Shown here in pieces: positions 1 through 64,000 of a stretch of 64,000 nucleotides of DNA. The position numbers were made by a program, and so were the translations under genes. Within the stretch, counting starts at the first letter, position 1; every line of letters begins with the position of its first letter. This stretch comes from an uncultured Methanosarcinales archaeon (GTDB taxonomy: Archaea; Nanobdellota; Nanobdellia; Woesearchaeales; DATDXC01), in contig CAZDZV010000006.1 in NCBI GenBank assembly GCA_964510025.1, forward strand, positions 11,143 to 75,142. The letters run 5' to 3'. The notes below the pieces were generated by a model. It saw only the letters and a list, made by a program, of their open reading frames with translations. It had not been told where the DNA came from and searched no databases.

Positions 1-227
1 CACCCTTCTTTTTGACAGGTCTGCCACAGCAAATATCAGAAATAAAACTAGCAAAAACCCTATTATAGGAAATATTCTACCCTTCACCACTTTTTTATCT
101 AAATTGAAGTTCTAGTCTTAAATAGTTTTCGGTTATATATGCTACACAAAAGGTAGTTAAAAACCGCTTGCCTTAAAATAAAAAAGTTTAAAAACAAGTA
201 GGTAATTACCTATTTCTAGGTGGTAAA

Positions 228-2774
228 ATGAACAAACTAGCTTTGATAAGTTTATTCTGTGTTATAGTCCTTGTGACTGGTGTTTATGGAATTGGCTATC
301 CTGTTCGTGGTAAAGTTAATGATGCCATTGATTGCGCAGATGGGGGGGCCAGAAGAGTGATACATGTTTACGTAACAGGGGATCCAGATAACTACGACAC
401 ATGTTACACCACGTCATATTTAGACAATAATAATTACGAATGTGATACTGAAAATATACCTGGGCATACTGTCGAAATTGGAAGCAGTATCACGGTTGAG
501 GTTATAGACAAAGGGGATGGTTATTATTCTGAACCTATATCTGTATTAGTTGATACGGTAACAAATGTACCTGATCTGCAACTAATTAAAGAAGGGATAA
601 TAGAACACCCAGATTATCCAACATGCCAGGGAGACACTGATGGTGATTATATAAATCAGGTTAGCGACAACTGTCCTTCTGTTTTCAACTGGGAGCAATA
701 CAATGCAGACAACGATGGCAGCGGCGATGCCTGCGATTGCGACAGCAGCGATGATACTGTTTACCATAACGCTCCTGAAATATGCGATGGCCAGGATAAC
801 CAGTGCGATGGGGATATTGGCTTTGGTGAGGTTGATGAAGGATGCGACGATGATTCAGATGATTATTGCGACCAGGCTATGACCACAGTTGGAACTCCTG
901 CTGTCTGCCCAAACGGTGGCGATGACTGTGATGATACAAATTCAGCTGTTAATCCAGGGGCATCAGAATCATGCAATGGATTAGATGACAATTGCGATGA
1001 TGTTATTGATGAAGGAGGAGATGCTCTTTGCAATCCTGGAGAGACCTGCACTGGTGAAGATGGCTGTATTGCTTCATCTTTCACATTATCATGGGAAGTT
1101 GTATTTGAGTCTACTTTGTTAACATATACAGATAGCTTCAATGCTGGTGTCGGTACAGGAGCATCAGATGGGTATGGTTCTGAAGATATCCTTCAGCCGC
1201 CTCCAAGCCCCAGTGGGATTGAGATGAAAACCATTGTGGATCTGGTGGCTCTGACAAAAGACTACAGACTAGATGATTCTGCAACGAAAATCTGGGAGAT
1301 AAAGTTGAAAGCGCAGGACCAGACAGGGGTCGGGTTTACTGGAAAGAATACGATATCCTGGTTCTTAGCTGATATACCTGATGATGTCAGACTTCTGATG
1401 ATAGACTACGGGACTGACAGTGCAAAGACCAATGTTGTAAATACTATTGACCTAAAGGTTGATCCTGACAACAAATATAGATTTGAGGTTTCAGGGGCAG
1501 ATGGGACCTATAGGTATCTGGAACTGATAGCAAGGCAGGTATCACCATCTGACAATATCGCTTACTATCCCTTTGACTCTGATTTCCTGGATGCTTCAGG
1601 AAACTTCCATGACGGAATTTCTCATGGGGACATCCAGTTTATCCCGGGGGTGATTAATGATGCAGCACTGTTCGATGGAGATGGAGATTACCTTGATATA
1701 GGCCTTTTTGTGCCCACTGACTCATTTAGCGTATCAGCCTGGGTAAAGAAAGCTGCTACCGCAAACGAGGACCAGGCCATCTTTGGCTATGGCACAGACG
1801 ATTATTTTGGTTACATGGGATTGATGAATATAGACCACAGCGGCTATAAGATGCCTTGGGGATCCATGTATACGACTGAAAGCCTGGATGACCAGTGGAC
1901 TTTCGTCACATGGGTAAGGGAGAGCACAGATAATCATTTCAGGGTTTATGTAGACGGTGAGATTTTTGCGCATATATATGGTACATGGACAGGATTGCTT
2001 CTGCCGCCTGCAAATAATACGCAATCAATAGGGGTCTCGCTAAACCATGCAAGCCCTATGGCAGACACATATTTCAGCGGCTATCTTGATGAGCTAAGAT
2101 TCTACGACAGGGTTCTGACAGAGCAGGAGATAGTAAATATGTGCAATGCAGACCAGGCAGCATCTGGCATTATCCCGGCAGACCAATGCTATAATATGAT
2201 GCCGCTTTCATCAGGATGGAATCTTGTTTCTATGCCGATCGTACCAACTGAATTCAACAAAGACAGGGAGATTTCCCTAAAGCAGGGCTGGAATCTTTTT
2301 GGGCATGTTTCCAAGGCTCCATTCTATTGGCTTGATGCAAAGATACGAAAAGCAGGGGAGACAAAAACAATAGAAGAAGCGCATTCAGATGTGTGGGTCC
2401 AGTCTACTATATACCATTTTGACCCTGGACAACAGGTCTATACCTTTGTGCCTGGAGACACTGACTACCTGGAGCCAAGCAAAGGCTACTGGCTGTATGC
2501 GTTCGAAGATGATCTGACCCTGATACTGGAAAACGCAGGTGGAGCAGCTATGGAAAACGACTTCTTGTGGACAGACGCTGAAATAAGCGATGGAACAGAG
2601 ACAAAAACACTTGAAGAGGCAAACCAGGCCGGATGGCTGCAATCGACAGTCTATTATTATGACGCAGAAGAGCAGGTTTACAAATTCGTGCCTGGAGACG
2701 ATGACTACACTTATCCATGGAAAGGCTACTGGATCTACTGCAACATAGATGACCTGACCCTGACTATCAGCTAA
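228..2774 (+). CDS. Secreted surface protein with Cys/Asp-rich repeats and a LamG (concanavalin A-like lectin) domain; two C-terminal ~75-aa tandem repeats
   Basis: N-terminal signal peptide (MNKLALISLFCVIVLVTGVYG). Repeated CDxxDxxNPGAxExCNGxDDNCD modules resemble the putative metal-binding Cys repeat family. Central DGDGDYLDIG ... FSVSAWVK ... YLDELRFYDRVLT is typical of a LamG/pentraxin-like fold. C-terminal repeats KTIEEAHSDVWVQSTIYHFDPGQQVYTFVPGDTDY and KTLEEANQAGWLQSTVYYYDAEEQVYKFVPGDDDY. Confidence 0.5.
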   Translation: MNKLALISLFCVIVLVTGVYGIGYPVRGKVNDAIDCADGGARRVIHVYVTGDPDNYDTCYTTSYLDNNNYECDTENIPGHTVEIGSSITVEVIDKGDGYYSEPISVLVDTVTNVPDLQLIKEGIIEHPDYPTCQGDTDGDYINQVSDNCPSVFNWEQYNADNDGSGDACDCDSSDDTVYHNAPEICDGQDNQCDGDIGFGEVDEGCDDDSDDYCDQAMTTVGTPAVCPNGGDDCDDTNSAVNPGASESCNGLDDNCDDVIDEGGDALCNPGETCTGEDGCIASSFTLSWEVVFESTLLTYTDSFNAGVGTGASDGYGSEDILQPPPSPSGIEMKTIVDLVALTKDYRLDDSATKIWEIKLKAQDQTGVGFTGKNTISWFLADIPDDVRLLMIDYGTDSAKTNVVNTIDLKVDPDNKYRFEVSGADGTYRYLELIARQVSPSDNIAYYPFDSDFLDASGNFHDGISHGDIQFIPGVINDAALFDGDGDYLDIGLFVPTDSFSVSAWVKKAATANEDQAIFGYGTDDYFGYMGLMNIDHSGYKMPWGSMYTTESLDDQWTFVTWVRESTDNHFRVYVDGEIFAHIYGTWTGLLLPPANNTQSIGVSLNHASPMADTYFSGYLDELRFYDRVLTEQEIVNMCNADQAASGIIPADQCYNMMPLSSGWNLVSMPIVPTEFNKDREISLKQGWNLFGHVSKAPFYWLDAKIRKAGETKTIEEAHSDVWVQSTIYHFDPGQQVYTFVPGDTDYLEPSKGYWLYAFEDDLTLILENAGGAAMENDFLWTDAEISDGTETKTLEEANQAGWLQSTVYYYDAEEQVYKFVPGDDDYTYPWKGYWIYCNIDDLTLTIS

Positions 2775-4134
2775 ACATTATTTTTTTCTTGTTTCTTTGC
2801 GTCATTATGCATAGTAATATTAGTATGAATACCAGAACTGACAGTGCTACCAAAGCAATGTCTTTTGCGGACTTTTTTTGCGATTGGAGTATTATCTCCT
2901 GCATAATCTCTTCCTCGGTGATTCCGCTGATAGCAACATTTTCTAGATTATAGCCTTCTGCTTTAAAGTACACAAATTTTTCATCTTCATCGACCTTAAT
3001 GGTATTTAGCTTTTCCCACTGGTTTGTTTTCTGAATCCTGTTGTATAGGTATACGTCGTTTTCAGTGAGTTGATTGGTTTGCAGCCATGTTTTCTCCACC
3101 TTAAAGGTAAACACCACTTTCTCAACATCATCATCATCCATATTTCTTTTGACTATCTCAAACTGGCTATATGCTATGCCAGGTGGTTCGCTTGCAGCGA
3201 AAGCCGGTAGCACGCTTTTCACAGCCATGCCTACATTCTTGACTTTCTTTTTCGTAAAGATGGAGATGCTTTCTATAGCCATGCCATCCAGTACAACATT
3301 GACCGGCTTATCAGGGGTAATCTCCTGGTATCTGATCTTTTTCTGAATGATCTCCACAGGTGCTACCGCAACTGGCTGATCGGCGGTGGGAGCAGCGCTT
3401 CCTGCCCCGCCACCGCCGCCTCCGCCGCTGCATACCCCGCAATCCTGGGGGCAAGTCGAGCATGTTTCATCCGGACTGCAAGTCCCATCACCGCAGTCAG
3501 AGACAGCATCGACAGTAAAATAGGCATAGTTTGTCCTTACATTGTTTTCTGAATCATTTGCATAGATCTGGATTAGATATTCGCCATCCGCCAGGTCTTC
3601 GATATTTATTTCGCTGAAATTGCATTCCCTGCATAAGGTGATATTTGCTCCGCCATCAAAGCTATACCAGATTGTATCATTGTAATCCCTTATGGTTGTT
3701 GCATTCACCACAACAGAATCCTCGTCATAAGCTGTAGTTGACGGCGCATCGATTGAGACGATTGCCAGCAATTGCATTACCGGAGCTACGTTATAGGCAC
3801 CATAATCAGTAGTTAAGCTCACAGAATTAGATACATAGTTACCTTCATTATCCACCATCTTTGCATGCAAAATATCACCAGCATTCCAATCATAACTAGG
3901 TATCAAATCAGGATCGCAACAGTAAACATTGTCCCATGCATTTACAATACAGGAATCATTATTCGGTTCAGTATTCTCTGTGTAGATTACTACCTCTCTC
4001 CAAGCTGGTTCAGTTCCATCATAGGCGTTGCTGATTTCCCCACAGATTAAGGGAGCCCCAATAGCATTTATGCTCAGTAAAAAAAATACGGATATGTACA
4101 GTAGCACAAATTTATTCTTGTTGCCAGTTAACAT
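2767..4134 (-). CDS. Secreted cell-surface protein with Gly-rich linker and C-terminal TM anchor plus Lys-rich tail
   Basis: Signal peptide, many N-x-S/T sequons, Cys-rich stretch CGDGTCSPDETCSTCPQDCGVCSGGGGGGGAG, C-terminal hydrophobic helix IALVALSVLVFILILLCIM followed by QRNKKK. The 3' end overlaps the 3' end of the convergent gene by 8 nt. Confidence 0.45.
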   Translation of the reverse strand: MLTGNKNKFVLLYISVFFLLSINAIGAPLICGEISNAYDGTEPAWREVVIYTENTEPNNDSCIVNAWDNVYCCDPDLIPSYDWNAGDILHAKMVDNEGNYVSNSVSLTTDYGAYNVAPVMQLLAIVSIDAPSTTAYDEDSVVVNATTIRDYNDTIWYSFDGGANITLCRECNFSEINIEDLADGEYLIQIYANDSENNVRTNYAYFTVDAVSDCGDGTCSPDETCSTCPQDCGVCSGGGGGGGAGSAAPTADQPVAVAPVEIIQKKIRYQEITPDKPVNVVLDGMAIESISIFTKKKVKNVGMAVKSVLPAFAASEPPGIAYSQFEIVKRNMDDDDVEKVVFTFKVEKTWLQTNQLTENDVYLYNRIQKTNQWEKLNTIKVDEDEKFVYFKAEGYNLENVAISGITEEEIMQEIILQSQKKSAKDIALVALSVLVFILILLCIMTQRNKKKIMFS

Positions 4135-5581
4135 CGTCTGTTATGAATACACTATATGCTTCCTCCAAAGCTATTTCAAAATTTCCAATCTTAAAGGGCC
4201 CAATGTCAATAGAGCCATCCCATTCTTGTGTTGTTGCATCCCAGCGATTTACACTATTACTGGTTGGGATGCTGTCCATCAAATCATGAGCATCAGTATA
4301 AGTTGTATTACCATACAATGATACAAAATGTCTACCATTATGTTTGTTTTTATCTTCCACATAATTCATCGATATACTTTGGTTTTCAATGAGGCTGCCC
4401 GCCCAGCTCCACTCCATTGATATAGGGCTATCTGTCTTAAGATATACATATACAGCTGATGCTGTCTTATTGATATTAAAATTGCACGGTTCTGCACTGC
4501 AAAAAGCTGGAGGGGGGCAAGAGAATTCTGTACAAACCCAGTAATCTACTGTCGGATCTTCCGGTTGATAAATATAGAATCTCACACTATCAAACTCCTG
4601 AGAAAGCTCTAGCAAATCTTCAGCATCACTTATATATGATGCATTGAGATAAAGACCTAGATAATTCTTGGCAGAATCACCACTTTTCCTCGCAAACGTA
4701 AAATTCTGCTTTCCGACTATGTCAATTGTCTTGTTCAGGCCTCTGTCATTGACAGCAAAAACCCTGTAGTACACTCTTCTGTTCTGCAGCGCTGCTGCAT
4801 CCAGGAATGATTCTTCACCAACACCTATCGTAACGCAGTTGCTCCATCCAGACTGCAGGGAGGTTGTATTGCATATCATAATGTCCTTTGTGTAGTTAGT
4901 GTCGGCAACATCCCATGTCAAGGTGACACCCTCAGCTTCATCGAGGCTTATGTTGAGCCCCATAGGACCCAAAGGATACTTGCTGTAATTAACATCAACA
5001 TAGCTTGAGTTAACTGCTGTGCCGTTATCAGTGCCGTCGAAGGCCACAGCTTCGCATGTCCAGTTTGCCCCTATTGTGACATTTCCGTCCAATATGAGGC
5101 TGATGTTGTCAAACTCAGGCTTATGGGTGCCGTTTACGAACCATTTATAATAATACGAGAGATTATCATAGTTATCGTCAGAGCCGGTTGCAGTGCAGTT
5201 CAGATCGCTCGTCTCGTTTGGATTGGCGGGAAGAACCTCTACAGTCAGCACAGCTGGTGCTGTGTTGTCGACGCTCACATTCGCAAATGTGCTCAGGCTG
5301 TAATACCCTGTCAGGCTTGGGGCACCTAGATAGGTCAAGATTCCTGTTATGCTTAATATGACTGTTATCATGCTTATCGTCAGAAGAATATTTGTTTTTT
5401 CAAGCCTTCTTTGTTCAAGCTGCCTTATCTCTGACGTTATCTGCCTGACGCGGGCCTCGTAGCCCTCTATCCTCTCAGCATAATAACGCTTCAGCTCCCC
5501 ATCGACCATTGACCTATACCTGTCGGCAAGATGGATATAGCCTACAAGCTCTGCTCTTTTCTTCCTAAGTCTGTCGATCAT
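4112..5581 (-). CDS. Type II-like membrane protein with large sequon-rich extracellular domain (putative S-layer/surface glycoprotein)
   Basis: Charged N-terminal cytoplasmic segment with coiled-coil character, one TM helix (ILLTISMITVILSITGILTYL), then ~400 aa with >15 N-x-S/T sequons (NVSV, NETSD, NCTAT, NLSYYY, NGTHK, NVTIG, NWTC, NGTAV, NSSY). Confidence 0.4.
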   Translation of the reverse strand: MIDRLRKKRAELVGYIHLADRYRSMVDGELKRYYAERIEGYEARVRQITSEIRQLEQRRLEKTNILLTISMITVILSITGILTYLGAPSLTGYYSLSTFANVSVDNTAPAVLTVEVLPANPNETSDLNCTATGSDDNYDNLSYYYKWFVNGTHKPEFDNISLILDGNVTIGANWTCEAVAFDGTDNGTAVNSSYVDVNYSKYPLGPMGLNISLDEAEGVTLTWDVADTNYTKDIMICNTTSLQSGWSNCVTIGVGEESFLDAAALQNRRVYYRVFAVNDRGLNKTIDIVGKQNFTFARKSGDSAKNYLGLYLNASYISDAEDLLELSQEFDSVRFYIYQPEDPTVDYWVCTEFSCPPPAFCSAEPCNFNINKTASAVYVYLKTDSPISMEWSWAGSLIENQSISMNYVEDKNKHNGRHFVSLYGNTTYTDAHDLMDSIPTSNSVNRWDATTQEWDGSIDIGPFKIGNFEIALEEAYSVFITDDVNWQQE

Positions 5582-6036
5582 TTTGTTCTGTTGTATACTG
5601 TCCAGATTGTCTTTTCATTTCTGTGCAGCAACTCCCCTATATCATGATAGCTGATTTCGAAATTATCCTTGATAAAAACAACAATTGCGCCTAGCAGGCT
5701 TGATCCTGATTTCAAAGCGTCAAAAGGGATGTCATACTTTGAATAGCTGTAGCTGTAGCTTCTTGGATACTTTCTCTTAGAGTTCCTGTAAGCAAGCCAG
5801 CAAGAAGAAACCTCTTTATCCAGCAAACCCGCTATCTCCTTAAAAGACTTGTCCATATTCTCCCGCAGAAACTTAACAACTGTCTCAAGTGGGCTTAGCT
5901 TATCATTGAAGATAGAAACAGGCAATTTGTCTTCACCTTCCAGCAAGCCAAAAACCTCTTCAGCGCTAAGGTCATACTTAGCCCTAAACCTGTCAAACCT
6001 TTCCTGCAATTGCACTAAATCAGTTTCCTGAATCAT
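5578..6036 (-). CDS. Small putative DNA-binding protein with two HTH-like segments
   Basis: 152-aa ORF 4-nt coupled to the downstream gene. Segments LSPLETVVKFLRENMDKSFKEIAGLLDK and ISYHDIGELLHRNEKTIWTVYNR resemble sigma-70 region-4/HTH motifs. Sits immediately next to the repeat array. Confidence 0.3.
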   Translation of the reverse strand: MIQETDLVQLQERFDRFRAKYDLSAEEVFGLLEGEDKLPVSIFNDKLSPLETVVKFLRENMDKSFKEIAGLLDKEVSSCWLAYRNSKRKYPRSYSYSYSKYDIPFDALKSGSSLLGAIVVFIKDNFEISYHDIGELLHRNEKTIWTVYNRTK

Positions 6037-6290
6037 ATAAATAAGTATTAAAATTATATTTGTAAGTATATAAATCTTTTTATTTTATATTTGTAAGTTT
6101 CATTAAAATTTAAGTAAGTATTATCTTTTTATTTGTAAGTAATTTTATATATTTATAAGTATTTAATTTTATAAATAAGCAATAAAACAATATTTGTAAG
6201 CTTATATATTATATAAATAAGTAATTAATAAATATTTAAAAGTATAAATTTATATTAATAAGTAATAAATATTTATTTGTAAGAACTATT
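6037..6290. repeat. AT-rich iteron-like array: 5 exact TTTGTAAG copies plus ~6 degenerate (A/T)TAAGTA copies in ~250 bp
   Basis: Exact TTTGTAAG at 6058, 6090, 6132, 6193, 6275. Variants ATAAGTA/TTATAAGT at ~6041, 6113, 6163, 6217, 6259. Spacing 30-80 bp. Intergenic between two minus-strand genes. Essentially no G+C. Confidence 0.6.
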
Positions 6291-7362
6291 TCTTGACAGG
6301 TTTCATATCTTTTGTCTTTTCCTTGTCAGGCTTGTCATCCTTCTTCTCTTTATCGTTCTTCTCTTCTTTTTTCTCTGATTTGACTTCAGCTGAAGCTTCA
6401 GCTGGCTTGCCTTCCAGATGCTTATTGAGGTATTCCTGAAGCTTTAGTCCCTGTGCAAACAAGGGATTGTCCTTGAGCAGATCTTCAAAGGCCTTTGACA
6501 TTATCTCTGCTTTCTCTATCTTAAATTCAAACTCGCCCCTTAGCTTGCCTTCCATCTCCTTGAACCTGTCTGCAAGCTTCCTGAAATATTCCTCAACCTC
6601 GGCAAGTACCTTCTTAACCTTCTTATCGTGTTTCTCTATCTTCTCTATCTTTGTCTCAAACTCCTTCTTCTTCAGGAATGTGCCGGAAGAGACCTCCAGC
6701 TTATCCACCTTGGCAGTAAGCTCCTTAAGCTCGCCTTTGAGGCTTTCAAGCTTGTCTGCAAATGTGTTAAACGCTTCAAAGCTTTTCTGCGCTTCTATGA
6801 AAACATTGTCCACCCTGTCAGCATGCCTCTCTACCTCGGCAGTTATCTTCTTCACGGTCATTATCTCTGTCTTGACCTCCTCATTGAGCTTTATGACCTG
6901 CTCTATGCCCCTGAAAACATTTACCTGGTCCCTTATTTTCCTCAGCTGGTCCATTATGTTCTTCATCATCTCTTCTTTAGCTTCCAGAATTCCCCGTAAC
7001 CCTTCTATCTTTCCATCCTCTTTCTGGACCTGGATCATCAGCTTGTCTGGATGCACGCTCTCTACCAGGTCAGCTGCCTTTGTGGCCTTAACCTCGATCA
7101 TTCCGACTGTCCTTTGAGTATCATTAATCTGCCCCCTTATCTCCCCTATCTGTTCGTTCATGGTGGCAAACCTTTCGCCTGTAGATTTCCTCATCTCTTT
7201 CAGGCTTTCCAGGGTGCCGTTTATCTTCGTAAGGTCTGCCTGGATCATCTCTACTTTCTGAGAAACATTCGCATCTGCAGGAATCTCTTTGTTCTCCTCT
7301 TCCTCTTCGTCATCAGATTCCTCTTCTTGCTTCTTTTTTTTCTTTTTAAAAGGCCACATCAC
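6286..7362 (-). CDS. Long coiled-coil protein with polylysine/acidic N-terminus and K/E/D-rich C-terminal tail
   Basis: MMWPFKKKKKKQEEESDDEEEEENKE... Heptad-rich, highly charged throughout (KLEVSSGTFLKKKEFETKIEKIEKHDKK...). C-terminus KSEKKEEKNDKEKKDDKPDKEKTKDMKPVKK. No catalytic motif recognised. Confidence 0.4.
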   Translation of the reverse strand: MMWPFKKKKKKQEEESDDEEEEENKEIPADANVSQKVEMIQADLTKINGTLESLKEMRKSTGERFATMNEQIGEIRGQINDTQRTVGMIEVKATKAADLVESVHPDKLMIQVQKEDGKIEGLRGILEAKEEMMKNIMDQLRKIRDQVNVFRGIEQVIKLNEEVKTEIMTVKKITAEVERHADRVDNVFIEAQKSFEAFNTFADKLESLKGELKELTAKVDKLEVSSGTFLKKKEFETKIEKIEKHDKKVKKVLAEVEEYFRKLADRFKEMEGKLRGEFEFKIEKAEIMSKAFEDLLKDNPLFAQGLKLQEYLNKHLEGKPAEASAEVKSEKKEEKNDKEKKDDKPDKEKTKDMKPVKK

Positions 7363-7395
7363 ACCAAATAATTAATAGACTACTATATTAAACTT

Positions 7396-7929
7396 TTGCA
7401 TAAAAGAAAACTTTATATATGTATTAAACGAATATTGGCCAAAAGGGGTGATAAATTGAAGAAGGTTTCTCATATTGATGACTTTAGGACTCCTAACTAC
7501 AGGGTTTTCTATGCAGGACCTTATTTCAATCTTGATCTGTGGTATGAGATCACATGGAACAAGAAACATCTTAAAAAGCTGAAAAAACATGCGCAAAACC
7601 CCCATCTCTTCCATAAGCAGTTCCACGATAAGAAGTCAGACGATGCAAAGAAGAGGCATTTCAGGGAGCATGTGATTGACAGCATCCCTTTTCATGAAAA
7701 GATACTGGATGAGCATCAAAGAAGGCTTGACACTATCTTAGAGCTGATGCCTTTGCGAAAATACAAGAAGATCGTAGGCATCTCCATCAAACACGGCGGC
7801 ACGCCAGAATTTTTTGTCTATGACAAAATCAACAAGGAGGTATTTTTTGTTGTAGAGCATCTCACAGACGAAAGGAAAAAATGGATTAAGCTTGTCAGGA
7901 AATTATGTGATGTAATAATATTAAAATGA
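7396..7929 (+). CDS. Hypothetical basic protein; real start probably TTG at 7456
   Basis: A BRE/TATA-like AAAACTTTATATA (7409-7421) lies inside the ORF, followed by GGGGTG and an in-frame TTG at 7456 (LKKVSHIDDF...). The C-terminal FFVVEHLTDERKKWIKL could be a degenerate nuclease-like D...E.K motif. No confident family. Confidence 0.3.
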   Translation: MHKRKLYICIKRILAKRGDKLKKVSHIDDFRTPNYRVFYAGPYFNLDLWYEITWNKKHLKKLKKHAQNPHLFHKQFHDKKSDDAKKRHFREHVIDSIPFHEKILDEHQRRLDTILELMPLRKYKKIVGISIKHGGTPEFFVYDKINKEVFFVVEHLTDERKKWIKLVRKLCDVIILK

Positions 7930-8004
7930 TTATATTTAATACTTTTTAGCACTATGTTTATATATTTTTTAGGAAGGGGAAAAATCAATGCAAGGGGGTA
8001 GTAC

Positions 8005-9669
8005 ATGAAAAAAGGAACTGTACTGCTACTAATCTTGATAGTAAGCTCTTTTGCTAGCTTGGCAGATGAAGTCCTCATAAATTCCAAAGACTGGAAAGAT
8101 GTATACTCGGGCATGCAGTACGGATTTCTTTCCGGCAAAACGCCAAAATTCATAACAGGAGAAAAGCATGCCACCGTAATACTTAATGAGATCCGAAAGC
8201 AGGGCAACTTCATTGAGGTATACAGCTCACGGGACAAGCCTTTTATTATCGGTTATGAGTCGCTGCTTCTGTCAGAAGGCTATGATGCAGCCGAGACTAC
8301 ATCAAGATCATTGAGTATAGAACTCGCAAAAAAGCTTACGAATGTCACACGATTCATAATCATAGACGATTCCTACGGCTATAATGCAGTCGCAGCTTCT
8401 CCTTATGCGATGGTCACAGATGCGTATGTTCTTTTTGCAGACCGTAGCAACATTGGAGAGATTGTCAATTTCCTCGAAAGCCGTACTGTATCTTATCTAA
8501 TGATCTACGGGCACGTGGATAGGGAAGTCAGGGAAAGGCTTGCGAAGTTTAATCCTGAAGTGATAAACAATGACGGCGACAGGTTTGAGAATAATATTGA
8601 CATTGTAGAAAAATACAAGGAAGTTGAATCTACCAGGCAGGTTATCCTTACAAACGGTGAGTTCCTGGAAGGGGAGATACTGTCTGGAAACTTCCCGGTG
8701 CTGTTCATAGGGCAGAACAATGTGCCTGAAAAGATAAGGGAATATATCGTCAATAGTGATATAGAGGTCGGTGTCCTGATAGGGAACGATCTTGTTGGCA
8801 CAGCGAGCGTGGTAAGGAGACAGACAGGCATCAGCACATTTGTTAAATTTGCAAGGTCAGCCAGGCAACCACAGGGTGCAATCTCCCAGGTTGAGGGCCT
8901 GGACATATTCAGGGTTCCCAGATATGAGCTAAGCCTGAGCATCGATTCAGTAAGGTATAATGCAGCCGCAAGGCAGCTTGAGGTTTCGATAAAGAATGAT
9001 GTGGACCTTTCGACGTATCTGAGGGGGACATACACTCTCACCAGCGGAGACCAGGAGCAGACTGTAGGGGATGTCGATCCTGTTTTCTTGGAAGGCCAAG
9101 ATACAAAGACAGTTGTCTATGATATTGATCCGATAGCTGGTGAAGAGGACATAACAGCAAGAGTTTTCATAATCTATGGGGAATCCAAAGGTTCTCTAGA
9201 AAGGATATTGGAAGGGACCTACCCTGTAGACAGGATAGATGTGCTTGATGACACCTCTGTCACCATACAAAAAGTAGTCTACAACAAAGGGAACGACAAG
9301 TTCCATATCTATCTCACAAATGCTGGGGATATACCAGCTTACGCAGATACCGAGATCATAGACCTCCTTATAATAGATGAAAGGCAGACTTTTGGCTCAG
9401 ATGAAGTGATAAAGATAATGCCTGGAAGAACCAGGGCTTCTACAATTAAGGTTGAGCTGGCAGATGAGGACTTGGAGAACAATGAGATAGTGAGAGCCAG
9501 AGCTTATTACGGCCAGAGGGAGGATGCTCTTGTCAAGATCGTTGAAGGTGATTTTGAGCTGGTTATAAAAGCCTTTGATATAATGACATACTTGCCAGTA
9601 GCCCTCATCCTAGTGCTACTAATCTTGATATTGCTGGCCAGAAAGAAAAAGAAGAAAAAGAAATTCTAA
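8005..9669 (+). CDS. Secreted surface protein with C-terminal TM anchor and polylysine tail
   Basis: Signal peptide MKKGTVLLLILIVSSFASLA. C-terminal LPVALILVLLILILLA then RKKKKKKKF, the same architecture as 2767-4134. Confidence 0.45.
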   Translation: MKKGTVLLLILIVSSFASLADEVLINSKDWKDVYSGMQYGFLSGKTPKFITGEKHATVILNEIRKQGNFIEVYSSRDKPFIIGYESLLLSEGYDAAETTSRSLSIELAKKLTNVTRFIIIDDSYGYNAVAASPYAMVTDAYVLFADRSNIGEIVNFLESRTVSYLMIYGHVDREVRERLAKFNPEVINNDGDRFENNIDIVEKYKEVESTRQVILTNGEFLEGEILSGNFPVLFIGQNNVPEKIREYIVNSDIEVGVLIGNDLVGTASVVRRQTGISTFVKFARSARQPQGAISQVEGLDIFRVPRYELSLSIDSVRYNAAARQLEVSIKNDVDLSTYLRGTYTLTSGDQEQTVGDVDPVFLEGQDTKTVVYDIDPIAGEEDITARVFIIYGESKGSLERILEGTYPVDRIDVLDDTSVTIQKVVYNKGNDKFHIYLTNAGDIPAYADTEIIDLLIIDERQTFGSDEVIKIMPGRTRASTIKVELADEDLENNEIVRARAYYGQREDALVKIVEGDFELVIKAFDIMTYLPVALILVLLILILLARKKKKKKKF

Positions 9670-9710
9670 AAAGGTAAACTATTTAAACATATCAGCAACT
9701 TTAGAGGTAG

Positions 9711-9986
9711 GTGAAGACTATGGCAAAGAAAAAGAAAGAAAACGCCCCCCAGAGTGTTAGCAAAGAGGAGCAGATCGGTTTTCATAAGGGCGCTTTATCC
9801 ACATTAGCTAAAGAAAGGGAAGAGATGATGAGGATATTGCAGATTGTTGAGCAGCTTATGCAGATGCACATTAAAGGGTTGAAGGATTTGGGAATAGACT
9901 TAGAGGCAGCTGCAAAAAAAAACCAGAAACAGTCTGAAAAGAAGCCAAAGGAGCCTAAGAAACCCATAGAGGATATGCTTAGATGA
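9711..9986 (+). CDS. Small charged coiled-coil protein, unknown function
   Basis: 91 aa, Lys-rich termini, central amphipathic helix (EREEMMRILQIVEQLMQMHIKGLKDLG). Overlaps the next gene by 4 nt. Confidence 0.3.
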   Translation: MKTMAKKKKENAPQSVSKEEQIGFHKGALSTLAKEREEMMRILQIVEQLMQMHIKGLKDLGIDLEAAAKKNQKQSEKKPKEPKKPIEDMLR

Positions 9987-10378
9987 TTTTTTATGCATTT
10001 GGCCATCCAAAAATTAGCGCTAAGCATAGGACCACCCTGGAGTTCACCAAAAGCCCAAGCCTGACAAAAGCAGGAGACTGTATTCTTGGGGTAAATTCTG
10101 ATTTTGACCCAGATAGCTTAATAAGATTCATCCAGAACAGAAAAATCCTAAGCATGGCTATATCTGCTGGCCAGATATCTGATGAGCTTACTTTCACCGT
10201 AAACCCAGGTTTTAGAAGCAGAGAAGAGCTGGTAATAAGGAAAAGTGATTTTATCTCAGAACGGACCTTAGGCACCAATGCCGATAAAGCCTGCACCGAT
10301 ATAAACAGGGATTTGATCAAAAAATTAAGGAATAAAGAAAAAATCAAGATACAGCTGTATGAAAAAGACGCTAAGTAA
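9983..10378 (+). CDS. DUF371-like archaeal protein
   Basis: N-terminal FGHPKISAKHRTTLEFTKS matches the conserved GHPN(I/V)xATH(K/R)TT(L/F)E(I/F)T signature recalled for DUF371. Operon position next to a PUA protein. Confidence 0.4.
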   Translation: MIFYAFGHPKISAKHRTTLEFTKSPSLTKAGDCILGVNSDFDPDSLIRFIQNRKILSMAISAGQISDELTFTVNPGFRSREELVIRKSDFISERTLGTNADKACTDINRDLIKKLRNKEKIKIQLYEKDAK

Positions 10379-10811
10379 AAAAGATAAAAAAGAGATAAAT
10401 GAGAGGATAAGACAGTACAATTACCAGATAGACAAGAAACAGAAAGCTGATATTCTAGATGACAGGATCCTGGTCGAAGATGAGGCTTTGCTCTTTCGCA
10501 AAGACAGCGATATTTACCCCACCTTAAGGCTGATCCTCAAACAGGATACAAAGCTGAAGAAGATTACAGTGGATATGGGCGCTATCAGGTTTATCGCAGA
10601 TGGTGCAGATATCATGCGTCCCGGAATCGTGCATATTGAACCAGGAATCCAGAAAGGGGATCCTGTCGTTATAGTGGACATCGAACATGAGAAGCCATTT
10701 GCGCTTGGGATCTCTCTTCATAGTTCAGAGGATATGCAGAAAACGCAATCCGGAAAAGCGATCAAAAATATCCATTATGTGGGAGACGATATCTGGAACA
10801 CTAGTCACTAG
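10359..10811 (+). CDS. PUA-domain RNA-binding protein (MCT-1/Tma20-like, DUF1947+PUA)
   Basis: C-terminal IRFIADGADIMRPGIVHIEPGIQKGDPVVIVDIEHEKPFALGISL is a canonical PUA fold signature. Size and N-terminal region are consistent with the archaeal MCT-1 homolog. Confidence 0.55.
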   Translation: MKKTLSKKDKKEINERIRQYNYQIDKKQKADILDDRILVEDEALLFRKDSDIYPTLRLILKQDTKLKKITVDMGAIRFIADGADIMRPGIVHIEPGIQKGDPVVIVDIEHEKPFALGISLHSSEDMQKTQSGKAIKNIHYVGDDIWNTSH

Positions 10812-11262
10812 CTTTTATTCTTCTTGTTTTGGGGACATAGTTCAGCAGTTTATCTCCCGCAATCTTGCCGCACCCTAGGAAGTCATCCTTGTTTCTAACC
10901 AGCACGAATCCTGTCAGGCTGCCTTTATATTCCAGGTCATAGCCTTTGAGCCATTCTCGGGACTTTTTCTCATCCAGTTCAAGAATATTTTTGCATGCGC
11001 ATGGGCCTATGAGCTGGCTTCCTTCTATGCTAAGCCTTACCTGATCTTCTCTAAGTTCTGCGATATATAGTCCATAAGAATTTACTCTTAGTTTAGACAG
11101 ATCAATTTTTTTTACGTCCTCATTCACGATATATATCTTGTCCTTCTGGCTCAGCAGGAAGACATAATCAAGATCCTCCTCGAAGCCAAATTGCCTCCTG
11201 AATATCCCTAGAATGCCCTGTTTTTCCTTGTTGTTGAGTATCTTAAGCTTCATATTCCCCAT
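10801..11262 (-). CDS. NIP7-like ribosome-biogenesis factor (PUA-like)
   Basis: 153 aa. C-terminal GSLTGFVLVRNKDDFLGCGKIAGDKLLNY parallels NIP7's GVVVYSMADIPLGFGVAAK region. Overlaps aIF5B by 13 nt. Confidence 0.45.
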   Translation of the reverse strand: MGNMKLKILNNKEKQGILGIFRRQFGFEEDLDYVFLLSQKDKIYIVNEDVKKIDLSKLRVNSYGLYIAELREDQVRLSIEGSQLIGPCACKNILELDEKKSREWLKGYDLEYKGSLTGFVLVRNKDDFLGCGKIAGDKLLNYVPKTRRIKASD

Positions 11263-13007
11263 ACAGGATTGTTCTTTCTCTTCATCTGCGAGATTTCCTT
11301 CAGCAGCTCGATCTCTTCCTTGGACAAGTACTGCTTCAGCTCCTTCATCTTTCTGAAATCGTCTTCAGGTATGTCTGAATAGAGGATATCCCCCTCATTG
11401 ATCTGCCTTCCTACTGTAACTCCGTCCACAGATATGGCTATCTGCTGGTTCCTCTCTGCCACCCTTATGTTTTCCTGGTCTTTCTGCATGGCTTTTATCT
11501 CTCCGATGGTCCGCCCGTCCTCTTTCATTATGGGGGTGCCTATTCTAAGCTTGCCCGCTATGATATCTACCCCGCATATTGCTGGGTTGGACTGTCTGAA
11601 TACATAGCCTTTCATCAGCTGTAGCTTGGCAGGCCTTACCAGCTCATCAAGCTGTCCGGCCTCTAATCTTGTCTTTTCTTGCTGCTGCCATTTTTCTAGA
11701 TCTTCGATAAGCTTGTAGATTACGTCATTTGTGATTACCTTTACATTCTCCTTGCATATTCCTGAACTGTCTTCGACATTAAAGCCGAGCACGACAGAAT
11801 ACAGCGGATTTGACTCATAATTCGCCTCAGCATCTGCAAGCTCTTTTTTCTTAATAGTGCCGATGGTGGCCTTTTTTATCGGAACATCTTTGTCCCTTAG
11901 CAGTTTTATCAGCGCTTCCAGGGATCCCAGAGTATCTGCCTTGATGACAACCCCTTCCTTGTCTGTTTCAATGACAACCTCCTCAATTTCTTTTTGGACC
12001 TCCTCTTTTGCTTTATCTATGTTATCCGAAGCAGCTCTTATCGGCATTCCGGCTACTACAGCCTCCACACCAGGCGCAATTATCCTTACACCTGTAGCAG
12101 CGACCACCTCCTTCACAGGCTTGAACCTGCTTTTCCTGTCCCTCATCTCAGCCAGTGCTGCTGGCTCAAAAAGCCCCCTTACCTTGGTCACTATAGGTTC
12201 ACCCAGCGACCCGATAACGATAGTATCGTTCTTCTTCAGCGTTCCATCGTAGATTATGACATCCAGACAGGTGCCAAGCCCTTTCTGCTCTTTTACTTCC
12301 ATTATAGTGCCTTTTGCTTTGCCGCTGACATCGCACTTAAGGCAGCTCTCCAGAAATTTCTGTGCCAGTCCTGTGAGGACCATCAGAAGCTCAGCTATAC
12401 CTTCGCCTGTGTGCGCTGATGTAGGCACTATGGCTATCTGCTTGGTATAGTCATCAATCCTATCAAACCTTTCTGAGTTGAATCCAAGCTCAGATAATTT
12501 CCCCACAAGAGTGTAGATCTTGTTGTCCAGCTGCTGACGCACAGACTCTGCCTGGCTGCCTATGTTTTCAATCAAAAAATCCTTTTTTTTCTGCCAACCC
12601 GAAACAAGGTCAATCTTGTTCGCGGCGATGACAAAGGGGGTCTTATAGTTCTTCAATATCTCAATGGATTCCATTGTCTGGGGCTTGACGCCTTCATTGA
12701 TATCTACAACTAAGATAGCAATATCTGCCAGATTTCCCCCTCTTTTTCGAAGATTTGTAAAAGCTGCATGCCCCGGCGTATCGATAAACAGCAATCCCGG
12801 GATAGTAAGCTCCATCTTTAGCGAGGTCAGCAGTTTTCCGCAGATCTTTCTTATAACGTCCAAAGGGATTATGGAAGCGCCAATAGCCTGTGTGATTGCT
12901 CCTGCCTCTGCTTTTACAATAGCTGTCCCCCTGATCTGATCAAGGATGCTTGATTTTCCGTTGTCTACATGGCCCAATGTGGTGCATATTAAGCTTCTTG
13001 TTACCAT
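11250..13007 (-). CDS. infB: Translation initiation factor aIF5B (IF-2 homolog) GTPase
   Basis: G1 motif LGHVDNGKSSILD, G3 motif IDTPGHAAF, NKID, and full-length ~585 aa with beta-barrel domains. Confidence 0.9.
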   Translation of the reverse strand: MVTRSLICTTLGHVDNGKSSILDQIRGTAIVKAEAGAITQAIGASIIPLDVIRKICGKLLTSLKMELTIPGLLFIDTPGHAAFTNLRKRGGNLADIAILVVDINEGVKPQTMESIEILKNYKTPFVIAANKIDLVSGWQKKKDFLIENIGSQAESVRQQLDNKIYTLVGKLSELGFNSERFDRIDDYTKQIAIVPTSAHTGEGIAELLMVLTGLAQKFLESCLKCDVSGKAKGTIMEVKEQKGLGTCLDVIIYDGTLKKNDTIVIGSLGEPIVTKVRGLFEPAALAEMRDRKSRFKPVKEVVAATGVRIIAPGVEAVVAGMPIRAASDNIDKAKEEVQKEIEEVVIETDKEGVVIKADTLGSLEALIKLLRDKDVPIKKATIGTIKKKELADAEANYESNPLYSVVLGFNVEDSSGICKENVKVITNDVIYKLIEDLEKWQQQEKTRLEAGQLDELVRPAKLQLMKGYVFRQSNPAICGVDIIAGKLRIGTPIMKEDGRTIGEIKAMQKDQENIRVAERNQQIAISVDGVTVGRQINEGDILYSDIPEDDFRKMKELKQYLSKEEIELLKEISQMKRKNNPVWGI

Positions 13008-13025
13008 GATTTTTGGATTTTTTGG

Positions 13026-13454
13026 TTGTTTTTAAATGTTGCTACTTTTTCCGAACATAAATCATTATATATTCAGATGCATTCGAAATATAGAGTGGTT
13101 TGCATGCATTGGAAGCAGATAGCTCTTTTGGTTATGTTCGGGGTTGTAGGTGTTAATTTACTTGGAAGATCCTATATCCCCCCATTGGAAGCTGGCCAGG
13201 AGATGGAAATGTTTTTTACAGTGCGCAATCCGACAAAGTATGATCTTGAGGATCTAAATGTCAAGGTGCACATCTATGATCTAGGGTTGACGCTTTTTTC
13301 AAATGAATTTCACTTAAATGACGAAACGCATAAGCTTGTCAGGATCAGCTGGATAGCACCCTCAAGGCTTGGCAAAGGCAGCTACCTTGCTAGAATTTCC
13401 GTTGGAAATGACCATCTTAAGGATATAAACCATGTCTCCCTTACTGCAAATTGA
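13026..13454 (+). CDS. Hypothetical membrane-anchored beta-rich protein
   Basis: N-terminal TM (IALLVMFGVVGVNLL), no recognisable catalytic motif. Confidence 0.3.
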   Translation: MFLNVATFSEHKSLYIQMHSKYRVVCMHWKQIALLVMFGVVGVNLLGRSYIPPLEAGQEMEMFFTVRNPTKYDLEDLNVKVHIYDLGLTLFSNEFHLNDETHKLVRISWIAPSRLGKGSYLARISVGNDHLKDINHVSLTAN

Positions 13455-13489
13455 AAAGTTTTTTATTGTGATTTCTTTTTCTGGTTTTT

Positions 13490-14488
13490 ATGCAGGAAGG
13501 AAAGGCAAAGATCTCCTATAAGCCTGGAAAGATAAGCAAAGCAATGGAAGTGTTCTATAACCCTGTTATGAGACTAAATAGGGACATAACCATTTTGCTG
13601 CTTAGCTGCATCAAAGAAAGCAACCTTGCTGTCGCAGACCCCTTGGCAGGAACAGGAATACGGAGTATAAGGCTCATGTTGGAGCTGAAAAGAAAGATCA
13701 AAAGCATCTTTATAAATGATAATTCAGAAAAAGCTGTAAGATGCATAAGAAAAAACCTTAAAATAAATAAAATTAAGGAGGGTGTGGTTGTGTCAAACCA
13801 GGACGCAAACCTTTTTCTGCTGAATTCACAAGGATTTGACTTTATTGATATAGACCCCTTCGGAACGCCTAACCCTTATCTTGATTCGGCAGTTAAGAGA
13901 ATATCAAGAAAAGGCATCATGGCTGTGACTGCAACTGATACCTCAGCTCTTGCAGGGACATACCCCAAGGCATGCCTTAGAAAATATTGGGCGCATCCCT
14001 TGAGAAATGAGCTTATGCATGAGGTTGGCATTAGGATACTGATAAGAAAAGTGCAGCTGGTTGGCGCCCAGTATGATAAGGCCATGATACCTATTTTCTC
14101 CTATTCCAAGGACCATTATATGAGGATATTTCTTCGGTGCAATAAAGGAAAGGGCCACGTGGATAGCCTTCTTAGTGAGCATGGACTCTTCAGAAAGGCA
14201 GGGCCATTGTGGCTTGGTAAGCTTTGGGACAGCAGGCTGGCATCAAAGATGTACAGGAACAATAGTGTTGATGAAAATAAGAGGTTCCTTGGGATAATCA
14301 AAGACGAGAGCAGAATTGACACTGTTGGATTCATTGATACCCATAGGATCGCTAAGCAGGTACCTAGGAAATCAGAGATGATCAATAAGATAAAGGGCCT
14401 TGGCTTCAAAGCTTCTGAAACACATTTTAGCGATACAGGGATAAGGACAGATATCGATTTTGACAGGATTATCCAACTGCTCTCCTGA
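13490..14488 (+). CDS. trm1: tRNA (guanine26-N2)-dimethyltransferase Trm1
   Basis: FYNPVMRLNRDI, ADPLAGTGIRSIR and DIDPFGTP are Trm1 signature blocks. Length 332 aa. Confidence 0.85.
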   Translation: MQEGKAKISYKPGKISKAMEVFYNPVMRLNRDITILLLSCIKESNLAVADPLAGTGIRSIRLMLELKRKIKSIFINDNSEKAVRCIRKNLKINKIKEGVVVSNQDANLFLLNSQGFDFIDIDPFGTPNPYLDSAVKRISRKGIMAVTATDTSALAGTYPKACLRKYWAHPLRNELMHEVGIRILIRKVQLVGAQYDKAMIPIFSYSKDHYMRIFLRCNKGKGHVDSLLSEHGLFRKAGPLWLGKLWDSRLASKMYRNNSVDENKRFLGIIKDESRIDTVGFIDTHRIAKQVPRKSEMINKIKGLGFKASETHFSDTGIRTDIDFDRIIQLLS

Positions 14489-14747
14489 CATCGATAATCT
14501 CTGCAGAATTAACTCCCTCTAAATCTGAGATCTGTTCTGCAACAGGGTCGGGGCTTCCTTTCTGCTCATCCATCACAAAGAAAATCTTCAAAGCCTTAAG
14601 ACCGAAAGCAACCGGTTCTATCTCTGTTTTTGTCTCCCCTTCACCTGCAAATTCAGCAATCTTGGCCTTTGCTTTGGTCTCAACCTTAGAAAGATCGATT
14701 TCAGGTGACTGGGGCATTATCTTGACAGTTACAATCGCATTTGCCAT
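14469..14747 (-). CDS. Elongation factor 1-beta (aEF-1beta)
   Basis: 92 aa. IVTVKIMPQSPEIDL ... VAFGLKALKIFFVMDE ... DLEGVNSAEIIDV matches archaeal EF-1beta. Confidence 0.8.
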   Translation of the reverse strand: MANAIVTVKIMPQSPEIDLSKVETKAKAKIAEFAGEGETKTEIEPVAFGLKALKIFFVMDEQKGSPDPVAEQISDLEGVNSAEIIDVRRAVG

Positions 14748-14748
14748 C

Positions 14749-14916
14749 TTAGTTCGGACCAGTAAAGCCGCAAGAAGGGCATGTATATTTAGCAGATATG
14801 GATCTGCAGTGCTTGCACCTTATTACCTCATGCTTGCCGCATTTAGGGCAGGGAAACCTTGCTGTGCCTTCAAGATTGGTGATTCTCACCCTGCATGAAG
14901 AGCATTTTAATTCCAT
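14749..14916 (-). CDS. 55-aa four-cysteine-pair Zn-ribbon protein, conserved partner of aEF-1beta; absent from the ORF track
   Basis: Manual minus-strand translation: MELKCSSCRVRITNLEGTARFPCPKCGKHEVIRCKHCRSISAKYTCPSCGFTGPN. CxxC x4. The stop is 1 nt upstream of the EF-1beta ATG. It replaces the spurious plus-strand ORF 14662-14898. Confidence 0.7.
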   Translation of the reverse strand: MELKCSSCRVRITNLEGTARFPCPKCGKHEVIRCKHCRSISAKYTCPSCGFTGPN

Positions 14917-14939
14917 GATGCTTAGGACTCTGCCTCGCT

Positions 14940-15980
14940 TTAAAAAGGTTTTGTTTCGATAATATTTTCTTTTACAGAAATCTTTCTTCCCAAAAACCTT
15001 TCACAGACATATATGTTGGTAAGGGTATGGTCTGATACCTGTGATACCTTTATCCTTTGGCCTTTTAATGCCAAAAAAGGGATTAGGTTGTCTGCAAGAT
15101 GCTGATCAACCGGAGCTTTGCTCTCAATTTCTTTCAATAGCATCTCTGCAGCTTCCTTACCCACATCTTCAGCTCTCTTTCCCTTTTCACCCAGGGAATC
15201 TGACCCTATCCTGACAGGATTTTCATAGTCTATCTCTTCAGCATCTTTTGAGAAGATAGCCCATAGTGTGATGCCAGAGCCTGTAGACTCAGTGTTGCAG
15301 TATTCCGCCCTTATCTCCACAGGACATGACAGCTTGCTGAGCAGAAGCTTCGCAGTTCTTGCCTGCCTTTCGGCGACCTGTGCTTTTTGCAGTTCAAGCG
15401 AAGCATGAGATATGCCTTTTATCTGTATTAGCCTGCCCTGCTCTACTAGATCTATCTTTTTGTCTGACTCTTTTGGTTTTATCTTGAGGTCTATCCTGCC
15501 GCCTCCTTTCGGATAATACCCGCGTCTTATGATGCGGGAATCAATCGCTGCATATTTCAGCAGATGCACCAAAAAAACATTCTTGAAATAATCAAAAGGA
15601 ATGGCCCATCTTGTATCTGTGCCCCCGGTTATCTTGAGCCTGGATGGTCTTTTGGCTAGCACCAATGGCAGCACTATCGACTGGAGCAGAAGGCTTACCG
15701 AACCTGCAGTGCCGATATCAATAGACAAGTTTTGCGGCTTTATCGCCCCCGGTATATACCTTAATTTCAGGGACCCTACTTCTCCTCCCCCTGCCTTGGC
15801 TCCGGCAAGCATTTCAAGGGCTTTTATGCAATGGCTGTGCTGGGCCTTTAGCCCCGGGTTGGCCCTGCCCTGCCTTATGTTCTTTATCTCAAATGGTTTT
15901 CCGGTCATCGTAGACAATGCCAGCGCAGTCCTTACGATCTGCCCGCCTCCTTCGCCATAGCTGCCGTCTATTTCAATCAT
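14940..15980 (-). CDS. rtcA: RNA 3'-terminal phosphate cyclase RtcA
   Basis: MIEIDGSYGEGGGQIVRTALALS and the His-containing HSHCIKALE region are typical. Start moved to the internal ATG at 15980, because TATTTAAAT lies ~25 nt upstream, consistent with a leaderless mRNA. The ORF-track start at 16019 adds 13 unmatched aa. Confidence 0.85.
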   Translation of the reverse strand: MIEIDGSYGEGGGQIVRTALALSTMTGKPFEIKNIRQGRANPGLKAQHSHCIKALEMLAGAKAGGGEVGSLKLRYIPGAIKPQNLSIDIGTAGSVSLLLQSIVLPLVLAKRPSRLKITGGTDTRWAIPFDYFKNVFLVHLLKYAAIDSRIIRRGYYPKGGGRIDLKIKPKESDKKIDLVEQGRLIQIKGISHASLELQKAQVAERQARTAKLLLSKLSCPVEIRAEYCNTESTGSGITLWAIFSKDAEEIDYENPVRIGSDSLGEKGKRAEDVGKEAAEMLLKEIESKAPVDQHLADNLIPFLALKGQRIKVSQVSDHTLTNIYVCERFLGRKISVKENIIETKPF

Positions 15981-16107
15981 GCGAATATAGAATTGATAAG
16001 GATTTAAATATCTTGCCAATAAAAAAAATAAGAAAAAATAAAAAAAATCTATGTGAGGAACTTTGGTTCTCTCACCTCAGATAGCCAAATTTAGGTGTTA
16101 ATAGCTT

Positions 16108-16220
16108 AAAAAGCGTAGTTTATTTATAAATACGCTTATATTTGCCAAAATTTAAAGCTTTATATAGCCTCCTAAAGCTTTATAAAAGATAATTTAGCCC
16201 TTTAAAACTTTATATATGCA
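16108..16220. promoter_or_regulatory. Cluster of BRE/TATA-like AAAGCTTTATA(T/A)A elements plus inverted repeat AAGCGTA-N13-TACGCTT
   Basis: AAAGCTTTATATA at 16154, AAAGCTTTATAAAA at 16174, AAAACTTTATATAT at 16204. Inverted repeat at 16111-16138. All in the intergenic region between divergent rtcA and the 16287 gene. Confidence 0.35.
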
Positions 16221-16286
16221 TTATTGACCTATATCTCTTAAGCAATATTAGAAATCTTTTTAAAGAGTAGTCAGTTAGTAGAATCC

Positions 16287-16934
16287 ATGAAGAGAATAGC
16301 TGTTTTGGCGATGCTCATATTACTCTCGCAAATGTCTTTTGGCGCTATTCTTCATGGCACAATATACGACACGAAGTTCAATAAGCTAAACGATGTTATA
16401 GTTGAGATAAATTCAACTCCCCCCCAGATCTTTGTTTCTAAAGAAGGGCAATATTCTTTTGTTCTTGACCCAGGACCATATAAGATCACCGCTAAATACC
16501 AGCTCAGTGATGCAAACTACCTTTATTCAGAGTCAAACGTGACAATCGCCAGGAATGGCTACTTTCTGGTAGACCTGTTCCTTAGGCCTGCCAGGAAGAT
16601 TGAAATGCCGACAGGAGCTGTTGTCGGAACCAACGTATTCCTAAATTATTCGATACTCGCATCGGTTAGCGTAACTCTGCTTATAATTTTGGGATTCTCA
16701 GTCTACAAGCTTCGTTCCAGCAATCCTCAAGCCCCTGAATTTGATGACTATACAAACAAGGTCCTTAATGCTGTCAGGGAAGAGGGAGGTAGGACCACCC
16801 AGAAGGACATAAGGAAAAAGATAGCATTGTCTGAAGGAAAGATAAGCCTCATAATATCTGATTTAGAGAACAAAGGGATATTGAAGAGGATCAAAAAAGG
16901 AAGGGGAAACATCATTATCTTAAGCAAGAGATAG
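16287..16934 (+). CDS. Membrane-anchored protein with C-terminal winged-helix DNA-binding domain
   Basis: Signal/TM at the N-terminus, a second TM (LASVSVTLLIILGFSVY), and C-terminal TQKDIRKKIALSEGKISLIISDLENKGILKRIKKGRGNIIILS, which is wHTH-like. Confidence 0.4.
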   Translation: MKRIAVLAMLILLSQMSFGAILHGTIYDTKFNKLNDVIVEINSTPPQIFVSKEGQYSFVLDPGPYKITAKYQLSDANYLYSESNVTIARNGYFLVDLFLRPARKIEMPTGAVVGTNVFLNYSILASVSVTLLIILGFSVYKLRSSNPQAPEFDDYTNKVLNAVREEGGRTTQKDIRKKIALSEGKISLIISDLENKGILKRIKKGRGNIIILSKR

Positions 16935-17069
16935 TTCTATAGAAAAGTTTATAAACAATCTAAGCTAGAGCACTTCAGAAGGGGGTTGTTTAATATTGTT
17001 CAACCATTTAACAATATTCAACCATTTTACAATTAAACCACAGATTTATGGTTAAAAAAGTGGGTTTTT

Positions 17070-17882
17070 ATGGGCAGAATTCAGGAGAGATTAGAGCTAG
17101 CCTTGTCAGAATTCGCAGCTCAGGAAAAAAAGGAAAAAGAGAGTATACTATTTCTACCTTTGAGTGAAATAAAGCTTAATCCCAACAGGATAAGAAGAAA
17201 GATCAACAGAGAGGAGATTGCAGATATGGCTAACAACCTGAAGAAGTTTGGCATACTTCAGCCTCTTGAAATCAACGGAAAAAAAGAAGTGGTCCTGGGC
17301 AACAGGAGATTTGAGGCTGCAAAACTAGCTTCTTTGGAGAAGGTTCCTTGTGTAATACGCAACAGCTCAGACATCTTGGAGATGGAAAAACAGCTTGTTT
17401 CCGACCTTCACACAAAGCATCTAAGTGTGCTTGAGAGGGCAATAGCTTTTAGCACCCTTATGGAACTGAAGTCAATGACCAAATACGCGCTTGCAAAATA
17501 TCTAAATCTAAGCCACAACCTTGTATGCAGGACCTTGGCGCTGCTGAAAGCAAATGAGAATACCATGAGATTGATCAGGCTAGGCAGAATCAGCCAGAGA
17601 AAGGTAGCTATGGTTTTGTATAGGCTGAAAGACAAAAAAATGGAAGATTTCGTGATTCAGGAGATAATAGGCAGAAAGATGAATATAGTTCAGGCAGGAA
17701 ATTTCATAGCAGAGATAAATGATCCTGAGATATTCAAGAAGCATTTCTTGACAAGAATAAAGGCTTTCAAAACAACAGTGATGCACTTTAGGGAAAAGCT
17801 CGAAAAACTCAATCTTACCGAAGAGCAAAGAAAAGAGATTCTGGAAGAGCTAAGGTCCATTGATTTCAGTGAAATATTATGA
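17070..17882 (+). CDS. ParB/Srx-like N-terminal domain protein with HTH
   Basis: LPLSEIKLNPNRIRRKINREEIADMANNLKKFGILQPLEI ... GNRRFEAAKLA (ParB box II-like GxRRxxAA) and a downstream HTH (KYALAKYLNLSHNLVCRTLALL). Confidence 0.6.
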   Translation: MGRIQERLELALSEFAAQEKKEKESILFLPLSEIKLNPNRIRRKINREEIADMANNLKKFGILQPLEINGKKEVVLGNRRFEAAKLASLEKVPCVIRNSSDILEMEKQLVSDLHTKHLSVLERAIAFSTLMELKSMTKYALAKYLNLSHNLVCRTLALLKANENTMRLIRLGRISQRKVAMVLYRLKDKKMEDFVIQEIIGRKMNIVQAGNFIAEINDPEIFKKHFLTRIKAFKTTVMHFREKLEKLNLTEEQRKEILEELRSIDFSEIL

Positions 17883-18718
17883 AGGTTGATTTCGATTTCC
17901 ATACCCATACTGACGTATCTGATGGTAGCTTAAGCCCTTCTGCCCTGGTCAGAAAAGCCAAGCGTGAAGGATTGAGGCTTATTGCGATAACAGACCACGA
18001 CAATATTGACGGTATACCTGAAGCAGTTGAGACTGGCAGGAAGATAGGTATTGATGTCATTCCGGGTGTGGAGATTAGCATTGACTTCAAGGCTACGATG
18101 CATATGTGCGGCTACTTCATCGACATAACTGATACCCAGCTCAGAAAAGCCCTGAAGTTTGTGCAGGATGCTCGCAGAGACAGAAATCCTCAGATTATCG
18201 ATAAGCTGAACAAGCTGGGCATGGATGTGAGGATTGAAGATGTTAAGAAACATGCAGGCAGGGATCAGATTGGAAGGCCCCATTTCGCAAAAGCGCTTAT
18301 CGAGAAAGGCTATGTTACGACAAAAGAAGAGGCCTTTGAAAAATATCTGGCAAAAGGCAGGCCGGCGTATGTAGACAAGAAGCGGCTTGACAGGGAGAAA
18401 GCAGTGAAGACCATCCTGGATGCAGGAGGCACTGCTGTCCTTGCGCATCCCAAGCAGCTTCGCCTGGACACTGCCAAAGAATACAGGAAGCTTTTTATGG
18501 AGATGAAGGAATTGGGCGTCTCTGGCATCGAAGCATACTCAAGCTGCCATACAGAAGATGAAAATAAGATGTTCAGGGAGATCGCTGATGAGCTGGGGAT
18601 GCTTGTCACCGGAGGCAGCGACTTCCATGGTGACACAAAACAAGATGTTGAACTAGGGGAATTCGGAGAGAACATTGATATTGACGTGGATAAGTTGGTT
18701 GAAAAGATGAAAGCATGA
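17879..18718 (+). CDS. PHP-domain metal-dependent phosphoesterase (TrpH/YciV-like)
   Basis: FDFHTHTDVSDGSLSPSALV ... IAITDHDNIDG ... HPKQ, the PHP histidine/aspartate motifs. Overlaps the ParB-like gene by 4 nt. Confidence 0.75.
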   Translation: MKVDFDFHTHTDVSDGSLSPSALVRKAKREGLRLIAITDHDNIDGIPEAVETGRKIGIDVIPGVEISIDFKATMHMCGYFIDITDTQLRKALKFVQDARRDRNPQIIDKLNKLGMDVRIEDVKKHAGRDQIGRPHFAKALIEKGYVTTKEEAFEKYLAKGRPAYVDKKRLDREKAVKTILDAGGTAVLAHPKQLRLDTAKEYRKLFMEMKELGVSGIEAYSSCHTEDENKMFREIADELGMLVTGGSDFHGDTKQDVELGEFGENIDIDVDKLVEKMKA

Positions 18719-20118
18719 GAGAAAAGCACATTTTCTGGCTTCTGCTTGTTTTTATTGTATATATGCATTTTGAAGACCTGGTGAAGCTCTATTTCAATTA
18801 TCATCCGATAGCGCATGGGTTCAAGTATGTTTTTGCCCTGGTATTCTTCCTTATATGGATTTTTCAGATTGGGGTAGTTAATACAAGATTTACGATACCT
18901 CTGGCTGTTTATCTGTTCTTTGTATTTGTCCAGTTCATAAATCCCCTCATGTTTGGAAAACAGGGCTTTATGTTGTCGGTTATTGGGTCGCTTTACTATA
19001 TAGCATTTGTGCCCTTGTTTTTTGTTGCCCATCGGGTATTTGATATAGAAAGGCTGAAAAAGACACTATGGATTGTCTTAGGCTTGGCTTGCTTTTCAGC
19101 TCTGGCAGCGCATATACAGTTCTTCCTTGGCTGGCAGAGATACCTCCAGCTGATGCCTTACAGCCATGAGATGTTCCTGAGGACCAAAAACTTTGTTTTC
19201 CATGGGCCTTTGGCTTTCAGCGTAAAGCCCCCAAGATACTGGTATGTTGCAGGCATAATGATCAGCAGCATTTTTGTTCTTTCTGAAAAGAAAAAGCTCA
19301 TAGCTGGCTTTCTGGGCCTTAACTGCTTGCTTGCTTTGGCCCTTTCAGGAATGAGGTTTGCCATGGCAGCTTCTTTTTTTTCCCTGATGATAGTCTTTTT
19401 CTTTGGACTAAGAAAGCAGAAAATATCTAATGCGATGAGGATAGCTGCAGTTTTGATACTGCTATTGACTATGTTTTTCCCTTTCTCGATGCTTCCCAAG
19501 CAAAGGTACATTCAGTTCATCACAAATCCTGTTGGTACATATATCCAGCAAAGAGGGAGGATGTGGCCACAGTTTTTCAGGGATATCGTCAAATATCCGT
19601 TAGGCACAGGATTGAGGGCCGGAGGGCATATTGACACCGAAAGGTTTAAGGTACCTGATGTATCGATGCGTGCCGGAGAAAACTACATAGCAGTCATCGC
19701 TTCCCAGATTGGCATATTTGGGCTGATTGCAGTGCTTTGGCTATATGTTGCGATAGCCCGAAAATTCTATGAAAACTTGTCCCTGAGGAGATTCAGATAT
19801 TTTGTCAGTCTGGGCATATTTGCCCTGCTATTTTCCTTTATGTTTGAGGTGGGTTTTTTCCCGGGAGAAGGCCCGAGCTACTGGATGTTCTGGCTGTTTT
19901 CAGGTGTCTTGTTCAAAATAGATAAGATGGAGGTACAAAAGATGCGAAAAACATATTCTTTGGCTAGCGAAAGTTTTTTTCTCAGGGGAATTCCTGATGT
20001 AAGGGTATGGCTCTTACAAAGCAAATTTGTCAAGCTGGGCCATAGGATATTCTGTTGTTTCAGGAATTCAAGGTTTTTTAGGTTTATTGAGAATATAGTC
20101 AAGTATGCGGAAATTTAA
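18715..20118 (+). CDS. Polytopic membrane protein, O-antigen ligase/polymerase (Wzy_C)-like
   Basis: About 10-12 predicted TM helices with a large loop. First gene of the glycan locus; 4-nt overlap with the PHP gene. Confidence 0.5.
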   Translation: MREKHIFWLLLVFIVYMHFEDLVKLYFNYHPIAHGFKYVFALVFFLIWIFQIGVVNTRFTIPLAVYLFFVFVQFINPLMFGKQGFMLSVIGSLYYIAFVPLFFVAHRVFDIERLKKTLWIVLGLACFSALAAHIQFFLGWQRYLQLMPYSHEMFLRTKNFVFHGPLAFSVKPPRYWYVAGIMISSIFVLSEKKKLIAGFLGLNCLLALALSGMRFAMAASFFSLMIVFFFGLRKQKISNAMRIAAVLILLLTMFFPFSMLPKQRYIQFITNPVGTYIQQRGRMWPQFFRDIVKYPLGTGLRAGGHIDTERFKVPDVSMRAGENYIAVIASQIGIFGLIAVLWLYVAIARKFYENLSLRRFRYFVSLGIFALLFSFMFEVGFFPGEGPSYWMFWLFSGVLFKIDKMEVQKMRKTYSLASESFFLRGIPDVRVWLLQSKFVKLGHRIFCCFRNSRFFRFIENIVKYAEI

Positions 20119-20893
20119 GGTCCTGGTTGCCATACTATCGCTGATTGTCGTCGTGGAACTAGTTTTGAGGTTATTCGGTTTTGGGAACCCTGTGCTCTAC
20201 GTTGAGGACCCGGATATAGGGTATCTGCCGAAAGCCAATCAAAGCATATACAGGTTTGGCAACAAAATATACTACAATGAATATCATCAAAGGTCTGATG
20301 ACCTGATGGCAGATCCAGACTATAGGGTATTTATGTTGGGTGATTCTGTCCTGAATGGTGGGACCTTAATAGACCAGAAAGATACAATCAGTGAGATATT
20401 AGAGAGGCAGTTAAATTCATTCTGTAATTGTAAAGGCGAGGTCCTAAGCGCATCTGCCAAAGGATGGGCAATAGAAAATGAGTATGAATACCTTAGAAAA
20501 TTCGGCACTTTTAATTCAAGTCTGATTATATGGGTGATAAATGAAGGTGATTTGTACCAAAAAAAGAATTTGGGCCGAGACTATCCGTCAAAACCTTACT
20601 TATTTGCTTTGTCTAAGGTATTTTTCCACTATCTGCGCCCGAGAAAATCCGCTTCTGGATCCCAGAATCCGCCGTTGTCCTTTCTTTCACTTTTGAAGAC
20701 TGACTCTCAAGTCGTTATAGTGCAAATACCTAAAAGAAGATCTACTTCAGGAAAGCTGGATATTCAATTAGAAAGAATTGATATCAGGCTTAGTGACAAT
20801 GCGTACAGGGATGATATCCACCTTAACAGGCAAGGCAATTATATTGCCAGTGAAATTATATTTTCCACTATTAAGGACAAAATATTAGACTGA
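20105..20893 (+). CDS. SGNH/GDSL-like hydrolase (possible glycan O-acyl esterase/transferase)
   Basis: N-terminal TM anchor, then FMLGDSVLNGG (a GDSx block). Confidence 0.45.
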   Translation: MRKFKVLVAILSLIVVVELVLRLFGFGNPVLYVEDPDIGYLPKANQSIYRFGNKIYYNEYHQRSDDLMADPDYRVFMLGDSVLNGGTLIDQKDTISEILERQLNSFCNCKGEVLSASAKGWAIENEYEYLRKFGTFNSSLIIWVINEGDLYQKKNLGRDYPSKPYLFALSKVFFHYLRPRKSASGSQNPPLSFLSLLKTDSQVVIVQIPKRRSTSGKLDIQLERIDIRLSDNAYRDDIHLNRQGNYIASEIIFSTIKDKILD

Positions 20894-20937
20894 AAATCAG
20901 CCGATTATTGAAAAGTCTCTGCTAAAATAATCATAAG

Positions 20938-21762
20938 ATGGAAGGATATTTGATAATAGCAGCTTACCAACAAAAGTTCCTTGAGATGGCCTCGAATCTA
21001 GCACTATCGATAAGGTTGAAGGATGACAGGCCAATAGCAATCGCAGTTAAGGACATTAAGGTTGATCCAGGCTCTAAAAGAATATTTGATCACATAATTG
21101 AGATACCGCATGAAAAGTCCAGAAAGGCGCATCTTAATAAGTTTATTATGAATGAACTTACCCCTTTCAGCAAAACGATGTACATTGATGCAGATTGCCT
21201 AATGGTCAAGGATGATATTTCTATTATTTGGAAAAAGCTAAAGAAATACAATTTCACAGTACAGGGGACCAAGGTGGAATATGGAAACCATAGAGGGATT
21301 GACGTTTTAAATGTCAAAGACAAACTTGGCATTCCTTATTTTGTAAAGTCAAATAGCGGATTAATTTATTTTGATAAAACTAAAAAAACAAAGAAAGTTT
21401 TTGAGAAATTGAATTGGTATTTGTTGAAAGATGAAAAGATACTGCGTGTTCCATTTCGCGGTCAAATCAAAGATGAGACTTATATCGGTGCTGTAATGGG
21501 GCACCTTGAGCTTGAACCATTTCCAGTTGTATTTAGACATTATTTTCAGCTCAAGCAATGGATGCAGTGTGTATCAGCTAGGTATTGTGCAGAGATCGAT
21601 GTTTTGAAAGGAAAATCCAAGATAACCTTCCGAGATGGCCATACTGATAGCCCAACGGTCGCGCACTTTGTCGGCTTTGTAGGCAAAAGGCAGCTTTATT
21701 TAAGGGAATCGAATAGGCTAAGAAAAGAATTTGGATTTTCTAAAAATAAGATTTTATGCTGA
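20938..21762 (+). CDS. GT8-like DxD nucleotide-sugar transferase (paralog family 1 of 3)
   Basis: YLIIAAYQQKFLEMASNLALSI ... KTMYIDADCLMV. GT-A DxD architecture shared with 26088-26915 and 26912-27667. Confidence 0.35.
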   Translation: MEGYLIIAAYQQKFLEMASNLALSIRLKDDRPIAIAVKDIKVDPGSKRIFDHIIEIPHEKSRKAHLNKFIMNELTPFSKTMYIDADCLMVKDDISIIWKKLKKYNFTVQGTKVEYGNHRGIDVLNVKDKLGIPYFVKSNSGLIYFDKTKKTKKVFEKLNWYLLKDEKILRVPFRGQIKDETYIGAVMGHLELEPFPVVFRHYFQLKQWMQCVSARYCAEIDVLKGKSKITFRDGHTDSPTVAHFVGFVGKRQLYLRESNRLRKEFGFSKNKILC

Positions 21763-22667
21763 ATAGACCAAGTTGTACATTATCATTCTTCGTGGCAAGA
21801 ACAGATGTCTCATTTATGATGCATACCATACCCCATCTGGTGCGGATGGCTAATTATCCATTTAGTAAAAAAATTATTTTTGTAGATTCAAAGGATCTGA
21901 AAAGCGACAAGAAAAACCGGGCTAATATAGGGACACTAGAAGAAGTCAGAGATAAATGCAAGGAGCTGCAAGATCAGAATATAATTGATGAGATTATTGA
22001 CTTTGATTATACACATCCTATCGTAGCAGAGACATACAGAAAATATTTTGAAAAAAATTTGAGACATACCCATAATTGGAAAGGTTACCCGGTATATGGA
22101 AATCTTTTTGCAATTGAAAACTGCGATTCAGATTATTTATTGCATTTTGATAGCGACATACTAATGTATCAAGACAACAATTTTAGCTGGGTTGATGCGA
22201 GTATGAAGATAATGGGGGGTAATTGTAACATAGTTACGACCAGGCCCCTCGCAGGCCCATCTGAAAAATCTTCGCCAGGATATCACTTAAGCCAGACATT
22301 TGGAAGTCGATGCTATTTGATACATACTAAAAGACTTAAACAGATATTACCCCTGCCCCTTTTGGTAAGCTTCAGACGCACAAGAATACTGGATTCCTTT
22401 CCCCAGCGAATCAAAAAAAAGTTATATTTGAGTTTCGAAAAGGGCGAGCTGGATTCATGGGAATTGATGGTTGGAGCAGCGCTGAGGAAAAACAGGAAAT
22501 TTCGGGCAATACTATCTTCAGATAAGGCGTGGACTTTGCACCCAAAGGATCATGGTGAGCAATTTATTAGGTTGCTTCCCGAAATTATCCAGAGGATTGA
22601 GCATAAAGATTTTCCTTTGGAACAGGAAAAGAAATACGATCTTGATTTGAATTTATGGACTCGATAA
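21756..22667 (+). CDS. Hypothetical protein, possible glycosyltransferase (HFDSDILMY DxD-like)
   Basis: Embedded in the glycan locus with a DxD-like motif. No confident family. Confidence 0.25.
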   Translation: MLNRPSCTLSFFVARTDVSFMMHTIPHLVRMANYPFSKKIIFVDSKDLKSDKKNRANIGTLEEVRDKCKELQDQNIIDEIIDFDYTHPIVAETYRKYFEKNLRHTHNWKGYPVYGNLFAIENCDSDYLLHFDSDILMYQDNNFSWVDASMKIMGGNCNIVTTRPLAGPSEKSSPGYHLSQTFGSRCYLIHTKRLKQILPLPLLVSFRRTRILDSFPQRIKKKLYLSFEKGELDSWELMVGAALRKNRKFRAILSSDKAWTLHPKDHGEQFIRLLPEIIQRIEHKDFPLEQEKKYDLDLNLWTR

Positions 22668-23683
22668 GAAAGAAACCAAAAATATTTTTCTATTTGCCTG
22701 AGGAATATCTTCCGCAAGGCCAGATACCAGAGGATTATACAGAATTCTGGGACTACTGTGTAAAGAACTGGAATGGGTACTATGCGGGAATTCTAGTCTG
22801 GACCCTTAAGACGTACCTATTGCTTAAAGATTATGTTTCATGCAAATTAGTTACAAACATTCCTGAAAAAGGGATAATCATTGCTCATAGAAAATCCTTA
22901 CCTGCAAAACCGAAGCCGAAGCAGCTCTTTGTTTGCATCAAGGCAGATAAGTCAGTACACCCATATTCGCAGATCCATCTGGTGCAAAATTCTTGTGACT
23001 GTCTCTTCAAAAGGTCACCCGGACTGTGGCAGACATACTATGTCCCCCGTTGGCCCCAGGATAAATTGAAGCCAAGGTCAAAATCGAGAGGCACAAGACT
23101 AGAGAATGTTGGTTATTATGGGGTAAGACGGGAGCTGGCCAAAGAGTTACAGTCTAAAAAATTTGAGAGACTTATGCAATCGAACGGTTTTAAGTGGCAT
23201 ATTTTTTCCAATCCGAAGAAGTGGGTTGATTACAGCAAAACAGATGCTATTGTAGCGGTTAGGAGTTTTAAAAAACAGGGATTCAATAATAAGCTAGCGT
23301 CTAAACTATATAATGCGTGGCGAGCAGGTGTACCTGTATTATTGGGGCCAGAGACAGCTTATCAAAATGAGAAAAAAAGCCGGTTTGATTATATGGAAGT
23401 AAATTCAGCAAATGAAATAATCTCAGCACTTAAAAGCTTAAGAAAGAATCATAGGTTATACAAGCAAATGGTGAATAATGGAATTATCCGATCCAAAGAG
23501 GTCAGTCAGAATAAGATTATCGGTCTTTGGAAATCTTTTTTGGTGAATGTTGCAGTTCCTGCATATCGAAGGCACTGTAAAAATCGTATTTCCACTAACA
23601 TGTTCCTGCTGCAGAGATATTTTTATAACGTATATTATCAACTTCATTTTAAATTTAGGTCGAAAATTTTGTATGGCATATAA
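22655..23683 (+). CDS. Hypothetical glycan-locus protein
   Basis: 342 aa. C-terminal region vaguely GT-B-like (VPVLLGPETAYQNE). No confident family. Confidence 0.25.
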   Translation: MDSIRKKPKIFFYLPEEYLPQGQIPEDYTEFWDYCVKNWNGYYAGILVWTLKTYLLLKDYVSCKLVTNIPEKGIIIAHRKSLPAKPKPKQLFVCIKADKSVHPYSQIHLVQNSCDCLFKRSPGLWQTYYVPRWPQDKLKPRSKSRGTRLENVGYYGVRRELAKELQSKKFERLMQSNGFKWHIFSNPKKWVDYSKTDAIVAVRSFKKQGFNNKLASKLYNAWRAGVPVLLGPETAYQNEKKSRFDYMEVNSANEIISALKSLRKNHRLYKQMVNNGIIRSKEVSQNKIIGLWKSFLVNVAVPAYRRHCKNRISTNMFLLQRYFYNVYYQLHFKFRSKILYGI

Positions 23684-24194
23684 TAAAATATTTGGGATAG
23701 GTCTTTCAAAAACTGGGACTACATCTTTAGCTAGGGCCTTGGAGATTTTGGGATTTAGGACTGTTCACTCCCCTAGGAAGTCCTATTTATATGAGAAAAG
23801 AAGAGGCCTTCCATATTTCTCTACATTAGAAGAATATAGGGGTTTTACAGATTTTCCTTGTTGGGCAATATACAAAGAAGTGGATATTTTGTATCCGGGC
23901 AGCAAATTTATCCTAACTGTTCGAAATCCTCATGATTGGTACGTCAGCAGAAAGAAGCATTATAAAGCAAGACTGAAACAGGATATCAAACTTGATTGGG
24001 ATATGAGCAAAAAGTCAATGGATAAACTTCTGAAACATAACCAAGAAGTGATGGGGTATTTTAAGAGAAGAAAAAAAGATTTACTAGTGCTTGATATTGC
24101 AAAGGGAGAAGGTTGGGACAAGCTGTGCCGGTTCCTGCAGGTCCAAGAACCTTCCTTAACATTCCCCCACCTTAACAAGTCAGAATGTCTGTGA
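23673..24194 (+). CDS. Sulfotransferase-family protein (PAPS-dependent)
   Basis: 5'-PSB-like GLSKTGTTSL and 3'-PB-like VRNPHDWYVS. Start moved to ATG 23673 (MAYNKIFGIG...); the ORF-track start at 23547 lies inside the preceding gene. Confidence 0.6.
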   Translation: MAYNKIFGIGLSKTGTTSLARALEILGFRTVHSPRKSYLYEKRRGLPYFSTLEEYRGFTDFPCWAIYKEVDILYPGSKFILTVRNPHDWYVSRKKHYKARLKQDIKLDWDMSKKSMDKLLKHNQEVMGYFKRRKKDLLVLDIAKGEGWDKLCRFLQVQEPSLTFPHLNKSECL

Positions 24195-25051
24195 AACCTA
24201 TTGTTTCCGTGATTATACCTGTCTATAATGATTTCAGGATAGTAAAATGTCTAAAAGCTCTGAAGAATCAGACATATCCAAGAGAAAGATATGAGATCAT
24301 AGTAGTTGACAACAACTCTGACAAACACTTCCTGACAAATCTTAGGAAATATAAAATAAGATTATTGTCTGCAAAAGAAGGGACTTATGCAGCCAGAAAT
24401 AAGGGGATTAAGGCAGCCAAAGGGGATATATTAGCATTTACTGATGCTGACTGCATACCTGCAAAAGAGTGGATAGAAAAAGGGGTAGATGCTATTCGCA
24501 ATCAGGCAGCTGGATTAGTAGCAGGAAAAATTGAGTTGTTTCCAAAAGGAAACAGGCCGACCATTGCAGAGATGTTTGAAATCATTACTGGATTTAGGCA
24601 AGAACTTTATGTTAAAAAATGGCATTTTGGAGCTACAGCAAATGTCTTTACAAAGAAGCAAGTGATTAATAAGGTTGGGCCTTTTAATGATTACCTAATA
24701 TCTGGTGGTGACTTAGAATTCGGAAAAAGGATTTTTGAAGCAGGCTATATGCAAATCTATGCACCTGAAGTTATTGTCTGGCATCCGGCAAGAGGCTCTG
24801 TCTTGAAGATATTGGGAAAGCATCGCAGGGTAGTGAGGGGCATAAACTGCATACAAAAGACTAAATCCATAAAGAAATTATTGGTGGATATTAAGGATGA
24901 CTGGCCGCAGCTGGCAGATTTTAGAGAAATTTTAGGGGATCGACGCCTAAAAAAATTTAGGTTAAAGGCATCTATATTTTTTATTTTACTCCTTGTTCGT
25001 TTTGCACGAACATCACAAAGAATATTTTTTATAGACCGCAAAAATAGCTAA
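24185..25051 (+). CDS. Family 2 glycosyltransferase
   Basis: VSVIIPVYNDFRIVKCLKALKNQTYP ... YEIIVVDNNSD ... TDADCIP. Confidence 0.75.
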   Translation: MSVKPIVSVIIPVYNDFRIVKCLKALKNQTYPRERYEIIVVDNNSDKHFLTNLRKYKIRLLSAKEGTYAARNKGIKAAKGDILAFTDADCIPAKEWIEKGVDAIRNQAAGLVAGKIELFPKGNRPTIAEMFEIITGFRQELYVKKWHFGATANVFTKKQVINKVGPFNDYLISGGDLEFGKRIFEAGYMQIYAPEVIVWHPARGSVLKILGKHRRVVRGINCIQKTKSIKKLLVDIKDDWPQLADFREILGDRRLKKFRLKASIFFILLLVRFARTSQRIFFIDRKNS

Positions 25052-26091
25052 TGAGAAGGAAAGCAGCGCTTTTATTCCCAACATTCCATGGTGGAGGTGC
25101 GGAAGCAGTATGTGCCTGGATATTAGATGCTTTGAAAGGCAGATATGATATAGATTTATTCACCTGTCAAAAAATTACGGCAGAAGAACTTAACAGGTTT
25201 TATGGAACCAAATTATCCAGAAACTCGTTTAGGCTTATTTATAGCAAGCTATTCAATGCGCTTATCCGGATTAACAAAATTTTGCCTTTTGATCCTAATC
25301 TTAGAAGCAGACTGCTAAAAATTACCTTTGAAAAATTTAAGCAAGATTATGATCTTGTTATAAATGGGAAGGATGAAATAGACATCAGTGAAAAAAGTAT
25401 TCATTATATCCATTTTGCAGGCAATCTCATTAAGGGCAAACCATTGCATAAGCATCGTTACATAGCGAATTCCAGAAGTACGGCTAAGCGTGCTGGCTTT
25501 AGGGATATAGGGGTAGTCTATCCGCCCGTGTGTAAAAGGTTTAAAAAAGTTCCCTGGAAATCAAAAGAAGAAGGCTTCATAATAATAGGCAGGATTACAG
25601 AAGAAAAGGGTACACATAAGGCAATTCAAATACTGCAGAAAGTGAGGGCCAAAGGATATGAGGTTAACCTCCATATCGTAGGGACAGTTTATAATTGGCG
25701 CTATTTTGGTTTGGTGAAAAAGATGGCCAGGAAAAGGGATTGGGTGATCCTACATAAGTCAATTTCTAACTATCGGCTTAAAAAGTTGTTGGAAAAGAAT
25801 AAATATGGCATACATTGTAAAGGCGGTGAGCCCTTCGGTATCGATCCTGCGGAAGTGCTTTATTCAGGCGGCATACCGTTTGTACGTAATAAAGGGGGGC
25901 AGACTGAGATTGTCGGAGACAAAAGGCTGATATTCGGGTCCGAGGATGAGGCTGTAGAGAAGATATGCAAGGTGCTTAGCTCAAAAAAAATTCAGGCTCA
26001 TTTATTAAAAAAACTAAATAAAAGAAAAAAAATATTGGGATGCGACAGGTTTAGAGAGAATTTTTTGAAGGCTATCCACAAAATGCAATGA
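25051..26091 (+). CDS. Family 4 (GT-B) glycosyltransferase
   Basis: EX7E-type block EPFGIDPAEVLYSGGIPFV. Confidence 0.65.
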   Translation: MRRKAALLFPTFHGGGAEAVCAWILDALKGRYDIDLFTCQKITAEELNRFYGTKLSRNSFRLIYSKLFNALIRINKILPFDPNLRSRLLKITFEKFKQDYDLVINGKDEIDISEKSIHYIHFAGNLIKGKPLHKHRYIANSRSTAKRAGFRDIGVVYPPVCKRFKKVPWKSKEEGFIIIGRITEEKGTHKAIQILQKVRAKGYEVNLHIVGTVYNWRYFGLVKKMARKRDWVILHKSISNYRLKKLLEKNKYGIHCKGGEPFGIDPAEVLYSGGIPFVRNKGGQTEIVGDKRLIFGSEDEAVEKICKVLSSKKIQAHLLKKLNKRKKILGCDRFRENFLKAIHKMQ

Positions 26092-26915
26092 AGAGAGGCA
26101 TCTATCTCTTAGCAAATGACCAGGTCTTAGATAATACGCTCGCATTAATCAATAGCATACGTTTTTTTGATCCATATGCATCAATTATCATGATACCTTA
26201 CGATTGTCATGATGTCCGCATAACAACTATTCTGAGAGAGAAATATGGCATTCCGAAGTACCGGAATGATTCGCTGCTCAATAGAATTGACCTGAAAATT
26301 AAGGAGTTTTTTGGAAAGAAATTTTTTACCAGACCTAATCAGTTTAGGAAGCAAGCCTGTTGGTTTGGACCTTTTGATGAATTTCTTTATCTAGACACCG
26401 ACATTGTGGTTTTTGAAAGAATAATTAACAATCTAGAACATCTTAAAAACAAGGATTTTGTTTTTTGTGACTATCAGCACAAGAACGGAATAAAATATTT
26501 GTTTAATCCGCCAATCAAGAATGCCTTAGAAAAAGAGGATCTGAAATTTGTTTTTAACGCTGGTTTTTGGGGATCAAGAAAAGAACTGATAACAGAGCGC
26601 AAGCTATATGGCGCACTTGAAGAATGCGCCAAAAATATGAATTTTTTTGATTTTTCAGCAAAAGTTACTGATATGCCAATTTTTAATTATTTAGTTTTAA
26701 GGAAAATAAAAAAAAGAATCAATTTGGTAAGGGATCTAGAAAGAAAAGGACCAGGAAATTGGGCAGGGATGGATCATTTTATCAGAAAAGGGAACCGGCT
26801 TTTTGATCCAAATGTAAAGCAGTACCTCAAATACCTGCATTGGGCTGGGATTAATATCCAAAAAGGTTGTCCTTACTATGATGTATGGAATTACTATCGG
26901 AGATTGAATAAGTGA
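26088..26915 (+). CDS. GT8-like DxD nucleotide-sugar transferase (paralog 2)
   Basis: GIYLLANDQVLDNTLALINSI ... LYLDTDIVVFE. Confidence 0.35.
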   Translation: MKRGIYLLANDQVLDNTLALINSIRFFDPYASIIMIPYDCHDVRITTILREKYGIPKYRNDSLLNRIDLKIKEFFGKKFFTRPNQFRKQACWFGPFDEFLYLDTDIVVFERIINNLEHLKNKDFVFCDYQHKNGIKYLFNPPIKNALEKEDLKFVFNAGFWGSRKELITERKLYGALEECAKNMNFFDFSAKVTDMPIFNYLVLRKIKKRINLVRDLERKGPGNWAGMDHFIRKGNRLFDPNVKQYLKYLHWAGINIQKGCPYYDVWNYYRRLNK

Positions 26916-27667
26916 ATATCTGTTTTTCAACGCTCGCATTGGGAAAAAAGTACCAAGAAATGGCCAAGACCCTTGCCGCTGATATCAAAAAATTCAATCC
27001 AAAAATGAAGATAATTATTTTATCAGACGATACTAAGGTCTTTGAAGATATGGACAATGTGATGGCGATACATCATTGCCAGCAGGGAGTGATGTTCCCT
27101 TACCATGATAAAAGATTTGTTGTAGCTGAAGCGTTGAGACGATTTGACGCTACATTATTTGTAGATGCTGACAGCAGGTTGAACTCGTATGTTGATATAT
27201 CGGGCATATCAAGAGAGGATATATACTGTAACCAGACTGAAAATCTGATAGCTCACATTAAGAAATACAACCCAGATCGTTTATACCATGTAAACAAGAT
27301 AGCCAAGAAAATGTCAATTAATCCCGATAAGGTAACTTATATGGGAGAATCTTTTTTTTTTATCGGAACAAAAAAGATTCAGGATTTTATCTATTATTGG
27401 GGCAAGATAGTAGGATATTTGGAAATTCACAGGATTGTTGCAGGAGCAGGCATTTCGATGGGACTCGCTGCACATAAGGCAGGTATCAAAATATGTGAAT
27501 CAGACAGGTTGCTTACCGCTTCAAGATCCTTTGAACATATCAATATTGCCAAAAAAAAGAGTAAGCAGTCTCTTTACGAATCATTTAAGAACAGGTTCCT
27601 TTACCACTATAGGCTTAATAAAGCTAGGATAAAAGCTATATCAGATTTTGATTTTTACTACAGATAA
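26912..27667 (+). CDS. GT8-like DxD transferase (paralog 3); contains a T10 homopolymer
   Basis: NICFSTLALGKKYQEMAKTLAADI ... LFVDADSRL. Poly-T tract at 27352-27361 inside the CDS. Confidence 0.3.
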   Translation: MNICFSTLALGKKYQEMAKTLAADIKKFNPKMKIIILSDDTKVFEDMDNVMAIHHCQQGVMFPYHDKRFVVAEALRRFDATLFVDADSRLNSYVDISGISREDIYCNQTENLIAHIKKYNPDRLYHVNKIAKKMSINPDKVTYMGESFFFIGTKKIQDFIYYWGKIVGYLEIHRIVAGAGISMGLAAHKAGIKICESDRLLTASRSFEHINIAKKKSKQSLYESFKNRFLYHYRLNKARIKAISDFDFYYR

Positions 27668-28598
27668 TATGAATGAACCTAAGCCTTTTCTCTCAATCGT
27701 GACACCAACATTGGGAAGATTTTCAGAATATTGGCTAGAATCATTGCTGTCAATTGAAGGGGATGTTGAGTTTATCTTGGCATATCCACCACATTCCGAT
27801 ACCCTTACGATAAACGACCTTAGACTAAAGGTCATTATTAGCGATTTTATTGGGGAGGTCATGCAAAGAGCAGCTGGATTAAGGCATGCGAAAGGAAAAT
27901 ATGTTTTAGCATTGGATGACGATGATTATGTGCACCCCAATATAGTTGAATTGGCTAAGGATTATTTTGATAAATATCCCGGAAGCTGGCTTTTTAGGTT
28001 GCAGAAACATGGTATCGATTACAAGAATATGCAGGATATTCGAGCCCCGTGGAAACCTGTCAAAAAAGTCGAGAAGATGAAGCTCTTAGAAATACCCATT
28101 GCTCCCCTAAGAAAAAGGTTTGAACCGATGGCTTTATGGCCCCAGTATAGAAGAAAAGACCATCATGGCATTCATTCAGAAAATTTCGTAGATAGGATAT
28201 GGAGAAACGATTTGGTACAGCCTGCAGTAGATGATTTTTTTGACTGTTTGAAAATTTTTGGACAGGTCAGATATATCCCCCCGAAAAATTCATATGGATT
28301 TGACAGAGTTATGTCCCTTTTTCTGCAGGCCAAATACTTTGAGCCTGGAATAAAAATAGGGCATTGGATTAAAGATTCAGAAGCACAGATAAGAAAAGTA
28401 CATATGCCAAATGAGTTAAAGCCTGCTAGATTCCACTTTCTTTCCCATTTAGTTTTAGTGAAGAAATTTCCCCGATACGGCTACCTTTGGAACTTATTTT
28501 TTGAGACATTTTGGGATATACCCCGAAAAATTGGGAAGGCATTAAAGATCAGACAGCGGCAGAATCATAAACTGGGTAAGACGATTAAAATGAGGTAG
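27648..28598 (+). CDS. GT-A fold glycosyltransferase (GT2-like)
   Basis: LSIVTPTLGRFSEYWLESLLSI ... LALDDDDYVHPN. Confidence 0.45.
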   Translation: MIFTTDNMNEPKPFLSIVTPTLGRFSEYWLESLLSIEGDVEFILAYPPHSDTLTINDLRLKVIISDFIGEVMQRAAGLRHAKGKYVLALDDDDYVHPNIVELAKDYFDKYPGSWLFRLQKHGIDYKNMQDIRAPWKPVKKVEKMKLLEIPIAPLRKRFEPMALWPQYRRKDHHGIHSENFVDRIWRNDLVQPAVDDFFDCLKIFGQVRYIPPKNSYGFDRVMSLFLQAKYFEPGIKIGHWIKDSEAQIRKVHMPNELKPARFHFLSHLVLVKKFPRYGYLWNLFFETFWDIPRKIGKALKIRQRQNHKLGKTIKMR

Positions 28599-28612
28599 TC
28601 TGCAAGAAGAAA

Positions 28613-29476
28613 TTGGCTAACGAAACATATATTTCCGTGATTGTCCCCGTATATAACGGAGAGAAGACCATTGAGAGATGTTTATGCTCACTTGCAAATC
28701 AGCGCTATCCTAAAAAAAGATATGAAGTGATAATAGTCGACAATAATTCCACTGATGATACAAAAAAAATAATTGAGAAATATCCAGCTAAATATTTGTG
28801 TGAAAAAAAAAGAGGTTCTTATGCTGCAAGAAATAAAGGTATTAGATATGCTAAAGGCAGAATCTTGGCATTTACTGATGCAGACTGCATGGCTCATGTG
28901 AATTGGATAGCAGATGCTGTTAGGGAATTTTCAGACAAAAAAACCGGATGCGTCGCCGGAAGGATAGGTGCAGGTCAAAGAAATAGCCATATAGAAAGGT
29001 ATATTGCTAAAAAGAAGCTGCTTATACAAAAGAAAGAACCATGCGGTCTGCCGCTCCCCTATGCAAAGACAGCAAACGCTTTTTATAGAAAAGAAGTTTT
29101 TGACAAGATAGGATTGTTTGAAGAATGGATTTCCGGAGGAGATGCTGATCTCTGCTGGAGGATGCAGAAGAAAACAGAATATGGGCTGAAGTTTTCGCGT
29201 GCGCTAGTTATACATAAACATAGGACCTCAACAGCAGGATTGTTTAAGCAGTGCTTTAAGTGGGGTATAGGCAATGCCTTCTTGAAAAAAAAATACCGAG
29301 AAATGCCGCAAATATCATTTAGGGGCCGTTTGTGGATTATTTGCCGGATCCTCTTCGGTTTGCCCATGCTTTTTTATCTGATCCTAAAAAAGGACTCATC
29401 TGACAGATTATTTGATAGGCTAGCATTTATTGGATGGCATTTAGGAATGTTTATCGGATTTATAAAAAAAAGATGA
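28613..29476 (+). CDS. Family 2 glycosyltransferase (paralog of 24185-25051)
   Basis: ISVIVPVYNGEKTIERCLCSLANQRYP ... YEVIIVDNNSTDDT ... TDADCMA. Confidence 0.75.
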   Translation: MANETYISVIVPVYNGEKTIERCLCSLANQRYPKKRYEVIIVDNNSTDDTKKIIEKYPAKYLCEKKRGSYAARNKGIRYAKGRILAFTDADCMAHVNWIADAVREFSDKKTGCVAGRIGAGQRNSHIERYIAKKKLLIQKKEPCGLPLPYAKTANAFYRKEVFDKIGLFEEWISGGDADLCWRMQKKTEYGLKFSRALVIHKHRTSTAGLFKQCFKWGIGNAFLKKKYREMPQISFRGRLWIICRILFGLPMLFYLILKKDSSDRLFDRLAFIGWHLGMFIGFIKKR

Positions 29477-30303
29477 AAGGTCCAGATTTCATTGTCTTAG
29501 GAGCGGCAAAAGCAGGAACTACCTCTCTTTATCATTACTTAAAGCAGCATCCGGCAATTTTTATTCCAAGTAAAAAGGAATTAAGATTTTTTACTAACAG
29601 GACAGCTGATATTGACGAATATCTGAGGTTTTTCGTGGAGAAATCTGATAAAGTAGCCGGGGAAGTTTCAAGTGATTACTTGTATTCCGGACCCGATACT
29701 GCTAAAAGGATAAAGAAATATTTTCCAGGTGTAAAGCTTATAGCTATACTGCGAAATCCTATTGATAGGGCATATTCAGAATATTGTATGGATCTAAGAC
29801 TTGGAAAAGTCACAGGAAGTTTTGCTGATGAGTTGGGGGGGAAATTCAAAACAAGGTATCTTAATCAGGGATTTTATCATAAGCAGATAAAAAGATATTT
29901 AAAAATATTTGATGAGAAACAATTTAGGGTTTGGCTTTATGATGACCTGTGCCAGGATCCTATGAAGCTATTACAGGAAATTTTTAAATATATCCGTGTA
30001 GATACTAACTTTATACCCAATATCAAAATAAAACATAATAAAGGGGCTGTACCAAAAAATATTTTTGTTCAGGTTTTAGTCCAAAGACCTAATATATTAA
30101 GAAAAGTATTTAGAAATTTTTCAGCACTATTTTTTCCTTTACATATTAGACAAAGAATTCGTAATAGTATAATAAATCACAATTTAAGGAAAATTCTTCC
30201 TATGGATTCAGACATAAGAAGGTCTTTATTAGAGTTTTATAGATCTGACATAATTAAGTTACAGACCCTAATGAATCGTGATTTGTCTTCATGGTTGCGC
30301 TAA
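29473..30303 (+). CDS. Sulfotransferase-family protein (PAPS-dependent)
   Basis: 5'-PSB LGAAKAGTTSL and textbook 3'-PB ILRNPIDRAYSEY. Start moved to ATG 29473 (MKGPDFIVLG...). Confidence 0.7.
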   Translation: MKGPDFIVLGAAKAGTTSLYHYLKQHPAIFIPSKKELRFFTNRTADIDEYLRFFVEKSDKVAGEVSSDYLYSGPDTAKRIKKYFPGVKLIAILRNPIDRAYSEYCMDLRLGKVTGSFADELGGKFKTRYLNQGFYHKQIKRYLKIFDEKQFRVWLYDDLCQDPMKLLQEIFKYIRVDTNFIPNIKIKHNKGAVPKNIFVQVLVQRPNILRKVFRNFSALFFPLHIRQRIRNSIINHNLRKILPMDSDIRRSLLEFYRSDIIKLQTLMNRDLSSWLR

Positions 30304-30309
30304 CATAAT

Positions 30310-31218
30310 ATGCAAATCCAAATATCTGCCATAGTATGTACATATAACAGAAGCAATTATCTTAAGAGAACTTTGAAAAGCTTGATTAAACAGAGTTTAG
30401 ATAACCAGGTGTATGAAATAATTGTGGTAGATAACGCATCAACAGATAATACTAAGAAGATGGTTTCAGAATATTCAAGAATTAATTTTAAATACAGCTA
30501 TGAGAGCAAATTGGCTTTATCTATTGCTAGAAATACAGGTTTAGAAAAAGCAAAAGGTAAATATGTTGCATATATCGACGATGATGCAATAGCTGATGAA
30601 TATTGGTTACAGAATATTCTAAGTTCTTTTAAAAAAGAGAAGAATGTTGGCTGTATCGGAGGGAGGGTAAAACCAATTTGGGAAAGCAAAAAACCAGTAT
30701 GGTTGGATTACAACCTATACCCTTTTCTCAGCTTGCTGGATAAGGGAAAGAAAAGATATATCTTTTCGGAATCTGAGTGGTTCTCCGGGACCAATATGGC
30801 TTTCAGAAAGGATTTGTTAAGAAAAATAGGGGGGTTTCCCGTACATCTCGGTAGAAAAGGCAATTATCTTTTGTCCGGGGAAGAGGTTTATGTCAAGCAG
30901 AAAATCGAGAACCTAGGCTACTTAGCCCTCTATAATCCAGAAGCTCTTGTGCATCACAGTATACCTGGCAGTAGGCTTGCAAAGCAGTGGTTTATTGGAA
31001 GGTTGTTTTGGCAAGGCGTTACCAATGCCGTAATGGAGCCAAAAAAACCTTTTTTGCACCAGCTAAGATCGGGAATCGCTATGTCCCTGCCCGTTTTCTT
31101 CAACCTAGATTCACTTTCTGCCTTGTTCGACAGTTCAGATGATCCAAAGCTTTTCTATGAGAAATGCAGGGTGATTGGCAGATTTGGCTATAGCATGAAG
31201 ATGCTAAGATTGATATGA
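30310..31218 (+). CDS. Family 2 glycosyltransferase
   Basis: ISAIVCTYNRSNYLKRTLKSLIKQS ... YEIIVVDNASTDNT ... IDDDAIA. Confidence 0.75.
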   Translation: MQIQISAIVCTYNRSNYLKRTLKSLIKQSLDNQVYEIIVVDNASTDNTKKMVSEYSRINFKYSYESKLALSIARNTGLEKAKGKYVAYIDDDAIADEYWLQNILSSFKKEKNVGCIGGRVKPIWESKKPVWLDYNLYPFLSLLDKGKKRYIFSESEWFSGTNMAFRKDLLRKIGGFPVHLGRKGNYLLSGEEVYVKQKIENLGYLALYNPEALVHHSIPGSRLAKQWFIGRLFWQGVTNAVMEPKKPFLHQLRSGIAMSLPVFFNLDSLSALFDSSDDPKLFYEKCRVIGRFGYSMKMLRLI

Positions 31219-32231
31219 AAATCGCGTATCTATCAGACAACTGGCCATGGTTTGGTAGATATAGCTCATATTCTCGATTAATTCACTATATTAAGAAGCT
31301 TTCAGATGTTGATGTTGTAGAGACAAAATACACTTTACCCAGGAAGGTCATGGGAAAGATTTATTCTACTGTCCAGGGCGTCGGCAGAAAAGACTCAGTG
31401 TTTGCTGCATCTGAATTTCTGTTCAGGAAAAAAATAAACAGGGGACTGGCCCATGTCCTGTATTACGATACGCATTATCCGATGTGGAAAAAAGAGCTGA
31501 AAAATGTTGTTACCACCATACATCATCCGCCAGACAGGATGCTTCCGGCCCTTATGAAGATGAATCTTAGAAATGTTTCCAAAGCCATCGTACTATCTAG
31601 AAAAAATATTGAATTCTACAAAGAAGCTGTGGGTGAAAATAATGTTGTATTCATCCCTCATGGTGTAGACACTGAATTTTTCAGCCCTGCTGAAACCTGC
31701 GATGAACAAAGAATGCTTTTCGTAGGTCAAAATGGAAGGAATACTGTAATGTTTTCAAAAGTTGTAAAAAAATTGCTCAGACATAATCCTGATTTGATAT
31801 TTGATTTGCTAGTAGTAAAAGACAAGAGGACTGTCTCAGGATTGAAAGAACTTAGGCACCTTCCTAATGTTAACTGGCTTTCTACTAAGAGCAGCGAAGA
31901 GCTTAGAGATATTTACCAGAGAAGTTATCTGTTAGTGATGCCAATGGAAAGCTGCTCAGCCAACAACGCTATTGTTGAGTCTTTGGCATGCGGGCTGCCT
32001 GTAGTGACAACTGATGTTGGTGGTATCAGGGATTATGGTGGAGGAACTGTCTATAAGACAGCAGATAATGTTCAGGAGACTGTTGAACTTGTAGAAAAGT
32101 ATTTGGAAGATAGATCATTTCGGGATAAGATCGCAAAAGACTGCAGGTATTTTGCAGTTGAAATTCTGGATTGGAAGAAAATTGCAATATTGCATATGGA
32201 TTTTTACATTCAGATGGCCTATGAAAAATAG
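31215..32231 (+). CDS. Family 4 (GT-B) glycosyltransferase
   Basis: C-terminal ESLACGLPVVTTDVGG block of the EX7E region. Confidence 0.65.
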   Translation: MKIAYLSDNWPWFGRYSSYSRLIHYIKKLSDVDVVETKYTLPRKVMGKIYSTVQGVGRKDSVFAASEFLFRKKINRGLAHVLYYDTHYPMWKKELKNVVTTIHHPPDRMLPALMKMNLRNVSKAIVLSRKNIEFYKEAVGENNVVFIPHGVDTEFFSPAETCDEQRMLFVGQNGRNTVMFSKVVKKLLRHNPDLIFDLLVVKDKRTVSGLKELRHLPNVNWLSTKSSEELRDIYQRSYLLVMPMESCSANNAIVESLACGLPVVTTDVGGIRDYGGGTVYKTADNVQETVELVEKYLEDRSFRDKIAKDCRYFAVEILDWKKIAILHMDFYIQMAYEK

Positions 32232-33129
32232 TCTTGAAAAGAAAAAACCACTGGCGACAGTTATTGTACCCACATACAACCATGCCTGTTTCATCGAAGA
32301 TGCACTGGATAGCCTGCTGAATCAGAGCTATGAAGAAATTCAGATAATTGTCGTGGATGATGGCTCAACAGACCAGACAAGCAAGATTTTGACAAAATAC
32401 AAAAAAGACATTAAATATGTTTATCAAAAGAATTCAGGCCAGGCCGCTGCAATCAAAAAAGGCATAGGGTTGGCAAAAGGCACATATATCTTCATCTTAA
32501 ATGCTGATGATATGTTCATGGCAAATAAGATTGGCAAAGTTGTTTCAGTATTCGAATCCTGCCCGACGGTAACGCATGTCTCGCATCCTGTCCTGGAATG
32601 GGATGGAACATCTAGAAAAATAGAGCCTATACCCAGCCAGATATTGAATAAAGTAATCGATGGAAAAAGACTGTTAGAGTATTTTTACCTGAACAGGTTC
32701 TACGGCGGTGGATCTACCGTAGCTGGCAGAGCATCTATCTGGAAAGAAATCCATATTCCAAGGCAGGTTGATATGTTCATTGATGAATATCTGGCCATCT
32801 CATCTTTAAGAACCGGTTCAGGCTATTTTATAGGTACACCCCTCTCCATATACCGGATTCATGATTCCAACTATTCCAGAATCCCAATAGCCAGGAAGGC
32901 TCTAAGAAATATGAAGGCAAATAAGGCCATACTGGATCAGCTGGACGGTGAGATAAAAATAATGTATGAACTAAAAACAAGGATAGCATATCTGAAATAT
33001 AAGGAGATTATATGCAAAAAAGAGCTCGCGGATGTGATCTCTTTGTGGCAATTTCTATTTAGGCATAAGAGCCTGATGAGATGGAAGACAATCAAAAATT
33101 ATCGGATCCTGCATAGAACAGTCCTATGA
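32221..33129 (+). CDS. Family 2 glycosyltransferase
   Basis: ATVIVPTYNHACFIEDALDSLLNQSY ... IQIIVVDDGSTDQT ... NADD. Start moved to ATG 32221 (MKNSLEKKKPLATVIVP). Confidence 0.75.
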   Translation: MKNSLEKKKPLATVIVPTYNHACFIEDALDSLLNQSYEEIQIIVVDDGSTDQTSKILTKYKKDIKYVYQKNSGQAAAIKKGIGLAKGTYIFILNADDMFMANKIGKVVSVFESCPTVTHVSHPVLEWDGTSRKIEPIPSQILNKVIDGKRLLEYFYLNRFYGGGSTVAGRASIWKEIHIPRQVDMFIDEYLAISSLRTGSGYFIGTPLSIYRIHDSNYSRIPIARKALRNMKANKAILDQLDGEIKIMYELKTRIAYLKYKEIICKKELADVISLWQFLFRHKSLMRWKTIKNYRILHRTVL

Positions 33130-34034
33130 AAACCAGTGTAATCATCCCTAGCTATAGAAGACCGGCATGCCTGCAAAAATGCTTAAACGCATTGGAGAAC
33201 CAGTCAGTTGCGCCGGAAGAAATAATTGTGGTTCTCAGAAAAAATGATATAGAGACTGTCAGCATGGTAAAAAGAGAGAATTGCAGGGCTATTTATGTAA
33301 ATAGTCCTGGGCAGGTAGCTGCACTCAACACTGGATTAGATAATGCCTTAGGCGACATAATAGCGATTACAGACGATGATGCTGTACCCCACAAGGATTG
33401 GATTAAACTGATTGAAAGGCACTTTAGAAATGACAATGATTTGGCTGGACTCGGGGGGAAGGACAATCTTTACATCGATTACAGGTTGTTGAGGGGTAAA
33501 AAAAGGCTGGTTGGAAAGATCCGATGGTTTGGAAGCATAGTGGGAAATCACCATCTGGGATACGGGCGACCCAGGGAGGTGGACCATCTTAAAGGCGTCA
33601 ATATGAGTTTCCGCAAGGAAGCTATCAAAGATTTACGCTTCGATAAGCGGTTAAGGGGGCTGGGTGCCCAGGTTAGAAATGACACTGCCTTCTGCTTACA
33701 GCTCAAGAGAAAAGGCGCCAAGCTGGTATATGACCCAGAAGTTGTCGCTGACCATTTTCAGGCACCTAGATTTGAGAGGGATAAACGTGGAAATTTTGAC
33801 TATAGTGCTGTATTAGACGGTGCTTTTAACGAGACTCTTGTTCTATTAGAGTACCTCCCTTTCTTTGGAAAGATCTGCCACCTTTTTTTTGCCTTACTTA
33901 CGGGGAATATCTTCACCCCGGGCCTGATCCAGTTCATCCGAATCCTGCCAAGAGAAAAAAAAGATGCTGTTCATAGGTTTTTGGCTTCTTTGGAAGGCAG
34001 AAAGAAAGCCATTCTATTAACATGGATAAAGTAG
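33126..34034 (+). CDS. Family 2 glycosyltransferase
   Basis: TSVIIPSYRRPACLQKCLNALENQS ... ITDDDAVP. Confidence 0.7.
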   Translation: MKTSVIIPSYRRPACLQKCLNALENQSVAPEEIIVVLRKNDIETVSMVKRENCRAIYVNSPGQVAALNTGLDNALGDIIAITDDDAVPHKDWIKLIERHFRNDNDLAGLGGKDNLYIDYRLLRGKKRLVGKIRWFGSIVGNHHLGYGRPREVDHLKGVNMSFRKEAIKDLRFDKRLRGLGAQVRNDTAFCLQLKRKGAKLVYDPEVVADHFQAPRFERDKRGNFDYSAVLDGAFNETLVLLEYLPFFGKICHLFFALLTGNIFTPGLIQFIRILPREKKDAVHRFLASLEGRKKAILLTWIK

Positions 34035-35155
34035 CTTTCATAGTCAGCCACCCGATCCAGTATTTCTCTCCGCTATTTAGATTACTATCGAAAAAAATGG
34101 ACCTTACGGTCATTTATCTATCAGATGAAACATTGAAGACTTTCATGGATAAAGAATTTTCAGCAGCGATTAAGTGGGATATTCCTTTGTTAAAAGGGTA
34201 TAGGTACAAATTACTAAAAAATAATTCACCTGTCCATTCTGTTTCCAGGCCACCTTTTGGTTTATTAAATCTTGGGATTCTAAATGAGATAACCAATAAA
34301 AAATATGATTGCATAATAGTCCATGGGTGGCATTATGTAAGCCATTGGTTAGTCTACATCCTATGTATCCTTAGGCAGCTGCCTTTCTATATTAGGTCTG
34401 AATCTCCCCTAAACCAGGAAAAAACAAAGCCTGATTGGAAGATTTACATCAAAAAAATTTTACTTGGATATTTATTTCGTAGGGCAGCTGGTCTTCTGGC
34501 GATTGGAACTCAAAACAGGAGATTCTATGGGTTCTATGGGGTAGAAAATAAAAAAATCTTTTATGCACCTTATTCTGTCGATAATGATAGGCTTATGCCA
34601 AAAAAACGTAAAACTAAAAAAGACAAAATAGTAATCTTGTTTGTTGGGAAGCTTATAGAGAAAAAAAGGCCTATGGATCTGTTGCAGGCCTTTGAAAGGA
34701 TAAGTTATGAAACAAAAGCCCTGTATTTTGTAGGCGAAGGAAAAATGAAGAGACAGCTGCAAAAATATACGAAAAAAAATCATCTAAAAAACGTATTTTT
34801 CCCTGGATTTGTAAATCAGACAGCCCTCCCAGACTATTATAATATGGCGGATATATTTGTGCTTCCGTCTGGAATAGGAGAAACCTGGGGGCTGGTAGTA
34901 AACGAAGCAATGTGTTTTGGCCTCCCAGTTATAGTATCGGATATTTCAGGATGCAGCACAGATTTGGTAAAACAAGGCAAAAATGGCTACATATTTAAAA
35001 CAGGAGATATAGGACAATTGTCACGATATTTGAACATGCTTATAAAAAATAAGAAACTAAGAAACCAGATGGGATCTAGGTCTCTCAAAATCATAGGTCA
35101 ATTTAGCTGCAAAGCAGCAGCCGAAGGGATTGCTAAGGCTGTCAAGAGAAAATGA
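34022..35155 (+). CDS. Family 4 (GT-B) glycosyltransferase
   Basis: ADIFVLPSGIGETWGLVVNEAMCFGLPVIVSD (EX7E). Confidence 0.75.
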   Translation: MDKVAFIVSHPIQYFSPLFRLLSKKMDLTVIYLSDETLKTFMDKEFSAAIKWDIPLLKGYRYKLLKNNSPVHSVSRPPFGLLNLGILNEITNKKYDCIIVHGWHYVSHWLVYILCILRQLPFYIRSESPLNQEKTKPDWKIYIKKILLGYLFRRAAGLLAIGTQNRRFYGFYGVENKKIFYAPYSVDNDRLMPKKRKTKKDKIVILFVGKLIEKKRPMDLLQAFERISYETKALYFVGEGKMKRQLQKYTKKNHLKNVFFPGFVNQTALPDYYNMADIFVLPSGIGETWGLVVNEAMCFGLPVIVSDISGCSTDLVKQGKNGYIFKTGDIGQLSRYLNMLIKNKKLRNQMGSRSLKIIGQFSCKAAAEGIAKAVKRK

Positions 35156-36963
35156 AGCCATTTTTAAAAATAAGGAAAATTTTAGGACTTTTCAGAAAAC
35201 TCGAAATCCGCTTAGTTTACTTTGCGATCCCTATAGTTCTTTCGTTTCTAATAGCATTTTTTGAAGGCCTAAGCATCGGACTGCTAATACCCTTGGCTAA
35301 AGGGATTGTGGAGATGGAATTCAGTTTTGTGAGAAACCTTCCTTTTTTTAAGACAATCAATGACCTTTTCCCCCAGTTGCTAGCGCATAATAGGGCGATC
35401 TTTGTGACTCTTGTACTGATCATATTCATCTCAGCAGTCTTAAAAAATGTCTTCACCTATCTATCTTCCGTCATAGTAAGATATCAAATACGGCAAGCTG
35501 CGCATAAAGCAAGAAAGCACATATTCAATAGATATCTAAGTTTTGGCAAGCTTTTTTATGACAGGAATAATGAGGGCCATCTGCAAAGCATACTGCTCAG
35601 CTATACAAACTCGATCATAGGTCAGCTAGGCTCTATCTCCCACCTCATGAACGGCTCCGCTATGCTTCTTGTGTATTTTATTATGATGTTTTCCATATCC
35701 TGGAGATTGACTGTATTCATTCTGCTGATATTTCCGGTCCTGAACCTATCACTGAAATATCTGATTGCGAAGATAAAGAAAACCTCAAAGTTCTCGGCAG
35801 ATGCTAGGAAGAGGATGAACAGGGCAGTCTTCAACGTGCTTTCGTCTATACCGATTATAAAGGCATATACGAAAGAGGAGGAGGAAAAGAAGAACTTTGA
35901 CAAAATGAGCGAAGAAATGTCAAAATGGGACTTCAGTATGGATAAAAAATACGACCTGATAGGGCCAATGCAGGAAGTTATAACCTTGATAGCAGTACTG
36001 TTGGTAATCTCAGCCATGGCCTTCTTGTTTATAAAAACTAAGACAGGTGATATCTACGGGTTTGCCGTATTTTTTTATCTGTTGAAGAAATCCATGGGCA
36101 CGTTTGGTATCTTTAACAGCTTCAAGGGATCATTGGCAAAAGCCTCCGGACAGGTGCAAGAAATAATGCATATTCTCAGTGAGAAGAATAAGCATTATGT
36201 AAAAGGAGGAAGAAAAGAATTCAATGGATTGGAATCAGAGATTAAGCTGAGTAGGCTAAGCTTCCATTATGACTCAAAAGTTCCCATAATCAAGGACATA
36301 TCCTTCTCTATCAGAAAAGGAAAGATGACGGCTATTGTAGGGCCAACTGGCTCAGGTAAGACAACAATAATCAATCTTCTTCTGAGATTTTATGAATGCC
36401 CTGAAGGTTCTATATTTGTAGATGGGCGGGATATCAAGGAGTTCACGTTAAAATCGATAAGAAAGCATATGGCCCTTGTCAGCCAGGATACTATGCTTTT
36501 CAATGATACATTGAGAAAAAATATGACCTACGGAATAGACAGACAGGTGTCTCAGCAGGAGTTGGCTAGGATAGCAAAAAAGGCCCGGATCTATGACTAC
36601 ATCAAGAAGCTTCCGCGTGGCTTTGAAACGGTTATAGGTGATAGGGGAGTGCAGCTTTCTGGAGGTGAAAAGCAGAGGATATCGATTGCAAGAGCCCTCT
36701 TGAAGAACGCCGATATATTGATACTAGATGAAGCCACAAGCTCCCTGGACTCCAGAACAGAAAAGCTCATTCAGGAAGCTATCTACGAAGCTGTGAAGGG
36801 GAGAACCTCTATAGTCATCGCACACCGGCTTTCGACTATAAAGAACGCTGACAAGATTATCATCATTGAGAAAGGCAAGATAATTGAAAAAGGAAAACCC
36901 AAGGAACTGCTTGGAAAAAAAGGCAGATTCTATCAATATTGGCAGGAGCAGAAGTTTGAATAA
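35152..36963 (+). CDS. ABC exporter, fused permease-ATPase (MsbA/lipid-linked glycan flippase type)
   Basis: Six N-terminal TM helices. Walker A GPTGSGKTT, signature LSGGEKQRISIARAL, Walker B ILILDEATSSLD, H-loop IVIAHRLSTI. Confidence 0.8.
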   Translation: MKPFLKIRKILGLFRKLEIRLVYFAIPIVLSFLIAFFEGLSIGLLIPLAKGIVEMEFSFVRNLPFFKTINDLFPQLLAHNRAIFVTLVLIIFISAVLKNVFTYLSSVIVRYQIRQAAHKARKHIFNRYLSFGKLFYDRNNEGHLQSILLSYTNSIIGQLGSISHLMNGSAMLLVYFIMMFSISWRLTVFILLIFPVLNLSLKYLIAKIKKTSKFSADARKRMNRAVFNVLSSIPIIKAYTKEEEEKKNFDKMSEEMSKWDFSMDKKYDLIGPMQEVITLIAVLLVISAMAFLFIKTKTGDIYGFAVFFYLLKKSMGTFGIFNSFKGSLAKASGQVQEIMHILSEKNKHYVKGGRKEFNGLESEIKLSRLSFHYDSKVPIIKDISFSIRKGKMTAIVGPTGSGKTTIINLLLRFYECPEGSIFVDGRDIKEFTLKSIRKHMALVSQDTMLFNDTLRKNMTYGIDRQVSQQELARIAKKARIYDYIKKLPRGFETVIGDRGVQLSGGEKQRISIARALLKNADILILDEATSSLDSRTEKLIQEAIYEAVKGRTSIVIAHRLSTIKNADKIIIIEKGKIIEKGKPKELLGKKGRFYQYWQEQKFE

Positions 36964-38053
36964 TAAATTAAGAGTTCTCTTGATAGGCAATTATGCTGCC
37001 AATAATCAAAAAAGCATGCAAAGATTTGCCACTATGATGAAAAAAGGGCTGGAAAAAAGAGGGCATTATGCTATTTTAGCTATACCTACAGCGATTTTTG
37101 GAAAATTTTTTGCAGATACCAATAAGGGGCTCGGTAAATGGCTAGCATATATTGATAAGTTTATTGTTTATCCCTTCTATTTGATCAGACAAGCGAAAAA
37201 ATTCGACCTTGTGCATATTTGCGACCATGGTAATTCCATCTACTCGTTATTTACCGGAAGAACGCCGTGTGTGGTTACCTGCCACGACACAATGGCTATC
37301 AGATGCGCTTTAGGAAAGATAAAAGAAAATAAGCTTCATTTAACTGGAAGAATATTCCAGAAGCTGATAGCCTTCGGCATAAAAAAATCTGACTATGTCG
37401 TATGCATATCAAAAAAAACCAAATCGGATCTGCTAAAAATACTACGTATAGACAGGATTAGCTTGGTTTATAATGGACAGGTGTTTAAGCCGATGCCAAA
37501 AAAAGTATCAAAAAGATATCTCAGGAAGCTTAAAGTCAATATCCCTTACTTTCTGCATGTAGGCAATAACAATTGGTATAAGAACCGGATCGGCGTTTTA
37601 AAGATATTTAGCGATCTAGAACTGCCAGGTTACGGCTTGGTGATGGTGGGCGCTTCTTTTTCAAGGGGCATGAAGGATTTTGTAGCTAAACATAATTTAC
37701 CTGTAAGAGAAATCACATCAGCTGACGATAATGAGCTGGGGGCATTGTATTCTAATGCTGAAGCGCTGATATTTCCGTCTCTGGAAGAAGGTTTTGGTTG
37801 GCCTATAATTGAGGCCCAGGCATGCGGATGTCCTGTCTTCACCACTGACAGAAATCCGATGAAAGAGGTTGCAGGAGATGGCGCTATATATTTTCAGAAT
37901 CCCGAGAGCCACAGACAATGTGCGGATATTATTATCAATAATTTGGCGAAAGCAAGGAATAAAATAAAAAAAGGTTTAGAAAACGCTGCAAGTTTCAAAC
38001 CGAGTTACATGATAGATGGTTATATCAAAATCTACAAGTCATTGAAAAAATGA
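36884..38053 (+). CDS. Family 4 (GT-B) glycosyltransferase; start uncertain
   Basis: KLRVLLIGNY N-terminal beta1 strand and EGFGWPIIEAQACGCPVFTTD. The ORF-track ATG at 36884 overlaps the ABC gene by 80 nt. A TTG/TTA start near 36968-36982 or ATG 37016 is possible. Confidence 0.65.
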   Translation: MKKENPRNCLEKKADSINIGRSRSLNNKLRVLLIGNYAANNQKSMQRFATMMKKGLEKRGHYAILAIPTAIFGKFFADTNKGLGKWLAYIDKFIVYPFYLIRQAKKFDLVHICDHGNSIYSLFTGRTPCVVTCHDTMAIRCALGKIKENKLHLTGRIFQKLIAFGIKKSDYVVCISKKTKSDLLKILRIDRISLVYNGQVFKPMPKKVSKRYLRKLKVNIPYFLHVGNNNWYKNRIGVLKIFSDLELPGYGLVMVGASFSRGMKDFVAKHNLPVREITSADDNELGALYSNAEALIFPSLEEGFGWPIIEAQACGCPVFTTDRNPMKEVAGDGAIYFQNPESHRQCADIIINNLAKARNKIKKGLENAASFKPSYMIDGYIKIYKSLKK

Positions 38054-38170
38054 GGATTCTTTACATTGTCTAAATGAAGGATATAATAGCTCAAGCTACA
38101 ACAAGATGAAACTAAGTACGATACAAATTAAAGAAAGGATTGTAGGTTTGTTCAGTTTAGTAGGAACAAG

Positions 38171-38935
38171 ATGTTAATCAACATGCTAAAAAAGAGTGAA
38201 TATGTGCGAAAAAAATACCATGGCATAAAAGATTTTTTTTATGGCCTTAAATACTTTTCAGGAACTAAAAAAGGTCTAAAATACTTTATAGTTGTATGTC
38301 AAGCAAGGACAGGCAGTACATTATTGATGGACTTATTAGGTTCACACCCGAATATTAAAGTAGACCATCACAGCTTTTTTAAGATAGATAATTTGAAGCA
38401 TAAAATAACCCAGCAAAAAGCAAATACGCGTAAATTCTGCAGGGGATTCAAGTTTAGGTTGTACGATGATGGAAAGGAATATGATTTTAGCAAAATGTAT
38501 CAATTCTTTTGCTCTCTGGATAATGCAGATATTAAGATGATCCACCTAATCAGAAAAAACCAGCTAAGACAGTCCCTTTCCGCAGAAGTGGTAGACTATT
38601 ACAAGAAAATTGGATTGACAAGGCTTCATTCAAAAGATAAGAATCCTGAGATACCGAAAATAAAGGTAGATATCCAAAAGACGCTAAATCGGATTAATTA
38701 TTCAAGAAAGTTGCTAAAGGCAGAGAATGATCTGCTCAAGCATTTCCGCCATCATACAGTTAATTATGAAAAAGATCTTTTGCATTCAACCGACCATCAA
38801 AAAACATCAGACAAGATATTTGCATTTTTGGGCCTCCCCTCTGCTAAGGTCAGTTCAGATTATCGAAAGACAAGTATTGACAACCCATCAGAATATATTG
38901 ATAATTTTAATCAATTGAGGTTGCACTACGAATGA
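38171..38935 (+). CDS. Stf0-type sulfotransferase-like protein
   Basis: VVCQARTGSTLLMDLLGSHPNI (P-loop-like RxGSTxL) and IHLIRKNQLRQSLS resemble Stf0-family PAPS-binding blocks. Confidence 0.5.
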   Translation: MLINMLKKSEYVRKKYHGIKDFFYGLKYFSGTKKGLKYFIVVCQARTGSTLLMDLLGSHPNIKVDHHSFFKIDNLKHKITQQKANTRKFCRGFKFRLYDDGKEYDFSKMYQFFCSLDNADIKMIHLIRKNQLRQSLSAEVVDYYKKIGLTRLHSKDKNPEIPKIKVDIQKTLNRINYSRKLLKAENDLLKHFRHHTVNYEKDLLHSTDHQKTSDKIFAFLGLPSAKVSSDYRKTSIDNPSEYIDNFNQLRLHYE

Positions 38936-40059
38936 AAGTCCTGGAAGTGATATCATCACTGAATCCTAGAACAGGCGGCACTGCTGAATCCCTAAAGCAA
39001 CTGGAAAAGATACTGTCCAGCAAGCATACTATAGAAATACTCTGTCTTGATAAACCAAAATCTCCATGGCTAAGGGATTTCAAAAGCAAGATATATGCCT
39101 TGGGTCCAGCAATCACCAGATATGCATTTTCTAAAAGGCTTCTAGGTTGGCTAAGAAAGAATGCAGTCAGCTATGATTGCATTATAGTCAATGGCATATG
39201 GCAATATGTGGGTTTTGCTGTATGGCTCATCCTAAAAAATTCCGAAACACCGTATTTTATCTATGCACATGGAATGCTGGATCCTTGGTTTAAAAAAAAC
39301 TATCTTATCAAGCATTTAAAGAAGTCAATTTATTGGCCTATCCAATACAGAATACTAAAAGACGCAGAAGCGGTTGTTTTTAACTGCAAGGAAGAAGCCC
39401 GGTTAGCCTCAAAATCATTCTGGCCAAATAGATGGAATTCAAAAATAATTAGTCATGGCATCTTTAAGCCGCCTGTCAACAAATCTCATCTTGTTGCCGG
39501 CTTTTTGGACAGATACAAAATACCTAGAAACCAGAATTTAATCCTCTTTTTGGGACGCATACACGAAAAAAAAGGCATTGATAACCTGGTGAAATCATTC
39601 GCAGAACTTAGCTCCGATTACCGCTTAATCATTGCCGGTCCTGAGTCAGCCTACGGCAATAGGATGAAAAGGCTTGCAAAAAAACTCGGTATCAGCCACA
39701 AAATTACATGGACAGGGATGCTCGAAAACGACCTAAAATGGGGTGCTTTCTATGCATCAGATGCATTTATTCTTCCTTCTCATCAAGAAAACTTTGGGAT
39801 TGCAGTAGTAGAAGCTTTGGCATGTGGATTGCCTGTCTTGATTTCAGATAAGGTGAATATATGGAAGAAGATTTATGATTTCAGTGCGGGTTTTGTTGAG
39901 AATGATAGCCTTGAAGGAACTTCAAAATTGTTGAAAAGATGGCATCTAGCTAGTGAAGAGAAAAAGAAAAAGATGGCTAAGTCAGCGAAAATTTGTTTTG
40001 AGTCTAACTTTGATATAAACAAGAATATCAGCCAGTTGATTAGGCTTGTCAGTAAATGA
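38932..40059 (+). CDS. Family 4 (GT-B) glycosyltransferase
   Basis: ENFGIAVVEALACGLPVLISD. Confidence 0.7.
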   Translation: MKVLEVISSLNPRTGGTAESLKQLEKILSSKHTIEILCLDKPKSPWLRDFKSKIYALGPAITRYAFSKRLLGWLRKNAVSYDCIIVNGIWQYVGFAVWLILKNSETPYFIYAHGMLDPWFKKNYLIKHLKKSIYWPIQYRILKDAEAVVFNCKEEARLASKSFWPNRWNSKIISHGIFKPPVNKSHLVAGFLDRYKIPRNQNLILFLGRIHEKKGIDNLVKSFAELSSDYRLIIAGPESAYGNRMKRLAKKLGISHKITWTGMLENDLKWGAFYASDAFILPSHQENFGIAVVEALACGLPVLISDKVNIWKKIYDFSAGFVENDSLEGTSKLLKRWHLASEEKKKKMAKSAKICFESNFDINKNISQLIRLVSK

Positions 40060-41021
40060 ATGTGAAAAAAGACATCTCAATAGTCATCCCGACATATAAC
40101 GGCTCAAGGTACCTGCCCGAAGTGTTAAACGCTTTGAGGAATCAGGAAGGCCTAAAGGAGATATCCTGGGAGGTTATTGTCGTAGATAATAACAGCACAG
40201 ACACTACGCCGAAGATCGTCGAAGAATTTCAGAAAAAATGGGATATGGACAATAAATTAAGGTATCTTGTTGAAAAAAGACAAGGCGCAGCGTATGCGAG
40301 GGAAACTGGTGTAAGAAATGCAAAAAGCAAGATTATTGGGTTTCTTGATGATGATAATATTCCTGAGAAGAACTGGATCCTGGAAGCTTATAGATTTGGG
40401 TCTGAACATCATGAAGCAGGAGCATGGGGGAGTAGGATCAAAGCAAGATATGAAAAAATGCCGCCTGAAAATTTCGATAGCATAAAGATGTATTTTGCGA
40501 TTATGGAAAAAGGGGAAAATGCTTATTGTTCTGAAGCTAAAAAATTTGTCTTGCCCCCTAGTGCTGGTCTTGTGGTAAGAAAAGATATATGGCCCGCATC
40601 ACCTTTATTGCTAACTGGAAGAACAAAGGAAACATGGCTAGCTGGTGAAGATATAGAGCTATTAGTTAGAATACAGAATAAAGGCTATGGAATATGGTAC
40701 AATCCAAGGATGGAAATTACACATATAATACCTGCTGCAAGGCTTGAGCCAGAATATGCCATTAACTTGATGAAAGGGATTGGATTATGCAAATACATAA
40801 CCAGGATGTTGAGACAATATGTATTGGCTAGACCTGTGGCCATAGTGGGATATTGTATTTCAGATTTTTTAAAGATGATGAAATTTATGCTCAGGTTCCG
40901 AGCCAAAATAATAAAAGATGCTCTGCTGAAGGCTGAATTTTTTTTATATCTGTACAGTTTTTATAGCCCTTTTTATTTTTTATTTAGATACCCAAAAAAG
41001 TTTTTTCTGATAGGAAAATGA
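40056..41021 (+). CDS. Family 2 glycosyltransferase
   Basis: ISIVIPTYNGSRYLPEVLNALRNQE ... WEVIVVDNNSTDTT ... LDDDNIP. Confidence 0.75.
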   Translation: MNVKKDISIVIPTYNGSRYLPEVLNALRNQEGLKEISWEVIVVDNNSTDTTPKIVEEFQKKWDMDNKLRYLVEKRQGAAYARETGVRNAKSKIIGFLDDDNIPEKNWILEAYRFGSEHHEAGAWGSRIKARYEKMPPENFDSIKMYFAIMEKGENAYCSEAKKFVLPPSAGLVVRKDIWPASPLLLTGRTKETWLAGEDIELLVRIQNKGYGIWYNPRMEITHIIPAARLEPEYAINLMKGIGLCKYITRMLRQYVLARPVAIVGYCISDFLKMMKFMLRFRAKIIKDALLKAEFFLYLYSFYSPFYFLFRYPKKFFLIGK

Positions 41022-41833
41022 CAAAAATTAAAGATGCTGTTGATAAAGCATATATCATTTGTCATAGCTCATCCACTGAAGAATTATCCAAGAGTTTAAC
41101 AAAGAACAATTTAGATGTAGAAGAATTAAGACAAAAACCTAAAAAAAGTTGGAATAAATATTCAAACATATACAAATGCTTGCTTAATCACGAAAGGGCA
41201 TGGAAAAAAGCACTGAACAATGAATTTACATTGATAGTTGAAGAGGATTTTGTACCTGTTAGTAATTTTGGAGACTTTTCTTTACCATTTGATCCAAAAA
41301 AGGATTTTGGAATCTGCTGGATTTATTACTGCGGACCAAGGATTTATAGTGCTTCAGACACAGGCTATATAGAAGGTGGTGCAACTTCCCTAGTTGCATA
41401 TATAATAAACAAAAAAAGCGCAGCGCTTCTAATCGAATTTGCCAAAAAAATGAAAAAAACTATGAAGGGAAAGTATTATCCATTTGATTCAGATATAGAC
41501 GGTTATTTTATAAAGAAAGGATTGAAAAACTATATCGCTTTCAGAAACTATGGCGAGCATGGCGGGCTTCCGAATCCTGAACACAGGCAGAATAAAACAG
41601 GAAACCAAGGTATACACAGGGCTGATGTGTTGGCCGGAAAACTTGATTTTATGCCCCTTTATTCCAAGCACAATATCATTATATATATCGTTGTAAGGAT
41701 AAAGGCAAGAATCAAGGGACTAGTACGTTTATTCAGCGGAAGATATTTAAGGCCAAAGATCTTCTGCTCATCAAGCTTTCCGTTGAGGCTTTTGAAGTGT
41801 GCGATTAAAAGGCATTTGACATGGAACCTATGA
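41018..41833 (+). CDS. GT25-like (LPS-type) glycosyltransferase
   Basis: AYIICHSSST ... HERAWKKALNNEFTLIVEEDFVP parallels GT25 H..AW ... (I/L)EDD blocks. Confidence 0.4.
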   Translation: MTKIKDAVDKAYIICHSSSTEELSKSLTKNNLDVEELRQKPKKSWNKYSNIYKCLLNHERAWKKALNNEFTLIVEEDFVPVSNFGDFSLPFDPKKDFGICWIYYCGPRIYSASDTGYIEGGATSLVAYIINKKSAALLIEFAKKMKKTMKGKYYPFDSDIDGYFIKKGLKNYIAFRNYGEHGGLPNPEHRQNKTGNQGIHRADVLAGKLDFMPLYSKHNIIIYIVVRIKARIKGLVRLFSGRYLRPKIFCSSSFPLRLLKCAIKRHLTWNL

Positions 41834-42384
41834 AAGACTTGCTTAAAGGGACAGTTGCATCTGCCGGCCCAAGTTTTAGCTTGAGCAACAGGTTTAGAAG
41901 AGCTGTCTGGAATCTGGTATATCATGTTATGTTCAGGTTATCTCCGGTGTTTTTTCATGAGTGGCGCTCTATCCTGCTAAGGCTGTTCGGGGCAGAAATC
42001 GGCAAAGGCTGCCACATATACCCAAGAGCAGCAATATGGGCCCCGTGGAACCTTAAAACAGGTGATTTTGTAGGCATAGCCGATGATGTGAAGCTTTATA
42101 ACCAGGCAGAGATAGTCATAGGTGACCTCACAGTAATCTCACAAGGGTCCCATATATGTACCGGCACACATGATTATCAGAAAAAGGCGTTTCCGGTCAT
42201 CATCAAGCCAGTTACCATAGGAAAAAGGGCCTGGATATGCGCTGATGCATTCATACATCCGGGAGTCAGCATCGGCGAAGGGGCAGTTGTCGGAGCTAGA
42301 TCTGTTGTGACTAGAGATATTAAGAAATGGACAGTCTGCGCTGGAAATCCGTGCACTGAGATTAGGAAAAGAAATGTTATATAA
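41821..42384 (+). CDS. Hexapeptide-repeat acetyltransferase (WcaF/LbH family)
   Basis: Left-handed beta-helix repeats IGKGCHIYPRAAIWAPWNLKTGDFVGIADDVKLYN ... IGEGAVVGARSVV. Confidence 0.75.
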   Translation: MEPMKDLLKGTVASAGPSFSLSNRFRRAVWNLVYHVMFRLSPVFFHEWRSILLRLFGAEIGKGCHIYPRAAIWAPWNLKTGDFVGIADDVKLYNQAEIVIGDLTVISQGSHICTGTHDYQKKAFPVIIKPVTIGKRAWICADAFIHPGVSIGEGAVVGARSVVTRDIKKWTVCAGNPCTEIRKRNVI

Positions 42385-43222
42385 TCTTACTATAGTCATT
42401 CTCACATTCAATTCAGCAAGAACAATCAACGAAGTTGTTTCTTCATGCAGGCATTTGTCTGAAAAAATACTGGTTGTGGACTCATACAGCAAGGATGACA
42501 CTGTTAAGATTGCAAGGTCTCTCGGATGCAAAGTCCTGCAGCATACGTTCAAGGATTACTCGACGCAAAGGAACTGGGCGCAGCAGAAAGTAAGAACTCA
42601 ATGGGTTCTGCATCTCGATAGTGATGAGATAATCTCCAAGAAACTGGCTGACAGCATCCAGGCAGCTTTCTCAAAAAAATCAGATAATGACGGCTATCTT
42701 ATGAAAAGGCTTACTTATTTTATGGGCAAGCCAATCAGATTTGGCCACATGAACCCAAACTGGCACCTGAGGCTTTTTAAGGTCAAGACCGGATATTGTG
42801 AGGACAGGTTGTATGACCAGCATTTTATCGCAAAAGGCAATCTCGCAAGATTGGACGGCTACATATTGGATGTTCCCAAAAAATCTGTAGAAGAATGGAT
42901 AGATAATCATAATCGATGGTCGACAGCAGAAGCAGAGGAGCTCTTGTCTGGAAATTCTTTATGCAAGAGCCTGCCTGGGAAACTTAACAAGGATCCCAGA
43001 ATAAGGAAAAGGCTGATAAAGAATAATGTGTATTACAGGCTACCGCCGCTTGTCAGGCCTTTTATCTTCTTTGGTTACAGCTACATCGTGCGGCTGGGCT
43101 TTTTAGATGGACGGGCGGGATTTATATACAGCATACTCCAGTCTTTCTGGTTCCGGTTCCTGGTGGATGTGAAAATTCTAGAAAGGAAAATCTTTATAAA
43201 ATACGCTAGATTCAGGAGATAA
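42374..43222 (+). CDS. Family 2 glycosyltransferase
   Basis: LTIVILTFNSARTINEVVSSCRHLSEKILVVDSYSKDDT ... LDSDE. Confidence 0.7.
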   Translation: MLYNLTIVILTFNSARTINEVVSSCRHLSEKILVVDSYSKDDTVKIARSLGCKVLQHTFKDYSTQRNWAQQKVRTQWVLHLDSDEIISKKLADSIQAAFSKKSDNDGYLMKRLTYFMGKPIRFGHMNPNWHLRLFKVKTGYCEDRLYDQHFIAKGNLARLDGYILDVPKKSVEEWIDNHNRWSTAEAEELLSGNSLCKSLPGKLNKDPRIRKRLIKNNVYYRLPPLVRPFIFFGYSYIVRLGFLDGRAGFIYSILQSFWFRFLVDVKILERKIFIKYARFRR

Positions 43223-43223
43223 G

Positions 43224-44444
43224 ATGAAGTTAGTGGATGATAAAGGGAAAGTCTTGGGAAGGATAAACATATTTGATCTGATGATAGTCATACTGGTTTT
43301 TTTGCTTCTGTTGCAGGGGACTATCCATATAGCTAGGAACTGGACACTTTCCGAGCCTGAACAGGTTCTTGTTAAGATAAAAGGTGAGCTCTGCAATGTT
43401 GATTCCAGCCTGAAAACAAGAGATTGTGGCTCTTCATTGCCAGAATATTTTTACGACAATATCTACATCGGACAGGCTATGAGAAGCAAGGGCGAAATTA
43501 TAGCCAAGGTTGATAAGATAGAAGCCATAGGTGAAACAGAAGCCAAAAAGATTGTTCTCACGCTTGAGGTCAGGGCACAGCTTCAGGACAATGAGCTTAC
43601 CTTTCTGGGCCAAGAGCTGAAGATCAACAGAAGATTTGTATTCGCTACGCCGACGATTAATTTTGGGGTGAATGTCATATATCTTGACAGCAATATCATT
43701 GAGCAGGCAGCCGAGACCATAACCGATGCAACTGCAAACCGGCAAACCAGGATATATGATGGCTGGGATTCTGTCATAGGGGAGTTGTGCACTTTGGATG
43801 AGGCAGATCACGCAAAAGAATGTGGAATAGATATTCCGGACTGGTTTGTCAATCGTATCGAAAATCTGGGGACTATTGAAGATAAGAATGCGATTATCAA
43901 GGTTCAGGAGATAAGGCAGATGATGGTAGACCAGATGACAACTGTCATCATCCTTAACTTAACCACCTATGACAATGAAGCCAAAGAAAAGATGTTTCAG
44001 GGGGTACCTTTGAAGATAAACAATAGGCTGGTTGTAAAAAGTCCCCAAATTAATTTTGGGGTAAAGATATTGAATATCGGGACTGGGCTTCCTGAAGAAT
44101 CCAGGCTTCACGAAAAAACAATAATACTGAAAATAGAAAATCTGGAGCCGGAAATATTCAACAGTATACAGGAAGGCATGACAGAGAAAAACAACAACAA
44201 TGAAGTTATAGCTGAGATAGTTGGCAAGACAGTCCAGCCCCACATTTTGCTGTTGACTACAGAAGATGGCCAGCTGCTGACAGAAGAGCATCCGATAAAC
44301 AAGGATATCACCCTGGAGACCCTTATAAAAGCATCGAAATCCAGGGATTACTATTATAACGGGCAGCTCGTTAAGATCGGAAATCCCCTCACAGTAAAGA
44401 CCGATATTATGGATTTAAATGGAGAGATAATAGCGATATCTTGA
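43224..44444 (+). CDS. Hypothetical N-terminally membrane-anchored protein with internal duplication
   Basis: TM (IFDLMIVILVFLLLL). Repeated LKINRRFVFATPTINFGVNVIYL and LKINNRLVVKSPQINFGVKILNI modules. Confidence 0.3.
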   Translation: MKLVDDKGKVLGRINIFDLMIVILVFLLLLQGTIHIARNWTLSEPEQVLVKIKGELCNVDSSLKTRDCGSSLPEYFYDNIYIGQAMRSKGEIIAKVDKIEAIGETEAKKIVLTLEVRAQLQDNELTFLGQELKINRRFVFATPTINFGVNVIYLDSNIIEQAAETITDATANRQTRIYDGWDSVIGELCTLDEADHAKECGIDIPDWFVNRIENLGTIEDKNAIIKVQEIRQMMVDQMTTVIILNLTTYDNEAKEKMFQGVPLKINNRLVVKSPQINFGVKILNIGTGLPEESRLHEKTIILKIENLEPEIFNSIQEGMTEKNNNNEVIAEIVGKTVQPHILLLTTEDGQLLTEEHPINKDITLETLIKASKSRDYYYNGQLVKIGNPLTVKTDIMDLNGEIIAIS

Positions 44445-45595
44445 TTGAAGTGAATATTCTTACAAGGGATTTCTTCCCAGACTACAGTGCGGTGGCTAAA
44501 AAGATGACCGGGCTAGCAGAGGATCTTACAGCTGCCGGCATAGACGTTCAGGTATACACAGCTAATCCGCAGTATTACTGCAGAGAAAAGCCTGAAAAGC
44601 GCAGAAATATCAGAAGGGTTTTATGCACCTCGTTCGATAAGGATAATCTCTTATTGAGGGCCATTAATGAGGTTAGCTTTGGAATATCAATATTTGCTAT
44701 CTTGCTTTTTTCGAAAAAAAAGATGAATATAATCCCCTCTCTTCCATTTTCGCTTCAGCTCTCTGCTCTCCTTTTAAGGAAAATAAGAAACCAGGATTAC
44801 ATCATAATAAACTATGAGATTATGCCCGAACTTATGTGTTCCTCCGGTCTAATGTCATATGATGGCCCCTTCTTCCGGATGCTCAACAAGATAGCCAAGA
44901 AAGTGCTTGATAACGCCAGGTGCATTATTACTTTAACTGCATCTATGAGCAAAAAGCTGGAAAGCAAGGTCAGAAAAAAGATAGTGACTATCCCGAATTG
45001 GACTGACACAGATGTCTATTACCCCATCAAAAGAAAAGAAAACGAATTCTTGAGAAGAAACAAGCTTTCAGATAGCTTCGTTGTATCATACTCAGGTAAT
45101 TTCGGCAGGTACATGGATTTTGATACTGTACTTAAGGCTGCGGAGCTTTTGCCCCAGATAAGATTTCTTTTTATAGGTAATGGGGCGCAAAAGGGCAGAA
45201 TAACCAAGGCAGACAATATTTTTTATCATGATTATCTGCCAAACTCAAGGATCAATGAATCTCTGAATTCCGGAAATATAGCATTGGTGCTTACAAACCA
45301 GAAAGATGACGATTATGTTATGCCGAGCAAGATCCTTGACCTGATGGCTGCTGGAAGGCCAATAGTTGCTGTATCAAGAAATTCGGAGATTAAAAAGATA
45401 ATTGCCAGGTCAAGGAACGGGTTTGTTGTAAATCCTGGAGAACCAGATAGCCTAAAAAGAGCTATTCTGGCCCTGAAGAACGACAAAAAATTGCAGAAAG
45501 AAATGGGCAAAAACTCAAGGGATTATGCTGCTAGACATTTTTCCAGAAAGAAGATTACCGGGCAGTATGTTGAACTGCTGAAGAAAAATTTATAA
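44441..45595 (+). CDS. Family 4 (GT-B) glycosyltransferase
   Basis: GT-B C-terminal block ILDLMAAGRPIVAVSRNSEIKKII. Coupled to neighbours. Confidence 0.6.
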   Translation: MIEVNILTRDFFPDYSAVAKKMTGLAEDLTAAGIDVQVYTANPQYYCREKPEKRRNIRRVLCTSFDKDNLLLRAINEVSFGISIFAILLFSKKKMNIIPSLPFSLQLSALLLRKIRNQDYIIINYEIMPELMCSSGLMSYDGPFFRMLNKIAKKVLDNARCIITLTASMSKKLESKVRKKIVTIPNWTDTDVYYPIKRKENEFLRRNKLSDSFVVSYSGNFGRYMDFDTVLKAAELLPQIRFLFIGNGAQKGRITKADNIFYHDYLPNSRINESLNSGNIALVLTNQKDDDYVMPSKILDLMAAGRPIVAVSRNSEIKKIIARSRNGFVVNPGEPDSLKRAILALKNDKKLQKEMGKNSRDYAARHFSRKKITGQYVELLKKNL

Positions 45596-45617
45596 ACTAC
45601 CTGCCTAGGCGAAGATT

Positions 45618-46229
45618 ATGGGCATTCTGAAAAGGGTTTTGGATTTTGGGATAGCTGCCATAGCTTTAGCTGTTTCTCTGCCGGTCTTCATCACAATTTC
45701 GGCCCTTATAGTGGCAGATTCAGGCTTCCCTGTTTTTTTTAGTCAGCGGAGGGTAGGCCATAGGCAGAAAAAATTTACCCTGTATAAATTTCGCACAATG
45801 GTTAAAGATGCCGAAAAGATCAAGCACAGGTACAAGAAGCTTGATTATACTGACGGGCCTGTTTTTAAGATTAGAAAAGATCCAAGATACACAAAAATAG
45901 GGCTTTTCCTTGCAAAGACGAGCTTGGATGAGCTACCTCAGCTTTTCAACGTCCTGAAAGGTGACATGTTCATTGTTGGGTTTAGGCCGCCTACACCTGA
46001 AGAGGTAAAAGAGTATAAAGAATGGCAGCTTGAGCGTTTTAAGGGCTATCCTGGGATTACATCTCTTTGGGCCATATCGGGGATGCACAATATAAGGTTT
46101 GATGACTGGATAAAGATGGATATAAAATACAGCAAAAAAGCCAATTTTTTTCTGGATATGAAAATAGTTGCAAAAACAGTCACAAAAATCATAGAAAACA
46201 TATATGCTTCACTTAAACACGGTCTGTAG
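45618..46229 (+). CDS. Bacterial-type monotopic phosphoglycosyltransferase (PglC/WbaP C-terminal, Bac_transf)
   Basis: 203 aa, single N-terminal re-entrant helix. RRVG...FTLYKFRTM, MFIVGFRPPTPEE (VGPRP block) and KPGITSLWAISG match the sugar-transferase superfamily signature. Confidence 0.8.
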   Translation: MGILKRVLDFGIAAIALAVSLPVFITISALIVADSGFPVFFSQRRVGHRQKKFTLYKFRTMVKDAEKIKHRYKKLDYTDGPVFKIRKDPRYTKIGLFLAKTSLDELPQLFNVLKGDMFIVGFRPPTPEEVKEYKEWQLERFKGYPGITSLWAISGMHNIRFDDWIKMDIKYSKKANFFLDMKIVAKTVTKIIENIYASLKHGL

Positions 46230-46571
46230 TTTTCTCGTATATTTTATCGGATCCTTTTCCTTTAGGGTTTTTATTAGCTTGAAATAAGGGATAACCTCTG
46301 ATTCTATTTTTCTGAACAATCTCTCCCCCTTTGCAGTCAGCTTCAGCTCTTTGTTCTCATAGCTGACCAGTTTTTTTTTCTGCAGTATCTCTAGATTCTT
46401 ATATAATGCCCTCTCCTGTTTCTTCGCAATTTTAGCTTTCTTGACAATCTCAATAAAGCTGACCTTGTTAATCGAGACAACAAGGGGCCTGTCCTTTATC
46501 CTTTTATTGGCTTCCTGGAACCATTTGCCCAGTGCGTAAAGGATGTACTTTTGTACCTTGGTCATCTTCAT
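46209..46571 (-). CDS. Small basic winged-helix-like protein
   Basis: KYILYALGKWFQEANKRI ... LEILQKKKLVSYENKELKLTAKGERLF resembles an MarR/PadR-type wHTH. Convergent with the end of the glycan locus. Confidence 0.3.
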   Translation of the reverse strand: MKMTKVQKYILYALGKWFQEANKRIKDRPLVVSINKVSFIEIVKKAKIAKKQERALYKNLEILQKKKLVSYENKELKLTAKGERLFRKIESEVIPYFKLIKTLKEKDPIKYTRKLQTVFK

Positions 46572-46608
46572 ATTTCTTCAATATTGAAACCAAGATATAA
46601 AAATATTG

Positions 46609-47019
46609 CTATTTTAGCCTTCTTATCATCTTAAGCGCAGATTCAACGCTTCTTTTTGCATAGCTTTCTATTCTCTTTATGCCGTCTGCCCGGGTCATCT
46701 TGGGTCCTGAAATTCCCAAAGACACCGGTTTGCCTGACTGTACGCTTATGTCTGCGATCTTTCTTGCTGCGTTATTGGCCACGATCTGATCATGGTCTGT
46801 ATCTCCCTCTACAACCGCGCCTAAGCAGACTACCCCGTCAATTTCTTTCCTCTTGACAAGCTTGCTTACCGCGAGGGGTATATCAAAAGCTCCTGGCACC
46901 CTTATTGTCTTGGCTGCCGTTGCTCCCAAAAATCCCGCATGCTCTTGTGCAATCTTGCTCATAAGATGGGTTATATCTGCGTTGTAGTCTGAGACCACAA
47001 ATCCTAGCTTTTCGTTCAT
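46609..47019 (-). CDS. ribH: 6,7-dimethyl-8-ribityllumazine synthase
   Basis: 136 aa. VSDYNADIT ... VPGAFDIPLAV ... VCLGAVVEGDTDH are conserved lumazine synthase blocks. Confidence 0.75.
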   Translation of the reverse strand: MNEKLGFVVSDYNADITHLMSKIAQEHAGFLGATAAKTIRVPGAFDIPLAVSKLVKRKEIDGVVCLGAVVEGDTDHDQIVANNAARKIADISVQSGKPVSLGISGPKMTRADGIKRIESYAKRSVESALKMIRRLK

Positions 47020-47540
47020 TTTTTTGCCTCCACCTGATCTCTGAATTTGATCAGGTACTTATCATAATCATAAACCCTTGCACCCCTGACCCCGAAGATA
47101 TATGCTAAATTCACTTTCAAGAAATCAGTGACGTCGAATCCATTTCCGTCCCATCGGGTGAAGTATCTTCCGTCACGATAATAGAAAGACGCATAGCCGG
47201 CTTGGGCCAGAGCAGCCAGATTGCCGGGTGTCAGGTCGGTATTTGGCTGGGAATATGCCCTTACTAGAGCCGTTAGCTCCGTTTGATACACTCCAATATC
47301 GGCCTTAGGTAGCATTTCTGAAATTGCCTTTCTTAAAGCTTTGCGCTTTCTTGTTCTAACCAAGTTAGTTGCCATTGTTCTTCTTTGTAAAAAGTCTGAA
47401 TCTCTAGGTACCGGCTGTCTTCCTGTTCTGTAGGCTCTTTCTTCCGAATATAGACTGTCTATGTCATATCTCGCTATCTCCCTTTCTGCTAAGAAATTCC
47501 TGTTTCGGATTCTTCCTGTCAGCAGCTGCATCCTGGTCAT
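47016..47540 (-). CDS. Uncharacterised protein embedded in the riboflavin operon
   Basis: 174 aa, 4-nt overlaps on both sides (ribC upstream, ribH downstream). No recognised motif. Confidence 0.3.
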   Translation of the reverse strand: MTRMQLLTGRIRNRNFLAEREIARYDIDSLYSEERAYRTGRQPVPRDSDFLQRRTMATNLVRTRKRKALRKAISEMLPKADIGVYQTELTALVRAYSQPNTDLTPGNLAALAQAGYASFYYRDGRYFTRWDGNGFDVTDFLKVNLAYIFGVRGARVYDYDKYLIKFRDQVEAKK

Positions 47541-48004
47541 CTGATTCCACCTGCATCTGATTTGCCCTGCCTGACGCCCTTGCCTGCCTTCATCTTTAGC
47601 TTGTCCTTTCCTGTTGCAAGCGCTATTGTATTCAAGGCATGGTCATAGGTCCGGTTGTAGACAATATCATAAAGTTCCTTGTCGCCCTGTGCCTCATCCA
47701 GGTGCACAAAAACCTCGATTATGTGCTTGTTGGCCAGAAGCTGGACAGTGATTATGCCCTGAGAAGCCTCATGCGCGCATGTCTTGTCAACTGGCTTATC
47801 CCCTGGCATCCCCAAAGCCATACATATATCGCAGCTATGCTCTTCAAAAAGCTTCTTGCATGCGACAGGCAGATCTTTAACGCCCGGTACAGTATACCTC
47901 TCAATCTTGATTCCGCTTAGCATACTATCGTCTACAGCCTTCCTCACTATATGGTACATGTCCACCCTGGCGAACATTGTATCTGCTATGCCTATCTTAA
48001 TCAT
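47537..48004 (-). CDS. ribC: Archaeal-type riboflavin synthase (RibC, MJ1184-like)
   Basis: 155 aa. IGIADTMFARVDM ... VPGVKDLPVACKKL ... MALGMPG ... CAHEASQG ... NKHIIEVFVH closely parallels the archaeal riboflavin synthase family. Confidence 0.75.
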   Translation of the reverse strand: MIKIGIADTMFARVDMYHIVRKAVDDSMLSGIKIERYTVPGVKDLPVACKKLFEEHSCDICMALGMPGDKPVDKTCAHEASQGIITVQLLANKHIIEVFVHLDEAQGDKELYDIVYNRTYDHALNTIALATGKDKLKMKAGKGVRQGKSDAGGIR

Positions 48005-48018
48005 GCTGCACCCCCAGA

Positions 48019-48657
48019 TTATTTCGTTATAATGACAGTATCACTTTCATTGATCTTTAGGTATTTTCTAAGATTAACAGGCGAGATTATCTCAATAATA
48101 TCCTCGCCATGCCTGGTTCTTTCAGGAACAACTATAGCTGCTTGTTTCCCCCCTAGCTTTATCTTGTAGCATTTCAATGAACCGAATGTCCTCTCTTTTG
48201 TTTTAAACCCTGATATTTTTATTTCTTCTAGGTCAGATAAAAACAACAAAAGCGATTCCTTGTCTATCTTGACATTTAGTGTGCCTGGATAGGCCTCAAA
48301 CCCGAGTCTGCTGTTGAACTGCCTCTGATAATTTAATTGGGATACATAATATGACCCTTCTCCTATTCCTGATTTCACAGAACCTTCTAAAGAATCTTTA
48401 GCATCAAATAATTTTCTTATCCTGCAATAGTGTTCTTTTAAGAAGCTCCTGCCTTTTTCATCAATATTTAATACAACACCACTTGTAGATGCTAGCCGTC
48501 TTATGAGCCCAGACTGCTCCATTTCCCGCAATTTTCTGCTTATGGACTGTTGGGATAAACCAAATTTTTTGGCTAACTTAATAGTGGATGTTTCAAACTT
48601 GCCAAAAAATCCGCCTTTTTTCGCGATATGGACTAGTAGCTCCAGATATTCATACAT
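48019..48657 (-). CDS. ribK: CTP-dependent riboflavin kinase with N-terminal wHTH (RbkR-like)
   Basis: N-terminal LELLVHIAKKGG ... LAKKFGLSQQSISRKLREMEQSGLI (HTH). C-terminal GFEAYPGTLNVKI ... PERTRHGEDIIEIISP (archaeal RibK). Confidence 0.65.
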   Translation of the reverse strand: MYEYLELLVHIAKKGGFFGKFETSTIKLAKKFGLSQQSISRKLREMEQSGLIRRLASTSGVVLNIDEKGRSFLKEHYCRIRKLFDAKDSLEGSVKSGIGEGSYYVSQLNYQRQFNSRLGFEAYPGTLNVKIDKESLLLFLSDLEEIKISGFKTKERTFGSLKCYKIKLGGKQAAIVVPERTRHGEDIIEIISPVNLRKYLKINESDTVIITK

Positions 48658-48762
48658 ATCTTATAGGAATAAGTAGATACTTATAAATTTTATGATACTT
48701 ATAGATGAGTAATTAAAGATAAACAAAAAATATTATAAAACAAGCTGCAACATTGATCATAG

Positions 48763-49944
48763 ATGCAAAAAAAGCTGCTTATTGTTGGCATTGATCCTGG
48801 CACTACTCTAGCCTATGCAGCTATCGATACAGCGGGTAATCTGGTCAGAGTATTCTCAAAAAAAAATATTGATCTTAGCACCCTGATTGCTCACCTGATT
48901 GGTTTGGGCAAGCCGCTGGTTATTACCGGAGATAAAGAGCATACGCCGGAATTTGTGCAAAAGGTGGCTGTGAAGGTTGGTGCGAAGGTAGTGTCCCCAA
49001 GCTACGATCTCAAGGTAGAAGAGAAAAGGAGACTGGTAAAGGAATATGATACTAACAACCAGCATGAGATTGATGCCCTTGCATCTGCCTTCTTTGCTCT
49101 TAACAAGGTAAGCCCGTTGCTAAAAAAGATAGATATCTTCGTGAAACACTATGGCAAAGAGAAGATAAGGAACGAGCTTATAGAATTTGTGGTCGGAAAA
49201 GAGCTTAATATAAAAGATGCGGCCGATATCATCGAAGAGCCTGAAAAAGAGGAAGTGAAGATAATTAAGGATGTTGTTGATGAGAAAAAGTTGTCTGAAA
49301 AAGACTTCCTCCAGCTATACAGGAAATATAAGGATGCACTAGAAGATATTGAATTGCTGAGAAATCAGAATAACAAGCTAAGGGACAGGCTGAAACAGAT
49401 AAAGAAGGACTATACATATATGTTTCAGAAAGCCACAAGATCTCAGTTGGATGATAAGTTGCAGTCCTTATTGACCTTCAAGGAAAGAAGACTAAAGGTC
49501 TATGACAGCCAGATCAGGCAAAAGGAGAACGGAATAAAGGAAATGCAGGATGAGATAACTACCTTGATCTATTTCTTATCAAATGTAGGTTCAAATATCC
49601 TGTTGAAGAAATTAGACAATTTAGGTACCAAGGAATTTCAGAAAAAGGAGGAGATTCTGAATATATCCGAAGGTGATGTCCTGCTGGTTAAAGACCCGGA
49701 CATAATAAGCGACAGCGTGGTTGACAAAATAAGAGATAAGGTAAACTATATATTCTATAAGAAAAAGGTCAGTAGGAAAATAAAGGAAAAGCTGCCTTTT
49801 GTTTTTATTGACTCGGGGAAAATCAGGATCGAGGAAAACAGTTATTTTGCTATCACCGACAAAGACAGGTTTAATGCGCTAAAAGGCGATCAGGACCTGA
49901 TAAAGGATATTGTCAACAACTATCAGAAAAGCAGAAAAGTCTAA
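48763..49944 (+). CDS. DUF460 archaeal protein (RNase H-like fold)
   Basis: LLIVGIDPGTTLAYAAIDTAGNLV ... LVITGDKEHTPEFV N-terminal block characteristic of DUF460, plus a long coiled-coil C-terminus. Confidence 0.5.
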   Translation: MQKKLLIVGIDPGTTLAYAAIDTAGNLVRVFSKKNIDLSTLIAHLIGLGKPLVITGDKEHTPEFVQKVAVKVGAKVVSPSYDLKVEEKRRLVKEYDTNNQHEIDALASAFFALNKVSPLLKKIDIFVKHYGKEKIRNELIEFVVGKELNIKDAADIIEEPEKEEVKIIKDVVDEKKLSEKDFLQLYRKYKDALEDIELLRNQNNKLRDRLKQIKKDYTYMFQKATRSQLDDKLQSLLTFKERRLKVYDSQIRQKENGIKEMQDEITTLIYFLSNVGSNILLKKLDNLGTKEFQKKEEILNISEGDVLLVKDPDIISDSVVDKIRDKVNYIFYKKKVSRKIKEKLPFVFIDSGKIRIEENSYFAITDKDRFNALKGDQDLIKDIVNNYQKSRKV

Positions 49945-50240
49945 TAAAAACGGAACAAGACAGTTACTCTATATACTTGCCTGCTGGTAAGCCTGTTCTT
50001 TGAATGCAGTCTTCTCGAAATCTTCAGCTCTCCTTTAAAGCTTTTCTTCAGCTTCTTGCCCAGGGAAAGCAGAAATCTGTTCGAAGATATATAATAGTCC
50101 ACCCCTGTCTTCAGCTTCTCAACCTTGGCAATCCATGCTTTCTCGTTGTTCTTAAATTGGTTTTTGATAAACCTGAATGCTTCTTCATCAGGATTTCTTA
50201 GCTGCAGTATTCCCTCAAAATATTGCGGATTTTTTTCCAT
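49941..50240 (-). CDS. Hypothetical small basic protein
   Basis: 99 aa, no recognised motif. Divergent from the signal peptidase gene. Confidence 0.25.
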   Translation of the reverse strand: MEKNPQYFEGILQLRNPDEEAFRFIKNQFKNNEKAWIAKVEKLKTGVDYYISSNRFLLSLGKKLKKSFKGELKISRRLHSKNRLTSRQVYRVTVLFRFY

Positions 50241-50340
50241 GATATTGTTGATATATCTTTTTTTAAATAACTATCTATATTTTTAACTGAATCTCCCTAA
50301 ATAGAAAGCTTTTTATTTAGGCCGTGAACCAATCATAAGG

Positions 50341-50946
50341 ATGGGCAAAAAAAATAATTTTTTAAAAGGTGTCAAAAAAACCTGGAAGTTTATATGGGAG
50401 GATGACAGTCTCCTGAGCTGGATTCTGAACATAATCCTGGCCTTTGTACTCATCAAGTTTATTGTGTATCCCGGCCTGGGTTTTGTTCTTTCGACATCTC
50501 ATCCTATTGTTGCTGTTGTTTCAGGATCTATGGAACATGACCAGGCTTTTGACGGTTGGTGGGAATCAAATGGGGAATGGTATGTTAGTGCTGGGATCAC
50601 CAAAGAGCAGTTTGCAGGTTTCGATTTTCAAGATGGCTTTAATAAAGGCGACATAATGATACTTAGGGGCATAAAAACAAAAGATATAAAAATAGGGGAA
50701 GTGATTGTTTTTGAGAGCAAAAGACCTGACCCCATAATACATAGGGTAGTGAAGAAATGGGAGCAGGATAATGATTACCTGTTTCAGACAAAAGGGGATA
50801 ATAATATCGGCTCTATAAAATCGCCGTATCTGGATGAGACAACTATCGGAGAAGAACGGATCATCGGTAAGGCAGTATTTCGGGTTCCCCTGCTAGGCTA
50901 TATCAAGATATGGTTTGTGGAGCTTATCCAGTTGTTTACAAGGTGA
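50341..50946 (+). CDS. Signal peptidase I (archaeal/eukaryal S26B type)
   Basis: TM anchor, then AVVSGSMEHD (catalytic Ser box) and a DIMILRG-type box. Confidence 0.6.
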   Translation: MGKKNNFLKGVKKTWKFIWEDDSLLSWILNIILAFVLIKFIVYPGLGFVLSTSHPIVAVVSGSMEHDQAFDGWWESNGEWYVSAGITKEQFAGFDFQDGFNKGDIMILRGIKTKDIKIGEVIVFESKRPDPIIHRVVKKWEQDNDYLFQTKGDNNIGSIKSPYLDETTIGEERIIGKAVFRVPLLGYIKIWFVELIQLFTR

Positions 50947-50950
50947 GAAT

Positions 50951-51271
50951 ATGTTTTGTCCAAAATGCGGTTCAATATTGGTGCCAAAAAAAGAAGGTAA
51001 AAAGACAGTAGTTAAGTGCTCCTGCGGCTATAAGGCAAAAAACCAGGAATCTACCATAATCCGTGAGGAGGTGGTGGATAATACTAAAGAAGTAGAGCTT
51101 ATTGATGATGATAAAAGCCTTGAGACCCTGCCTAAGATGAAGGCAGAATGCCCAAAATGCCAGAACAATGAGGCTTATTTCTGGGAAGTGCAGACCAGAG
51201 CTTCAGATGAGCCCGCAACCAAATTTCTTAAGTGCACGAAATGCAAGCATGTGTGGCGGGACTATAATTAA
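50951..51271 (+). CDS. tfs: Transcription factor S / RNAP subunit M
   Basis: MFCPKCGS...CSCGY N-terminal Zn ribbon and C-terminal CPKCQNNEAYFWEVQTRASDEPATKFLKCTKCKHVW (TFIIS-type Zn ribbon with acidic hairpin DE). Start moved to ATG 50951. Confidence 0.8.
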   Translation: MFCPKCGSILVPKKEGKKTVVKCSCGYKAKNQESTIIREEVVDNTKEVELIDDDKSLETLPKMKAECPKCQNNEAYFWEVQTRASDEPATKFLKCTKCKHVWRDYN

Positions 51272-51813
51272 AGTATATAAGGGTTATTTCTAGCTTGCTC
51301 GAGAACACCTACTAGCTGCACCAGGCCCTCAGCTCCTGGAAACCCATTGCCTATATAGCCTCTTGCTCTAAGAATATCGCATGCGTCCCTGAATTCGTCC
51401 CCGCCGCCTGTCACCATCACAACAGCAATACGTTGGGTAGCAGCATCTCTCCCAAGCAAAGCCAGGGTTTCAATGCCTGATTCATCATGAGAATAAGACA
51501 GGGTGTTTCCTGTTCTTGGATGTACAATCTGGATTCTCCTGCTATCAACAGGCTCTCCTTGAACTAATCTTTTTGTGCTATAATTTACAGCTAAGAAAAC
51601 CATCAGTGGATCTAGTTCCCTTACCCTATCAGCTACAGACTCAGGGGTTGTTTCGGCTGAAACAGCTTCTGCAACAGCATCATAACCAGCATCCTTCAGC
51701 GTACTTATGTAAAGATCCGCTAACTCAGTTCTAGGATGAAACACTGCAATCTTATTTGGCATACAGGATATGTATAAAGCTTTACTATATAAATGTTTGT
51801 ATTTAGTTATCAC
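51268..51813 (-). CDS. Hypothetical Rossmann-like protein
   Basis: 181 aa, no confident family. Confidence 0.25.
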   Translation of the reverse strand: MITKYKHLYSKALYISCMPNKIAVFHPRTELADLYISTLKDAGYDAVAEAVSAETTPESVADRVRELDPLMVFLAVNYSTKRLVQGEPVDSRRIQIVHPRTGNTLSYSHDESGIETLALLGRDAATQRIAVVMVTGGGDEFRDACDILRARGYIGNGFPGAEGLVQLVGVLEQARNNPYIL

Positions 51814-52036
51814 TTTTAAGTGATGACTGCCCTACAAACCTAGAATTCTGCAATTTTAGGCTTTAATGCGTCTTTCATGCAAGACATGAATAACGACTCT
51901 GTGCTTCTCTTTGATCGGCCCACATCGGCTTTCTATTTTCATTGAGCCCATTTTATTTATATATAGGCAAGATAATGCTTTGATAATATATAAAAGCTGT
52001 GTTTATTTTGGGGAATTTGTGAGTCGACAAATCCCT

Positions 52037-52966
52037 CTAAATTATGATGTCTTTTAGGATTCCTTGTTTTACTAATTCGATATTTATCAAGTAATCATTA
52101 TGCAGAAAAGTTTCAAATAATGATTTCTTTGTTGTTTTCCATCCAAGACCATCGGTAATCCAAATTAAGTCGATTCCTTGTTTTCTTAAGAAGTCTGATA
52201 AGTACTGATATTCACCAGCTGTTGACTTTAATTTTGACCCACCGCCACTATAATAATTGGTTTCAATTACAAAAATCTTATTTTTTGATTTCTCAAATAC
52301 TGCAAAATCAAATATTCGATTGGTTTTATCAAGTTCAATATCAAAATTCCATTTCTCCTTGATCTTTTTTTGTGTTGCTTGCGGAATGTAGTCCAAGTTA
52401 TTTTTCTCTGAGAATTTCAGTATTATCTTCTCAACAATGCTCTCCATTGATTGACCTGTACGGTTTTTTCTTGCATTTGTATCCATTCCTACTTCGACAC
52501 CAAAGCAATAGTCAACAATATTCTTAACATTTTTATCTTTGAATATACTTTTTAATCCCGATTCCTTAAAGAAAATTAGTATGTCTTCTCTTATATCTGA
52601 AGTAAGCTCAACATCAGGATTAAATAATTCCAGTTTACTACCAGACTTTAGCTCTTCAAAATCATCAATGATGTTTACTGCCTTTAATTTGCTTTTTCTG
52701 ATAGCAATGAGAATTGGAAGAACCTTTCTTACATTTGGATATTCAGTAATAAGTTCAATGAATTCTTTTTCTATATCGCTTTTTCCAATTAACACATTAA
52801 GAAGATTTAGCTCTTTTTCAATTAAGTGAGTGTTATTCTTAACTTTCTCAAAATCAACAAAATAATCCCATGTAAATATGGAATCTGTCAAAGTTTGTAC
52901 AAGATAGTCAAATATCCCTTTCTCATCTTTTAGGTTTAATTTTTCATATGTTTGTAAGTATTTCAT
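52037..52966 (-). CDS. Putative type II restriction endonuclease (DpnII/MboI-like by context)
   Basis: 309 aa, 10 bp downstream of a Dam-class MTase in an operon with two MTases, the dpnM-dpnA-dpnB-like arrangement. Family assignment is contextual, not motif-based. Confidence 0.45.
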   Translation of the reverse strand: MKYLQTYEKLNLKDEKGIFDYLVQTLTDSIFTWDYFVDFEKVKNNTHLIEKELNLLNVLIGKSDIEKEFIELITEYPNVRKVLPILIAIRKSKLKAVNIIDDFEELKSGSKLELFNPDVELTSDIREDILIFFKESGLKSIFKDKNVKNIVDYCFGVEVGMDTNARKNRTGQSMESIVEKIILKFSEKNNLDYIPQATQKKIKEKWNFDIELDKTNRIFDFAVFEKSKNKIFVIETNYYSGGGSKLKSTAGEYQYLSDFLRKQGIDLIWITDGLGWKTTKKSLFETFLHNDYLINIELVKQGILKDIII

Positions 52967-52975
52967 TTCTTCACC

Positions 52976-53809
52976 TTAATAGTTTGTAACGACAACTTCA
53001 TTTATCTTTCCCCTTTTGTCCCCATTACAATTGATCATTCTTGTTGCCTGAACAAAATGGATTTCATAATTAGGATATAATTCTTTAATAAATTTTGTAT
53101 CGCTATTGCTTAACATCACAAGGCAACCATTATCATCCAGTTTTTTGAATACTTCAGCAAGCTGTTTCTGCTCTTCTTCTAAAAATGTGTCTTTTGTGTA
53201 GGTTGTAAAACTCTTTCCTTTTTTAAGTGGATAATAAGGAGGATCAAAATAAATAAAGTCTCCTTTATTTGCTAGATTAACAACCTTTTCGAAAGACATT
53301 ACTTTAATCGTAACATTTTTCAATAATTCTGAAACTAGTCTTAATCTATCTTCTTGGACAATATCTGGATTTTTGTAGGAACCCATCGGAACGTTGAATT
53401 TTCCCTTTGAGTTTACTCTATATAGTCCATTGAAGCAAGTCTTATTTAAATAAATGAATCGTGCTGCTCTTTCAAGAGAAGGTAATTCTTTTGGATTTGT
53501 TGCACGAATTGTTAAATAATATTTTTTGCCTTCAACCATATGATATTCCTTATGCTGTTTTAATTCAATTATTAATCTCTCTACATCACCCCTTATGGTT
53601 TCGTAAGCATTGATTAATTCTTCATTTATGTCTGAAATAATAATTTCAGAAGGATTAAACTTTTGAATTATATAGAAGAAAACTGCTCCGCTACCAACAA
53701 AAGGCTCTAAATAGCGATTAAACTTCTTTGGAAATAATGGCTCAAACTGTTCTAAAAGTTGACCTTTACCGCCTGCCCATTTAACAAATTTGGGGATTTG
53801 GATATTCAT
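52976..53809 (-). CDS. Dam-class (alpha) N6-adenine DNA methyltransferase
   Basis: KWAGGKGQLL (motif X), EPFVGSGAVFF (motif I), IYFDPPYY (motif IV), in alpha order. Confidence 0.85.
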   Translation of the reverse strand: MNIQIPKFVKWAGGKGQLLEQFEPLFPKKFNRYLEPFVGSGAVFFYIIQKFNPSEIIISDINEELINAYETIRGDVERLIIELKQHKEYHMVEGKKYYLTIRATNPKELPSLERAARFIYLNKTCFNGLYRVNSKGKFNVPMGSYKNPDIVQEDRLRLVSELLKNVTIKVMSFEKVVNLANKGDFIYFDPPYYPLKKGKSFTTYTKDTFLEEEQKQLAEVFKKLDDNGCLVMLSNSDTKFIKELYPNYEIHFVQATRMINCNGDKRGKINEVVVTNY

Positions 53810-55563
53810 TTTTTATTCTCCACCAATTCAGAAACAAATACTTTTAAATTGTCTGTTACCAAATAACTTTTTTCTAATAATTTTTCACATATCATCTTAC
53901 AAATATACTTTTTCAACCCTTCATCACAGAAATTAATCACTTCTTTATCTGAATTTTTACTTTTTATCTTTTCAGTTGCAAAATTCAAAATTTCACTATT
54001 ATTATATGCCTGATTTGTTCTTTCCTTAAATTCATCATAAGCCATAATAGTATAGTGGTTTCTTTTATCTTTTAAAAATTCATTAATTGTTTCTAAAATT
54101 AATTTTGGTTCAAAAATATCTTCAATCTCAAAATTAGCTACATTATTTTCATAATTATCAAAACGCTTAACATATTTACATTCTACACTAAAACAGTTAT
54201 ATGTTTTTGACTTTATTTGTTGAAATATACTTTTTCCAGCTGTATCAAAATCAAAAAGTGCGATAATTTTTGGCTTAAAAGATAGATTATTGCAAAACAA
54301 TTCTAGAAATTGTAGGTAACCTTTATATTTATCAACCCCTCCTGCAACAAGAATATTAGGTTTGATAATTTTTAGTTGTTCAAATAATGCAAATAAATAA
54401 TCTTTATCTTCCTGTCCTTCCACCAATAGATTGAAAGGCAAGATCTCCCAAGAATCATTCTTAGAAATTCCTAGGTGCTCTTTGACCATGTACACTTTTT
54501 CAATACCTGCAGCATTATTTATTCTTGTATTTACTTCATAGAATTTCTCGTCTTTTTTCCTGATGTATTCTTTTAATTGTATATCTGCTTCTAGCAAAAC
54601 TACTTCTTCCACTTTCTCAAGCCGTATAAAATTTGGAGAATGTGTATTAATAATGGTTTGATATTTTTTTGAAAGTTGAAACAAGATATCACTTACCCTT
54701 TTCTGAAGTGATGGTTGAAGAAATGCTTCTGGCTCGTCAAACCCCCAGATAATCTCTTTTCCAGTTTTATCAGATATATATTCGATTAAAGAGTATAAAA
54801 CAATTCTCTGAATTCCGCTCCCTTTTGTTTCAATTTTGTTTGAATTGCTATCAATCAGAGTAAAATCAATTAAATCAGATAAAACTTCTCGTAAGTTAAT
54901 GTATTTTGGGAATAGAATTTCTGCCCTCCATAATGAATTATCTATCCCATTAATTCCATTTGTATATTTTTTGATATTTTCAGTAAGTTCTTTTTTTATT
55001 TCTACTAATGCCTTTTCAGATTCTTCAATAAAAGTATTCAAATGTTCCATTGGTTTTGTTTTTCTTTTTCTCAGATTATCCAGGGGAGTTAATAATTCAT
55101 TACTAACAAACCTTGCAATCTCTTTAGAAGTGTCAATATTACTAGCTTCGACCATAATAAATTGATATTTATTTAGAACATTTTTACAATCTTTATCGCT
55201 CATTAGGGTTTCTTGTTTACCTTTTACTTTTATTTTGCCCTCTATCGTTAATGATTTGATTCCCTTTTTCTGCTCTTTATATGTTGTAGAAATAGTAATT
55301 CTATCTTGATTTTTATTAACAAATTCAGCTGTGATTTTTGTTCTGAATCCTGCTCCTCTTTTTCCATAGTAGATATGATGAGGAATATCCTCGTTAGCAT
55401 TAAATTTATTTTCGTCTAACGAGAAGAACAAATTTATAGCTCGTAATACATTTGTTTTACCAACATTATTTGAACCACAAATGATTTTATAGTTATCATT
55501 AGAGAAATCAATCTTTAACTTACTTATTGATCTGTAATTACTTATACTTATTTTCTTTAACAT
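53806..55563 (-). CDS. OLD-family ATP-dependent nuclease: ABC-type ATPase (AAA_15/21-like) fused to C-terminal Toprim
   Basis: Walker A ICGSNNVGKTNVLRAI, Walker B/D-loop IIWGFDEPEAFLQPS, Toprim glutamate LLVEGQEDKDYL and DxD LFDFDTAGKS. 4-nt overlap with the Dam gene start. Confidence 0.75.
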   Translation of the reverse strand: MLKKISISNYRSISKLKIDFSNDNYKIICGSNNVGKTNVLRAINLFFSLDENKFNANEDIPHHIYYGKRGAGFRTKITAEFVNKNQDRITISTTYKEQKKGIKSLTIEGKIKVKGKQETLMSDKDCKNVLNKYQFIMVEASNIDTSKEIARFVSNELLTPLDNLRKRKTKPMEHLNTFIEESEKALVEIKKELTENIKKYTNGINGIDNSLWRAEILFPKYINLREVLSDLIDFTLIDSNSNKIETKGSGIQRIVLYSLIEYISDKTGKEIIWGFDEPEAFLQPSLQKRVSDILFQLSKKYQTIINTHSPNFIRLEKVEEVVLLEADIQLKEYIRKKDEKFYEVNTRINNAAGIEKVYMVKEHLGISKNDSWEILPFNLLVEGQEDKDYLFALFEQLKIIKPNILVAGGVDKYKGYLQFLELFCNNLSFKPKIIALFDFDTAGKSIFQQIKSKTYNCFSVECKYVKRFDNYENNVANFEIEDIFEPKLILETINEFLKDKRNHYTIMAYDEFKERTNQAYNNSEILNFATEKIKSKNSDKEVINFCDEGLKKYICKMICEKLLEKSYLVTDNLKVFVSELVENKK

Positions 55564-55579
55564 TATTTCCCCAGTATAG

Positions 55580-56365
55580 TCAAATAAGCTTATTCTTTAT
55601 AGAGTTTATCCTTTTTATTGTGGTTTTTAAAAAATTCTCCTCTTTATCAATACCTATAAATTGTCGATTAAGCATACTTGATACAACCCCTGTAGTACCA
55701 GATCCATTAAATGGATCTAGTACAACGGCATTTTCTTTTGTTGAAGATGCGATAATTCTTCTCAATAATTCTATTGGCTTTTGAGTGGGATGCTTTCCAT
55801 GAGTCTTTTCGCTCATTGGAGTTAACGGAATATGCCAAATGCTCCTCATTTGTTTACCTTTTGGAGCAATATTATCATCCCATTCCCTCATTAAATCATA
55901 ATTAAAAACATGAGGAATCTTCCCATCTTTTCTTGCCCATAAAACAGTTTCATGTGCATGAGCAAAATACCTGCAGCTTAAATTTGGTGGTGCATTAGGT
56001 TTAAACCATGCAATTTCATTTAATAATTTGAAATTGAGCTTTTGTAACGCATATCCTACTTGGTATATATTATGCATTGTCCCAGAAATCCAAATAGTAC
56101 CATTATCTTTTAATACCTTACGACATGCATTTATCCATTCATAAGTGAATTTGAAATCTTTGTCTATTCCATTAGATTTATCCCAGTCTGCTTTATTAAC
56201 TGAGACCATTTTACCAGCCCTGCAAGAGATCCCTCCGTTAGATAGGAAATAAGGTGGATCTGCAAAAACCATATCAACAGATTTTTCAGGTAATGTGTTT
56301 AGAATACTAATACAATCATTATGGAAAAGTTGCACAGTTTCAGACTTGTAATAGGGTTTAATCAT
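55580..56365 (-). CDS. Beta-class N6-adenine/N4-cytosine DNA methyltransferase (DpnA-like)
   Basis: VFADPPYFLSNGG (motif IV) near the N-terminus and DPFNGSGTTG (motif I) near the C-terminus, the beta-class order. Confidence 0.8.
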   Translation of the reverse strand: MIKPYYKSETVQLFHNDCISILNTLPEKSVDMVFADPPYFLSNGGISCRAGKMVSVNKADWDKSNGIDKDFKFTYEWINACRKVLKDNGTIWISGTMHNIYQVGYALQKLNFKLLNEIAWFKPNAPPNLSCRYFAHAHETVLWARKDGKIPHVFNYDLMREWDDNIAPKGKQMRSIWHIPLTPMSEKTHGKHPTQKPIELLRRIIASSTKENAVVLDPFNGSGTTGVVSSMLNRQFIGIDKEENFLKTTIKRINSIKNKLI

Positions 56366-56495
56366 TTATAAATCTAATAAAGTCCTTTATTATAAACTTT
56401 GTTATTAAACTTTCGAAATATTACTATTTTCTTTGCAATGAGCCGTCTCATCGCCCCCTCTCTTCGCAGATCCTTCTATATACAATGCAAGCCTT

Positions 56496-57113
56496 ATGTA
56501 TTACATACTCCGAACGTTGCTTATAAACGATGGGAGCCTTAAATTAGGTGGTGATAAAATGACCTTGGAATATAAGCGTGAACCTCTAGAAGAGGATGAA
56601 GTGTTGGCTTTAAGGAGAGCATCTACTTTCTTTGAAGAAGAATTAGTTATAAACTGTCTGTTAGATACTGGCATGAGAGTATCAGAGCTTGCCAACCTAA
56701 GAGAAGAAAATATCTCCTGGCAAAGAAACTGTATCAGCTTGATAGGAAAAGGTAATAAGCGTAGGGTGATCCCAATGAGTAAAAGAGTAAGGCTACTCCT
56801 ATTAGACTGTTTTTCTCACAATAATACCAAATTTCCATTAGCCATGCGAACAATCCAAAAATATGTTAAAATCGTGGCAGACAAGGCAAGGATAAGAAAA
56901 ACTGTAAGCCCTCACGTGCTAAGACACACATTTGCAGTAACCTATCTTCACAGAGGAGGCAATTTAAGGGCATTACAGGCTATTCTAGGGCATAGTTCCA
57001 TAACAACTACTGATATTTACCTCAACTACTCAGGGAAGCGAGTTATTGATGATTTTCAAAGAATATGGAATGAGCCAGATACAAATAACAAGTTATTGAC
57101 GGGGTATTTTTAA
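56496..57113 (+). CDS. Short tyrosine recombinase (catalytic domain only)
   Basis: TGMRVSEL (Arg), HVLRHTFAVTYL (HxxR), GHSSITTTDIYLNY (catalytic Tyr). The likely true start is the internal ATG near 56559 (MTLEYK...). Confidence 0.7.
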   Translation: MYYILRTLLINDGSLKLGGDKMTLEYKREPLEEDEVLALRRASTFFEEELVINCLLDTGMRVSELANLREENISWQRNCISLIGKGNKRRVIPMSKRVRLLLLDCFSHNNTKFPLAMRTIQKYVKIVADKARIRKTVSPHVLRHTFAVTYLHRGGNLRALQAILGHSSITTTDIYLNYSGKRVIDDFQRIWNEPDTNNKLLTGYF

Positions 57114-57115
57114 AA

Positions 57116-58162
57116 ATGGCAAAAAACATCTTCTTTTTTATTATTAAGCATGGAGCTTTGCTTGGCATAGCATTTCCATTTATATTATCCATAAAAATAA
57201 GCACATCTCCTTTTGGTTTGGTACATTTAGTGTTAACCCTAATTATTTTGGAATACTATGCTTATTCCATACACCAGTTTTTATTTGATTTTCAGGATAA
57301 AAGAAGAAAGTTAAGAATAAAAAAATTTGAAGAGTCTAAACTGATTGATAAATTCCTAAATGCTAAATTAGATTACTCTAAATCTTCAGAACTATTAGAG
57401 TTAATTTCTATTATAAAGAATACAGAATTCTTGCCAAAATTAAAAGAAATGTATAATCAGAAAATCGAAGAAAAAATGATTTATGCTGAAAGACTACTTG
57501 AGAAATTACAGCACCAAGAAGAAATACAAGAACTTGAGCTGAAGAAAAGTCAACTTAATAACAACATTCAATATCTAATAAAGCAAGAAAAGGAGATGAC
57601 TCAAACAGAAGAAGAAAGGAAGGAAGATCTAAAGGGGGAGATGAATCTTGAAGAAAATAAGGTGTTTGAAGAGTCAGATCTTACTGATGAAAAAGCAAAT
57701 TTTCTTCTGGAAGAAGGATACGAACAAACCAATCAATATTCAATTATGGAAGAAGGAAATATCTCGGTTTATATCAAACCCGTACTTAATCATTCAAAAT
57801 CACATATGTTTTTGGTTTACGAATTAAAGCAGATTTTGGAACATTGGTATGAAGCTGAAAACATAGAAGAGCATCTAACAAAGGATGCAGACCTTACTTT
57901 CAAGTATAACAAGAAAATCTACGCTCTGGAAGTTGAGACAGGAACATTGCTGAAAAAGAAAGACCAAGCTAGAGATAAAGTAGAATATCTAAATAGGAAA
58001 TATCAAAACAGATGGATGTTCATAGTAACAAATAGAAACCAAGTGGCTAAATACAAGAAATTAGGAATAGTCAGTGAGAGAAAGCAGGTGACAAAAAATC
58101 TTGATAAGATGCTAAAACTCCGCACCCCCCTAGATCGGGTGTCTGAGGAATTTCCCGACTAA
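57116..58162 (+). CDS. Membrane-anchored coiled-coil protein with C-terminal PD-(D/E)xK/Hjc-like motif
   Basis: Two N-terminal TM helices, a ~150-aa coiled coil, then HMFLVYELKQ...DADLTFKYNKKIYALEVETGTLLKKK...RWMFIVTNRN, which fits a D...(E/D)xE...K restriction-endonuclease-like core. 3 nt after the integrase stop. Confidence 0.3.
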   Translation: MAKNIFFFIIKHGALLGIAFPFILSIKISTSPFGLVHLVLTLIILEYYAYSIHQFLFDFQDKRRKLRIKKFEESKLIDKFLNAKLDYSKSSELLELISIIKNTEFLPKLKEMYNQKIEEKMIYAERLLEKLQHQEEIQELELKKSQLNNNIQYLIKQEKEMTQTEEERKEDLKGEMNLEENKVFEESDLTDEKANFLLEEGYEQTNQYSIMEEGNISVYIKPVLNHSKSHMFLVYELKQILEHWYEAENIEEHLTKDADLTFKYNKKIYALEVETGTLLKKKDQARDKVEYLNRKYQNRWMFIVTNRNQVAKYKKLGIVSERKQVTKNLDKMLKLRTPLDRVSEEFPD

Positions 58163-58215
58163 AAAATCACTAAAATAGTCACTTATTCAATCTCCGTATA
58201 ATATCACTTCTTATA

Positions 58216-58977
58216 TTACATAAGGCTATTTTCCAGCTTCTCAATTTTTACAAGCATCTCGTACTTCTCTTTGAATTCTTCCATACTTAACTCTCCCTCC
58301 ACATACTTCATCTTGAGTGCTTCCAATGGTTCAATTGTAGATTCTTTTGTGGATTGCTTCGGCTCTCTCTTCGTACCAAAAGCCATGTTTATCTTGTTTT
58401 GTAAGTCTTTATTTGTAATGTAAGCATAGATTTGGGTAGTATGGATATCAACATGCCCAAGAGATCTCTGAACATAGTAGAGGTCGACTCCTTTTTCTAG
58501 TAGATAGGTTGCATAGGTATGTCTCAATGTATGAAAACTGTAAGCATACCTTTGCTGTCCAAGTTGTGTTTTGAAAGTCTCGATACTAAGCTTAGCTTTC
58601 AGAAGATATTTTCTAAAATGCTTGCTTAAAATGTTGTTAGCAAATGGTCTTCCAGAATAGTTTGAAATAAAATACTCTGATTCATCTGAAAGCCTGAACC
58701 ATTTCTCAATCAATGGTTTGACTTTTTCAGGTAGCATCACTACTCTGTCTTTGCTACCTTTTCCCTGTCTTACAATTACCCTTTCAGCTTCAAGATCAAC
58801 ATCTTGTTTTTTCAGATTGCAGACTTCACTTATACGCAGACCACAAAACAAGGCAATAATACAGCCCATAAATATATTTGCATCATCAATCTGCTCAAAA
58901 AGTGCCATTAATTGCTTTTTATTGAAAACATTAGGTAGTTTTCTTTTTGTATTTGGTCTCCCGAATCTCATCTTCAC
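58216..58977 (-). CDS. Tyrosine recombinase/integrase (XerC/D-like catalytic domain)
   Basis: GLRISEV (Arg), HTLRHTYATYLL (HxxR), GHVDIHTTQIYAYI (Tyr). Confidence 0.8.
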   Translation of the reverse strand: MKMRFGRPNTKRKLPNVFNKKQLMALFEQIDDANIFMGCIIALFCGLRISEVCNLKKQDVDLEAERVIVRQGKGSKDRVVMLPEKVKPLIEKWFRLSDESEYFISNYSGRPFANNILSKHFRKYLLKAKLSIETFKTQLGQQRYAYSFHTLRHTYATYLLEKGVDLYYVQRSLGHVDIHTTQIYAYITNKDLQNKINMAFGTKREPKQSTKESTIEPLEALKMKYVEGELSMEEFKEKYEMLVKIEKLENSLM

Positions 58978-59381
58978 ATCCTCGCAATAAGGTTTAATCC
59001 ATGATCCCTGATCACTTGGGTTACATCTTCAAACCTTTCCTGTCTTCGCTTTAAAGCCTCAGAAACCGCTTTTTTCTGCGATATAGTCCTCTGCTTGATC
59101 TGGAACTTGATGTCAATCGGAATCTTTTCTAAAAGCAACCATCTGTAAACCGTAAAGGGGTTATAGCTACTTTTGATAAGAAAATCATACAACTCCTTCT
59201 CTAGCCCAAGAACTAGAAACTTCTTCCTATTATAATGAAAATGAGCTAATTTACCCATAATCTGCAAGAAATCACGACTCTCTAGCTGAGGAAGACGACT
59301 ATATACCAATTTCCTCAAGCATTCTAGCTTCTGGACAAAATTTTTCTGCATATCTGCTTGTTTCACGACCGACACCCCCAT
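58974..59381 (-). CDS. Hypothetical protein 4-nt coupled upstream of the integrase (possible detached N-terminal core-binding domain)
   Basis: 135 aa, basic and helical. 135+253 aa equals the usual full-length integrase size. Confidence 0.3.
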   Translation of the reverse strand: MGVSVVKQADMQKNFVQKLECLRKLVYSRLPQLESRDFLQIMGKLAHFHYNRKKFLVLGLEKELYDFLIKSSYNPFTVYRWLLLEKIPIDIKFQIKQRTISQKKAVSEALKRRQERFEDVTQVIRDHGLNLIARM

Positions 59382-59507
59382 GTCAGCTCAATAAGAAAGA
59401 AAAGACCGACGTGAACTCACAAGATGCAGAATCTATAAATCTTTCTATTATTTACTATTAATTAGTAATAACATATCCTTAAAAATATTGGATTATCTAT
59501 ACAATAT

Positions 59508-59738
59508 ATGGATATCGAAGGGCCTGTATTCAGGATTATCGTAAAGCCGAGCAGTCCAAATAATAAGGTGCTTGGCTATGATAAGGCTAAAAAAGCATAT
59601 AAGGTACAGATAAAAGCAAAACCAGAAAAAGATAAGGCTAACATTGAAACAGTAAAATTTTTGTCCAGATTGCTTAAGAGAAAGGTAAAGATAATAAAAG
59701 GCTTCAGGAGTAAGCAGAAGATACTATCTTTTGAATAA
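59508..59738 (+). CDS. DUF167 (YggU/UPF0235) family protein
   Basis: 76 aa. IIVKPSSPNNKV ... AKPEKDKANIETVKFLSRLLKRKVKIIKGFRSKQK matches the DUF167 consensus (pattern ...G(K/R)AN..l...l...v.i..G..s..K). Confidence 0.55.
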   Translation: MDIEGPVFRIIVKPSSPNNKVLGYDKAKKAYKVQIKAKPEKDKANIETVKFLSRLLKRKVKIIKGFRSKQKILSFE

Positions 59739-61688
59739 TTTTCGCCTAACCAGGACCACCAAGATAATAAGGATACCGAAGATAGTCAGGAGGCCGCCTA
59801 AAATGTCAGCAAAAGTCTTTCCATAATAAAGCCTGACATGCTCTGATTCTGGATATACAAGCATAAAGCTTGGGCTAACCAGGTATACCTTATCCGCTCC
59901 TTGCACCTTCCAGTTAGGGAAGTAGGAAACCTTGATTACATGCGGTTTGCCTGTGCAGTCTGTCCTGAATATGATTTCTTCGTCGCTAATTAGCTCTTCG
60001 TTTATTTCACATGCATTATCGATCTTTTTTATGGCCATATTTTCAGCTGAATTCTCAAAGACAACATAATAGCTCAGATTAGACTGCTCAAACCATATCA
60101 TGGAATTTTTTTTCCAGTTCCTCCTCGGATATGTCAGTGGACGATATTTTGGAACTTCGATATATCCTGTCTGGCTGATTTCATATATCTCAATATTTTC
60201 TATCTTCTCCAAAAGCCGGAAACCTGGATGATTCCTAGCCTTGAATTTTACAGAATCAGAGGTAGCTAAGAAATATCTTATGTTGAATAGTCCCATATGT
60301 TTCAGGCCCCTGTCAATATCGACATCAGGGCAGCTCAGGCCCATGATAGGGCAGGAAGCATTTTCAGATAGCTCTGCCTGCATTATGAAATGGAAAGGTG
60401 CTGTGATAGATGAGTCTACAAACAGCCCGGTGATTACTGGTTTATTCGCAAAAACAGGTATAGTCTCAAATGCTCTTGGACTCCCGAATCTGTCATGAGA
60501 GTCGCTGTATTCGTAGAAAATCCTTCCATCAGGCAGATTCTTGAGATAATGTGTTAGTTCAAAGAAAGAACCTTCTTTTTTTTCCAAACCTTCATAGTTC
60601 CATTTTATCCAGCTGGGGGTGTACGCTGTTGTCAGGTTGGCGTATACTAGGACAAGAAGGACAAATAATACGATAAAAATCTCAGTATATTTGGTCTTTT
60701 CTAGAAGATTCTTTATCGGTATAGCGGCCAGAAGCAGCATGAACAGGTAAACAAAAGGTAAAAATCTCACGTTCCATATATGGCCATCTGGCAGTGCAAA
60801 AAAGACAACAAGGGACACAAAGACTATATACATAAAGAAACGTATACGCTCATCCTTGAAGTATAGGATAGCCCCTAAGATTGCGACTGCATAGAAGACA
60901 ATAAGTGTGGGCGGAACTAGAAGCATGATGTTATGCAGCTGGTTCCAGTTGTAGGAGGTTGTATAGCCTATCTTAGCCATGAATGGAACTGACCAGAAAG
61001 CAGAAAGCGAAAAAGCCAGCAGTCCAATTTTCGTAAGATAGACAGAATTATGCTTCAACCTCCTTTGTAGTAAAAAAAAGACCGAGCCTAACGCCGCTAT
61101 CACTGCAACAAAAACATGCGTTAAGGCTATGGAAGCCAGCAACACCGAGTTCAAAATGATATGCTTCCTATGCTTAATGCCATAGTAGAGAAAACCGAAA
61201 TACACCAGCAGTAGTGAAATTGCAATGCTGTGACAAAACTCGCCTGCTAAAGTGCTGGCAATATTACCCCCATACATAGAATGGCTCTCTAAAAAAAGGA
61301 AAGGCAGCACCAGGACAGAGGCTATGACTGGCTTTCTTATGCCCATAAGCTTGAACATCAGATAGGCTGAAGCTGGTAAGGAAAATATTCCTATGACTGT
61401 AATGATCCTAAATGCCAGCTCCAGCGGGATTACATAGGACAAGCCGGCAATTAGTAGAAAAGGCAGCTGGAAATAAAACTGAAACATTGGCAGCCCTGCA
61501 AACCAGGACAAAGAAAAACCTGAAATCCTGCCTTTACCCAGGCTCTCCCTCATAAATCCTGCTGCATGATAATGTGATATAGTGTCTCCTCCAGCCACAG
61601 CCTCAGACTGAAAAACCAGCTGCGGGCTGAAGTAAGCAAATAAGAAAGAGTAGATTATAACCAAAATCAGCATATCTATGTATTTCAT
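59724..61688 (-). CDS. Large polytopic membrane protein with C-terminal soluble domain (possible ArnT/PMT-like glycosyltransferase-C fold)
   Basis: About 13 TM helices in the first ~400 aa, a ~230-aa extracytoplasmic C-terminal domain, and a final TM. No WWDYG (AglB) motif seen. Confidence 0.3.
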   Translation of the reverse strand: MKYIDMLILVIIYSFLFAYFSPQLVFQSEAVAGGDTISHYHAAGFMRESLGKGRISGFSLSWFAGLPMFQFYFQLPFLLIAGLSYVIPLELAFRIITVIGIFSLPASAYLMFKLMGIRKPVIASVLVLPFLFLESHSMYGGNIASTLAGEFCHSIAISLLLVYFGFLYYGIKHRKHIILNSVLLASIALTHVFVAVIAALGSVFFLLQRRLKHNSVYLTKIGLLAFSLSAFWSVPFMAKIGYTTSYNWNQLHNIMLLVPPTLIVFYAVAILGAILYFKDERIRFFMYIVFVSLVVFFALPDGHIWNVRFLPFVYLFMLLLAAIPIKNLLEKTKYTEIFIVLFVLLVLVYANLTTAYTPSWIKWNYEGLEKKEGSFFELTHYLKNLPDGRIFYEYSDSHDRFGSPRAFETIPVFANKPVITGLFVDSSITAPFHFIMQAELSENASCPIMGLSCPDVDIDRGLKHMGLFNIRYFLATSDSVKFKARNHPGFRLLEKIENIEIYEISQTGYIEVPKYRPLTYPRRNWKKNSMIWFEQSNLSYYVVFENSAENMAIKKIDNACEINEELISDEEIIFRTDCTGKPHVIKVSYFPNWKVQGADKVYLVSPSFMLVYPESEHVRLYYGKTFADILGGLLTIFGILIILVVLVRRKLFKR

Positions 61689-61689
61689 C

Positions 61690-62868
61690 TCAGATATTCA
61701 AAATTCTTGAAACGTTCTCCTTGATTCTTTTTTCAAAATCTGAAACCTTCTCGCCCTCATTTCTTCCGGTAGAAAGCACCTTCATAAGTTCTTTTGTAAT
61801 CTCCAGATTGCCTGCATTTTCCCTGATAAGCTTATCCTCAATATCCTCGACACTGTCAGCATCTATCTTAATCTCATCAAACTCCTTGGTTGTTAAGGAT
61901 ACGGTATTTTTCATGACAAAATATGCTCCTTTATCATATATCATCTGGATGATGCTCTTAAAGTCGATATCAGAAGGTTTCCCTGTCTCCAGCACGCCGC
62001 CTAACCTTATGGTCACGATTGTATTGATAAACTCCTTATCCTTGATTTCGTCCTTAAGCATCGATTCCACCTGCTCCACGGTCCTGTGGTCGCATTCCAG
62101 CTTTATAGGATAGGTGTTGTAGATCTGCACAGGTTCCCAGCTAAGCTGGCCTTCTTCGTAAATATAGAAGCCGCCGTTTCCTAGTTTTTCCAGCTCCGAG
62201 AAGTTGTTTGGAAAAAGCGGCCCTGGATATGAGATCATACCATAGCCTTGCTCAGCCTTATTGTAGACAAAATGTGGATGTCCGCCAGCGTAGTAATTGA
62301 AATTCCTTGGAAGCAGGGAGATGGGTTGCGAATCTGCATTTTGCATCTCCTTTGGCTTTAGCTCTGTCAGCAATGAGTGGAACATGAAAATTTTGAAGCC
62401 ACCTTCCTTTTCCAGAGGATCCCGGTTAAGTTCTTCATAAAAACCCTTTTCAAGGCCCCCTCTTTTGCCCACCAGCCCTGTAATCTTTGCTCCTGTAATC
62501 TCATCTATGGTGAACTGCAGGTCCAGCTTCCCGTCCTTTACCTTGCCTCTAGCTACGTTTATGCATAAACCAGCATTTTCGAGCACATCCAGCATAGTCT
62601 TTCCAGAAGGTGAAAAATCGTGGCTGCCTGCAATTATATAGAAAGGGATTCCTTTGTCCTTGATCTCCTTGAGCTTTTTTGTGACCGCTTTAAGCTTGTC
62701 GATGGCTGGCAAAGAAGTATTGAAAAGGTCACCTGAAACTATGATAAAGTCGACTTTTTTGCTTGCTGCAAGGTCAATTGCCTTTTGGAATGCCTGCAGG
62801 CTTATGTTGTTTAGCTTAGGGTCTCTCCAGCTGCCAATATGGCAGTCTGCCAGATGAGCGAATTTCAT
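61690..62868 (-). CDS. mre11: Mre11 DNA double-strand-break repair nuclease
   Basis: Phosphoesterase motifs HLADCHIG (I), GDLFN (II), IIAGSHD (III), and downstream His motifs (HSLL, GGHPH). Confidence 0.85.
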   Translation of the reverse strand: MKFAHLADCHIGSWRDPKLNNISLQAFQKAIDLAASKKVDFIIVSGDLFNTSLPAIDKLKAVTKKLKEIKDKGIPFYIIAGSHDFSPSGKTMLDVLENAGLCINVARGKVKDGKLDLQFTIDEITGAKITGLVGKRGGLEKGFYEELNRDPLEKEGGFKIFMFHSLLTELKPKEMQNADSQPISLLPRNFNYYAGGHPHFVYNKAEQGYGMISYPGPLFPNNFSELEKLGNGGFYIYEEGQLSWEPVQIYNTYPIKLECDHRTVEQVESMLKDEIKDKEFINTIVTIRLGGVLETGKPSDIDFKSIIQMIYDKGAYFVMKNTVSLTTKEFDEIKIDADSVEDIEDKLIRENAGNLEITKELMKVLSTGRNEGEKVSDFEKRIKENVSRILNI

Positions 62869-62901
62869 ATTAGCAGGTAATCGACAAATATATATAAAGA
62901 T

Positions 62902-64000
62902 TTATGATAATTTGATGCCGCTAAAATCTCTTGGGCTATCAGATTTATCTTTCCTGGAAAAATTATCGAAGAGGCTGATCTTTATAGGCGTGGCGAACCT
63001 AGCGAAGTTGCTTGAAAGGATAGCTTCGCCCACATCTAGCGAAGCGATGTTCCTGTCGTCCTCGCTAAGATCCTGGGCTGCTGAATCTATGATGGCCTGT
63101 CTTTCAGGCTTCATCTCTATGCCCAAGATTATCTTAGTATTTATATTTGCCAGTATCTGCCTCGGTATCAGAGAGGGCAGCTGCGTTATGGCTGTCAGAC
63201 CAACTTTAAATTTCCTTCCTTCCCTAGCGATCGTGGAAAATATATTTGGACCTTTTTCCAGGACTTCCTTGCCTAGCACTCTGGGTGCTTCTTCTAATAT
63301 TATTGAAATAACAGGCTTGTCCCGTAAAGTCCCTTCTGTTTTGTAATGCTTGTATTTGTTAAAGACCTCTGTGCTAATGAGGCTGCCGATCAGGATCTCT
63401 ATTTCACCAGCATATCCTGAAGTGTCTATTATTACTGTTTTGCTTGCTTCAAGCTCTTGGCCTATATCCCTTAATGTCGAAATCCCGCTCTTAAGCTGGA
63501 AGATACCGTTAAAAAATAGCTGGTTATCTGCAAAATCAATATCCAACAGCCTGAGCATCCTTCTTCTTAGGACAGCAAGTGTAGCTTCATTGAACCCATC
63601 CACTGGTTTCTCCAGGATTATGGCTTCGATCCATTTTTTTTGGTATTTGTGATAAAAGGCAGCCAGGCCTTCCCTTTGGGCCTGCGACCAGTCAACGACC
63701 CCGTTGAAATGTGCAGGTCTGATGAGCTCCAGGTTTATCCTAAGGGTTTTGCCCCCGGGAGGGGCATCTTTTGGCCGGTAATATACGATATTATTCTTAG
63801 TAGGGTGGTTCTTTATCCTACCATAGTACTCATCATGAGGATCAAGGACAAGTATGCCGCAGTAATCCTTGTCGATGCTGTCCCAGAGCATGCATGACAT
63901 AAGGTTAGATTTTCCTTTTCCTGTTGTTGCAGGAATAAGGATATGATGTGAGAAAGCCTTTACACCATCCAGGTATATGCCTACATCCAACACCTTGCTG
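62902..64000 (-). CDS. herA: HerA-type FtsK/HerA-superfamily ATPase, 5'-truncated by the window edge
   Basis: Walker [13 protein letters not shown], Walker [11 protein letters not shown], and a C-terminal arginine-finger region. Immediately upstream of mre11, as in archaeal herA-mre11 operons. The N-terminal HAS-barrel region must lie beyond 64000. Confidence 0.7.

What the first reader, a model, noticed from the sequence alone, without database searches (positions are those of the whole stretch)
57116..58162. Membrane-anchored coiled-coil protein with Hjc/PD-(D/E)xK-like C-terminus, sandwiched between two convergent tyrosine recombinases
Architecture is 2 TM, a ~150-aa coiled coil, and a C-terminal ~120 aa with D-ADLTF ... 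ALEVETG ... LLKKK, consistent with a restriction-endonuclease-like core (EVE in place of the usual EVK). The start codon is 3 nt after the integrase stop, so it is co-transcribed with a recombinase. It is a candidate abortive-infection effector or segregation/toxin component of the element. No described family comes to mind.
Basis: inference. Interest (0 to 1): 0.6.

Follow-up and report, generated by a model that had tools for sequence, protein, structure and literature searches.

The report
Membrane-tethered nuclease partner of archaeal integrases
This gene encodes an unannotated, membrane-anchored protein with a restriction-enzyme-like nuclease domain; in tiny DPANN archaea it is the constant companion of the integrase in small integrating mobile elements, and it always carries its own conserved DNA/RNA signal, which points to an undescribed step in how these elements are processed or moved.

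The parts
57116..58162 (+). Target CDS, 348 aa: membrane hairpin, helical stalk, wing subdomain and PD-(D/E)xK domain. The family-conserved protein ends near residue 336; the tail is a read-through.
57128..57280 (+). N-terminal transmembrane hairpin (residues ~5-55), followed by the KRRKLRIKK cluster. The C-terminal domains are inferred to be cytoplasmic (positive-inside rule).
   Evidence: 71 of 109 full-length members have 2 TM; mean net charge +2.6 after the last TM
57281..57643 (+). Long helical stalk (residues ~56-176), a putative coiled coil or dimerisation region. It is poorly conserved in sequence.
57656..57775 (+). Small beta-alpha-beta-beta 'wing' subdomain (residues 181-220) with conserved L189, L197 and the G-Y/F motif.
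57791..58117 (+). PD-(D/E)xK core (residues 226-334). Conserved residues and codon positions: H226 (57791), H230 (57803), D259 (57890), E272 (57929), E274 (57935), Q284, K288 (57977), W300, R322.
   Evidence: invariant H230, D259, F262, E272, E274 and K288 in 141 sequences
58119..58212 (+). Family-specific conserved non-coding element. Parts: hairpin GCACCC...GGGTGT (58122-58142); TTTCCCGAC box (58151-58159; TCGACG in most loci); stop codon (58160-58162); AGTCAC box (58177-58182); AT-rich site CTCCGTATAATATCAC (58192-58207). Variable cargo starts just after it in related loci.
   Evidence: 3 of 6 stem pairs with compensatory changes; covariance model: one hit per locus, 37 of 40 sources, always at the 3' end of the gene; window 53 bits, E = 4e-7
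56496..57113 (+). Short tyrosine recombinase with a catalytic domain only. The probable true start is M22 at 56559, preceded by GGTGGTGAT. It is 62-85% identical to counterparts in other module loci.
58216..58977 (-). Second, convergent tyrosine recombinase (253 aa) with a SHOCT-like C-terminal tail. It lacks an N-terminal core-binding domain.
58974..59381 (-). Small ORF (135 aa) overlapping the start of the 253-aa recombinase gene. It is a conserved fourth gene of the module, with no family match.
59433..59446 (-). Conserved archaeal BRE/TATA-like promoter AGAAAGATTTATAG upstream of the 135-aa ORF. Similarity between loci is lost a few tens of bases beyond it, which marks the right edge of the module.
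56497..56513 (+). Conserved motif GTATTACATACTCCGA, about 50 nt upstream of the short recombinase. It marks the left edge of the module, and the flanking genes differ between loci.
52037..56365 (-). Adjacent low-GC (0.29) cargo or island, not part of the conserved module. It holds a DpnII endonuclease, a Dam methylase, an OLD-family ATPase-Toprim protein and an N4/N6 methylase.

Best explanation
The gene encodes the window's member of an undescribed family, found so far only in archaeal MAGs that are mostly DPANN. The protein is tethered to the membrane by an N-terminal TM hairpin. It is held on a long helical stalk and ends in a wing subdomain plus a PD-(D/E)xK nuclease domain. The metal-binding triad is D-E-E (D259, E272, E274; the BamHI/MOBC-relaxase variant), with an invariant Lys on the following helix (K288) and an invariant His on the first helix (H230).

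The gene is not cargo. Together with a tyrosine recombinase it forms the constant core of small integrative elements. In this window that core is a compact ~3-kb module of two recombinases. Elsewhere it sits in 7-8 kb tRNA-integrated elements that carry DGRs, toxin-antitoxin pairs or R-M genes.

Proposed mechanism (inferred): the protein is a divalent-metal-dependent DNA endonuclease or nickase. It recognises the ~95-nt conserved element next to its own gene (hairpin, TCGACG box, GTCAC box and AT-rich site). It would cut or process element DNA there, at the cytoplasmic face of the membrane, in concert with the integrase. This could be resolution or linearisation of the excised element, initiation of its replication or transfer, or preparation of the adjacent cargo-insertion site.

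Shown: the fold, the invariant residues, the gene linkage, the element boundaries, and the exclusive association of the cis element with this gene. Inferred: catalysis, the substrate, the topology, and cooperation with the integrase.
For: - Active site: D259, E272, E274, K288 and H230 are invariant in 141 representatives that are only 22-63% identical. H226 is H in 123 sequences and E in 15.
- Family size and host range: 549 clusters at 50% identity. All 32 genome-collection loci are archaeal MAGs, mostly DPANN, and several MAGs carry more than one copy.
- Linkage to recombinases: a tyrosine recombinase is present in 34 of 40 loci and lies directly upstream on the same strand in 25, with gaps of 2-56 nt or overlaps. 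Three different recombinase types are involved: short ~170-205 aa, ~395 aa with a PF00589 hit, and a ~390-415 aa clade 55-64% identical among its members.
- The coupling survives loss of the membrane anchor and stalk: L042 has a 167-aa version 2 nt after a short integrase, and L043 has a 186-aa version after a 388-aa integrase.
- Integrated elements: a tRNA gene abuts the integrase in 9 loci. 16-17-nt direct repeats of tRNA-gene sequence delimit elements of ~7, ~7.9 and ~8.3 kb in L026, L008 and L022.
- The window's four-gene module recurs in L004, L011, L012, L021, L029, L033, L034 and L042, and partly in L005 and L013, with different flanking genes.
- Cis element: one covariance-model hit per locus, only at the 3' end of this gene, in 37 of 40 sources (578 kb searched), including loci held out of the model. 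It stays with this gene even where the integrase is elsewhere or on the other strand, as in L008 and L001. The stem shows compensatory changes.
- Cargo boundary: L011 and L012 stay similar up to the last base of the AT-rich site, then differ by 34 nt versus a 1309-nt HEPN+MNT insert.
- Precedents from the literature: MOBC relaxases are BamHI-like PD-(D/E)xK enzymes with a D-E-E motif that act on an oriT (PMC6736028). The SSV1 d244 nuclease is co-transcribed with the viral integrase (PMC3367457).
Against: - No biochemical evidence exists, and the canonical beta3 lysine is missing (E274), so catalysis is inferred from conservation alone.
- The conserved 3' element could instead be an RNA feature, such as a 3' UTR, a terminator or an antisense RNA. 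G-U versus C-A counts in the stem only weakly favour the sense strand (10 versus 4 cells), and the window copy is not unusually stable (z = -1.15).
- The elements contain no recognisable replication, conjugation or virion genes that would give a processing nuclease a downstream machine.
- The nuclease domain evolves faster than the neighbouring integrases (C-terminal domain 49-51%, whole protein 34-64%, against 57-85% for the recombinases). That pattern also fits a conflict or defence gene.
- Gene calls in the related loci were crude ORF calls.
Confidence: 0.42

Rival explanations
1. Defence or exclusion effector. A membrane-tethered nuclease degrades incoming foreign DNA at the entry site, or kills the infected cell as in abortive infection, and so protects the element's host against viruses or competing elements.
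For: - The gene lies beside R-M, OLD, AbiEii, HEPN/MNT and WYL genes in the window and in other loci.
- It evolves faster than the adjacent integrases.
- It is multi-copy in some MAGs.
- Membrane anchor plus nuclease is a common effector layout (general knowledge).
Against: - None of the 5027 PADLOC models matches.
- This gene is the constant element while the defence genes vary from locus to locus.
- It is operonic with the integrase in 25 of 40 loci, and the coupling persists in versions without a membrane anchor.
- It has its own conserved cis element, which defence effectors normally lack.
- No sensor or partner gene co-varies with it.
Confidence: 0.25
2. Addiction (post-segregational killing) module. 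The nuclease is a toxin, and the conserved 3' element encodes or forms an RNA antitoxin (an antisense or cis-acting RNA overlapping the 3' end of the gene). This stabilises the integrated element.
For: - A conserved, partly structured ~95-nt element overlaps or abuts the stop codon in 37 of 40 sources.
- Its AT-rich end resembles a TATA box that could drive an antisense transcript ending in the T-runs opposite the Lys-rich C-terminus (sequence inspection).
- Small integrative elements often carry stabilisation modules, and disrupted copies exist (L020, L025, L027).
Against: - There is no BRE-like motif next to the putative antisense TATA box (inspection).
- The wobble-pair pattern weakly favours the sense strand.
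- No Rfam family matches.
- Type I toxins are small peptides, not ~350-aa proteins (general knowledge).
- Tight translational coupling to the integrase is unusual for a toxin.
Confidence: 0.13
3. Non-catalytic DNA tether. The nuclease-fold domain only binds the element's cis site and anchors the excised circle to the membrane, for segregation or for packaging into vesicles or cell-cell bridges.
For: - The canonical beta3 lysine is absent.
- Membrane anchor, long stalk and a DNA-binding-like wing are present.
- The cis element is adjacent.
- Inactive PD-(D/E)xK domains used for binding are known (general knowledge).
Against: - Absolute invariance of D259, E272, E274, K288 and H230 across 141 divergent representatives is what a metal-dependent active site would show. 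The D-E-E variant is catalytically competent in BamHI and in MOBC relaxases (PMC6736028).
- Versions without a membrane anchor exist.
Confidence: 0.1
4. Accessory factor of diversity-generating retroelements, for example processing cDNA or the target site. Alternatively, the gene is itself a DGR target whose 3' end is the variable region, followed by the usual hairpin.
For: - A DGR-type reverse transcriptase lies next to the gene in 18 of 40 loci, usually convergent and immediately downstream.
- The TR/VR pairs there show 100% adenine-specific mismatches.
- A hairpin just after the stop codon resembles the layout of DGR target sites (general knowledge).
Against: - More than half of the loci, including this window, have no RT.
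- No TR-like copy of the gene's 3' end exists in any locus.
- The C-terminal domain is conserved, not hypervariable.
Confidence: 0.04

Closest known systems
PD-(D/E)xK (restriction-endonuclease-like) superfamily. The closest solved folds are VC1899/Card1/Can2 nuclease domains, Bax1, NgoMIV, Hjc and VRR-NUC.
   Different: No sequence-level match to any member family. The motif is E-x-E rather than E-x-K, with the invariant Lys on the next helix and an invariant His on helix 1. It also has an N-terminal membrane hairpin and stalk. It is not specifically Hjc-like.
MOBC relaxases (TraX of pAD1, MobC of CloDF13) and BamHI
   Same: These are PD-(D/E)xK enzymes that use a D-E-E metal-binding motif (PMC6736028, citing Francia et al. 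2013). They are encoded on mobile elements next to the cis site they cut (oriT with inverted repeats). Here the triad is D259/E272/E274 and a hairpin-containing conserved element lies next to the gene.
   Different: No sequence similarity could be tested because MobC could not be extracted from the CloDF13 record. There is no tblastn hit in 72,556 plasmids. No conjugation genes lie in the elements, the hosts are archaea, and there is no evidence of nicking.
SSV1 d244 / SSV-RH D212 fusellovirus nuclease
   Same: It is a PD-(D/E)xK nuclease of an archaeal integrative element, encoded next to the tyrosine integrase and in the same transcript. Its function is still unresolved, and the proposals include integration specificity, copy-number control and resolution of intermediates (PMC3367457).
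RmuC (bacterial DNA recombination protein)
   Same: The overall architecture, recalled from general knowledge, is the same: an N-terminal membrane anchor, a long coiled coil and a C-terminal PD-(D/E)xK domain.
   Different: RmuC (Pfam) was not among the reported matches for the window protein at E <= 1, nor among the 25 most-matched families listed for the 141 members at E <= 0.01. RmuC is bacterial and has no integrase linkage or cis element.
CoiA nuclease-like domain (PF06054)
   Same: Three of 141 family members give weak hits (best E = 9.5e-4). A phage 'competence protein' appears among the BFVD fold hits. It is also a PD-(D/E)xK domain involved in DNA processing.
   Different: The hits are weak and isolated (3 of 141 members), and the window protein does not match. 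CoiA is a soluble bacterial protein.

Membership tests
PD-(D/E)xK nuclease superfamily | Alpha-beta-beta-beta-alpha-beta core fold | tested here: met
PD-(D/E)xK nuclease superfamily | Conserved acidic residues at the start of beta2 and in beta3 (D ... D/E-x-K) | tested here: met
   D259 and E272 are invariant in 141 representatives.
PD-(D/E)xK nuclease superfamily | Lysine two residues after the beta3 acidic residue | tested here: not met
   The position is E274, invariant. An invariant K288 lies on the next helix. The same E-x-E variant occurs in BamHI and in MOBC relaxases (PMC6736028), so this does not exclude superfamily membership.
PD-(D/E)xK nuclease superfamily | Metal-dependent phosphodiester cleavage | not testable with these tools
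   Needs biochemistry.
Hjc archaeal Holliday-junction resolvase family | Sequence match to the Hjc family, and a small (~120-140 aa) soluble dimer with an E...D...E-x-K motif | tested here: not met
Known anti-phage defence systems (PADLOC-DB v2) | Match to any model of a defence-system protein | tested here: not met
   0 families at E <= 1 for the target. The neighbouring 585-aa protein does match Old/AriA/GajA models.
RmuC | Match to the RmuC family model | tested here: not met
   RmuC is absent from the reported Pfam matches of the window protein at E <= 1 and from the 25 most-matched families listed for the 141 members at E <= 0.01. Only the architecture resembles it.
MOBC relaxases | D-E-E metal-binding motif on a BamHI-like PD-(D/E)xK fold | tested here: met
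   D259/E272/E274 are invariant. BamHI is among the Foldseek hits (rank 50, E = 0.54). The motif definition is taken from PMC6736028.
MOBC relaxases | Sequence homology to TraX/MobC, site-specific nicking at an oriT, and association with conjugative transfer | not tested
   MobC could not be recovered from the CloDF13 record. There is no tblastn hit in PLSDB. Nicking is not testable here. One member (P0156, L040) is fused to a TraG/VirB4-type P-loop domain.
DGR variable (target) proteins | A variable repeat at the 3' end with a cognate template repeat that differs at adenines | tested here: not met
   No second copy of the gene's 3' end was found in any locus. True TR/VR pairs in the same loci belong to other genes.
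Core gene of tRNA-integrating tyrosine-recombinase elements | Located between att-type direct repeats together with an integrase that abuts a tRNA gene | tested here: met
   Met in related loci. A tRNA abuts the integrase in 9 loci, and 16-17-nt repeats delimit elements in L026, L008 and L022. Not met in the window itself, which has no tRNA in 64 kb; there the gene sits in the two-recombinase module.

The most novel reading that the evidence does not exclude
The protein is an archaeal functional analogue of a relaxase or replication initiator. In this reading it is a membrane-tethered, D-E-E-type PD-(D/E)xK nickase that cuts the hairpin-containing element next to its own gene. That cut would launch replication or cell-to-cell (or vesicle-mediated) transfer of small integrative elements among DPANN archaea and their hosts. 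It would be the first DNA-processing enzyme identified for horizontal transfer in this superphylum, and it would define a minimal mobile unit of integrase, nickase and cis site that shuttles DGRs and defence genes.
Probability: 0.18. Interest if true: 0.85.

Novelty: new variant of a known kind. Interest (0 to 1): 0.6.

Why it matters
DPANN archaea are abundant and have reduced genomes, yet almost nothing is known about how their mobile elements move. This analysis defines three things.

- A large, wholly unannotated protein family (at least 549 clusters at 50% identity) with an intact-looking nuclease site.
- The family's near-obligate pairing with three different kinds of tyrosine recombinase.
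- A cognate ~95-nt conserved element that marks the border where cargo is exchanged. The cargo includes textbook DGRs, toxin-antitoxin pairs and R-M systems.

Together these give a concrete, testable handle on the life cycle of DPANN integrative elements: one small protein domain, one DNA or RNA site and a few point mutants. They also bear on how diversity-generating retroelements spread in these lineages. If the nuclease proves to be a relaxase- or Rep-like initiator, it would fill a long-standing gap in archaeal horizontal gene transfer. If it proves to be a defence or addiction effector, it would add a new membrane-tethered nuclease type to archaeal immunity.

Tried and rejected
- Known-family assignment failed. 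There were no meaningful Pfam, NCBIfam, PHROG or PADLOC matches. PDB sequence and profile searches gave only a spurious PCNA strand match. No source in the 5.8-billion-protein database gives a name beyond 'hypothetical' for the members returned, apart from one apparently unrelated 'predicted hydrolase (HD superfamily)' label.
- Viral or plasmid origin was not supported. There was no relative in IMG/VR by pattern scan, none in INPHARED phages or PLSDB plasmids by tblastn, and only generic REase-fold hits in BFVD.
- The AFDB Foldseek library was not available.
- An invertible segment was considered. The 14-nt inverted repeat 56490-56503 / 58214-58227 (I25) flanks the short recombinase and the target, but no equivalent exact inverted repeat exists in the homologous modules. 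It is left unexplained.
- The idea that the target is a DGR variable gene or a DGR accessory factor was rejected.
- The idea that the 3' element is the tRNA-type att site was rejected. It lies inside the att-delimited elements of L026, L008 and L022.
- The 3' element matches no known RNA family. The window copy folds no better than shuffled sequence (z = -1.15), and only the first hairpin is supported by covariation.
- 'Stand-alone' short homologs were checked. P0147 is a contig-edge fragment, whereas P0149 and P0171 are genuine anchor-less versions.
- A sequence comparison with the MOBC relaxase MobC of CloDF13 was not possible. The PLSDB record lacks the gene annotation and its ORFs look frameshifted.
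- The heptad periodicity of the stalk was weak in a crude test, so 'coiled coil' remains a prediction.
Full report
**Observation.** The ORF at 57116-58162 (+) exists exactly as described and encodes 348 aa. It is flanked by a tyrosine recombinase ORF on the same strand (56496-57113; PF00589, E = 7e-28) and by a second, convergent one (58216-58977, minus strand; PF00589, E = 1.5e-32). The upstream stop ends at 57113 and the ATG is at 57116, a 2-nt spacer. Further upstream lies a low-GC (0.29) block holding a DpnII endonuclease, a Dam methylase, an OLD-family ATPase-Toprim protein and an N4/N6 methylase. The gene is real: its closest homologs reach E = 6e-133.

**Anatomy of the protein.** AlphaFold2 with an 8-sequence alignment gave a confident model (mean pLDDT 83.8). 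A model of the C-terminal 168 aa alone gave pLDDT 87.6 and pTM 0.82.
- Residues ~5-55 form a two-helix hydrophobic hairpin. A crude hydropathy scan finds 2 TM segments in 71 of 109 full-length family members.
- The 20 residues after the last TM carry a mean net charge of +2.6, so the rest of the protein is inferred to be cytoplasmic.
- Residues ~56-176 are long helices. Heptad periodicity is weak, so 'coiled coil' remains a prediction.
- Residues 183-220 form a small beta-alpha-beta-beta wing.
- Residues 228-304 form an alpha-beta-beta-beta-alpha-beta core.

**Conservation.** A profile of the C-terminal domain recovers 549 cluster representatives at E <= 1e-3, of which 380 are at E <= 1e-10. 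Nearly all are 330-380 aa with the domain at the C-terminus. In an alignment of 141 of them (22-63% identical to the window protein), the invariant residues are H230, D259, F262, E272, E274 and K288. H226 is His in 123 and Glu in 15. Q284, W300, Y313 and R322 are nearly invariant.
- D259 sits at the start of beta2, and E272 and E274 sit in beta3.
- The motif is therefore D...E-x-E rather than D...E-x-K, with the invariant lysine on the following helix.
- The literature describes this D-E-E arrangement for BamHI and for MOBC-family relaxases (PMC6736028).

**Is it a known family?** No.
- The window protein has no match of note in Pfam, NCBIfam, PHROGs or PADLOC.
- Scanning all 141 members against Pfam gives only three weak CoiA_nuc hits and one TraG P-loop hit, the latter from a fusion protein.
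- PDB sequence and profile searches find nothing real.
- Among the members returned from the 5.8-billion-protein database, sources give no name beyond 'hypothetical protein', apart from one apparently unrelated 'predicted hydrolase (HD superfamily)' label, and none has a precomputed Pfam domain.
- There are no relatives in IMG/VR by pattern scan, in INPHARED phages or in PLSDB plasmids.

**Where it occurs.** All 32 loci found in one-genome-per-species contigs come from archaeal MAGs. Most are DPANN (Nanoarchaeota, Woesearchaeota or Pacearchaeota), a few are binned as Methanosarcinales, and a few are labelled only 'archaeon'. Several MAGs hold two or three copies.

**Gene neighbourhood.** I clustered crude ORF calls over 40 loci and cross-checked them by tblastn.
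- A tyrosine recombinase is present in 34 of 40 loci. It is the gene directly upstream on the same strand in 25, with gaps of 2-56 nt or overlaps.
- Three different recombinase types fill this position. They are short catalytic-domain-only proteins (170-205 aa, as in the window), ~395-aa PF00589 integrases, and a ~390-415-aa clade whose members are 55-64% identical to one another.
- The coupling survives loss of the membrane anchor and stalk. In L042 a 167-aa domain-only version starts 2 nt after a short integrase that is 68% identical to the window's. In L043-L045 a 186-aa version follows a 388-aa integrase.
- Where the integrase is not adjacent, a small divergent gene without family matches precedes the target and an integrase lies a few kb away.

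**The window's module is a recurrent unit.** The order is short recombinase, target, convergent 253-aa recombinase, then a 135-aa ORF. This order recurs in L004, L011, L012, L021, L029, L033, L034 and L042, and partly in L005 and L013.
- The flanking genes differ: acetyltransferase, a Cys-rich secreted protein, an RT, or R-M genes.
- The module has conserved end features. On the left is a motif, GTATTACATACTCCGA (window 56497-56513). On the right is a BRE/TATA-like promoter, AGAAAGATTTATAG, for the 135-aa ORF (59433-59446, minus strand).
- The recombinases are 57-85% identical between loci, whereas the target is only 34-64% identical.

**Larger elements.** In 9 loci a tRNA gene abuts the integrase. 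In L026, L008 and L022, 16-17-nt direct repeats of tRNA-gene sequence delimit integrated elements of about 7, 7.9 and 8.3 kb. Each contains the integrase, the target and cargo. The cargo is often a genuine diversity-generating retroelement.
- An RVT_1 reverse transcriptase is present in 18 loci.
- In 9 loci, every one of the 6-17 mismatches in each of the 14 TR/VR pairs examined falls on a template adenine.
- Rfam's RT-16 RNA lies beside two of the RTs.
- Other cargo includes AbiEii, HEPN/MNT, WYL and R-M genes.

The target is thus the constant partner of the integrase, and the defence-type genes are the variable part.

**A conserved cis element.** A ~95-nt non-coding element follows the target's stop codon in nearly all loci. 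It has four parts.
- A hairpin, ACACCC-loop-GGGTGT. Three of its six stem pairs show compensatory changes.
- A TTTnTCGACG box.
- An AAAGAGTCAC box.
- An AT-rich near-palindrome, CTCTGTATATATGTATATA.

A covariance model built from 34 copies finds exactly one hit per locus in 37 of 40 sources (578 kb, both strands). The hit is always at the 3' end of the target. This includes loci left out of the model, and loci where the integrase is distant or on the other strand. Degenerate versions follow the anchor-less variants.

In the window the element is 58119-58212. Its hairpin and first box are read through as the disordered last 12 codons of the ORF. It matches no Rfam family. It is internal to the att-delimited elements, so it is not the tRNA-type att site. 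Sequence similarity between related loci ends at the last base of the AT-rich site: L011 has 34 nt there, where L012 has a 1309-nt HEPN+MNT insert. L029 and L005 carry other inserts at the same place.

**Interpretation.**
- Shown: a PD-(D/E)xK fold with an invariant D-E-E/K/H constellation, a membrane hairpin in most members, near-obligate linkage to tyrosine recombinases inside small integrative elements, and a private conserved cis element at the border of the variable cargo.
- Inferred: the protein is a metal-dependent endonuclease or nickase that recognises that element. It would process element DNA at the cytoplasmic membrane face together with the integrase.
- Two literature precedents make this plausible. 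MOBC relaxases are BamHI-like D-E-E enzymes acting on a nearby oriT (PMC6736028). The SSV1 d244 nuclease is co-transcribed with the viral integrase, and its role is still unresolved (PMC3367457).
- One family member is fused to a TraG/VirB4-type P-loop ATPase. This is a single short contig and weak evidence.

**Rivals.**
- A defence or exclusion effector fits the neighbourhood and the faster evolution. It does not fit the constant pairing with integrases, the private cis element, or the absence of any PADLOC match.
- A toxin with an RNA antitoxin encoded by the 3' element is possible. It lacks promoter evidence, and the wobble-pair counts weakly favour the sense strand.
- A non-catalytic tether is disfavoured by the invariant acidic triad.
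- A DGR role is rejected. No TR copy of the gene's 3' end exists, and most loci, including the window, lack an RT.

**Verdict.** The fold inference and the 'no described family' statement are supported. 'Hjc-like' and the link to OLD/R-M cassettes are not specifically supported, and the Abi/toxin function remains open. The finding is a new, sizeable family within a known superfamily, in a gene context not described in the literature I could search. Interest is 0.6: the function is unresolved, but the system is now sharply defined and directly testable.

Noticed in passing
window 58119-58212 (+); equivalent positions in L001-L038: A ~95-nt conserved non-coding element follows the target gene in 37 of 40 sources. 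It has a covarying hairpin, a TCGACG box, a GTCAC box and an AT-rich near-palindrome. It matches no Rfam family. In the window its first half is translated as the ORF's disordered tail.
   Followed up: yes
L003 2504-2594 vs 2847-2934 and 3646-3733; L008 6849-6932; L026 3656-3741; also L013, L022, L024, L027, L030, L032: Textbook diversity-generating retroelements lie next to the target gene. In the 14 TR/VR pairs examined, each pair has 6-17 mismatches and 100% of them fall on template adenines. The variable repeats lie at the 3' ends of ~250-aa genes. An AAA_5 ATPase and a ~590-aa protein recur nearby.
   Followed up: partly
L003 2597-2768 (-), L013 1827-1972 (-): Rfam RT-16 RNA (RF03019; 90 and 78 bits) lies close to the DGR reverse transcriptase genes.
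   Followed up: no
L011 4439/4474 vs L012 10553/11863; L029 8690-9610 vs L034; L005 1212-2363: There is a 'cargo slot' between the AT-rich end of the conserved element and the stop codon of the convergent recombinase. Related modules hold 34 nt, a HEPN+MNT pair (1309 nt), a 292-aa gene or a 383-aa Cys-rich gene at the same point. This suggests site-specific cassette exchange.
   Followed up: partly
window 56496-56560: The mechanical start of the short recombinase ORF (ATG 56496) is probably wrong. Homologs start at the equivalent of M22 (ATG 56559), which is preceded by GGTGGTGAT. The conserved motif GTATTACATACTCCGA (56497-56513) then lies in the upstream region.
   Followed up: partly
window 56490-56503 and 58214-58227; 56499-56507 and 58211-58219: AGCCTTATGTA / TACATAAGGCT is a 14-nt inverted repeat flanking the short recombinase plus target. 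TATTACATA occurs at both places as a direct repeat. The exact inverted repeat is not conserved in the homologous modules, so its meaning is unknown.
   Followed up: partly
window 58216-59381 (-): The 253-aa recombinase matches Xer-type models only from about model position 85 onward, so it lacks the N-terminal core-binding domain. The 135-aa ORF overlaps its start by 4 nt and always accompanies it. It might supply the missing DNA-binding part as a separate polypeptide.
   Followed up: no
window 52037-56365 (-): This low-GC (0.29) block holds a DpnII-type R-M system (endonuclease and Dam methylase). An OLD-family ATPase-Toprim gene sits between the Dam methylase and a second, N4/N6 methylase. 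Homologs of both methylases lie downstream of the target in L015.
   Followed up: partly
L040 1-1192 (protein P0156): In one family member the nuclease-like domain is fused to the C-terminal half of a TraG/VirB4-type P-loop ATPase. The reading frame stays open to the contig edge, so the real protein is longer. It is a single 1.3-kb contig, so a chimeric assembly cannot be excluded.
   Followed up: partly
L025, L032, L038 (one MAG); L016, L020; L022, L024; L036, L037: Several DPANN MAGs carry two or three copies of the integrase-target pair on different contigs. Disrupted copies exist (L020 15878-16117, L025, L027), as expected for mobile-element genes.
   Followed up: no
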